DNA from: the human T2T-CHM13v2.0 reference genome, Homo sapiens
Length of the DNA: 64,000 nucleotides
Assembly: GCF_009914755.1 (NCBI RefSeq)
Contig: NC_060926.1
Reading direction: 5' to 3' (one strand)
Within the stretch, counting starts at the first letter, position 1. The number at the start of each line of letters is the position of its first letter. This document shows positions 1 through 64,000 of the stretch, in pieces. The notes below the pieces were generated by a model that was not told the DNA's origin, did no database searches, and was given only the letters and a program-made list of their open reading frames with translations. A program made the translations under genes and the position numbers.

Positions 1-1
1 C

Positions 2-433
<432 letters not shown>

Positions 434-484
434 TAGCTCCCACTTTTAAGTGACAACATACGATATTTAGTTTTCCATTCCTGA

Positions 485-869
<385 letters not shown>

Positions 870-1499
870 TAGTATTTCACGTCCTACATTCTTAATCGTT
901 ACATTGGACTTTTGTAAATTATCTGAAAGTAAAAAGGTACTTCAACTGAGGGCTGAGAGATCTGCCTCCTAAAACCATCTGGGGCTCTTGCTCCCTCCAG
1001 CTGTTCCCTCCTCCTGGACTGTTCTTCCCTCAGATTTTATCTTTTGGTTGGGTCCCTCACTTCAAGTGTTTACACAAATTTGACCTTGTTAGTGAGACCT
1101 CCTTGACCACCCTATTTAATAATACTGCAAACCAATCTGTCCAACCTGCTTACTCTGCCCACCCCCCATCTTCTAATAGTACTGTACTTTGTGCTTACCT
1201 AGGCTGTCCCTCTTGTAGCTCCTTGTAATTTCAGACTTTAGAACAGGTATGAATGAAAACGTTCTGAGAACTTTCTCTGCTTGTGGGTGGAGGAAGGAGT
1301 GCACAGTGAAATTGTTCTTCCAATTGCGTCTTCCTTACGTCAGCCATGACACTTGTAGTCACTGCTGCTACCACTTACCAAGGAACTCAGACTCCAGGCT
1401 GCCACTACCTTGCAGGACAATATTAGCTGATGCTTGACCATGTCTATGTAATTTTGTACACAAGACAAAAAAGGGGCAAAAAGTTACTAGCTCCTCCCC

Positions 1500-1680
1500 T
1501 TAGCCAACATTTTGACTTTGGACAAATAAGTTCACCTTTCTGTTTCTCATTTTCTTTATAAACTGAGGCTAATAAATCATAGGTTTGCTGTAGGGATGAA
1601 ATAAGAAAACATATAAAGCACTTAGCATAGCACCTGGCATGTTGTAAGCATTAAATGAGTGGCAGCCATTATTATTATTA
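1500..1680 (+). mobile_element. MIR
   Basis: tgactttggacaaataagtt...aaagcacttagcatagcacctggca core and 3' motifs. Confidence 0.7.
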
Positions 1681-2279
1681 TCTAGCTTTTATGGATGTAT
1701 TTTACACATGGCACAAAATTGTACTTTCATTTATCTCATTTTGACAGTATACCTCTTCTTCTGACCTACAGGTACCTAAATTTAAAGAACAGTTTTTCCT
1801 ACCCTTTCATTGTTGCTAGCCTTTCAAGAGTCTCCTACTTTTTTTGTGCTTTCTCAATTCCTGTATGATGTTTCTAAACTACAATAAATTAAAGCTAGTA
1901 TTTCTTCTCTATTGGAAGGCCAGCTGGTTAAAGACAACATCAAAATATCTATACCTAAATCTGTATGAAATTTTGAAAGACATGATGTATAGTCAACTTA
2001 CAATGGGCTTCATTATACTTGCTTAAAATTATATTTTTATTTGATTTATATTTTCAATGTTTTTTTCTTAAGATAAATGCAAACCAACTTCCATTCTCAA
2101 AGCAAATAAAATAAATGTCAGTATTCCTAGGATCTCCTGAAGAGCTTGGAATGATATGATGTATGCTGTCCCCCATCTGTATGGATGAAGCCAGTTCAGG
2201 AAAACAAAAACAAAATATCTATTTAATTACATTTGGTGTTAATCTTTTCACAAGCAGTCCTGCATTTTCATGGAATTAA

Positions 2280-2335
2280 AAAACATTCTGATGAGAGCTT
2301 TGGTAATAAAACATTCTGATGAGTGCTTTGGTAAT
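2280..2335. repeat. 28-bp tandem duplication
   Basis: aaaacattctgatgag(a/t)gctttggtaat x2. Confidence 0.95.
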
Positions 2336-3074
2336 TTGCTGTATGTGTTTATTTTCACATCTATGCTAGCTATTGATCACAATTTCCAAGCCATTTAGAG
2401 GGAGAAATGCCCTCAGGCCGCTCTTCTGTGTGGCCTACTGCAGACAGCCAAATTACCCCACTGACAGGCCCCTTCCTGCACCCACCCCCACCCACCCAAT
2501 ACCTTATTCTTCACACAGAATGCGACAAGGGCCAAAGGAGAGGGGGACTGGAACATAGGAGTGTGACTAGTACATAGTAGTAGCTCGATAACTGTTGTTG
2601 AATTAATGAATTAACAAATGAACAAATTATGTTTCTAGTACACTATGACTGCTAGTAAGGTCAGAGCTCAATTTGCTATTCCATTGCATCAGCTAGGATA
2701 GTGTCTGATATACCTTATCTCTATTCCTAGTTGTTTTTGAATTTTTATTATCCTGCTTATGGATGCTTTAATATCATAAGCTCCTTCCCATGTTTGGACT
2801 ATGAAACTTAAGAAAGATGTTTCAAGTTCTTGGTACACAAGAAAGGAGAGCTCCTCTCGGGACCATAGGCCAGTTCCAAATGCGCCTTCTTCTAATCATA
2901 GCCCACAGAACTTACTTCTCTTTCCCTTCTTGGGTAGGAGCACTGGAAAGGACATCTTCAATCACTATGGATGTTGACTTATTCTGACAGTGCAGAGCAG
3001 TGTGCCGTAAAATCTGGGGCAGACATTTCCCCCAACTTCCAATATAGAAGAGAAAAAATTACTAAGAAAATCCT

Positions 3075-3389
<315 letters not shown>

Positions 3390-3867
3390 TTAGAGAAATC
3401 AGAGGGTGAATGGTTATATAGAAGCCAGCAGGAAAAGCATCATTAGAGGAGGTGAAGAATCTGAATTAATTGTCCGGGGCTAGGACCTATATCCAAGAAG
3501 GGCAAATGTGTTTAGGAGTAACATAAAACTTAATGTTTTGCCAGATGATGTAGGAAAAATAACTTCTGCCAGACCTTGGTGACTGACTAGATAGGCTGAT
3601 AAAGAGGTGAGCCTATTGAATGAAGCATTTTTAGTATGGCATGATATAGGTGGCCCAGAGTGTCTCGAGTTTGCCCAAGCTTTTTCCTCTCTAAGAACTA
3701 ACCAAGCCTAGTGCTTCTTTGCTCTGAGAGCAGGCGGACATTGGTTTATGGTGGCTAGTTTGTACTAGGTAGAAAGGCAAAAGAGGGAATGCTACATGGA
3801 TTAATCAAGGATGTCCAATTCTAAAACAAAGGATGCTGAGATGACAAGAAAGGCCAAGGAAGAACTA

Positions 3868-3985
3868 TTGAGATTGTAAATGCCCTGAGAGCAGGGACCT
3901 TTTCTGTCTTGTTCACTGCTCTGTTTCCAGCTCCTAGACTAGGGCCTGACACATGGCAGATAGAGTAAGTAAGTTTGAATGACTA
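3868..3985 (+). mobile_element. L2 3' end
   Basis: agattgtaaatgccctgagagcagggacc...gttcactgct...cctgacacatgg. Confidence 0.75.
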
Positions 3986-4839
3986 CATTAATAGGAGAAA
4001 CTTTTGAAAGATAAAATGCAAGGTCAATTATATGCAACGGTTGTTGCTATAGCAATGATATTCGTGCCTAGATTCTTCCCCATATCCTTCCTGAATATTT
4101 TAAGATAAGTATATATAAAAGGAATATGATGGATACTCATAAATCATAGGATATGGCTGCTATGACTTATGGGATGGGACAGATGAGAACTTGGTATATT
4201 TACGAGAAAGGGAACTGCATAGCCTCTGAGAAGTTGGGTAGTCCTGTGTAGACCACTCACTTATTTCTACCAGGCCAAGAGGCAAATAAAGCTGACCTGA
4301 TATACTTTTGTGTCTTAATCTCTATGTTTTAACTCTAAGGGGTGGGAGAAGCCAGTGGCTAGGGAAAGACAGAGGTTTTAGGATTAACATCACAATATTA
4401 GCTACAGAGATTTTACCTAGAAGTAACTGGAGCCTCATTTGTGTTTTGAATTTCCATAAGGGAGGGTTTGATATACTGCCAGATCAGTACTGGCTTTGGT
4501 GTCTGAAAGCTTTTTGGGAGAGTGGCTCTGGTCACTAGTAGAGGCTTTTCAGTGGGACTGGGAGGAGTTAGGTAGAACTTTGGATTTGGGTATAAAGGGA
4601 CTTGTAAAACTCAGTCAAAATGCTTACAGTCTGGCAAAGGTAGCTCTTCAGGCTCTGGTAAGGGTTATCTATAATCTCTGTGGAATATCTTAGAACACAT
4701 GGGATTAGGGGAGTTACATGATCAATGGAATAGGCAATTCATTCACCTGTCAGTCACAGAGATCTTACTTCTAGGGAAAATCTGAAATTGGAGGACTTAC
4801 TCTGTTACATGAATCAAAGATATGACCTTGAAAAATGGG

Positions 4840-5010
4840 AGTAACCATGGCACCAGTGAGTGAGTCAGTGATTTGGGAGGGGAAACTGGTTTGGGAAGAA
4901 GGATTATCATTTCGGTTTTAGAAATTCTGAGTTTAAAGCTACAGCACATGTTGAAATTTGTAGTAGACAGCTGGGAGGAACTAATGGAAGCTTAGGTGAG
5001 AAGACAAGTT
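4840..5010 (-). mobile_element. L2 fragment
   Basis: Purine-rich L2-like motifs (ggtttgggaagaagg...ttcggttttaga...gacagctggg). Confidence 0.45.
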
Positions 5011-5971
5011 AGGGGTTGTTAGCTCTGTTTTCTTCTTTGTCCAACTCCTCTGAGAAAGCAGAAAGTAAAGATGCCAGCTTTAGTCTGTGGCTACTTAGTT
5101 TTTAGGCCCTTTACCTATTTTTAGTCTAAGACATTGCTGGGATACATCAAATGGGGAGAGCACAAGCAGTTGCATCTATTTATGAGAAAGAACAAGTCTA
5201 AAGAATGAGAGTCACGGAGAAGCAATTTTCTTTGCATTTTATTTTTATTTTTATTTTTTGAGAACTTCTCATTATTACCAAGCTTCTGTCAGGAAATATG
5301 TACTAGAAGCCAAACAAAATTATTTCATTGCTTACGGTGAAATGTACCAGGGGTGCTGATGGGCAAAAAAGAGCGCCTCATATGAAACACCAAATGTTCC
5401 AGTAATCCTGCTCCAAACCATGCCCGTTTACTTAAAATTTCTTTCACAGTTCACGTTAGACTCATGCAGTAAATAAATTAAGTACCTTTCCCACTGCGAG
5501 TTTTTTAGAAACACTTAATGAAGTAAATGCCACAGTGTTAGGCCAGGGGGAAGCCATGCAGTTAAATTATTTTTAGCATGCATTTTCTAGTTTAATTTTT
5601 GTTGGTTTCTTTTGATCTGGGCTTGAGTCTTAGCCAGATAGTGTGATTCAGGGGACAGAGGACATGGATGAAAGAGAGGTTTGTCTTTACTGCCTAGTGA
5701 ATATAACTAAGGGAAGCTTCTTTTTTTTCCCAAATGTTAAAAAATTTTGTCGCTCTCTAAATATATTTAGGATTGCCTCTCTAAATATCAAAATAATTCT
5801 ATTTGGGATAGCTATAAAGAGATATACTATTAACTCATTACCCTTGAATATTTAGAAAAGCTCTGTATGTTTAATTTTAATTATATGGCCTTTCAATAAA
5901 AGTATTATATATGCTATTTTTAAAATACTTAAAAACATAAGATTATTTTAAATATAGTTTAATCTTTCTAA

Positions 5972-6323
<352 letters not shown>

Positions 6324-8954
6324 TGAGAATTAAATGATTATTATATTATAAATGTGCATAAGTGTTTGTTAATGAAATTTCTGATTAATATTTCCTTTTA
6401 AAAAAACAGGAACTATAACCACATTCTTTTAATAGCTAAAAGCATTTGTTAAAGTGACCAAAAATAATTGTTTCAAAAATTTTTTTTTGAATGAAGACAA
6501 TGCAAAAATGTATCAGAGAAGATACACTGTGTCTGGAAACAATCTGTGTCTAGAAAGAAGTCTTCAATTTTGATTAATATGTTTTATGAGCAACTTAAGA
6601 ATTAATGCAATATGTTAGGTAAAATACAGCAATAATTTTTCATTGCTAAATTGTTCAGCAGACTCTCCTAATTTTCAAGGGGTGTGCTGTTGTGAGTATG
6701 GGATTTTATTCTGAAGGAACAAAAACCAAAGTCAAAAAGATGGTTTCCTTTTTGCACAGAACTCTCTAATACCTCTGTCACTATCTCAACAGGGAGTGGT
6801 GCTTCTTATTTTAACTTGAAGAGTATAGTGAGGACTGTCCAGCCTTTCTGCAATCTCCAAGTAATCAGAAAGTATTGAAAGGTGTAATAGGAACAAAGTG
6901 GAAAACGGCAGTATCCTCAAGTTACAGGCCAAATTGGTAACCCTAAGAGAAAGATTTTGACAGCCATAAATATTTCATCTCTCAAGGCCCTGATGCTACT
7001 GTGTGAGAACAATTTAGTTAGAAAGATCATCAACAATTAGTTGACATCTCTATCACACCTATTACTGAGTTGAAATTTCACTGACATGAATAATAAGGGG
7101 TCTTGTTTGACATTTAGCAGTTTAATTAATTTGTTTCCTAAAGTGAATGATGTTTTACACTGTGATTTTTCAATACCCCGTCTCCATACACTTGAATTTT
7201 TTTATTTTGCTTTTCTTGGGGAAACCAGTTAATTTTCCTTTTCACTTAACAAACTACCTACCCATCTTGGCTCTGGTGCCAGCCAGTGTTTTGTGGGGCT
7301 TAGGGGGCGGGGATAGTGTGGGGAAATTGAGGAAGTGCTGCAGATCATCCTCTACTATTCAATTTTGGAGGAGAGATAATGTAGGAGTATGGAAAAGGAA
7401 AACAAAAACACTTTTTTTTTTCAAGAAAATTTAGTACTTTTTGGCATTATTGTTAGACAAAAATACAAGTCTTGTCTCTCTGGTTATTCTAGTCATCGAG
7501 AATCAACAAGGAAGGGGCCGTTATGGGTAGTCATTGCCTGCCATGTGGCATAACTATTTGCATTATTCTTTATATATTACTGGCTTTATTGGTTTCTGTA
7601 CACCTTCAAGATATGTTGTATATTAATGTGATTTCTGTAATGCTATTTTTGAAAATAAAAAACATAATGTTTGCTAAAGGTCACTTCTAAAACAGCTGAT
7701 GTGAAAGTAGGAGGAATAATCCAATGTAACAATAGAACACATGAATCTACTGTATATTCTTACAGATAAAAATAGACTTTTGAAAAATTAGTCAACTCAA
7801 TTAAATTATTTACTCTAATTACCTCTATACAAACCCCTAAATACCTACCTTAAGCTGCTTCCCTTTGCAGAGTTTTTTAAAAACCGAAGATATGTGGAAA
7901 AGCTATTTCTCTCCCACTCTAAACTGTAGGTCATGAAGGTAAATGATATTCTGTATTAGCCAGAGTGCAAGTGTCCTTAACTACCTGATGATGATGTATA
8001 TTTCTGATGGATGGGGCTTAGCTAGGTAGACGTACCCAGATGAAATCAAGTGAGTGCATATTCATGACACATGTGAGTGGGAAGAATGTCTTAGAACATG
8101 TCATGCTGAAGAGACAATGCTGAAGTGTTGAAGGTTGAATGTTAAAAGGGGAAGATAGGCTCCAGCTTTTGGAGGAAAGGCAGTCCAGTATATACCTACC
8201 ATAATGATACTTCTTTCCGTGTTGTCGGTTCTTATTTTATAATGGTGTCTAAAAAATAAACAGGTACCACTACTTTACTAACCTGCTTTTAGACCAAATG
8301 TAATGAAAGTGATACGGAACTGATTTTTAACTATTGAACCTCTAGGATAGATGAACTCTTAATGCTATCACAAACCACCATGAGATACTTCAGCATAATA
8401 GAGTGCTAGCAAAGTTGAAATTGCTGCTATTGTGTATCTCAGACTTGTTAAAGCTGTTCCAGACTCATGGTGAAATAGATTGCTTTCTTCTACTGGTGGA
8501 CATTGAACTTTTTCCCTCTATACATGTGTTTATAAACAAACAGTGACATAAACTTTTCCATTGGAACATATTTTGAAGCAGAGATATGTGTTTGTAGAGA
8601 GCATTATATATATCATTTAAATGTATTTTTTTTCCAAAACAAGTTTCCAGGTCATAATTTTGAACCTGTATAATTTTCATTATGATTTTCCTGTCTGAAC
8701 TGAAAGGCCATGCAATAAGTGAAAATATTTTATGTTTATTTTTGTTAAGTACCTCTCCCTCTCTGCCTTAGTACGAGGCATAGCAAGGAAGGATTAAGGA
8801 TAATTTCATAAAGATAATTAAACATAAGCCTTGAGTGACTTCTTTCTATCAGAAAGACTTCAGAAAGGAAAGAGTTGAATTAGCATGGTATGTTTAAAAA
8901 CGAAACAAAACAAAAAAGTGTGACTTAGGACACAGGAGATGTACGTTACTAAAA

Positions 8955-9055
8955 AGTTTTACTATGTGCCGGGCACTGTGCTTCAAACTCAACATGCACT
9001 ATTTCATTTGGTCCCAACAACCCAGTGAGGTAGTTGTATTATCTTAATTTTGTAC
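8955..9055 (-). mobile_element. MIR
   Basis: tactatgtgccgggcactgtgct...caacaacccagtgaggtag. Confidence 0.7.
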
Positions 9056-9058
9056 ATG

Positions 9059-9668
<610 letters not shown>

Positions 9669-9821
9669 CTCAAAGCATTTTAAATTACTATGCAATACTT
9701 CTACTCATCAACCCTCTATCATTAAGTGGTTATATCATCATGAGTGAATTACTTAGGCTTTGAGAGAGGTAATTTCTTTCCCTATTAAGTGATGGTCATG
9801 GTACCTGCTCCTCTTATTTCA

Positions 9822-10420
9822 AATGCAACATGATACAATGGAAAAGGCAATGGACTTAGAGTCAGAGAATATGAATTCAAAGACTGACTCTATTAGTTAT
9901 TAGTTGTATTATCCTGAATTATGCACCTAATCTCTCTGATGTGGTTTGGCTTTGTGTCCCCACTCAAATCTCACCTTGAATTGTAATCCCCATAATCCCC
10001 AAGTGTCAAGGTAGGGACAGGTGGAGGTAATTGGATCATGGGGGCAGTTCCCCCATGCTATTCTCGTGATAATGAGTGAGTCTTATGAGATCTGATGGGT
10101 TTATACATGTCTGGCATTTCCCTTGCTTGCATTCATTCTTTCTCCTGCCGCTCTGTGAAGAGGTGGCTTCTGTCATGACTGTAAGTTTCCTGAGGTTTCC
10201 CCAGCCATGTGGAACTGTGAGCCAATTAAACCTCTTTTCTTTATAAATTACCCAGTCGTGGGCATTTCTTCATAGCAGAGTGAGAACAGACTAATACACT
10301 CTGTAAACTTGGTATCTTCAGCATGTACCATGGGAATAATATCAGCACAACCTATCTCCACAAGGTTGATACTGAAGTTGAAAGTGACATAATGTAGGTG
10401 AATATGGCTTGTGGTAAATG
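9822..10420 (+). mobile_element. MIR split by THE1 LTR
   Basis: tggacttagagtcagag...ctaatctctc [LTR] tg...atgggaataatatc. Confidence 0.65.
9937..10298 (+). mobile_element. THE1 (THE1D-like) solo LTR, ERVL-MaLR
   Basis: TG...CA ends; tgatgtggtttggctttgtgtcccc ... agactaataca; 5-bp TSD ctct(c/g). Confidence 0.9.
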
Positions 10421-10503
10421 GTATGGATTTACGTTTATTAGATGCTCTGCTCATGGTAATACTGTTTTCAACAGCATTTTACAATTTATCTCTTTTATTT
10501 TGA

Positions 10504-10830
<327 letters not shown>

Positions 10831-10960
10831 AGTATCCCAATTTTATAGTTGAGAACACTGAGGCATAACGAGGTTAGGCAACTTGCCTAGAATTATGTAG
10901 CTAATAAGTGGCAGAGCCACTCAGTTTGAATGTAGTAATCTCCCTGCAGATCCCATGCTC
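10831..10960 (-). mobile_element. MIR
   Basis: ttttatagttgagaacactgaggc...aggttaggcaacttgcc. Confidence 0.7.
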
Positions 10961-10989
10961 TCAGCCTTCCATAAAGACAGGTTATAATG

Positions 10990-11130
10990 TCAGCTACTGG
11001 GCTGACTGAGATGGGAGTATCCCTTGAACTCAGGAATTTGAGGCTGCAGAATTTGAGGGTTGTACCATTGCTCTCCAGCCTGGGCAATAGAGCAAGATTC
11101 TGTCTCTAAAAATAAAAATAAAAATAAAAT
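10990..11130 (+). mobile_element. Alu right-arm monomer (FRAM/AluJ fragment)
   Basis: cagctact...ctccagcctgggcaatagagcaagattctgtctct + A tail. Confidence 0.8.
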
Positions 11131-11556
<426 letters not shown>

Positions 11557-11619
11557 CCTCTTTTCATTTCATATTCTATCTGTCTCTGTCTGTCTAAACT
11601 GATACAATTCCTTTAAAAA

Positions 11620-12365
11620 TTTTGTAGGTTTACTGTGTATGTTACAATCTATCACATTAGACAAAAGCCACACTCACTAATAAGCACTTCTCTCTCTTGG
11701 GCTCCTTGTAAACCTGCTGTGGGGCAATCCCCTTAAGATACTTAGAACCCCTATTGTTATCACAGGAGGTCTTCTACACATAGCCTTAAGATCTTCAGAA
11801 GTTCTTTTGTCTGTCTGAAAGGGTTTATAATGCATTACCTTAAATCATTCTGGGGTCATTGAGGGTTTTACAGCCACACTCTGAGATGCTTTCTTGATAG
11901 GACCTGGGATTTTATTTTTACCTTGAAGGCATTTCTTAATTTGAGAAGTATTTCCTGTCTGAAGAGTCTGGGAATGAGAAACAAATTTAGTTTTTTAACG
12001 CAGCAAGTCCTGGATCCTTTACATTACCTCTAAATTTTGTTTGAGAATGGAATAGTTCATTCTTCAGTTCATCTTTCTCCTCTGACATTTTATTATGGGG
12101 AGCAAGAATAAGCCAGGTAGCACTTCCAGTGTTCCACCTGCAGAATTCCTTAGCTAGATCACAAATTTATTAAGTACATTTCCTTTTTTCATACTACCAA
12201 ATTTCAAGCTGTTACACAAGGATCTTCTTTCTCCTAAGTTCCAGTAACATCTTTGTTACATTTTTTATTTATGCTTCAGTGTTAGCCTCTAGAGTACTGT
12301 TCCAAAACTAATGCCATGTGTTTTAGATTTTGTTACAACAGCACCAAACTTTTAGTAATGAAATT
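11620..12365 (-). mobile_element. MaLR (MLT1) internal sequence abutting the LTR
   Basis: ttccaaaac...ttttagattttgttacaacagcaccaaactttt...aaatt resembles the MaLR-int segment adjacent to a 5' LTR. Confidence 0.55.
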
Positions 12366-12544
12366 TGTTCTGGTTAGCTTTGCTGCATTAAAAAAAAAGC
12401 CTACCAATATTAATTGTGTAAAGTCACAACTTTTTAACTTTGCTCATAGATTCTGTAGGTCAAGAATTTGGGATAGTCACAGCAGGCATGTCTCTTCTCT
12501 GCTACATGATGTCTTGGGCTTCTGCTGGGGTCAAGGGGACCCAC

Positions 12545-12904
<360 letters not shown>

Positions 12905-12954
12905 TGACCTAAAGGCTTAACTGGGACCATAGACTATAGAGTACCTGTATATGA

Positions 12955-13325
<371 letters not shown>

Positions 13326-13714
13326 CACAGAGAGCAAGTATTCTAAGAAGATCAAGTACAAGTTGTGTAACCTTTTCTGACCTAGCCTCAGAAGTCACAG
13401 AGCATCACTTCCACTGAACTCTATTGGTCAAAGCAGTCACAAGTCTGCCTAGATTTAAGGGATGGGGACATAGAATATAAAAAAATTGGGGGCTCATGTT
13501 TTAAAACCACCACAGGGGTGGTAAAATTCAAGGATAATACAGTCCATCTTCGTAGCCAGTAACATTACTCCCCAATCCCCCCATCCCATAACCAGGAGTT
13601 GCTTTTTTCCAGGACTAACGTTGGATGCTTGGAGATAATTATTTTATTAAGAATGGGAACATTTCTACCCAAAGGTGCATTATTATTATTGTTTTCCATT
13701 TTGCTAATGGTCTT

Positions 13715-13845
13715 CTCCTTTTTATTTTTCTTCTCTTCTTCCTCTTTCTTCTTTTTTCCTTCTCCTCCTCCTTTCTTTTTTTTCTTCCTCCTCTTCTTTC
13801 CTTTACCATTCTTCTTCCTTCCTCTTCCCTCATCTTCATCATCAA
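13715..13845. repeat. Polypyrimidine (TTC/TCC) low-complexity tract
   Basis: About 130 bp almost purely C/T. Confidence 0.9.
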
Positions 13846-13959
13846 GCAGTGTACACTGGACATCCCTTAGCATCTGTTTTCATTTAGTTTTGCAGTTAGC
13901 TATGCCTTACTTCATGCTCCAGAAATACTTTTTATATCCCTCTGTTAGCCTTTATCTCA

Positions 13960-14112
13960 TTCTGTTGGAATTATTTGTGTATTTACCTGTATGTCACAAT
14001 AACTGGGACTCCTGATGGGCAAAGGCCATGTCCTGTTCATCATTAATCCACCAGGCCTTGGCACAGTACTTGGAATCCAGCAAATGTTTTTGGAATGGTT
14101 AAATCATTGAAT
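13960..14112 (+). mobile_element. L2 3' end
   Basis: gggcaaaggccatgtcctgttcatc...ggcacagtacttgg...aaatgtttttggaatg. Confidence 0.7.
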
Positions 14113-14507
14113 GGTTTTTTTCTGCCTATCTTCTATGCAATAGATATTATGCCTCCTAAGATCTTTTGTTTTTACTTTGAGCAGTTTAAGAGCCTCTCCA
14201 TAAGTGCAAATTTCATAAAAAAAAAAAAAAAACTTAGCTTGTTAATCATCCCTTTTGTATTATTTTCATTAAATATTCATTTAAAGCCTTTTATTTTATA
14301 TGAGGATAAGTGAGATTAAGATAGCACACGTTAGTAGTTATAGTAGTAGTAATACTGGAAATTTTTCAGGCATTTATATAAATTTTATAGGTTAGATGAC
14401 ACAAAATATATAGTAAATTAGATTATTATTTTAGAACTGTTCATGTTTAGCTTGTTGATGACTGAAATCCAACAGTAACTATTATAAAATTGTCCTAAAA
14501 TTACTAA

Positions 14508-14804
<297 letters not shown>

Positions 14805-14894
14805 GAGATATTCTTTTCTTTTGAAAATATTACTATACATTTTCACAGAATAAATTTTAATTGTTTCTAGTTTTTTGAGTATAAGCTGGTTTAT

Positions 14895-15062
14895 ACCATC
14901 GTATGTCATGCAGTTCTTTTCATCATCTTATTAGGTGGGAATTAGTGTACTTATTTTATAGATGAGAAACTGAGGCTGGAAGAGGGTAATTCATTTGTAT
15001 GAGGTCAACAGCTAATAAGTAGCTGAGCTAAGATTCAAATCTGGATCTATCAGACCCAAAAG
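14895..15062 (-). mobile_element. MIR
   Basis: ttttatagatgagaaactgaggct...gattcaaatc. Confidence 0.75.
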
Positions 15063-15098
15063 CCTCTTAAGCAATATGCCTCTTTCCCAAGAATTCTT

Positions 15099-15399
15099 TT
15101 CTTTTCTTTTCTTTTATTATTATTATACTTTAAGTTTTAGGGTACATGTGCACAATGTGCAGGTTAGTTACATATGTATACATGTGCCATGCTGGTGTGC
15201 TGCACCCATTAACTCGTCATTTAGCATTAGGTATATCTCCTAATGCTATCCCTCCCCTCTCTGGATTAAGAAAATGTGGCACATATACACCATGGAATAC
15301 TAGGCAGCCATAAAAAATGATGAGTTCATGTCCTTTGTAGGGACATGGATGAAATTGGAAATCATCATTCTCAGTAAACTATCACAAGGACAAAAAACC
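15099..15399 (-). mobile_element. Young L1PA (PA2-4-like), 5'-inverted (twin-primed)
   Basis: Antisense 3' end 15099-15260 joined to sense segment 15261-15399; 20-bp TSD cctctttcccaaga(a/t)ttctt at 15079-15098 and 15398-15417. Confidence 0.92.
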
Positions 15400-15581
15400 T
15401 CTTTCCCAAGATTTCTTAAGCAATATGCCTCTTTCCCAAGATTTCAAAGTGAAATTTTGTCCCAATAAATTGAACATAATCTGAATAATTTTATGAAATT
15501 AATATTGTCTGCCTAGAAAATGTATAATGCTAAGAGCATTCACTAGTAATTTCCTATTTTTATACATGTAGATATAAAATT

Positions 15582-16088
15582 TCTATTAGGGTTCTACAGA
15601 GAAATAGAACCAGTAGAGTATATATAGATGGATATACAGAGAGAGATTTATTATGAAGACTTGGCTCAGGCAGTTATGCAGGCAGAGAAGGCACAATCGA
15701 TTGTCTGCAAGCTGGAGGCCCAGAAAAGCTGGTCATATAGTTCCAGTCCAGGCCCTAGGGACCAAGAACCAGGTGGCCAGCAGTGCAAGTCTGTAAGTCC
15801 TGGTCTGAGTCCGAAGGTCCAAGAACTGGGAGTCCTGTTTGAGGGCAAGAGGACGGATGCCCCAGCTCAGGTAGAGAGAGAGCAAATTCACCCATCCTTT
15901 GTCTTTTCCCTCTGTTTGGGCCCTCAACTGATTGGATGATGCCCACCTACACTGGCAAGGGCGATTTTTTTTACAGTCTACTGATTCAAATGCTAACCTT
16001 TTCTGGAGGGTTCCCAGGCACACCCCAAAATAGTATTTTATCAGCTATCTGGGAATCCCTTAGTTTATGCATAAAATTAACTATTACA
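15582..16088 (-). mobile_element. MLT2 (HERV-L) LTR
   Basis: tattagggttctacagagaaatagaacc ... aaaattaactattaca. Confidence 0.85.
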
Positions 16089-16104
16089 AAAGCCCCCAAA
16101 TATT

Positions 16105-16797
<693 letters not shown>

Positions 16798-16929
16798 CTT
16801 GTTTAATGTCAAATCTTTAATATCCTACAATATTTTAAAGATTTACTCACTGAGACAATAATAGAGCTTTAAGAAGCAGCAGTGTTCTGATTTTGTGCAA
16901 CATGTTCATGAGTGTTTTACAGTTCCTTT

Positions 16930-17270
16930 TTTTCTTTTTAAAATACTTCATTTTTTAGAACAGTGTTAGGTTCACAGGAAAATTAAACACAAAGTACAGA
17001 GCATCCTCATGACCCCCTCCTCCCACATGTGTACAGCCCCCCCCCCATTATCAATATACTCAATGTTTGTTACATTTGTTACAATTGATGAACCTACCTT
17101 GACACATTATCACCCAAAGTCTATAGTTTACATTAGGGATTACTCTTCCTCTTTTGACATTCTGAGTTTTGACAAATGTATAAATGACATGTATTTGCCA
17201 TGACTGTATCATAGAGAATAGTTTCAGTGTCCTAAAAATCTTCTGTGCTTCACCTATTCGTTCCTTGTAG
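16930..17270 (-). mobile_element. L1MB/MC 3' end fragment
   Basis: tttgttacaattgatgaacctacc...cacccaaagtctatagtttacattaggg. Confidence 0.75.
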
Positions 17271-17559
17271 TTCTTTTAAAAACTACAGAATTACAGAAAT
17301 TCGTCGTGGGAAGGTATTGAGAGATTATTTGGTGCAGCAAACCAGTTGGGAAGGATGTAGTCAAAATTCCCAGTCTCTTCAGCTGAATTTGTCCCTTTCT
17401 TTCTTTTGTTGATTGTCATAAATATAAGCATTTTTTTTCTTTTTTTGTAGTTTCCCCTTTCTTACCACAAAGGGTCATTTCCTAACTTAGAATGAGCCAG
17501 GCAACAAATTTTAGAATTTAACAAGAAAACAGTTATTTCCTTAGTTCTTGTTTTATGAA

Positions 17560-18545
17560 AAATAAGTTATTTATATTAGAAAAATTTAAAAATATACAAA
17601 TAGTAGAGAGCACAAAAATAGTTATCCATTCCCCAGTTACCAACACTTGGCCAATCTCTTTTCATTTGTCCTTCCACTCATTGCCACCCCCTTAACTGCA
17701 TTATTTCAAAATGATTTATAGATATATCATTTTATTTGTATGTATTTTAAAAGATACACTTTAAGAGAAAAAAATTATCACAACCATTATACTGTAATAC
17801 TGCTAATTCCTTAATACCACCAGATTGGTAATCATTATTTAAATTCCCCCAATAATTCATAACTTTTTCTTTATTGTCAGTTTGTTTGAATCACATCCAA
17901 ACAGTATCCACACATTGCATTTGTCTCTTTCAATCTATAGCTTCCCTCCCTTGTTTGCTTCTTCTCCCTTGCTTCTTCTTTGTTGAAGAAACTGGACTAT
18001 TCATCTTGTTTCTTGCACACAGGATTTGCTTATTGCATCTCTGTGGTATTTAATGCATTTTTCTCCTGTGAACTGGCAGGTTACTTAAGAAGTTTGATCT
18101 GATTCCAGGGTGTTTTTTTGTTCTGTTTTGTTTTGGTAAGAATACTTCATTGATGGTACACTGCATTTTAATTTCTACTAAGTTTCTGTTTGTCTATTTT
18201 ATGATGTTAGTGGCCGTTATTTCGTTAGGGGTTTGCAAAGTGGTGATATTCTAATGTGTTTATCTTTCTTCATTTATTAGTTGGACTATTTCTATAAAGA
18301 GAAACTTATCAATAACCTGAGGTATAGTTTGTATAGAAAAGGCAGATTAAATGCTTGATTTCTTTCCCTTTAACCGCTAGTTTTCAGAATAATGAATTGG
18401 TTCACTAGCATCCTCCAAAGGAGACCAATCAGGTTTTGTTTGGTTTGTTTCTTTAATATCATTATGAACTCATAGATTTTTTAACCTATTTCATGTGTTT
18501 CAATCAAATACAGTTATTATTCTACTGATACTCAAACTTGAAAAT
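17560..18545 (-). mobile_element. L1MC4-like 3' region
   Basis: aaaggcagattaaatgcttgattctttcccttt...ttcagaataatgaattggttcactagcatcctccaaag. Confidence 0.7.
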
Positions 18546-21500
18546 CACCATAAAATTTAAAAATTGTATCACTTAAAGGTGGTTTTATTATAAATTATTT
18601 CCCCCTAGAATTTATGAAAATGAAAAGCTTCCCTGTGTAGTTACACATGAATGTTCAGGAGTATACCTACCATGTAAAGTGGGTTGAACTTTCACAGGGG
18701 TTTATTTATGCATATACACTGAAATAAATGTGTTAGTGTGGTTATCTAAGACAGTCTATGATACTCTAAGGAATGAATACATGTTCACCTTTATACAAGA
18801 AATCTGGAGTCATGTACTTTGGGCTAGGGTTGCTTCTGAGGTGGCAGCCATTCTGCAGCAGCCCTTCTGTACCTTAAAAACCAGCACAGTCTCCTTGGAA
18901 CACATTCTTCAGCTCTGACCACAGGAGACCAGCTGGGCTAACACTCAGTGATTTGTCAGATTTACCTGCATTTTCATAGTATTTCTATCAAAGAAATTTG
19001 TCCTAAGTGTCAAATTGCTGATTTTTCCAGTAACTAAAAGGTTTCATGTGGACTTCTGTTGTTATTTACATGTATATGGAGAAAATTGCAATCTGTGAGT
19101 AATTTGAGAAATTTCAACACTTTCAGCAGTAGTGATCTAGAAATTAAATGGGTTTCAAATACAATGTTCCAGTGCAGTGCCGCATATATAATGTATGTGC
19201 AGCATATGCTGAGGTCTTTTTCAAAACATTTACATTAAACCTGTCAGGTATTTATGAATAGCAAAAATTAATTTCCCCTAGTTCTGTCATCAGTTAGAGA
19301 AATGGATTTCAGCATGGAAGACTGTCAATATTTCCTGCATACTAGAACAGCTCACTTCAATGTCATAGTATTACACCAGGTGGCCTTCTAAGAGTCAGCT
19401 TAATGTGATTTCAAATGATAGGGTAGTGAATGTGAGGGAAATTAAAATAGTATCATACTTATGATTTAAAAGCAAGTTAATTACAAGGGCTTGTTAATAA
19501 ACAAAGAAAAATTCTGAATGTATTATCTGTTATATAGCATATCAATAACAAGTGTGATGCTTTGAAAACAAAAAACTCTACCACTATGTGACTTTGAGAT
19601 GACTTAAAAATATTTAATTAAATTGTTGACAAATGTGTTAATCTACTAATGGCCTTATAGCATTTGAAAGAATTTTTAGATATTCATTTAGCTCTTAAGG
19701 CACTTCTAAAAGCATTGTTTAACTGAAAAGATTAGCTACATTGTTGGCATTTTATCTAGAAAATCACTGATGTGTTTGCTGTGAATGATCCTAACAGCAC
19801 TGTACTTTGTCAATGTTCAGTCAATGCATTTTTCCCAATCGGGTACTTTTAAGGTTCTTATAGGGCCAAAGCATGTGCAATATCACTATTACTAAAATGA
19901 GAGACATTTTATTTGATGAATTATTTAGTATTTTTTGATGGTTTTGGGTGATGTGCCTCCACCCTGCCCCTATCTTATATATTAGGGGGAGGAAAAGGGA
20001 GGATATCTGATGCATTTTAAGAAATTATTAACGTTCTGATTTTTAAAAATATTGTGAAATTTTAATTTTAGAAGGTATTAAAAATGTCCACTATTTATGA
20101 ACCTGTGAAAATTTCATAATATTTTTAAATCTAGAGGTTTAGAAACAATTATTATTAATAATTTCATAGTGTGGTAGCCTTAGAAGGAACAAGATATGAT
20201 GACAAAGATCTTCCCCATTGTGCATATGAACTTGCTGGGAGTCTGATATATATATACATATATGTATTAATAATTAATATGAGGAACACAGGCTGATTTT
20301 TTAAATATATGGCTTATGAAAATCTCATTTTCTAGTCACAAGACAAACTGAGGATAATTCTTCCCTTCCTGGATTATACTGTTATGTAGTTAATAAACCT
20401 ATTCTTTTAAAGATTATTTCAAGGAATTTTAATAGTTTTTGTTCTGCGCGGTTTTTAAGATTAAAAATTAAGCCCAATTCTTAAGAGGTTGCCTTTTAAA
20501 TAATGGGTCTAATACACCAGGGTCACATAGAGTTCAAATCCTGGAAATATATGGCTCTACTTACACAACGTTTTATGTGGTTTTTCTTTTAAAAATTGTC
20601 CTCTTTAATATACTGTGGAATAATGTGAGTCTGTACAATCCCATTTTAAGGACTTCTTTGTAAAATCCAGCTGTTTTAAGGTTCTTTAAATATCCTGGCT
20701 GACAACCACAACTGACACTGCTGTGCTGATGTGGATATAAGAAATTTCATTTGAATGAGAAGGACAGCTGACATTATATTCATAGTTTTATCAGCGGCCA
20801 TAGGGTTATTAGTCATGGGAGCCAATACTTTGTTCTGGTCATGTATCCCTTTTTTCATAGGGCTTTCCACTTTATGATTATTGTTTGTTAACATTTTATC
20901 TTTTAAGTAAATAAACAGTGATACTGCAAATCTCTGTGGTACAAATCTGCATCTGTTTTACTTGAGGATTGTCTATGTTATTGCAATTTTGATAAACCTT
21001 TGAATCTCATGATATTACACTTGTATTTCCTTGGTTATATACAGATTCCTTTTAAGAAAACTAAGGCAAATATTTTAAAATACATTTAAAAAGAACATAA
21101 TTTTTGCATGTTTTGTCTTATCACAGTTTTAAAGTGCTATAATTCTGAGGCTTCTTCTAGAGGAGGTTAAGCATTACAAAATAAAAGGCAGGAAAGGACA
21201 ATTTTAGGAACTGTGCAACTAAGTTAAAACAAATATTATATCCTAGTAATTGAGGATTAGGACTCTTGATTCCATTCCTTGTAGTGCTCTCCTATAGACC
21301 TCTGTACAGAATGTGTATATGTAGGTATGTACATGTATTTTCTGAATACGGCTACTTGCTGGTATAGTGTCATTTTAATCAACATTTTAATCTAGTCGTT
21401 ATTAAAATGCTACTTACAATGTAGAGAGAGGCTGGCTATTTGCTTTTAAAGTGTCAACAAAAATGCTGGAACAGTCACATGTTTTTGTTGATCAAAGAAT

Positions 21501-22051
21501 GTACAAATGTCTAGGAGATCACAATCACTATTACCATATATGGATTATGTTGACAAAATACCTGGGTGTGTGAATTCAAAAGGGAATAAATCTGATGATC
21601 TGTTAATTTGCAAACAGAAAATTATTATAAGAACTGTGCAGCTGGAGTGAATTCAAAAGTTAAGGAAAGTTTGAATATCTGCTTGCATGCTATAGCACTT
21701 GAAATACATTTAGACCTGTGTCACAGACATTGAGTTCCTACTATAGTCAGCTTCTGTATTTGGTGTATTAGATGAGTATGACAATTTGCCTCCCCTCAAA
21801 CAGCTTAAACCATACTGGGGAAAACTGGCATGGAAATAAACAATGACAATGCATAATAGCTGTAATAGGATGCATACTTTCCAATGGGAAAGCAAAAGGG
21901 GGCAAATTTATTTTTATGTGGAAGCCAGAAAAGACTTCACCAGTAAGGCACATTTGTAAGGGAGGCACAAAATGGAAATAATGAAGCTGAAAAAATTTAT
22001 GAGGACTTCATAAGATCATGTTAAACAATTTTACTTTTATCATGAAGGTAA

Positions 22052-22364
<313 letters not shown>

Positions 22365-22489
22365 TAAAGATTTTTAAACGGAGTAATAGATCACATATCT
22401 GTGTTAGAAATACAACTTTAAGATGGCAGATAACTGCATCTTTTTTCTGAGGGGCAAATCCAGTAATCTCATTAAAAAATAATTAATAA

Positions 22490-22889
<400 letters not shown>

Positions 22890-25423
22890 TAGAAGAAATA
22901 CTTAAGGGTGTCCTAAACCTGGAAGTGAAAGGTTATCTACCATTGTGAAAACATGTGGAAGTATAAAGCTCACTGGTAAAGCAAACACACAAATGAGGAA
23001 GAGGAAGGACTCAAATGTTACCGCTAAAGAAAAACACTAAACCACAATGATAAACAATAAGAGATGAAGAAAGGAACAAAGAATATATAAAACATTCAGA
23101 ACACAATTAACAGTATAACAGGAGCATATCAATAATACCCTCAAATGTAAGTGGATTAAATTTTCCACTTAAAACATAGAGGCTGGCTGAATGAATTACA
23201 AAACATTACCTAACTATATGCTGCCTACAAGAAACTCACTTCACCTGTAAAGACATGTATAGACTGTAAGTAAAGGGATGGAAAAATATATTCCATGCAA
23301 ACAGAAACCAAAAGCAAGCAAGAATAGCTATACTTACATAAAACAGACTTTAAGTCAAAACAGTAAAAAGACACAAAGAAAAGTTATATAATGACAAAGG
23401 AATCACTTCAGCAAGAGGATATAACAATTCTTAATATATATGCACCCAACACTGGAGCACCCAGATTATAAAGCAGATATTACTAGACCTAAATAAAGAG
23501 ATAGACTTCCTATACAATAATAGTTGGGAATTCAGTATTCCACTCATCGTCTAATGCAACTAGCATTAGACAGATCATCCAAACAGAAAATCAACAACGA
23601 GACATTGGGTTTAAACTGGACTTTATACCAAATGGGCTTTATAGACATTTATACAACATTTTACCCAACAGCTCCAGAGTGCACATTCTTCTCATCATTA
23701 TATTGAACATTCTGCAGGATAGAACATATGTTAGGCCAGAAAACAAATCTCAATAAATTTTTAAGAATAGCAATCCTATCAGTATCTTCTCAGATCACAA
23801 TTAAACTAGAAATCAATAGAAATCAACAATAATTTGAAAACTATACAAATATATGGAAATTAAACAACGTGCTCCTGAATGACCATTGACTAAATGAAGA
23901 AATTAACATGAAAATCAAAAAATATCTTAAATGAAAATGGAAACACAACATAACAAAATCCTCAGGATACAGCAAAAGCAGTGCTAAGAGAAGTTTATAG
24001 CATTCAATGCCTACATCAAAAAAGTAGAAAGATTTCAAATAAATAATCTAGCAATGCACCTCAAGGAACTTGAAAAGCAAGAACAAACCGAACCTAAAAT
24101 TACTAAAAGGAAAGAAACAATAAAGATCAAATCAGAACTAAAGAATATAGAGATTATCAAAGAAAACAATAAAAAGGATCAGTGAAATGAAAAGTTGGCT
24201 TTTTTAACATATAAAGTTGATAAATGGCTATAACCAAAAATTGCTATAACCAAAGGGGAGAGGGGGAGAGAGAGAGAGAGAGAGACCCAAATAAAATCAG
24301 AAATGAGAAAGGAGATATTACAACTGATACCACAGAAATACAAAAGATATCAGAGGCTATTATGAACAACTGTATTCGAACAAACTTTAAAACCTTAAGG
24401 AAATGCATAAATTCTGGGGCATACAACCTACCAAGATTGAATCAGGAAGAAATAGAAAACCTGAATAGGCCAATAACAAGTAATGAGATTGAATCAGTAA
24501 TAAAAAGTCTCCCAACAAAGAAAAGCCCAGGATTAATGGCTTCACTGCCTAATTCTACCAAACGTATAAAGAAGGACTCACTCCTCAAACCATTCCAAAA
24601 AATGCAAGAGGAGGGAATTCTCCCCGACTTGTTCTATGAGGCCAGCATTACCCTGATAACAAAACCAGTCAAGAACAAAACAACAGCAACAAAAACTACA
24701 GGCCAATATTTCTGATGAACATAGGTGCAAAGGTTCTCAACAAAATTCTAACAAACTGAATTCTACAGCACATCAAAATGATAATACACCATGATCAAGT
24801 GGGATTTAAAACAGGGATGCAAAGATTGCTCAATATATGCAAATCAACAAACGTGATTCATCACACCAACAGAATGAAGGACAAAAATCATATGACCATT
24901 TCAATAGGCACAGAAAAAGCATTAGATAAAATTCAGCACCCATTCATAATAAAAACTCTCAGCAAACTTGCTCTAGAAGCAACATACATCAACATAATAA
25001 AGGCCATATATGACAAGCCCATGTAACATCATACTGAGTGGGGGCAAAGCTGAAATCCTTTCCTGTAAGAACTAGAATAAGACAAGGTTGCCTACTTTCA
25101 CCACTCCTATTCAACATAGGAACAATCAGGCAAGAGGAAGAATTAAAAGCATCCAGATTGGAAAAGAGAAAGTTACATTGTTCTTTGCAGACAAAAATAA
25201 TTTTATATTTAGAAAAACCAAAAGACTCCACCAAAAAACTCATTAAACTGTTAAATTCAGTAAAGTTGCAGGATACAAAATCAACATACAAAATCAGTAG
25301 CATTTCTATACACCAATAATGAACTAGCTGAAAGAGAAATCAAATAAGTAATCTCATTTGCAATAGCTGCAAAGAAAATATCTAGACATAAATTTAACAA
25401 AGGAAGTGAAAGACCTGTATTAG

Positions 25424-25945
<522 letters not shown>

Positions 25946-26809
25946 TGAATAGGCAAACCAATCCTGAGCAAAAAGAACAAAGCTGGAGGCATCATACTAC
26001 CTGACTTTAAAGTATATTACAAGGATATAGTAACCCAAACAGCATGGTATCAGTATAAAAATTGACGTATAGACCAATGGAACAGAATAGAGAACCCAGA
26101 AGTAAATGCACATATTTACAGCCAACTGATTTTTGACAAAGGCAACAAGAATATACATTAGTAGGACAGTCTCCTCAATAAATGGTACTGGGAAAGCTGG
26201 ATATTTATATGCAGAAGAATGAAACTGGACCCATATCTCTCTCCACGTACCAAAAAGCCAACTCCAGATGGATTAAGGACTTAAATATCAGATCCCAAAC
26301 TATGGAACTATTAGATGAAAACATAGGGGAAACAGTTTAGGACACTGGTCTAGGCAAAGATTTTATAGTTAAGACCTCCAAAGCATAGACAACAAAAACA
26401 AAAATGTACAAATGGGACAATATTAAACTAAGAAGCCTCTGCACAGCAAAGGAAACAATCAACAGAATAAAGGCATAACCTTCTGAATAGGAGAAAATAT
26501 TTGCAAACTATTTATCTGACAAGGGACTAATATCCAGAATATACAAGGAATTCAAACAACTCAACAGTAAAACAAACAAACAAACAGTTCCATTAAAAAG
26601 TGAGAAGGGACATGAATATACATTTATCAGTAGAAGACATACAAATGGCCAGTAGGTATATGAACAAATGTTTCACATGACTAATCATCAGGGAAATGCA
26701 AATGAAAACCACAATGAGATATTGTTGTATCTTACGTCAGTTAGAATGGCTGTTATTAAAAAGACAAAAAATAACAGATGCTGGTGAGGATGGAGAGAAA
26801 AGGGAACTC

Positions 26810-27107
26810 TTTTTTTTTTCTTTCTTTCTTTCTGAGACAGGATCTCATTTCTGTCACTCAGGCTGAGTGCAATGGTGCAATTATGGCTCACTGCAGCCTC
26901 GACCCCAGGGCTCAAGTGATCCTCCCACCTCAGCCTCCCAAGTAGCTGGTACTACGGGCATGTGCCAACACGGTCAGCTAATTTTTTATATTTTGTAGAA
27001 ACAGAGTCTTGCAATGTTGTCCTGGCTGTTCTTGAACTACTGGACTCCAGTGATTCTCCTGCCTTGGCCTCCCAAAGTGTTGGGATCACAGGCGTGAACC
27101 ACTGTGC
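26810..27107 (-). mobile_element. AluJ in L1
   Basis: Dimer lacking the terminal GGCC; no TSD. Confidence 0.9.
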
Positions 27108-27338
27108 TGTGTAAATTAGTACAACCTCTATGGAAAACAGTATGGAGGTTCCTTAAAGAACTAAAAGTAGATCTACCATTCAATCCAGCAGTCCCGCTAC
27201 TGGGTATCTACCCAACGGAAAAGAAATCATATGAAAAAGGCACATGCACACCTGTGTTTATAGCAGCACAGTTCCAAATTGCAAAGATATGGAACCAATC
27301 TAAGTGCCCACCAATCAATGAGCAGATAAAGAAAATGT

Positions 27339-27650
27339 GGCCGGGCGTGGTCGCTCACACCTGTAATCCCAGCACTTTGGGAGACCGAGGCGGGTGGATC
27401 ACGAGGTCAGGTGTTCAAGACCACCCTGGCCAAGATGGTGAAACCCTGTCTCTACTAAAAATACAAAAATTTAGCCAGGTGTGGTTGTGGGCACCTGTAA
27501 TCCCAGCTACTCGGGAAGCTGAGGCAGAGAATTGCTTGAACCCGGGAGGTGGAGGTTGCAGTGAGCCAAGATTGTGCCACTGCACTCCAGCCTGGGCGAC
27601 AGAGCGAGACGCCATCTCAAAAACAAAAAAAAAAAAGAAAAGAAAAGAAA
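27339..27650 (+). mobile_element. AluS in L1
   Basis: Full dimer, TSD aaagaaaatgt. Confidence 0.95.
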
Positions 27651-28198
27651 AAAGAAAATGTAGTATATATACACCATGGCATACTACTCAGCCATAAAAA
27701 GGAATGAAATAATGTTTTTTGCAGCAACTTGGATTGAGTTGGAGGCCATTTTTTAAGTGAACTAACTCAGGAATGGAAAACCAAATATGGTTTATTCTCA
27801 CTTATAAGTGGGAACTAAACTATGAGAATGCAAAGATACAGAGTGATATAATGGACTTCAGGGACTCAGGAGGAGAGGTTGGGGTGGGGGTGATAGATAA
27901 AAGACTGCATATTGGCCACAATATATACTGCTAGGGTGATGGGTGTGCTAAAATCTCAGAGTTCACCACTGTAGAATTCAACCATGTAACCAAAAACCAC
28001 TTGTACCCCCAAAGCTATTCAAATAATCATTTAAAAAAAAGTTTTTTAGCTTCAAACCCAAGGAAAAGTTGCATACCATTTACTTACACTTGTATGCCCT
28101 TTATAATAATACCAATTATTACATCTGTCCCATTTATTATATACCAAATAATTGGCATACCAATTATTTGCATCTACACTTTTCTTTCTCTCTCTTTC

Positions 28199-28205
28199 TG
28201 TGTGT

Positions 28206-28246
<41 letters not shown>
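28199..28246. repeat. (TG)n microsatellite
   Basis: Direct reading. Confidence 0.95.
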
Positions 28247-28247
<1 letters not shown>

Positions 28248-28261
28248 ATATAATACTTCTC

Positions 28262-28545
28262 GGCTAGGCGCAGTGGCTCACGCCTGTAATCCTAGCACTT
28301 TGGGAGGCCGAGGTGGGTGGATTGCCTGAGCTCAGGAGTTCGAAACCAGCCTGGGCAACATAGTGAAACCCCATCTCTACTGAAAATACAAAAACTTAGC
28401 CTGGCATGGTGGCGGATGCCTGTAATCCCAGCTACTCAGGAGGCTGAGGCCAGAGAATCACTTGAACCCAGGAGGTGGAGTTTGCAGTGAGCCAAGATTG
28501 TGCCACTGTACTCCAGAAGTCTCAAAAAAAAAAAAAAAAAAAACC
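28262..28545 (+). mobile_element. AluS with small 3' deletion
   Basis: Dimer, TSD acttctc. Confidence 0.92.
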
Positions 28546-28589
28546 CAAAAAACTTCTCTATATCTCTTTATATCTTTTAAATCTATTTT

Positions 28590-30800
<2,211 letters not shown>

Positions 30801-30819
30801 GAAGGATACATATATATAT

Positions 30820-31030
30820 GCCTGGGTAACATGGTGAAATCCCATCTTGACAAAAAATACAAAAATTAGCTGCGCATAGTGGTGCATCCTTGTAGTCCCA
30901 GCTGCTTGGGAGGCTGAGGTAAGAGGATCACTGGATCCCAGGAGGTTGAGGCTGCAGTGAGCCATGAGTGTGCCACTGAACACCAGCTTGGGTGGCAGAG
31001 TGAAACTCTGTCTCAAAAAAAAAAAAAAAA
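30820..31030 (+). mobile_element. 5'-truncated AluJ
   Basis: TSD aaggatacatatatat. Confidence 0.9.
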
Positions 31031-31091
31031 GGATACATATATATTTTTACTAAGACTATTACTTCAGAAAAGCTGTAAAAACAGCCATATC

Positions 31092-31423
<332 letters not shown>

Positions 31424-31729
31424 TCAAATCTAAGTCTTCCCCTGTGAACATAAATTATTTTCAGATACTGTTTGGTGCTTAAGGAGGCACATAATTTCTT
31501 TCAAGTCATTTGGAGTTTATGCAGCAAGCATAGAGTTGTCATTGTACAAATAAATGTTTTCCATATAGGGCCCCCAAAAATCAACTGGAAAATTCTCAAA
31601 CCAGTACTTACTGAGATATTTCCATGCATAAACACTGCTAGGCATTTGGGTGTTGCAACAAAAAAAATAGAAGATGCTGACAGCAAAGACCTCCACTCAA
31701 GTTGCTTAGAGTCTAACTCAGGAGGTAAG

Positions 31730-31798
<69 letters not shown>
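31730..31798. repeat. (CA)n(CT)n compound microsatellite
   Basis: Direct reading. Confidence 0.95.
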
Positions 31799-31799
<1 letters not shown>

Positions 31800-33956
31800 C
31801 ATATATGTATATATTTCTATACATGTGTAAAGAAACTTGGCTGGCAATTCAAGGCATTATATAGAAAGATCTAAATGAGTTAGTTGCAAGATAAGAAGAG
31901 GTCAGAGAAAGAAGGAAGAGGGAGAGGGGAGGTTTCCTGGAAGAGGCAGAACCACTGTCAGGCCTAGAAGCAGGGACAGTATTCTGAGAAACTGGGGTCT
32001 CAGGATAGCAGTTATGGGGTACTTAAGACAGAGACCAGATAAAAGATCATCCCAGCATGGCTTCATCTGGTGAGCTGTGTGTGGGAGATAAAACTGGAAA
32101 CCTAGACTAATTTAGGTCAGATGGCGGGAGATCCTGGGTGTCAGGTTAGAGAGCTTAGACTTTACTTCCCTTCATCCTCCATTCCTCACTATTATTAAGC
32201 TTTTAACAGTTATACTTACTTATTAAAATAGAGAACCGAGTTTAAGTATCATATAGCTTCTTAGATGCAAATTATCGTTTACTAGTATCTTTAACTAGGG
32301 GAATAAAGTAGGAATAACCTGGAAATTATGTTCATTTATATGTGATTTTCCTGCTTTTTAAATTAATGCTTTGAAGCAACTGGGGCACACTTTCTCCCAA
32401 TTAAAGAGAAATCTCATTACTTACTGAAGACCTTAAGAGAAAAGCTGAGAATCTACAGAAGTGCCTTCTTTTAGTGTAAATAGTGGCTCATTTAGTGCCT
32501 TTTAGAGCCTCTATTTCTTCCAGTATGATTTCTGCCGTGTAAGTGTAGCCACCAGCACAAATGAAAAGGATGCAAAGACATTTCCCTGTATTAAAGCAAT
32601 GAATTAATAAAGAGAGCTCTGTTCTGGATTAGTTATGCTTTTAATTTTAATATAAAATAGTCTCTTTAGAATCAAATGCCCTGTGGGACCTATATCTAGA
32701 AGGAGGAAGAATGAGCCCCCAGGATTAAGGCTACAAAGAACTGACTGTGGTGCTGAATGTAAACATCAGCTGAGATTAACTATGCTAGTATTTTTATTAG
32801 TATTGTTATTATTTTTCTTTATGTTCTGGGTAGAGTTTTGAGTGGTCCAACCCAACCCTATTTTTCTTATAAGCCATATTATTATTTTTTGGTGCATAAT
32901 TTTTGAGAATGCAAGGATTTTCAGGAAAGCTAGGTGGTTGGTTTTACAAGATAGAAAATTAGAAAATACCAAATTTTTACACAACATAGTTGATGTAATG
33001 TAGTAATCATGTATTTTATTTCTCTGGAAATTGTATCCTCACTTATGAAAGCCAGAATACTATTTTAGTAGCATTTATCTATTTAACTTTCATTGTCTGT
33101 TGACAGATGTATTTAGAAAATCAAAGTTAATGTAGGATAACCTGGTCGAGTTAGCATTTATTTTAGTTTCTGTTCAGAAGGTAGCAAATATTGGTTTAAC
33201 CAAAGCTCAGGGGCTAAGATAGGTCAAATGAAGTTTATGAGATTCCATACACTTTCTGGACAAAAATCTACTATACTACTCTTGGAAAAATAATTTGAAA
33301 AAGACGTTTTTGAGTAGGCTTAATGTTCTTAATTTAGTGCTCCCCAAAAGAGGAGTATGAGAAAAACATTTAAATTTTGGTATTATGTTAAATACATCCC
33401 ATGTTTATACCTAAAATAGTCAATGAAATTCTTTTCCTGTGTCAATGATTATTTCAGTGATTACCTGGACATTTGGGAAAGTTAGCAATTAATGCCAAGG
33501 GTTATTTATTTTGTCACTGGTTCAGAAATGCCTGTTTATACAAATCAAGACTTCCAGCAGCTTGAGCCTTCTTTTTCTTTTTGAGCTGGTAGAGTCAATG
33601 GTTAAAGGACAAAAATTCTACAATTGATTGAGTTACAAATGAATACAGTGTTAATTAAGCCAGGCCATTGTCTTTAAAGTGGAGTCAGTACATTGGAAGT
33701 CAGATTTCTCTTGCTGTTTAGTCAAACTGCCTAAGGCTGCAACTGCTTCCTTATTAGGTTACTAGCTTTGGGGAGATGTCATTGTTTGCTGCTGTAGCTA
33801 GGCTTTCTGTTAAAAATCACAGCATGAGGCTTAAACTGCTGCAACCATTATCCAGTGCTAACATGTCACTAAAGGTCTGCTAATAGAACAAGAGGAAAAA
33901 TATCAATCTTTAATTTTAGATCAGCCAAGTAATCTGTAGCACCTGTTCATTTTCTC

Positions 33957-34123
33957 TCATCAACCCATTTAAAACAAGACTAGAGTGATTCTTTGATGGG
34001 CAGGCTATAAGATTCTAATATTTTTTGCCTTTTCTTATCAGAGGAAAATTTAGACTTTAAGACTAAAGAATAGAAAAAATAAACTGTAAGTACATTTCCT
34101 TTAAAAATTTTATTTAAGAGGTA
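33957..34123 (+). repeat. Direct duplication, copy 1
   Basis: About 92% identical by eye to 35113-35283. Confidence 0.95.
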
Positions 34124-34689
34124 GAATTATCTGATGTAATCCAATGATGACTAGGTTATTATAAATAATTTTTTAAAGAATAATTTTGTTTAATTTTCTG
34201 AAATTTACTTTTTAGATAAAAGCTAATCAATGAGGACATAATACACTGGTCCAAACAGCAAATTTTCCATAGAGAGCAGAAACTCTTTCAAGCTTTAGAT
34301 GACAACCAACTTACATTTACCTATTCAGATATAATAAACAGAATTAGAACTTAGCAGCTGCTAGCTTTCCCTTACATAGACCTCAAGGCTCTGTCACGGT
34401 ATGGGGCAAAATTAAAGAAAACATTGTGTCCTGCTCTTAGGAGAGGTGAAAGGATTGCTTCTGCAAACCACCATTAGCAATGCGAGTTCCAAAACATTCC
34501 CAGTGATGCTAGACCAAGTACTACACTTAGCAAATAAACATATAATAAGAGAAACATAAAACTTAGTAAACCTTTACAGTCCCCAAGTATATCCATCTTT
34601 TATTTAAATTAAAAAATCAGTTACTACTCTGAGCCTGTCTCTTTACTAGGCATTGAGAACATCAAAATGAGTCATAATACATGTACCCT

Positions 34690-34770
34690 GCTCTTCCTCG
34701 TGGAACTTATGGTCTATTATTGATCCTCTGTATAAAACCTTTCTCAGAGCTAGTACACATGCAGTTTTTG

Positions 34771-34801
<31 letters not shown>

Positions 34802-34910
34802 TTTTGCTGGTGAGGAAGTTGAGATACAGGGAGGTTGTGACTTGTCTATGGTCACAAGATAAGTGGCAGAGTAAGGATTAGAAGAATCCGGTGTTCTAAC
34901 TTCTAGACTC
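34690..34910 (-). mobile_element. MIR
   Basis: ggtgaggaagttgagatacagggaggttgtgacttgtctatggtcaca. Confidence 0.65.
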
Positions 34911-35112
34911 GGTCTTTTTTTTTTTTTTTTTAACTATATCAAGATGAAGGTACCGGAGGGGAGAAGGGGATTATGAAGGCACAGTTTTAATGGACACCTT
35001 GTAGAATAATACAAGAGTGGAGTGACAGTATGGGAGCCTTTGATTAAAAAATTAATTCTAATGATGAAAATCTAGAAGCCAGATATAATTTAAGTATCTT
35101 CAAAAGGAGGGA

Positions 35113-35283
35113 TCATCAACTCATTTAAAACAAGTCTACAGTGATCCTTTGATGAACAAGCTATAAGATTCTAATATTTTTTGCCTTCTCTTATCAGAGG
35201 AAAATTTAGACTTTAAGTAAGACTAAAGAATAGAAAAAATAAACTGTAAGTAAATTTCTCTTAAAAATTTTATGTAAGAGGTA
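35113..35283 (+). repeat. Direct duplication, copy 2
   Basis: As copy 1, plus a 4-bp insertion (gtaa). Confidence 0.95.
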
Positions 35284-35385
35284 AGATTAGCAAATTGCAT
35301 CTTTTATATAGAGAGTTATCTTTTGTCTATAACATTCATCAGTATCTGATCATATTCTTTTGGATCTGGCTATCTTAGACTGCTA

Positions 35386-35387
<2 letters not shown>

Positions 35388-35440
<53 letters not shown>
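35388..35440. repeat. (CA)n microsatellite, ~26 units
   Basis: Direct reading. Confidence 0.95.
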
Positions 35441-35444
<4 letters not shown>

Positions 35445-36617
35445 TGCACATACCCCTATACCTATGACCAATTTCACATCTAAGTTCTGACATTTAGCCC
35501 TAAAATCTCCTTCTTAGCCCAAAGCCGCTGTTGGCCTTGTCCTGGAAATTCCAACTTTTAGCATTTTCTTCAGTGGTCACTTCTGTGATGCATCTCTCCT
35601 GAGGTCTACATCAGAGCAGGCTCAGCCTCATTCTGCCACGACCATTTCCATCATCACAAGTACTTGATCTGTTTCACGTTTTATGGAATCGATAAATCTC
35701 ATCCCTAAAGAGTCCAGCAGGCCTTTGATTCCTGACCTGACATTTGCTAATGCTATTCCTGATGACCTGCCACTACGGATCTGCAGCACTGCACTCTTGT
35801 GTTTGACAACACTCATAATATGAATCAATATTCAGCATTCAGTAAGTGAGCTGGGGAGTCATTTCACTGCTGCAAAAGGCTGCGTTGCCCCTGGGCAGCT
35901 GTCAGAAATGGGTAGTTATTAATAGCCCTGTCTTTTCACTTAGCATAGTCAGTAGGGGTCAGGCATGAAATGATTTAATCAGTTTATGATATCTGTGACA
36001 GAGAGCACTTAAAATGTAATCACAAAATTTAGGTAGAAGTGTCCCTGGGCTGTTGTAATGTTTTTCTCACTTAATTTTCCCTAATGCTGATACAGTGTAG
36101 TGCACACTGAGAGACTGACCATACAACAAAATGACATATGAGTTGGTGTTGGTTTCATTTCTCTCTCAGTAAAGTTGCCTTTTTAGTGGGGGTTTTTACT
36201 TCACAACATAGACCACAAATCCTAAGGGTAAGTGAGTATAAATCCCTTGGGTTGGCTTGCTTGGCTCTGCAAAATGTGTCCAAAATGTGTTGAGGGGTCT
36301 TGAGGGTGGGGAAGAACTTGATTGAGCAGAAAAATATCAAGCTTAGGTTTTTTGTTATTGTTATTTTCTGTATCCTCAAAGAAAATGTTAATGTGCTAGG
36401 ATTCAGAGGACATTTTCCAGGTACACAAACCTAGTTGAACAATATCAGTAGTCTTATTGGGTCCTCTAGCAGTCACTTGGAAATAAGCTCAGCAGAAGTA
36501 AAAGTAAAAACTGTTCTATGCTGATAGTTGGAAAGACAGTACCTCAGCAGGGATTGGTCAAGCTGGGAATTCAGGGTTCAAGTAAGAAGAGTGGCTCTAA
36601 AAAATGTTAGATGATGC

Positions 36618-36775
36618 TGACGTGGTGGTGCATGCCTGTGGGGCTACTCCGAAGGCCGAGGCAGGAGGATCACCTGAGACCGGGAACTTGAGGCTGTAGT
36701 GCACCATGATCATGTCTGTGAATAGTCACTGCACTCCAGCCTGGGCAACATAGTAAGACCTCATCTCTAAAAAAC
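36618..36775 (+). mobile_element. FAM (fossil Alu monomer)
   Basis: Monomer carrying the FAM-type tgtgaatag(t)cactgcactccagcc segment. Confidence 0.8.
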
Positions 36776-36849
36776 AAGAAAGATATGATAGGTGAAAGAT
36801 GACCCTAAACTTAAAAGGCAGTGAAAAAAATCATCACAGGTGTAAAAGT

Positions 36850-37035
36850 TAGCAATGCATGGAACAAGATTAGTACAATGTTTAGGTCTCGGGGTCTGGA
36901 ATACCCAGGTTCAAATGCCATCTCTGTACTATCATTTCCTCATTTGAAATATACCCATTTCATAGGGTTACTATGAGAATTAAATACGAGCTTATGTAAT
37001 ATATCTGACACATAGGAGAAGTTCAAATAACATTA
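36850..37035 (+). mobile_element. MIR
   Basis: ccaggttcaaatgcc...catagggttactatgagaattaaat. Confidence 0.6.
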
Positions 37036-37674
37036 CTTCTCTCTTTCCTTATCTCTAACGGCCTAAATTTGGTTAATTATAATGCAAAAGGGAGGGCAAG
37101 TTTTGAGCTGAAGCTGCAGTGGAAAGGGATCATCAAGACAGCTGTCCTTGACTGTCCCTCCTGCAGTACTGTCTCTCATTGGCTGCTTGCCCATCAGAGG
37201 CACACTGATCACTCTAAATATCCTGGTAGAGAGTGGGGAAAAACTTGGCCCTGGACATCTTCCTGCAGATTTAGGGAGACAGAAGAAAGAAAAAAGCACA
37301 GAATATGCTGAGTTCAGATTTGTGATTCTAATGTTAATTAATGCTTGCCTTCAAATGGGCTTAGTTCTTTTATTCAACAAGTATTTACTTAGCATCCTAC
37401 TATGTGCTTTCTATGTGCTGGCAAAATTTATGGGAACAACCAGCTCGAAGTCCCCTCCTGCCTCATTCCTGACTCTGTTGGGTATCATAGGATGAACATT
37501 AGACAAAGACATACGCCTTCTGTGTTTCTCTGTGAATCCAGAGCCTTAAAAGCTCTGGCATTGTCTAAGACCCACTTATCTCTAAGTGCTTTGGTTTGTA
37601 CTGGTTCTTTATCTTTCTAAGCTAGAAAGCCATGGTCTCACATGAAACCACAAGCCCTGATAACAGGTGTCTCC

Positions 37675-38269
37675 TGTGGTAGGCAGAATTCTAAAATGGC
37701 CCCCAAGATTCCCGGCCCTGCTGTACACACACCCTCTCCCAGGTATTTAGCCATACGTTATCTAGATACTGCTGTGGAAAGATTTTGCAGATGTAGTTAA
37801 GGTCCCAAATCAGTTGACCATAAAGCAGTGACATTATCTGAGTGGATCTGACCTAATGACATAACCCCTTTAAATCTGGGTCTAGAGGTCAGAGACGGGA
37901 AGTCAGAGACGAAGCAGGAGAAGGATTTGCTGGCTTGAAGATGGAGGCAGCTACGTAGCAAGGAATTTTTTTAGCTGAGAGTGGCCCTTGTTTGCCAGCC
38001 AGAGAGGAAATGGGGACCTCAATTCTACAGCTACAAGGAGCTGAATTTTGCCAGGAAGAATGAGGTTGGAAGCAGAACTTTTTTAGAGCCTCCAGATGAG
38101 AACTCAATCTGGTTGCCACTGTTATTTCAGCCTTGTGATTCCCTGAGCAGAAAACTCAACCATGCCATACCAGACTTCTGACCTAAAGAGTTGTGAACTG
38201 ATAAATGAGTGATGGTTTAAGCTGCTAAATTTCTGGTGATTTGTTATGCACCGATAAAAAACTAATACA
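37675..38269 (+). mobile_element. MLT1D/E-like solo LTR
   Basis: tgtggtaggcagaattctaaaatggccccc ... tttgttatgca...aactaataca. Confidence 0.88.
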
Positions 38270-38723
38270 TCTTGTTTACATCTTGCCTGTTCCACATTTG
38301 TTTCCTCCGAGATCAGATGGAAACATGATCCCCTTTTTCTGTTTTCAAATCTTATGTCTCTTTCTGGTACATCGGCTAAGCTCTTCTTTCTGTTGGAGAA
38401 AAATGTTCTATATTCATTTGCCAAAAGAGATGATTGCAATCTTCTGAATCTGGTGAATGCCTGAGGCTCTCTCACCAGTTTACCAGCTCTGTCCACTTCT
38501 TTGGGCTCTCTTTGGTGACTAATCACTCAAGCATCCTCCTTCCCAACCCCTGTGGGAATTCTCTGCCAGATTACTATGATTATAGTTTTATAATCCTAAA
38601 AAAAACCTGAAAATGTACAGAGTGACAAACATAATTCACCCCAAGGGAAGAGAAGAACCTCTCTCACACAGCAGGAAGACTCAGTTTTTCCTGTCCAGTC
38701 ACTTGCCACAATGTCTTGAACTG

Positions 38724-38753
38724 AAAACCACAATTACTTTTGCACCAACCTAA
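38724..38753. mobile_element. MADE1/Hsmar1 terminal inverted repeat (single end)
   Basis: aaaaccacaattacttttgcaccaacctaa. Confidence 0.85.
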
Positions 38754-38765
38754 AATGTATATATA

Positions 38766-38860
38766 ATTTTTTTTCTTTTTTTCTTAGACACAGGGTCTCA
38801 CTCTGTTGCCCAGGCTGGAGTGCAGTGGTGATCATAACTCAGTGCAGCCTCAAACTCCTG
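38766..38860 (-). mobile_element. AluJ 3' fragment
   Basis: gggtctcactctgttgcccaggctggagtgcagtgg. Confidence 0.85.
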
Positions 38861-39184
38861 AACTGCTCATATATTTAAGAAACACTTCGTGGCAGAAGAT
38901 TATGATACTCTTGCTTATTTATTGGCTTAAGGATTAAGGATCCCCAAAGTCTCAGACTTCAGTAAGTAAGCCTATGTCCTACATGATGTCTGTAAACTCC
39001 ACTCCCTCTTAGACTTACATCCTAGAACAAAGACATAGGGGGCTTCTTCAACTGTGGCCATACATTTTTGTCCCAGACCCAGCTTCATTGTGTTAAAAGT
39101 CTTGGTGTTATGTGAAGAGTGTCTTTATCCATCCTTCCGTCATTCAGTGTAGAGTTCTAGGATTTTTGAAATAGGATAGATTCA

Positions 39185-39650
<466 letters not shown>

Positions 39651-40984
39651 AAGACTGACAGTCATGTAAGATCACATTTACATATAAAATGCATATATGT
39701 AACATTTCTTATATGAAGATGAATAGTAAAGGAATTAAATCAATTTAATTTCTACTAGTATAGAATTAAATGTCTACTATAAAGTTATCACTAAGCTGAG
39801 CTCTTAGGGAGACACTGAACCCAAGGAATTTATAGGCTCCGTCTATCTTTTTTCTATTCCATGTGGTGTGAGAGAAGTCAGTTACCAAGATCTATTGACC
39901 ATCTATCCACTCTTTTCTGAACCAAAGGCATACTCTAAAAGCTTGCAGTGACTGGATGAGTCAAATTCTGTCACTTCCTCTTTACAAGTTGTTTTGTAAT
40001 GATTAAACCAGTGATACATTGTATCATACATTGATTGAGGAGGCATTTAATACTTAAAGTGAGAACTGTTGCAAGTTATCAAAGGAACTGTGGGTGTTCT
40101 GTATATTCTCTGTATATCTTCATAGAGACTGCCGAGAATGGGGCTTGAGACTAAAGTTTTAAACAACTCATTCATGAATGTCCATCTACCTAAACTTCTG
40201 TACACAATATATGACAACTTGCAAGACCTGGAAACCAGATGTTTTTAAAATTGTTTTCTTCAGTGTTTTATTGTAAAAAGTCTCATCTATTCTACCTAGC
40301 CACATAATTCCAGGTGGTGTTCTAGGGTTCAGGGTAGAGTACGTGGCAGTAATGTAGTCACAAGATTATGTAGTCCTGTTTAATGGGGCAGAAACCCACA
40401 TCTGCAAGATCTTTATTCTCTCAGATTGCTGAGACAAAGAACTGGATACGGGGCTTTACACAGTGTCATGCAGTGCGTGGGCATGCCTTCTATGTCACAT
40501 TAATTGTATTTATAAATTTACTCCAGAAACCTGAGCATGAAGACTCTAAATTCTCACTGTTCAGGTGACTCTAAGCAGATGGCTTATGCATAAGATTGGA
40601 AGGATTGGAAGTTCTAAAGGGAATTGTGCGTGTTGCCCTTTGTGTTCCATAGGCCATTACCACTGGGCCTTGAAACTCCCTGGAGTTTTATGCATAAGAA
40701 AGAAAGATGTCAAATTTGCCTTCTTGAGTAGTTTTATCAAGGTCACCTATGATCTGTATTTAACATTTGGTTGCAAGGGAGAGTTCCCAACAAAAAGATG
40801 CTGGAACACAGCCAGTCCATTAGCATTGAGGCCATGCTTTCTTCAAAACATCCTGGACTCTATACCAAAGTATGCTTTTTAAATGGCAGCAGTGGAAAAG
40901 ATTTGTCGAAAACTCATGTCACTGTAGATGAATTTGCTCTGAAGAATAGAGATCATTATCAGCCCAGTAAATTTTGAGACATCA

Positions 40985-41100
40985 GAGTGAAGCACTGTAC
41001 TAAGTGCTTTTGTACATGTCACTTCACTTCATCTTCATAATAGTCCTGAGAATCACATAATTATTATTCTCATTTTACAGAAGAGAAAACTGAGTCCTAT
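40985..41100 (-). mobile_element. MIR
   Basis: gcactgtactaagtgctttt...cattttacagaagagaaaactgag. Confidence 0.7.
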
Positions 41101-41211
41101 ATATGACATACCTTGTATACCTATGGAGAGCTTTCCTTTGTTGGCAATATTATACCAGAAACAGTTTAGCTTACTCAGGGCGAAGTGTAATATGGGTTTC
41201 TAACATATAGA

Positions 41212-41454
41212 TTTTTTTTTAGTTTTCATTTTTTAATAGATTTAGAGGGGGACAAGTGCAGTTTTGTTACATGGACATATTGTGTAGTAGTGAAATCTGG
41301 GCGTTGAATGTAAGCATCACTTGAATAGTGTACATTGTTTTACCCATTAGGTGATTTCTCATCTCTCATCCTCCCCTCCGAGTCTCCAGTGTCTATTATT
41401 CCACTCTATGCCCATAGGTATGCATTATTTAGCTCCCGTTTGTGAGTGAGAACA
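41212..41454 (-). mobile_element. L1PB/MA 3' end
   Basis: gggacaagtgcagttttgttacatgga...gtgagtgagaaca; degenerate TSD ctaac(a/c)ta(t/c)ag. Confidence 0.8.
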
Positions 41455-41819
41455 CTAACCTACAGTTTGAATGTATGTTCACAGTGATACACAATGATAT
41501 TTCGATTGTACTCATTATTACTTTTGAGTCTTTTAAATAAAATTCAGAAGAGAATTTTATTTAAAAGACTGTGGCTTTCTCATTAACAAGACAGGCAAAC
41601 TGAACCAATTCATTTACCTATCTAGTGCTTGACATGGAGGATTTAAGAAATCCTAGAAAAGATTTCTAAAATGGAAGATTTTACTTGGTGATCTTTACAG
41701 TCAATAACAACTCCAAAATCCTGGAATCTTATGCAGATAGAGTCCTTTCATACAAAATACTGTGGCAGTGCTCAGAATCTGGTGTGAGGTCTGAGGCAAC
41801 CACTCACCTCCATATTTTC

Positions 41820-42040
41820 CATTTATTGAGCACTTACGTTTCAGGAACCATGCTAAGCGATTTACATACATCATCTCATTTAATTCTTACAACTGTTCTG
41901 CTAATATTATTTCCATTTTACATATGAGGAAACTGAGATACAGAGAGGCTTAAGTAATTTGTCCAAAGTCATATGGTATGTGATGGTAGAGCTGAGATGT
42001 GAAAACCAGCCTGTTTGACCATCAAGCTAGCCTCTTACCA
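41820..42040 (-). mobile_element. MIR
   Basis: atttattgagcacttac...gaggaaactgagatacagagaggcttaagtaatttgtccaaagtca. Confidence 0.8.
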
Positions 42041-42597
42041 TTGGGCTATTTACTTTATTTATTTATTCAGCCTTAGGGACAGGATAAGTTTATGTCATTT
42101 AGTCAGGACCCTTTCCCCTGATAATCTTTGGACAAATCAGCAATAATTTTAAAAGAAAGAGACAAATATTTTAGAGGAAGGGAATAGGATAATTGGAAAG
42201 AAACTAAGAGGGTGCTGTGAAAGTATACATAAGGCGAAAGGAGGCTTAGCCAAAGAGTTCAAAGTCAGAATGCTCCCTTGTCACAGAAATTAAGTACTAG
42301 ATGTGTGCTATGATTTAAATTTTCATGGCACATTAAAGTCTTTTGTTGAAAAACCTGTAACATCTTCAGCAAGTAGTAGACACTATTTAAGTACCTGTAA
42401 TTGACCAATACGATACTATACTACTGGTGTTCTGTTCACTGTTGACCCAGAAGGCCACATGTGTAGATAGCATATGAACCGTCTTCATTTTATACTCTGT
42501 TCTCTCATACAAGTGCTCTAAAGTGACTTTTAATCTCTGTTATATATAGTTTTATCCATTAAGAGGATATGACATCTTTTCATTCAGAGTGAGACAC

Positions 42598-42893
42598 TTT
42601 TTTTTTTTTTTTTGGGACAGTCTCGCTCTGTCACCCAGGCTGGAGTGCAGTAGCGCAATCTTGGCTTACTGTAACCTCCACCTCCTGGGTTCAGGTGATT
42701 CTTGTGTCTAAGACTCCTGAGTAGCTGCGACTATAGGCATGGGCCACCACACCCCACTAATTTTTGTGCTTTTAATAGAGATGGGGTTTTGCCATATTGG
42801 CCAGGCTGATCTCGAATTCCTGGCCTCAAGCCATCTACCCAACTCAGCTTCCCAAAGTGCTAGAATTACAGTTGTGAGACACCGTACTTGGCC
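42598..42893 (-). mobile_element. Alu (J/S)
   Basis: Full dimer. Confidence 0.92.
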
Positions 42894-43334
42894 ACGTTTT
42901 TGTTGTTGTTGTTAGAAATGTGCTCTGAGACTGGCATTTCCTCTCTGTGACTAATCAGCATTAGATGGGAAGATAGTCAACTGTTGCATTCTTTTTCTAT
43001 TCTAATTATTGTCATGGCTCTGGTAGTATTTCTAACTATAATTTTACACTAAAATAAAAAGAATAATTTATCAAATGAAGCTATTTTAGTGAATTTAAAA
43101 TGTATGACATCCCTCTCATAAGGTAGCTTTGCTTGGTTACTTTTATTGTTTTGTTGAGTATTCTGATTCTATAAAACATAACATTTAAAAAAGAGGTTGT
43201 AGGCATTAATATAATATTAAGTGACTTGCAAATAAAGAAGTATGGAGACTCTTAGGAGGTGGGTGCCTATTTATCTCTTTAAAGAACACAGTTTTAGAAA
43301 TGTTTGCTTTATCCATTATGACCTTTTGCTAACT

Positions 43335-43685
43335 CATTCATTCATTCAGTAGACATTTAGTGTCTGTATGTTCAGTCGGAGTTCCTGGGGTAAGAATTAG
43401 ACATTCAAAGACAACTAAGATAGAGTTTATACCTTTGAGAAGCTGACTGTTTTGTGAGGGAGATAGACAAGGGAGGAGGAAAATCCAGTAGTTAGTTAAA
43501 CATTATGATAGAGGTATGCACTGGATGGTGTGTGAGCACAGAAATCTTCCTAGTAACCCAGATTGCCTAGGTTCAAATCCTGGCTTTGCCACTTGTTGAC
43601 TATGGGTCTTGGACAAGTTACTTGACCTTTCTGTGCCTCATTTTTCATACAGCCCTTAGAACAGTACTTGATACACAATAAATAT
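43335..43685. mobile_element. L2 3' end (-) followed by MIR (+)
   Basis: tcattcattcattcag...; ggttcaaatcctggctttgccactt...ggacaagttacttgacc. Confidence 0.65.
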
Positions 43686-43687
43686 TC

Positions 43688-44123
<436 letters not shown>

Positions 44124-44164
44124 AAACACAATAAATACTGCATTAGGATCTGTTAAATAAGATA

Positions 44165-45230
44165 TTTAAAGCAGAATGGATGAATAGGAATTAACCAGAT
44201 GAAGGGCGTTCTGGTTGGGGTGGGAGTAGGGAAGATAGGATGGTTTTGAGGAAACTGCATATATGGAAGGCCTTGGCAAGAGGGATCTCGGAACTGTTGA
44301 AAAGGGTGGAAAGGGGGCAGCAGCAAAAGAATAAACTGGAGAAGTAAGCAGAAACCATATTACACAGTCGTGTCTGAAAACATGGCAATAATTTACATTA
44401 TTCATTCAGGTTCATATTTTTACCATATTTTCATGGAGGATGGATTGGAGTAGGGAAACCAGTCAGAGGCTGTTGACATGGTTCAGATAAAAACTGATTG
44501 AGACCTTAAACTAGGGGTATTGGTGGTAGGGATAGAGAAGAAGTGAATTGATTAGAAAGCTGTTGAAAGTGTGGGATAAGGGACAAGGGACAGGTGGGAG
44601 TCAGACACATCTGACGGTTTCTGGCTTGTTTGACATATTGCTGAAGCAGGGACTACAGGAAGAACAGATTAGGGTGAGGATGGGGAGGGAGGATGGGTTC
44701 CATTTTAGATATTTTTGAGTGAGTGGAGCCTGTGGGACAGTTAGAAGAGCTTTCCCAATAGGCCTTTGGCTGTTGAGAAGGTCTAGGCATCAGGAGAGTG
44801 GTCTCATCTGTAGAAATTGATTTGGGAGTCATCTTCAAATGAATGTGGGTTGAAGCCGTGAGAGTGGGTGAGATTAAGAAAAGGAATAAAGAAAGAATAT
44901 AATAGAATTTAGGATAGATTCCTGGTGATCACTAATTTGAGGACTGGGTATATAGACTGAAACAGACTGAAAGGTAATGCCCAAAGAGGAGGAAAACCAG
45001 GAGTTGTCATAGAAACCAAGGGAGGAGAAACTTTCAAGGGCAAGAGAGTGGCCAACCATGTCAAATCCTGCAGAGCTTTTGGTTAGGATGGGGACAGAAA
45101 AGTGTCCATTGAATTTAGCAACAAAGAGGTCATTATTGATTTTGGCCAGAGAGGCTTCCAGCAGGGAAGAAGGAGTGGCAGCCAGATTGCAGTGGGCTAA
45201 GGGGTGAGTGAATGGGAGGAGCAGAAGTAT
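44165..45230 (-). mobile_element. L2
   Basis: Continuous L2 motifs (gggaaaccagtcagaggctgttg; gtgtccattgaatttagcaacaaagaggtcatt; gccagattgcagtgggct). Confidence 0.8.
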
Positions 45231-45339
45231 AGCTTGTCTAAAGGAAAATCAAGACATGGGGCAGCAGAAAGGGGAATGCAGGGTTATACCTGTCTGTGTT
45301 ATAGGTAGCATCTTCATTGCAAAGTGAAAGGCTATTTAA

Positions 45340-46000
<661 letters not shown>

Positions 46001-46028
46001 CTCTTTTTTTTTTTTAAAGGATTAATCC

Positions 46029-46160
46029 GCTAGGCACAGTGGCTCACGCCTGTAATCCTAGCACTTTGGGAGGCCGAAGCAGGAGGATCCCTTGAACCCA
46101 GAAATTTGAGACCAGCCTGGCAAGATAATGAGACCCCGTCTCTACAAAAAAAATTTACAA
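46029..46160 (+). mobile_element. Alu left monomer (FLAM/AluJ)
   Basis: gctaggcacagtggctcacgcc...accccgtctctacaaaa. Confidence 0.85.
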
Positions 46161-47250
46161 AATGATACAAGTGAGGATGATGTAAGTTTATTTCAGGGAG
46201 AAAATGCACAGGAACTACCCACTCCCTGCTGGAATGCAACAGCATGCAAAAGTTTTATCTTTTTTACTTTCACCTATGTGGTTTGCTTTAACTCTTTTCA
46301 CTGAGGAAATGCCTTGTTTATTAACTTTTCTAGACATAGGATTCATTCATCATTAATGATAATGTGGTTTCCAAGTATTATTTGTCAGAGAAATGTCCAC
46401 TAGAAATGATAATGGTACTAACTGTGTCCTCTTTCTGCCATCACTTTAATCTTACTCATATCTCTGTGGGAGGATGGAGCTGAAAGATAAACCTTTGGTA
46501 CATTTTCTAGTTTTGTTTCTGGCTTTTTTTTTTCCTATTTAAAAGTGTTAGTACATTCTCTTATTTGAGGAAATAAAACTAACACATGAAACAAATAGGA
46601 AGCAAAAATAAACGGTGCTTAAGAAGGTAGTTAATTTTATGGTACAATAAGGGCAGGCCATTGGTTGGTTTCTTTGTTTAGAGGGCAGTCCTTTTTTGAG
46701 GAAGGGGAATATTAGTGGAATGGTCTGGTGATGTTGCTCCTCATCTTGACCTGAGGGAATGTCTTGAACAAGTCAATTAACTTATTTCTTCCTTCTTTCC
46801 TCCCTCCTTCCCTTCTTTCCTTCCTCCCTTCTTCTATGTGTAAAATAGAAACAGTAACAACAGTAATAATCTCTTTAGAGAAGCTTGAGAAAAAAAGGTT
46901 TCTAAATAAATAGAAGAATGGTTAGCACCATATTTCTGAGTCCTTGTCCATTTTCTTGTTACCGGGAGGTGATCACTTTTTGTGGAGAAAGTATTTTTAA
47001 GTCACTTTTTTTTATTTTCTACATTTTTCTAATTTCATGTTGCTGTTTTTAAAATATAAGGAATAGACAAAGAAGGAAGTTTAAGATTAACCATTGCTCT
47101 CTGCTCTGTATCAATTTAGGTTGGTCTCCACTCCCCACTGCGCATGTCAGTCAGTTTAAAATATCTGTTATCAGGACCCTGATTGGCATTAAAGGAAAAC
47201 TTACATAATGAGTTTCACCCAGGGATGATCAACTGCAATACTATTGTGAG

Positions 47251-47569
47251 TTTTATTTATTTATTTATTCATTCATTCATTCATTCATTCATTCATTCAT
47301 TCATTCGATGAGATCTTGCTCTGTCATCCAGGCTGGAGTGCAGTGATGTCAATATAGCTCACTGCAGCCTCGAACTCCTGGGCTCAAGTGATCCTTCTGC
47401 CTCAGCCTCCTGAGTACCCACCACCACACTCAGCTAATTTTTTAAATTTTTTGTAGAGATGGCATCTTGCAATGTTGCCCAGGCTGATCTTGAACTCCTG
47501 AGCTCAAGTGAGCCTCCTGCCTTGGCCTCCCAAAGTTGTAAGATTACGAGAGTGAGCCACTGTGCCTGG
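47251..47569 (-). mobile_element. AluJ with (TTTA)n(TTCA)n tail
   Basis: Dimer with tail-derived tetranucleotide STR. Confidence 0.9.
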
Positions 47570-47776
47570 ATAATTGTCGGTTTTCTAAGAGCTCTATTGC
47601 ATTGCCCCAGTTTCCTTGGTACTTGCTAAGTTTAGACCTCGGGTGGACCAATTTACATATATGGGAATATGCAGGAAATGCTTTTATCATCTGTTGTATC
47701 CTCAAAAGATAGTTCCTAAGGCAGAAGTCTATCTTCAATAGATAGAGTTCAGAGAGACAAATTAATTAATTCTCAG

Positions 47777-48170
47777 AGGTGGATTGGATAAGGAAATTGT
47801 GGTACATATGCCCCATGGACTACTACACAGGCATAAAAAAGAAGGAAATCATGTCCTTTACAGCAACATGGATGCAGTGGGAGGCCATTATCCTAAGCAA
47901 ATTAATGCCAGAACAGAAAATCAAATGTCACATGTTCTCACGTATAACTGGGAGCTAAACGTTGAGTACACACAGACTCAAAGATGAGAACAATAGACAC
48001 TTGGGACTCCTGGGGTGGGATGTGGAAGAGAGGTGAGGGTTCAAAAACTAACTATTGGGTATTATGTTCACTACCTTGGTGATGGGATTATTCGTACACC
48101 AAACCTTAGTGACACTTGAATTACTCATGTAACAAACTTGAATACATACCCCCTGAACCTAAAATAAAAG
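47777..48170 (+). mobile_element. L1PA13-16-like 3' end
   Basis: ggataaggaaattgtggtacata...cccctgaacctaaaataaaagt; TSD aattaattctcag at 47764-47776 and 48303-48315. Confidence 0.88.
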
Positions 48171-48179
48171 TCTGGAAAA

Positions 48180-48290
48180 TGTGTCTCTGTGTGTGTGTGT
48201 GTGTATGTATGTATGGATAGATAGATAGATAGATAGATAAACAGACAGACATTATCTGTCTATCTAACTATCTATCTATCATCTATCTAG
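48180..48290. repeat. (TG)n(TATG)n(GATA)n followed by inverted (TATC)n
   Basis: Direct reading. Confidence 0.9.
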
Positions 48291-49143
48291 AATCCAAAAT
48301 AAAATTAATTCTCAGTTTCTACAACAGATGGTTCTTCAAAGGCTTAGATCCACTAAAGCTATCCAACTTGAACACTTTTGGATTAGGGATGCAACTTAGT
48401 GGTGGTGCTGTTTTAATTAGGACACACTATTTGCAGAATCATGAAATGATGGTGTTGGAAGGGACTGTATAGTCCTCTATTGCAGCTTCCCCTTCAGTTG
48501 AGGAACTCCTCCGAGAGCATCTGTCACAGACTTGTGAGCATCTTCACTAATAGGAAGTGCATTCCTTTTGAGGTGGTACACAGTTAAACTGTTGCAGGTG
48601 TGAAGAAATGTTCTTCATCAAGAGCCTATGTGTTCCTCTCTGTGATAATGTACATTCTTTGCTCTGCTCTCTAGAGCACCACCTTATTTTCATGACAGTC
48701 CTTCAAGTATTTCATGACAACTCTCATGGCTTTTGTAAACCTTTATTTCTTCAAACTAAGAATTTCTATTTTACATAACCACTTTTTTTTTAATGTGGTC
48801 TTCAGATTTTTCACCCTCTTCTCTACCAAATCTGTTATCCCTTTGAAAGATGTGTCTTACACAGGGTCTAGTTGAGCAGACTAGTATGTCTGTAGAGCTG
48901 AACCCTCTATCTACTTACTGGAGGATAATTATGGAGGAGGGGAAAGAGTCTAGCTCAATGCCTGAAACAGTTATTGATTTAAATTTACATAAATGGTTCA
49001 TGATAAAGCATTTTATGACTATTCAGAATCAAGTTTTTTATTTGAACTGCTAGCAAACTAGGTCTTGTCCAATTTGTACATGGGACCTAATTTTTTGTTT
49101 AAGATAAAAAAGCTTCTCTATGTTTTTGCCTGCAAAATTTCAT

Positions 49144-49221
49144 TTGACTTTGAATAATATTGGTTTTTAAACTCATTTTTATATTGACTTTGAATAATAT
49201 TGGTTTTTAAACTCATTTTAT
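49144..49221. repeat. 40-bp tandem duplication
   Basis: ttgactttgaataatattggtttttaaactcatttt x2. Confidence 0.95.
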
Positions 49222-49507
49222 GCCAATCAAAGTCAATTCAAGTTTTTATTCATCATCTGTATTATTAACTAGCCCTCTTGCTTTGGCTATTGGGAAATGT
49301 GTAAGTTTGCCTTTGAAGTCGCTTTTCAAGTTGTCAGTAAAATATTTGAATAGGCTAGAGCTAAACACAACACACTGGGAGTTTCTGTTAGGAAAAATTG
49401 ACATCCATCAACTGACTTGGCCAGTTTTTCTTAGTCTTGTCCATAAGAATCTATCTGAGGCTTAGTTAAATGTCTTCTTGGAACTAAGAGATACTCTAAC
49501 ATACTTG

Positions 49508-49803
49508 TTTTTTAAAATTTATTTTCTTTTAGAGATAAGGTCTCACTCTGTTGCTCAGGCTGGAGTGCAGTGGCATGATCATAGCTCACTCCTGGGCTCA
49601 AGCGATCCTCCCACTCAGCCACCTAAGTAGCTAGGACTACAGGAGCATACCACTATGCCCAGCTAATTTTTTAATTTTTTTTTTCTGGAGACAGTGTCTT
49701 GCTATATTGCCCAGGCAGGTCTCGAACTTCTGGCCTCAAACAATCTTCCTGCCTTGGCCTTCCAAAGTGCTGGGATTATAGGCGTGAGCCACGGTGCCCA
49801 GCA
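49508..49803 (-). mobile_element. AluJ
   Basis: Dimer with a small internal deletion. Confidence 0.9.
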
Positions 49804-51604
49804 GGTGGCATCCTTCTAATGATAGACTGATTGACCAGTCTAAAAAGAAAAAAGCATGCTCTCATTTATTAATATCTAATATTATATAGTTTGAGGTGGT
49901 ATATTTAAGCTCTTTGGACAATAGTTAACCTAATCTAATTTTATCCTTCAAAATCATCTGAACAAAGCCTACCTATGCCCATCTCCATTTCCCTGGCAGC
50001 TCCCCCATTCTTTGGGATGTCTCAAAGTTACTAATATTGATTTTGCACACTTGCCCTCAAGTTGTTTCAGAACCCTGGAGTGTAATTTGTCTAAGCTTGA
50101 AAAGTTGAATTCACTTGAAGTGACTTCATGCTGTTTTCCTACTATCTTACACCTTAGATGGGGGCTTTGAGTCTTTCTTTTTGATTCTTGTTCTACCATT
50201 TTCAGAGAGAAAATTAAATCTAAGCAAAACAGGAATTGATAAGTATAGCTGCCTTCCTGTCACCCTTTATTATTATGTCATATGGCCTGACCACTGGTTT
50301 TGTAACATTCTTGTTTGTCTTCTTATTCCAAACAACCTTCTTATAATCTTTATCATTTTTTTTTCTTTCTTCTTGCATGCCTCAGCATTCTGGAATTTAG
50401 CCTTTCTGATACTGTGTTTTGTAAGTTCCTACCAACTTGGCAGCATACTCCTGGTGAGGTGAAGCTCCTCAACATTACTACGTCTTACCAAAATCATGGT
50501 TTTGTATCTAGACTTAGAAATAGATTATCTGAATTCTCCATCTAGCTGGTGGTTTATAGTATGTGTACTTCCACAAGACTACCATTACTGTTTTCCTTTC
50601 TTAATCTCCACTTTTTCTTTCCTTCTTTGTGTTTGATTTTTACATAGATAAATATATTCTGAACATACAGTTTACTTATTATTCATCACTATGAATTGAT
50701 AAATAAGCATGTGACTTTCTTTTCCTCGTTGCTTTCACTTGGGATAACCTGGTGACATTTCCCAATATAATTCTTCTAAGTCATACCTGTAGGCCTTTTT
50801 ATTAATATTCCCATTTACTCTCAATCAATTCAGCTAGTTTTTTGTCAAACATGTTCTGCTCCCTTTTCAGGAGGTGAATGATATCTCTTATTAGGAGTTT
50901 TTCAATCTGCCAGCTTAAGCTATAGATAGACAACAATATTATGGGGTTTAGAGCAAGTTGCACTTAAGACATTGATGAGGGACCTTAAGATCTGGTCACA
51001 TTGGATCCCCTCACTCATTTCTGATAAAGAAAATAAAGTAGATCTGATACTGCTAAATGAACAAGGAAGTGGAATTGTCTGTAAGAGTCTTTGAGGACAT
51101 GGATGGGTCAGGAAAAGTCAAGGAAATCACTAGGCGATGGCCAGGTAGGGAAGTGAGCCATGGACAGGGCTGGAGAATATAAGAGGGAGAAAAAAGTGAG
51201 CCTCCATTCCAAGTGATGGTGATGGTGTGAAGCAGTTGTGGTGGTGGACTTGCTTGTGACAGGTGGTGAACTTGTGTGAAATGAAAATAGAAGATCAAGC
51301 TGATGCTTGGAAACTGGGTAGGAGGTTTATTGGGGTATTCTGCCAAGGGCTTTGTAACTTGCCACCCAGCTGCTGTCTTTGAGTAGAAAGTCCTCTAGTG
51401 GTGAGCCAGTGAGAGGGGCTAAGAGCCATGTCCCCCTTCCCATTCCACTCTGTGTTCTACATCAGAATTTCAGGTCCAGAGCAGTTTTTACAACAAACGA
51501 ATTCTATTTTTCTTGGCACTATCCACAGTCTCTGTTTACCCTTCTTTCTTTTCTAATCCATTTGCTTATTATAATTATTATTACAACAGAAGCATAACCA
51601 TTAA

Positions 51605-51800
51605 CAACAATAATAGCTAGCACTTTATGAGCTTTCATTATATGCCGAATATAAGTATTAACTCATTTAATTCACACAACATCCCTGGGAGGTGAGTATT
51701 ATTATTTCTATTTCACAAATGATGAAACCAAGGCTTAGAGAGGTTGGGTAACTTGCCTAAGGTCACACAGCTAGTAAGCCGTGTCTTCAAAGCCATGCTC
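51605..51800 (-). mobile_element. MIR
   Basis: aataatagctagcactttatgagc...gaggttgggtaacttgcctaaggtcacacagctagtaag. Confidence 0.8.
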
Positions 51801-51802
51801 TC

Positions 51803-52092
51803 TTTTTTTTGAGACAGAATCTCACTCTGTCACCTAGGCTGGAGTGCAATGACACAATCTCAGTTCACTGCAACATCCATCTCCTGGGTTCAAGCAATTC
51901 TTCTGCCTCAGCCTCCCGAGTAGCTAGGATTACAGATGCCTGCCACCACACCCAGCTAATTCTTGTATTTTTAGTAGAGACGGGGTTTCAACATGTTGGC
52001 CAGGCTGGTCTCAAACTCCTGACCTCAAGTAATCTGCCCGCCTGGGTCTTCCAAGGTGCTGGGATTACAGGCGTGAGCCACAGTGCCCGGCC
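51803..52092 (-). mobile_element. AluS
   Basis: Full dimer. Confidence 0.93.
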
Positions 52093-52699
52093 CAAAGCAG
52101 TGCTCCTAATATCATATTCCCATCTGCCTCCCCTGCTCAAGAGGACCTTACTCTCTCAGTACTGGTGGTATTTGTGGTAAGATATGGAGAAAATGATAAC
52201 TAAGTATGTATTTCACAATATGTAAAGGTTTTTTCTTTTTTAACAGACATTACATTATTTGATCTAACCAACTCCTATGCCATAACTAGTGTTATTCCTA
52301 TTTTATGGAAGAGAAAAATAAGGCCGAGAGATTAAATTAAAACTTACAAGGTTTACTTTTATTGAATTAATTTTTAAATTATTGTTATAAAAATAATCCT
52401 ACAATCCCACAACTTAGAGGTATCTACTCTTATCTCTTCGGGATGTATTTCCCATAGGTGTATATACAAATTTTTGTTTCTTTCTTAAAAAAAGGATTAT
52501 ACTACCTGTACTGTTTTATAACCTGACTTTTTTTACTTCAAAATGTACTATGAATATTTTCAGTGTGATTAAATTTTCTTCTACAATATTATTTTAATAG
52601 TATTATTGTTTTGCCTTATGTAGATATTACCATTTGTGCTCCTGACACAGTAAAACAGTAAAGATGATAATATCAAGGGAGAGTATAGTCATTAGTTTC

Positions 52700-53346
52700 T
52701 TTTTTTTTATTATTATCCCCCATACTTTAAGTTCTAGGGTACATGTGCACAACGTGCAGGTTTGTTACATATGTATACATGTGCCATGTTGGTTTGCTGC
52801 ACCCATTAACTCATCATTTACGTTAGGTATATCTCCTAATGCTATCCCTCCCCCTTCCCCCCACCCCATGACAGGCCCTGGTGTGTGATGTTCCCCACCC
52901 TGTGTCCAAGTGTTCTCATTGTTCAGTTCCCACCTATGAGTGAGAACATGCGGTGTTTGGTTTTCTGTCTTTGGCGATAGTTTGCTCAGAATGATGGTTT
53001 CCAGCTTCATCCATGTCCCTACAAAGGACACGAACTCATCCTTTTTTTATGGCTGCATAGTATTCCGTGGTGTATATGTGCCACATTTTCTTAATCCAGT
53101 CTGTCATTGATGGACATTTGGGTTGGTTCCAAGTCTTTGCTATTGTGAATAGTGCCGCAATGAACATACATGTGCATATGTCTTTATAGCCGCATGATTT
53201 ATAATCCTTTGGGTATATACCCAGTAATGGGATGGCTGGGTCAAATGGTATTTCTAGTTCTAGATCCTTGAGGAATCGCCAAACTGTCTTCCACAATGAT
53301 TGAACTAGTTTACAGTCCCACCAATAGTGTAAAAGTGTTCCTATTT
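52700..53346 (-). mobile_element. L1PA (PA4-6-like), 5'-truncated
   Basis: ORF2 C-terminus [28 protein letters not shown] plus 3'UTR; TSD agtcattagtttc. Confidence 0.95.
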
Positions 53347-53357
53347 AGAGTCATTAG

Positions 53358-53706
<349 letters not shown>

Positions 53707-53768
53707 TAGAACTTTTCTCAGAGTGAATAAAGGCCTGCATTGCTATTATTTGCCAAGCTGATAACACA

Positions 53769-54071
53769 TTTTGTTTGTTTGTTTGTTTGTTTTTAGGCAG
53801 AGTTTTGCTCTTGTCACCCAGGAAGCTGGAGTGCAGTGTGGCACGATCTCAGCTCAGTCTCCCAGGTTCAAGCGATTCTCTCCTGCCTCAGCCTCCCGAG
53901 TAGCTGAGATTACAAGCATGTGCCACCATGCCCAGCTAATTTTATATTTTTAATAGAGATGGGGTTTTACCATGTTGGCCAGGCTGGTCTTGAACTTCTG
54001 ACCTCAGGTGATCCACCTGCTTTGGCCCCCCAAAGAACTGGGATTACAGGCGTGAGCTACCACACCCGGCC
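53769..54071 (-). mobile_element. AluS with (TTTG)n tail
   Basis: TSD caagctgataacac. Confidence 0.92.
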
Positions 54072-54796
54072 CAAGCTGATAACACTTTAAACCTTGGTTG
54101 GACTTGGTAGTGTCATTACATATATGCAGGTATCCACTCTTGTCTGTAAGTGAATTTCATGAACTAAGCCACCCTGTTAGGGTTGTGCAAGATGAAACCA
54201 TAGTCCAAAGAGATTTCCAGGGCTATCCACTGTTTCCTCACTTGGTCTGCCTGGCGTTGCTGTCATGTGTATTCGTGTCCTAATTTTTTTCTACTGGGTT
54301 GAGGGTTCTTCGGAGAAGGCATCTTTCTCATCTTTGTCTCTCACATTTCCTAGCATAGTGCTGGCCAAAGGGACCCCCCAAGTGGTTTAACTTTATATTC
54401 ACTTAACTATGGCAAGGGTGGCTTGATGGCAACACCTTCAAACATTTTTATCCATATACATTTGATCTATAAATTGGATCAAGAATGCTCAGAAAAAGAA
54501 ATAAACATTAAAAAAATAATAAAGTAGGCAATGTGGTGTCCTGGAAAGAACACTGAATTGCAGCAAGAAGATGTAGCTGTAAAGCTTTGGCACTAACTTC
54601 TGGAGAGAACTTGGTAAAGTCACTTGACTTCTCTGGTTCTCCATCTCTCCTTTTGAAAAATGAAGGAGAGATGAGATACTTTTTTAGATCCTTCCCATTA
54701 GTGATGTGTGAGGATTACGTAATTTAATATTGCCAGAGTTTGTGCTTACTTTACAAAAAGCAAGAAAAAACTTCAGGAATAAACAGATTCTAAAGC

Positions 54797-54991
54797 AGTT
54801 CTTCTAAAATTTGGCTACACATTGGAAGCACATAGTGAGCTACAAAACAAAACAAAACAAAAAAACGATGCCTGGATCCTACTCAGAGAATCGGATCTAA
54901 GTAACCTGGAGAGTGGTCTGAGTCTGGAATTAAAAAAACAAAAAAAAAAACAAAACTCCCCAGGTGATTTTATGTGGAGCCAAAACCACTG
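54797..54991. mobile_element. MER5A (hAT-Charlie MITE)
   Basis: cagttcttctaaaatttggctacacattggaa ... ctccccaggtgattttatg...aaccactg. Confidence 0.75.
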
Positions 54992-56497
54992 TTTTAAAAG
55001 TTTTCCCCATTGTCTTATTCACAAGTGATCAATTACTGGGCAGGGCACAGGTATTACTATTTTGACCCTAAAAATAAATAGGAAGGCTGACTGTTCTAAA
55101 GTTGATGATGCTATTTCAGATCTTTTCACACAGATGTCACTTGCCCTACAATATTGTTTTGTCATGCCACAACATGTGTTTGTGTAACCGCACATGCATG
55201 TGTACGTGGCTTGTAAATCTGTGGGGTAAATTAGATGGCGCTAAAAAGTAATTGAGGATTACAAATTATCTCTACCGGCTGTTGAATATTTTATGTCAAT
55301 TAAACATTTGTAAAAACCAAGTATAGTATTATGATCTACTCATAACTATTAGAAGACTGGCACATCTCCATACAGCAAGAGCCATTGCTAAGGCTACTGT
55401 ACTACTCTGGCATGAATCATAATAAATTGGGATCCCCCTGGACATAATGAACAGTAATATAATTTTGTAGTTATCCTCCTAGCATGATGAAGCAGCAAGC
55501 CAAATTGAGTTTCTAGATAAATTTTGACATATGGGTCTTATTCCTAAAGAAAAAGAGCTATTGTTGCTTTGGCTTTGTTCCAGAATTCTGCAGAAATCCA
55601 CATGGTAGCTTATTGTTGTATTACAAAAAGGTACTACAAGTATTTTTTTATGAAAAAGAATAAATTGCTAAGTTCAATTAGTCCTTTGGGGCAGAATTTG
55701 GAATTTCTTTTCAGTCAGGCTGCTGGGTCGTATGTGAACTATTGTTTGACTCACACAGGGGCTGTCCTAAAGGCCTGTGAGCCATAAGGCCACCGTGGGG
55801 GCTTCTAGTTGATGGTGGAAGGATCAAGCAGCCCTCTTTGCCACAGCAGCAAAAAATGATGTTGACATCATTTAAAAAAAAAATTAGCCATAGGAAGGAG
55901 GTTAAGAAGTTGTGGCAGAATTGAAACAAATCTAGGCCTCTCAACTGACAAGCTGAGAACCCTGCTTGACATTTATGAGTGGATGCGTTTGAGGAATTAT
56001 GTAAGAATAGTAAGTTAAAGGATGCTTTTAATTTAAAAAATTAAGATAACCTGAAAACATACCTGTAAAAACATTTCAGTTGACACAGTCTCTTATGCTT
56101 ATAACAAGGATTACTGTTAATGTGTTTTTGCGGAGTTGGGCTCTGATCTGTAAATATTTCTCAGGGAGATAAGAGTCTATGGTTAAACAGTCGTAGTAGT
56201 AGTAGCAGAATTTGGGTGTCATTGTATAGCCAAATTCAGAAGCTTGGGGGAAAAGAATAGCTACCATAGGAACCAGTATTTCAGAAGCAAGTTCTGCTTG
56301 TGAGAGTTATCAGTTGACCAAGGGATTCCTGTGTAGGTTTGTAAAGAGTGTCAGATCTGGCATTCTCAGTATGGAATTACTGGCATGATGCAATGGAGGA
56401 ACAGGAATTTTTCTGCAGCTCTTTCAGTAGTATTGGTTTGGTGTTGGGTTATCCAAATAATGCTCAGATTGTCCTAATTAACATTAATTCATCCCCT

Positions 56498-56845
56498 CTG
56501 TTGGGCTCATGTGACATATGCAACCCGACCATCAGTCAGTGGCGTATTAAAATGCTCTCCACAGGACCACAGAGCAGTGGGTGATCTCTGCATGGACGTG
56601 ATCTTTGTTGAGCAGGAATACTCATATTTCTGCCCTAAGCACAGAGCAACCGGCTATCAACTGGGATAGAAAAATTATGTTCATTCAGGAGACTACTGAA
56701 ACATCTTGCTTCTCTCCCATGTCAATCCTTTGTAATAGAGTAAGGGAAAAGTACATACACTTTTGAGTAACAGTTTCCATACAAATGCTCTGATGAAAGT
56801 AGGGTCCCATTTGGAGGAAGCTCAGTTCAGGGCTCAGCTTGTTTT
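56498..56845 (+). repeat. Inverted duplication, arm A (probable donor)
   Basis: Reverse complement of 57446-57798, about 88-90% identity by eye. Confidence 0.95.
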
Positions 56846-57097
56846 CTGGAAGCAAAAGACTGCTATTAGACAGAGACAGACATGGGAAGGATGAGAATTG
56901 AAATAAGATAAAAAGAGAGGATTTTCCTTGTCAGGTTTCTTCTGCAGTTATGTCTTGTCCTGTCACGTCCTGCTAGCACAACTTTTGGCAGAATCCAAAA
57001 TTTGGGAGCCAAACTAGACATTAACAATGTTTCTTCAACAGCTCAGCCATAGAAGCTGATTTCAAAGTTAACAGTAACTGCTCTCTTTGGATCGAGA

Positions 57098-58000
57098 GTC
57101 ATTCATTCATTCAGCAGTTATTTATCGAGTGCTTACTTAGCACTGGGGAAACTGGTGAATGAGGTAAAATGCTACTCCTGTTCTTATTTACAAGTAAGTA
57201 CTGGGGACCAAGGTTAATTGTTTACTTGCAGTTATGATAAGGGTCGCTCTTAGAGCTTATAATAAGGAGCTCTAACTTTGCCAGGGGCCAGGGTGGGGGT
57301 GGGTGATCAAAGCATGCAACCTTGAGGAAGTAACAGTTGAGCATAAATCTGAAGGATGCACTGGAGAGCGAGATGAAGGAGTAGGGCAAAGTGTTCTAAA
57401 CAATGGGAAGAGCATAGGCAAAGTCCTGAAATGAGCAAAACGAGCAAAACAAGCTGAGCCTGAATTGAGCTTCCTCCAAATGGGACCCTACTTTCATCAG
57501 TGCATTTGCTTGGAAACTGTTACTCAAAAGTTTATGTGTGTTGTGTCTTTTGCCTTAGTCTATTACAAGAACTTACATAGGAGAGAAGCAAGATGTTTCC
57601 AGACCCTCCTGAATGAACATAATTTTTCAATCACAGTTGGTAGCTGTTGCTCTGAGCTTAGGGCAGAAATATGAGTATTCCTGCTCAGCAAACATCATGT
57701 CCATGCAGAGGTCACCCACAGCTCTGTGGTCCTGTGGAGAGCATTTTAATATGCCACTGACTGATGGCTGGACTGGATATGTCACATAAGCCTGACAGGT
57801 AGCAAGGAGATTGGTTTTAGAGGAACTGAAGGTCTAAAAAGGCCACCCTGGCTGAAGCAGGTCAGCATAACAGGAGAGGAAGGAGAAGGGGCCAGACTGT
57901 GGGTCCATGAGGGCACCTCATGGACATGGCAGGGGTTTTTGCCTTTATCCTAAAACCAATAGGAAGACATTGAAAGTACAAAGCTGGGGAAGTGACATGT
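57098..58000 (-). mobile_element. L2 interrupted by arm B
   Basis: cattcattcattcagc...gggaagagcataggcaaagtcctga [insert] agaggaactgaa...ggggccagac...tttatcctaaaaccaataggaagacattgaa. Confidence 0.8.
57446..57798 (-). repeat. Inverted duplication, arm B (inserted copy)
   Basis: See arm A; sits inside a collinear L2. Confidence 0.95.
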
Positions 58001-60924
58001 GCAGCCCCTGCTTACAGAGGGCACAAAAGACTAAGGTTAGAATAGGGTGTGGGTTCTGAGAGGCCCTGTGGAGGCTAGTGCGGAAGCCCAGACCACAGAA
58101 CAGGAACGAGGGAGATGGCAGTGGAAGAGAAGTGGAAGCATGCAAGCTACATTTCCAAGTTACAAGGGTCAAGTCTTGGCTTAGAAGCAATGGTGGTGGT
58201 TGAAATGTCAGTCTCTAGGGCAGTGTCAGAATTCCACCTGATGGCTCTGGCCATCACATCTCAGTTTCTGGATTGTTCGGGTTAATGCTAGACAGGTAGA
58301 GCCCCAAACTAAGTATGTGCTCTGAGAGACTCTGCCTCATGAATAAAAATCATGCTGTCCTGTGATTTTTATTCATGGAACAATTGTACCTAGAGACAAC
58401 TCAATAGGAAAACTATTAATAACTGGTGATAATATCATCTCACTTCTTCAAAATAAATGTTTTTCATTTTCAAAAGTTCTAAGTTCAGTTACTTGCAATA
58501 TTTCTGCTTACATGGTAAAGGTCTATAAATCAAGATGCAAATATCATCGGCTTCTTACAGGGTATTATACGAATGGCGATTTTCTAGGAGTTATTTCACT
58601 AAATTTGCATATGTAATCCAATGGAATATATTCATTGCAAATGATTCTGAAAATCATTTTCTTTTTTTATTTTAAAAATGAGTTTTTGTTTAATAACCTT
58701 ACATTCCCAATCTGTGTACTGTTACTATTGTCATTCTCCTTCAGTAGTGCTGTGAAATCTCTTCCAACTCTCAGATTCCATGATTTTCCTTTGTCCCTGC
58801 CTCTCTTATTATCTTTCATTGCATCTCTTCTCTCAGTGTCCTGTCTTTCTCTCTTTGTGGAGGTAGTAGCTGGCATGATAGATGGAAGTTAGAATGCTGA
58901 GGAAGGGTAGTTATCAAGGGAAGCTTGGGCCCTAGTCATCGCCAATCCTCTTTCCTCTATTTCCTCTGTGCATTAGCTTCAAGTGCAGTCATTACTCATT
59001 TAGTCCTCAAATAAAATGCTCTTTGTTGCAATGACAATTTTTTTCTAGTATAAGGCAAAATGGCATATCAGTCTGATGATGTGGATTTTATAGCAACCGG
59101 CAGATTTTATTTGTGTAAGGAGTTTTTATAGTTGTTGGTTACCTTTTTTTTAAGTTGCCATTTGGATCAAGGAGGATTTTATTTCTTAACTAGGATTATT
59201 CCTTTATCGGATATTAACTTAGCCTTTTTTCTCTAAATACCAAATTCATAGAGATGCTACATAGTTAATTTTTTTCTTTGTAACTAGATTATCCCCATAT
59301 CAGGTATTTCATAAAGCCAGGATAAATGTATTTAACAGAAAATATCCATCTTATAAGTAATGTTTCCCCCAAATACAATGAGGTCCATTTAAATGAATGT
59401 CTGAAATAAAAATAATCCTAATGATAGATCTAATGCACTTTGTATCAGACCCATTGAGTTTCTTTAAACTCTATTCAATAAATGCCTGATTAATAAATAA
59501 TCCTGTTAAATGAATAAAACCCCAGTGTGCCAAACGGAGACATACAAAGCAATCATGATCAGACTTGTTATGGGAGAATGATAGATGAATAAATCTACTG
59601 TGCAATTAATTTATGACTGAACTATGATGAAATCCCAGTGGCAATACTAAATCTGTTAGAGGAATAGATTTATCATCTTCTTTCAAACAATTACATTCCA
59701 GGAACTTTACAAAAATACTATTATCTGAATCTTATCATAATAGAGATATCTGTTCATTTACATGGGGAAGAATTCCTTCTGTGCCGTCAGAGCTAAATTA
59801 GTGTTTATTATTTTTGATGCTAACCAAAACAGAAACAATATAGGACAGAAACTACTAATGTGGTTAGCTATTCTTATCTGCTTCTGTTTCTTCAAACTTG
59901 ATTAAAATTGCCTAATTTTTAGACAGTTTTTTTGTTTGAATAATTTTACTTTTTAAAAGATGAAAAGCAAACGAATAAAAAACAGGTTATAGGCTATTTT
60001 GAAAGCAATCTGTGTTACTTCATAATGTGGTTACATGTAGGTTATGAAGGCACAAATTTGGGGACCATGTTTTAAGAAGATCATTGGGGATTGGTAGTAT
60101 TTCAGGTTATTGTTACATATTTTAGCTTCAAAAGACAGTCGACTGTATTTTAGTGCTGTCGTTCTTTTAGACAGGCACTTATTGATACCAAAAAACACCA
60201 CGAAAAGTAAAAAGGAAAACCCAAACCACAAGAAACATTTTGATTTAAAGGTTAGATAGTCTGAATTCATGAGAACTTAGATTCAGAGCATGGCAAGGTT
60301 AAAAGAAATTTTATTAGGATCAAGACACAAACCATGTTTAATGCAGTCTTTTTGTTTTGGGGGAACTAGAGCTGATATTTTAAATCTAGTCGTTTTTACC
60401 AATGTAAGGGAATTTAAGAGATAAAATTTGAATAGAAAGGTAAGATTTGTATAGTGATTACAAAGATGTGACCTTTAACAGAGGGTTTTGTTGTGTTTGT
60501 TTTCCACATAAAAGAATGAAGAATTTGTGAGGGTGAGGTAAAAGAGAAGGGGTCTCCTTAAAACTTGAGAGAAGGAAAGAATTTGTCCCATTGTAGCAAT
60601 ATTTGAAAACAGGTTTTATTAAGGTTTTAATATGTGTTGAAGTAAATAATTATGCAAATTGAACTAGAAACTTCTTAGTTTAAATCTAGTCTGCTATTTA
60701 CAGTGTTAGTAGCTGGACATCATACTTTTTTAAATTAATGTAATATTGATAAATAGCAATCCTGTGTATTCTCTTATTTCTCAGACTTAATAACAAAGAC
60801 TTTATAAATCCACATATGTAGTGGGTTTCAGTTGTTTGCACGTTATTCATGACCAATATTATGTACATAGCATTGTTCTAAGGCCTTCTTTGATCTGATC
60901 TTGGGTATAAAGAAACAAAAACAA

Positions 60925-61060
60925 GCCGGGTGAGGTGGCCTATGTTTGTAGTCCCGGGTGCCCTGGAGACTGAGGCAGGAGGATTGCATGAACTAGGGAG
61001 TTCGAGACCAGCCTGGTGGCAACACAGTGAGACCCTGTCTCTAAAAAATAAAAATTAAAA
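60925..61060 (+). mobile_element. FLAM monomer
   Basis: gccgggtgaggtggcc...gagaccctgtctctaaaaa. Confidence 0.82.
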
Positions 61061-61435
61061 ACTAAAAAAGAGACAAAACAAATAACAGTTATTACTTGCA
61101 GAGCTTATACTTGAGATGATATTAACATATGAAATAACAAATTCGAACACTGACACATCACTCATTTGTGAACTACCTTCATGAATTATTACCAAAAATC
61201 CTATTTTAAAATATTTTTTATCATGGTAAAACATATATAATCTTTTACGTATCTTAAGTATACAATTCAGTGGCACTAAGTATATTTATGTTGTTGTGCA
61301 ACCATCACCACCATCCATCTCTAGAACTTTTTCATCTCCCCAGACTGAGACTGTACCCATTAAGCAGTAATTCTACAATCTCCCCTTCTCCCAGTCCCTG
61401 GCAGCCACCATTCTACTTTTGTCTCTGTGAATTTC

Positions 61436-61578
61436 TTTTTTAAAAAATTTAATTCTTTTGTAGAGACAGGTTCTCCCTGTGTTGCCCAGGCTGGTCTTAA
61501 ACTCCTGGGCTCAAGCAATCTTCCCATCATGGCCTCCCAAAGTGCTGGGATTACAGGCGTGAGCTGCCATGCCTAGGC
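61436..61578 (-). mobile_element. FLAM_C/Alu left monomer in L1MB
   Basis: TSD tct(g/a)tgaatttc. Confidence 0.85.
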
Positions 61579-61794
61579 TCTATGAATTTCATATAAGACG
61601 AATCATACAGGGTTTGTCCTTTAGTGAATGACTTAATTCACTTGAGATAATGGCATCAAGATTCATCTGTGTTGTAACGTGTCAGAATTTCATTCCTTTT
61701 TGAGGCTGAATATTATTCTATTGCATGTATATATTAATACTATATTTTGTCAGTCCATTTATTCATTGATGGACATTTAGGTTATTTCCGTCTG

Positions 61795-62040
61795 TTGGCT
61801 GTTACGAGTAATGCTGCTGTGGACACAGGTGTACACATGTCTGTTGGAGTCCCTGCTTTAATTTTTTGGGGTCTATCTCTGGAAGTGGAATTGGCTGTTA
61901 TGAGTAATGCTGCTATGTTGGCTCTTATGAGTAATGCTGCTGTGTTGGCTGTTATGAGTAACGCTGCTATGGACACAGGTGTACACATGTCTACTGGAGT
62001 CCCTGCTTTAATTTTTTGGGGTCTATCTCTGGAAGTGGAA
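61795..62040. repeat. Compound tandem repeat A-B-A-A-A-B (A = 27 bp, B = 69 bp)
   Basis: A = ttggctgttatgagtaatgctgctatg; B = gacacaggtgtacac...ggaagtggaa. Confidence 0.93.
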
Positions 62041-62202
62041 TTGCTGGATCATATGGTAATTTTATGTTTCATTATTTTTAGGAACCACCATAGTGTTTTC
62101 CACGGTGGCTACATCGTTTTACATTCCCACCAGCAGAGCACAAGGGTTCCAATTGTATCTCTTGTGGTTTTTGATTTGCATTTCCCTAATGATTAGGAAT
62201 GT

Positions 62203-62460
62203 TAATCTTTTCATGTGCTGTTTGGCCGTCTATATCTTAGTAATAGTAATCTTTTCGTGTGCTGCTATTACTGTTAGTAATAGTAATCTTTTCATGTGCT
62301 GCTATTAGTAAAAGTAATCTTTTCATGTGCTGTTTGGCCGTCTATATCTTAGTAATAGTAATCTTTTCATGTGCTGCTATTACTGTTAGTAATAGTAATC
62401 TTTTCATATGCTGCTATTAGTAATAGTAATCTTTTCATGTGCTGTTTGGCCATCTGTATA
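62203..62460. repeat. Higher-order minisatellite (112 bp x2.3; sub-units 44/37/31 bp)
   Basis: Core taatcttttcatgtgctg at 62203, 62247, 62284, 62315, 62359, 62396, 62427. Confidence 0.93.
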
Positions 62461-63326
62461 TTTTCTTTGGAGATATGTCTATCCAAGTTCTTTGTCCAGT
62501 TTTCAATCAGGTTTTTTGTTGTTGAGTTGTAGGAGTTCTTTATAATATTATGAGTAGTAATGTCTTGTTAGATATATGATTTGCAAATATTTTCTCCCTT
62601 CCTATAGGTTGCTTTTTCACTCTGTTTTTTTTTAGTGTATATTATCTTTTATTTACCTATGTAGTGACTTTAATCAGTGCTCATTATTTCTTTGTGTGGA
62701 TTCCATTCATTCTGTTGATAATGTCTTCTGATGGACAAAAGTTTTTAATTTTGATGAAGTTTGATTTTTTAATTTTCTTACTGCCTGTGCTTTTGGTGTC
62801 ATATATAGTTTTCATTTTGTAGTTTCCTTTAAGTCTTCTGGCTTTTGTGTTTTGTTAGGGAGGCCATCTACATCATAAGATTATAAAAATATTCTCTGAA
62901 ATTTTCTTCAAATACTATTGTAATTTTTTTAAACATTTGGTTCTATAATCTCATCTGGAATTTAGTTTTGTGTATGATGTGAGGTAAAATTCCAAATTTA
63001 TTTTTTCTATGTGGATATTCATTTGTTCAAACCAAATGTATTAGTTTATTTTTTCTTCACTGTTCTGAAATACAACCTCTACCATATACTGTATCCACAT
63101 ATGTAAGTATGTCTATTTCTGAATACTCTATTATGTCTCACTGATTTGTGAGTTTCTGCTTTAATTATTTTATAGTTATGTTTTGATTTCTGATAGGGCA
63201 GGTCCCTTCTGATTATTCTCTGTAAATTTTTTCTTGAGTGTTTTTATTTATTCTTCCAGATGAACGTTTGAATCTACATATTGGATTTTTAGAAATACAG
63301 TAGTATATTACAGTTTACCCAGGATT

Positions 63327-63835
63327 TGTTTTAATCAGGTTTGGTAAGACATGCAGACGTGGACATAATTATCATGAAGGAAATGTTTAGACTTATATAT
63401 CCCTAGAAACGGCTATTATACAATGCCACTCAGAGCCACATGGGGAAGACCAAGATTGGGCAAGAGGCAGAACCAGGGAGCATGGCCCAGTGCCTTTATT
63501 GGGGTTTTCACAGGATCGAATGGGTGAGGTAGGGTAGGTATGTTGAATAAGTTTAGGATTGGAGAGTTTGAGTAATTTTGGTGGGCTCTGGGTTATAGCT
63601 GCGGCCCCTAATTATCTGATATCTAGCCCTAGGCAGATTTAGGCTGGCAGGAATATTGGCTTGGTGTGTGAGAGTTAGTTACAGGAGATGGTTGGGGATG
63701 TGTGGTCTGGATTGGTTGACTTAAATATCAAAGGTGCACTTGCAAAGAAATCCTTTGTCTTCTCTAGGAATTAGCTAGCCCTGAGAGGGGCAATCTAAGA
63801 TGAAGACTCCAAAATGCCAGAGTATCAAGAATACA
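63327..63835. mobile_element. ERVL-class LTR (MER76-like)
   Basis: agacatgcagacgtgg...atccctagaaac...gccacatggggaag...gcctttattg...aggattgg resembles my recollection of the MER76 group; interrupts the L1. Confidence 0.55.
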
Positions 63836-63965
63836 GGGGGAAAAAAAAGTCAAAACAAGCTATGATTTTTTTTTTTTGACTGAGGTTGCATTGACTTATA
63901 GAGTAATTTGATAATGAAATGACATCATTACTACAGAGTGCTCCCATCTAGGAAAATGATATGTC

Positions 63966-64000
63966 TTATTAATTAATTAATTAATTAATTGAGATGGAGT
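63966..64000 (-). mobile_element. Alu 3' end with (TAAT)n tail, cut by the window edge
   Basis: taattaattgagatggagt. Confidence 0.7.

What the first reader, a model, noticed from the sequence alone, without database searches (positions are those of the whole stretch)
56498..57798. ~350-bp inverted duplication of apparently unique DNA, pasted into an L2: candidate long RNA hairpin
Seen: 56498-56845 is the reverse complement of 57446-57798 (about 88-90% by eye). It includes perfect runs over 30 bp, e.g. tattaaaatgctctccacaggaccacagagc and ctgatgaaagtagggtcccatttggaggaagctca. The spacer is about 600 bp. Arm B splits an otherwise collinear L2, so B is the derived copy. It has no polyA tail; the left junction shows a gagcaaaac x2 stutter and agcaa occurs on both sides. 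Inference: a locally templated (template-switch or polymerase-theta-like) insertion rather than retrotransposition. If transcribed, either strand folds into a ~350-bp non-Alu duplex. Such a duplex could be a substrate for ADAR, Dicer/Drosha or MDA5/PKR, or affect splicing. As DNA it is a substrate for inversion of the spacer.
Basis: partly seen in the sequence, partly recalled or inferred. Interest (0 to 1): 0.8.

Follow-up and report, generated by a model that had tools for sequence, protein, structure and literature searches.

The report
Old local inverted duplication in CAMKMT intron
A 345-base piece of single-copy intron DNA was copied backwards into an old repeat 600 bases downstream tens of millions of years ago; the two copies could pair as RNA but show no sign of being kept for that purpose.

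Summary
Window 56498-56845 and 57446-57798 are reverse complements: 345 aligned positions, 36 mismatches and 4 indels (89.6% identity), with a 600-bp spacer. In the whole T2T genome each arm finds only itself and its partner. Two repeat controls of equal length gave 3763 and 5901 candidates. That excludes a multi-copy family about 80% or more identical to the arms. It does not exclude that the source DNA is a fossil of an old, rare repeat, because the search misses ancient repeats.

With arm B removed in silico, one profile alignment spans the junction (50.7 bits, E 2.6e-18). So arm B is the derived copy. It has no poly-A tail and a 9-nt stutter at its left junction.

The best reading is a local DNA-templated inverted duplication (template switch), roughly 25-50 My old. 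The differences look neutral: 11 G:U against 10 A:C, 15 transversions, no shared CpG. A long RNA hairpin forms in silico (-722.8 kcal/mol), but the same window holds many Alu-sized inverted pairs. Function is unproven and interest is low to moderate.

The parts
56498..56845 (+). Arm A, the source copy (348 bp). It lies in DNA with no detected repeat homology.
   Evidence: It has no hit to the L2-like profiles and no Pfam signal in 7 stop-to-stop frames. No target-site duplication is seen at its ends.
56846..57445 (.). Spacer, 600 bp. Its right part is the 5' portion of an ancient L2-like repeat.
57025..57445 (+). Left part of the ancient interspersed repeat (L2-like), running up to arm B.
   Evidence: Profile matches at 57025-57145, 57079-57427 and 57094-57205. 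The 28-nt motif at 57102-57129 has 121 genome hits against 0 for the reversed control.
57429..57454 (+). Left junction stutter: a 9-nt unit in 2.9 copies that overlaps the first bases of arm B.
   Evidence: TRF and the sequence. In the profile alignment these bases are unaligned insert states with low posterior.
57446..57798 (-). Arm B, the derived reverse-complement copy (353 bp), inserted into the L2-like repeat.
57799..58161 (+). Right part of the same L2-like repeat, collinear with the left part once arm B is taken out.
   Evidence: Profile matches at 57847-58161 (E 5.3e-5) and 57873-58000 (E 0.062). With arm B removed, a single alignment spans the junction.

Best explanation
This is a fossil of one local, DNA-templated inverted duplication. 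During replication or break repair in an ancestral primate germ line, a growing DNA end inside an old L2-like repeat left its template. It re-primed about 600 bp upstream on the opposite strand, copied about 345 bp of single-copy intron DNA (arm A) in reverse-complement orientation, and returned to nearly the same point in the L2-like repeat. In the four-point template-switch notation this is a 3-2-1-4 event, at a scale more typical of FoSTeS/MMBIR-type switching. The left junction keeps traces of aborted priming: a 9-nt unit in about three copies, and the hexamer GAGCAA twice on the left and again, with one extra T, on the right. Since then the two arms have diverged by about 0.10-0.11 substitutions per site. 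That puts the event very roughly 25-50 My ago, and the pattern looks neutral. CAMKMT pre-mRNA carries both arms in one intron, so an imperfect duplex of about 320 bp can form, comparable to the inverted Alu pairs in the same intron. Shown here: the repeat, its two-copy status, the derived state of arm B, the absence of poly-A, the stutter, and the neutral-looking pattern. Inferred: the template-switch mechanism, the age, and any RNA pairing in vivo.
For: The inverted repeat is real. Each arm finds only 2 first-look candidates in the 3.1-Gb assembly (the latter at E<=10). Equal-length control queries found 3763 candidates (the scored matches 78-91% identical) and 5901 candidates (95-96%). The 28-nt motif in the spacer has 121 genome hits against 0 for the reversed control. 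Profiles built from 29 other loci match the window on both sides of arm B with consistent profile coordinates. After in-silico removal of arm B, the L009-seeded profile gives one alignment, positions 877-1439, at 50.7 bits and E 2.6e-18, against 36.4 and -1.6 bits for the two separate pieces. The L020-seeded profile also gives a hit that crosses the junction (E 3.9e-6). The other 2 of the 4 profiles do not reach the junction. There is no poly-A or poly-T at the arm ends. The L2-like pieces left and right of arm B have the same orientation, so the spacer has not been left inverted. Neutral pattern: 21 transitions and 15 transversions; 11 G:U, 10 A:C and 15 other in the + strand RNA; 4 CpG in arm A, 0 in arm B, none shared; 4 indels including one of 8 nt. 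The four-point model, and the statement that type 3-2-1-4 creates an inverted repeat, come from passages of PMC5453318.
Against: No outgroup genome was available, so there is no empty site, no direct date and no polarity for the differences. The name L2 and the consensus behind it are recalled, not tested against Dfam or Repbase. The profile alignment right at the junction has low posterior probability, so the exact ancestral target, and whether GAGCAA is a true duplication, are uncertain. Published short template switches are far shorter: the expected copied length was set to 10 nt in PMC7954356. In PMC5453318, orderings where point 4 precedes point 1 were not observed, whereas a target duplication here would imply just that. 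Perfect runs of 30 nt or more are somewhat more frequent than uniform scatter predicts: 3 against 0.89 expected, P 0.027 with indels counted once. Some arm-to-arm conversion or mutation clustering is therefore possible, and the age could be underestimated. An RNA-templated insertion from the same intron cannot be excluded.
Confidence: 0.75

Rival explanations
1. Two independent insertions, in opposite orientation, of one low-copy transposable element about 350 bp long (a solo LTR, MITE or SINE-like unit).
For: Both arms share the same two end points, as full-length copies of a mobile unit would. The genome search misses ancient repeats: the L2-like piece gave only 3 candidates and the right flank only itself.
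Against: Two copies that are 87-90% alike would belong to a family whose other members are about equally alike. The search finds such members in thousands for the control repeats but finds none for the arms. Arm A has no flanking target-site duplication, and the arms lack a consistent TG..CA or other terminal signature at the inner end. No transposon protein domain is present. The arms profile finds nothing in 29 other loci plus the rest of the window (best E 3.2).
Confidence: 0.05
2. An RNA-templated insertion: a fragment of CAMKMT intron RNA, or an antisense transcript, was reverse transcribed and captured at a double-strand break in the L2-like repeat. This would be a templated sequence insertion without L1 hallmarks.
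For: The source lies in a transcribed intron of the same gene (hub table). The insertion has sharp ends and no large deletion of the target.
Against: There is no poly-A tail. The 600-bp distance and the junction stutter with short shared bases are what DNA polymerase template switching predicts. Nothing here specifically calls for an RNA intermediate.
Confidence: 0.1
3. One composite DNA transposon with terminal inverted repeats of about 350 bp, spanning 56498-57798.
For: The overall shape is two long inverted ends around a 600-bp core.
Against: The ancient repeat in the core continues outside arm B, so the core is not cargo of such an element. No target-site duplication flanks 56498 and 57798. 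No other copy exists in the genome.
Confidence: 0.02
4. The inverted repeat is maintained as a functional long hairpin RNA: an ADAR, Dicer or sensor substrate, or a splicing element of CAMKMT.
For: It lies in the sense strand of a transcribed intron (hub table). The predicted fold pairs 319 of 348 arm nucleotides at -722.8 kcal/mol. A paper argues that some expressed, stable inverted duplicates are functional (PMC5398296, abstract).
Against: There is no bias towards pair-preserving changes (11 G:U against 10 A:C, 15 transversions, 4 indels). Rfam gives no match. No report links CAMKMT to a hairpin or to editing at this site. Many other inverted pairs lie in the same 64 kb (30 pairs of 60 nt or more within 3 kb). 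Expression, editing and small-RNA data could not be consulted.
Confidence: 0.07

Closest known systems
Template-switch mutations under the four-point model, type 3-2-1-4 (Loytynoja and Goldman 2017, PMC5453318; follow-ups PMC7954356 and PMC10710096)
   Same: A nearby stretch is copied in reverse complement into the nascent strand. This creates a new inverted repeat able to form an RNA hairpin, and the flanks stay intact (passages read).
   Different: The scale differs. The published events are tens of bases: the expected copied length was set to 10 nt in PMC7954356. Here about 345 bp was copied from 600 bp away. A possible 6-nt target duplication would put point 4 before point 1, an order not seen in that study.
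FoSTeS / MMBIR and polymerase-theta templated insertions at break junctions
   Same: Short shared bases sit at the junction, repeated aborted priming leaves a stutter, and the inserted DNA is templated from nearby sequence. I know these hallmarks from general knowledge. Of the polymerase-theta papers I saw only the search listing (PMC4912351, PMC5068794, PMC2943611).
   Different: Polymerase-theta inserts are usually much shorter than 345 bp, and FoSTeS/MMBIR is mostly described for kilobase-to-megabase rearrangements (both recalled). The enzyme cannot be assigned from a junction tens of millions of years old (age estimated from recalled rates).
Genome-wide catalogues of inverted duplicates (Chen et al. 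2017, PMC5398296; Inverted Repeats Finder)
   Same: It is two reverse-complement copies with a spacer in partly non-repetitive DNA. Such elements are counted in very large numbers in the human genome (abstract and passages).
   Different: 80% of the human inverted duplicates there have arms of 35 nt or less, so this one sits in the long-arm tail. That study analysed function for intergenic ones; this one is intronic. I could not check whether this locus is in their lists.
Inverted Alu pairs in introns
   Same: These are imperfect intramolecular duplexes of about 300 bp in pre-mRNA. Several pairs with 73-89% complementarity lie in repeat-masked, Alu-sized stretches of this same window (hub masking list). 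That they are the main ADAR substrates is established knowledge.
   Different: Alu pairs arise from two independent retrotranspositions of a million-copy family. This pair arose by copying single-copy DNA and exists only here.

Membership tests
Interspersed transposable-element family (two independent insertions) | Further copies elsewhere in the genome at an identity similar to that between the two arms | tested here: not met
   Each arm yields 2 of 2 candidates, both at this locus. Controls yield 3763 and 5901 candidates. Ancient families below about 75-80% identity would be missed.
Interspersed transposable-element family (two independent insertions) | Target-site duplications and terminal hallmarks at both copies | tested here: not met
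   No duplication flanks arm A. Arm B has only a 5-6 nt imperfect match (GAGCAA / GTAGCAA) with extra bases between it and the arm.
Interspersed transposable-element family (two independent insertions) | Match to a curated repeat library (Dfam/Repbase) | not testable with these tools
   No repeat library is on hand. The hub's list of the 20 longest masked stretches (all 309 bp or more) does not include either arm (348 and 353 bp), so neither is masked as one piece.
Local template-switch inverted duplication (four-point type 3-2-1-4) | The inserted segment is the reverse complement of a nearby sequence on the same chromosome | tested here: met
   600 bp apart, 87-90% identity, E 5e-116.
Local template-switch inverted duplication (four-point type 3-2-1-4) | The insertion interrupts a previously continuous sequence, with its flanks retained | tested here: met
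   The L2-like profile alignment spans the junction once arm B is removed (50.7 bits, E 2.6e-18; a second profile gives E 3.9e-6). 2 of 4 profiles reach the junction.
Local template-switch inverted duplication (four-point type 3-2-1-4) | Short shared bases or stutter at the switch points | tested here: inconclusive
   A 9-nt unit in 2.9 copies lies at the left junction, and AAAAC is shared with the inner end of arm A. The ancestral target is inferred only from a low-confidence stretch of the profile alignment.
Local template-switch inverted duplication (four-point type 3-2-1-4) | Absence of the derived copy in an outgroup species (an empty site) | not testable with these tools
   The assembly has no relatives in the tool set (statement).
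L1-mediated retrocopy | A poly-A tail at the 3' end and target-site duplications of 7-20 bp | tested here: not met
   No A-run or T-run abuts arm B, and there is no long duplication.
DNA transposon with long terminal inverted repeats | The sequence between the arms belongs to the element and ends at the arms | tested here: not met
   The L2-like repeat of the spacer continues beyond arm B.
Structured RNA gene (miRNA or hairpin RNA) | Match to a curated RNA family | tested here: not met
   Rfam at E<=1 on 55000-59500 gives only DUF805b, at 16.3 bits and E 0.54, below its gathering score of 35.6.
Structured RNA gene (miRNA or hairpin RNA) | Substitutions biased towards keeping base pairs | tested here: not met
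   11 G:U, 10 A:C and 15 other mismatches in the + strand; 10, 11 and 15 in the - strand.
Structured RNA gene (miRNA or hairpin RNA) | Expression, processing or editing of the hairpin | not testable with these tools
   No RNA data are on hand. Literature searches on CAMKMT with 'inverted repeat' and 'RNA editing' gave nothing on this site.

The most novel reading that the evidence does not exclude
The duplication created a primate-specific, non-Alu intronic double-stranded RNA of about 320 bp. On this reading, ADAR edits it in CAMKMT pre-mRNA, and it has a measurable effect on CAMKMT splicing, on small-RNA output or on dsRNA sensing. It would then be a case of a functional hairpin born in one template-switch step at a scale about ten times that of the reported de novo miRNA cases.
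Probability: 0.05. Interest if true: 0.5.

Novelty: new member of a known kind. Interest (0 to 1): 0.22.

Why it matters
This is a clean, datable example of a mid-sized (about 345 bp) locally templated inverted duplication of single-copy DNA. The derived copy is identified by the old repeat it splits, and a junction stutter is still readable. Such cases bridge the gap between the tens-of-bases template switches described in great apes and the kilobase-scale rearrangements of genomic disorders. They also show how long hairpin-forming loci can arise without transposons. As a functional element it is unremarkable for now. The arms look neutral, and the intron already carries many inverted Alu-sized pairs with similar pairing potential.

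Tried and rejected
1. Single-sequence blastn (word 7) and nhmmer of the arms, spacer and flanks against the rest of the window and loci L004 and L005 found only the short L2-like motif. These were too insensitive, so I built profiles instead.
I replaced it with iterative nhmmer.
3. The own-genome DNA search is blind to ancient repeats. The L2-like piece gave 3 candidates and the right flank only itself. 'Two hits' therefore does not prove that the source DNA is not an old, rare repeat.
4. Rfam gave nothing above threshold.
5. Pfam on 7 stop-to-stop frames over arm A gave only chance-level hits (E 0.07-0.21, all below the curated cut-offs).
6. The gene-conversion reading of the long perfect runs depends on how events are counted. 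P is 0.005 with gap columns counted as events, 0.027 with indels counted once, and 0.90 after collapsing differences 5 nt or less apart. I do not claim conversion.
7. The CAMKMT literature has one hit with 'inverted repeat', which concerns an unrelated translocation, and three hits with 'RNA editing', none about this site judging from their listings.

Full report
**Observation.** The repeat finder reports four collinear inverted segments between 56498-56831 and 57459-57798, at 85-94% complementarity. A MAFFT alignment of arm A with the reverse complement of arm B was counted:
- 345 aligned positions and 36 mismatches (21 transitions, 15 transversions)
- four indel events of 8, 1, 1 and 1 nt
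- 89.6% identity, or 86.8% with gap columns

A BLAST-scored search of the whole assembly gives 87% identity at E 5e-116. The homology stops sharply at both ends. The arms are 56498-56845 and 57446-57798, and the spacer is exactly 600 bp.

**Copy number.** The window lies in a 3.1-Gb human T2T assembly that can be searched.
- Arm A finds 2 first-look candidates, itself and arm B. Arm B does the same even at E<=10.
- This search is blind to ancient repeats. A 406-bp piece of the old repeat in the spacer found only 3 candidates, and the right flank found only itself.
- It is not blind to families at the identity that matters here. Two control queries of 351 bp from masked repeats of the same window gave 3763 candidates (the 40 scored regions gave 79 matches, 78-91% identical) and 5901 candidates (the 40 scored regions 95-96%).

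Two independent insertions that are 87-90% alike must come from a family whose other members are about equally alike. No such members exist. The arms are therefore a two-copy, strictly local pair. The source DNA could still be a fossil of some old, rare repeat. A profile of the two arms found nothing in the rest of the window or in 29 other loci, about 150 kb in all (best E 3.2). Seven stop-to-stop frames over arm A gave no Pfam match. Neither arm appears in the hub's list of the 20 longest masked stretches, all of which are 309 bp or longer. A repeat library was not available.

**Which arm is derived.**
- The spacer carries a 28-nt motif at 57102-57129. With four wildcard positions it occurs 121 times in the genome, against 0 for the reversed control. 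It therefore belongs to an interspersed repeat.
That name was not tested against a library.
- From 29 other loci carrying the motif I built four iterative nhmmer profiles.
- The L009-seeded profile matches window 57079-57427 at profile positions 877-1225 (E 2.1e-13). It matches 57873-58000 at positions 1296-1439 (E 0.062).
- The L020-seeded profile matches 57094-57205 and 57847-58161 (E 5.3e-5).
- With arm B cut out in silico, the L009-seeded profile gives a single alignment across the junction: positions 877-1439, 50.7 bits, E 2.6e-18. The L020-seeded profile gives a hit that also crosses the junction (E 3.9e-6).
- The other two profiles stop short of the junction.

The old repeat is thus continuous and in one orientation on both sides of arm B. 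Arm B is an insertion into it and arm A is the source. This also rules out a single transposon with long terminal inverted repeats. It further shows that the spacer has not been left inverted.

**Junctions.**
- No poly-A or poly-T abuts arm B, so an L1-type retrocopy is not supported.
- At the left junction TRF finds a 9-nt unit in 2.9 copies (57429-57454). Its last copy is the beginning of arm B, and the bases AAAAC are shared with the inner end of arm A.
- The hexamer GAGCAA stands twice to the left of arm B and once more, as GTAGCAA, directly to its right.
- In the profile alignment the bases next to the junction are unaligned insert states. This fits junction filler rather than old-repeat sequence, but the posterior probabilities there are low.
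- I read this as repeated aborted priming followed by one long copying run, with return to nearly the same site. That reading is inference.

**Mechanism.** In the four-point notation for template switching, a copy made from an upstream stretch in reverse complement and placed downstream is type 3-2-1-4, which 'creates an inverted repeat' (PMC5453318, passages). There are two differences from the published events.
- Size: a follow-up study set the expected copied length to 10 nt (PMC7954356, passage).
- Order: orderings with point 4 before point 1 were not seen in PMC5453318, while a real target duplication here would imply that order.

The scale fits replication-fork or break-induced template switching better (FoSTeS/MMBIR, recalled). 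The stutter is also what polymerase-theta repair leaves; of those papers I saw only the search listing. The enzyme cannot be named from one old junction.

**Age and mode of evolution.** The Kimura two-parameter distance between the arms is 0.114, or 0.102 without CpG contexts. With recalled primate neutral rates of about 1-2.2e-9 per site per year, this gives roughly 25-50 My. Any conversion between the arms would make it look younger. The evidence on selection is as follows.
- Arm A has 4 CpG, arm B has none, and none is shared.
- In the + strand RNA the 36 mismatches make 11 G:U, 10 A:C and 15 other non-pairs. In the - strand the counts are 10, 11 and 15. There is no bias towards keeping pairs.
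- Perfect runs of 30 nt or more number 3. Against 0.53 expected this gives P 0.005 when gap columns count as events. Against 0.89 expected it gives P 0.027 with indels counted once. Against 3.8 expected it gives P 0.90 after collapsing differences 5 nt or less apart.

The differences are thus mildly clustered, but this does not establish conversion.

**RNA and DNA potential.**
- Both arms lie in one CAMKMT intron on the sense strand (hub table). The nearest annotated exon in the window is at 38806-38961.
- The + strand of 56480-57815 folds at -722.8 kcal/mol, with 319 of 348 arm A nucleotides paired to arm B and a longest uninterrupted helix of 47 pairs. The - strand folds at -683.1 kcal/mol.
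The same 64 kb holds 30 inverted pairs of 60 nt or more within 3 kb, 25 of them listed. Apart from the 3 listed pairs that make up this locus, most lie in Alu-sized masked stretches, at 72-92% complementarity (hub masking list).
- Rfam has no match.
- I found no paper on a hairpin, editing cluster or inverted repeat at this locus. The search 'CAMKMT' with 'inverted repeat' gave 1 paper, about an unrelated translocation. 'CAMKMT' with 'RNA editing' gave 3 papers, none about this site judging from their listings.
- Inverted duplicates as a class are catalogued genome-wide. 80% of the human ones have arms of 35 nt or less, and 7.8% are reported as expressed (PMC5398296, abstract and passages). 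Its supplements were not consulted, so I cannot say whether this locus is listed there.
- As a recombination substrate the pair is now poor, since the longest identical tract is 35 bp.

**Verdict.** This is a real, well-delimited, two-copy inverted duplication made by local templated copying into an old L2-like repeat. It is tens of millions of years old and shows no sign of selection. It is a new example of a known kind of event, of modest interest.

Noticed in passing
window 9055-9549 vs 10572-10827 and 11233-11597; 25384-25882 vs 27318-27736 and 28174-28556; 3040-3386 vs 5980-6295; 43677-44062 vs 45327-46166: There are several clusters of inverted pairs, 73-89% complementary over 100-180 nt and within 3 kb, in Alu-sized masked stretches of the same intron. 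They are potential intronic dsRNA of the ordinary Alu kind.
   Followed up: partly
G000:C2:10958513-10958540 and 10961067-10961094 (L017, L018): Two hits of the L2-like motif lie 2.5 kb apart on the same strand and share the same rare variant of the wildcard positions. This suggests a local tandem duplication of an L2-like copy.
   Followed up: no
G000:C17:32063455-32063482 (-) and 32067067-32067094 (+): Two identical L2-like motif hits lie in opposite orientation 3.6 kb apart. This may be another local inverted duplication involving an old repeat.
   Followed up: no
window 56520-56528, 56692-56697, 56718-56729: Differences between the arms fall in tight clusters (5 within 9 nt, 5 within 6 nt, 5 within 12 nt). 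These look like multi-nucleotide events rather than independent point changes.
   Followed up: partly
window 45400-45750: The control query behaves as one repeat unit of about 270 nt followed by the start of another. Hits cover query 1-272 and, separately, 275-350, which fits adjacent or nested Alu-like copies.
   Followed up: no
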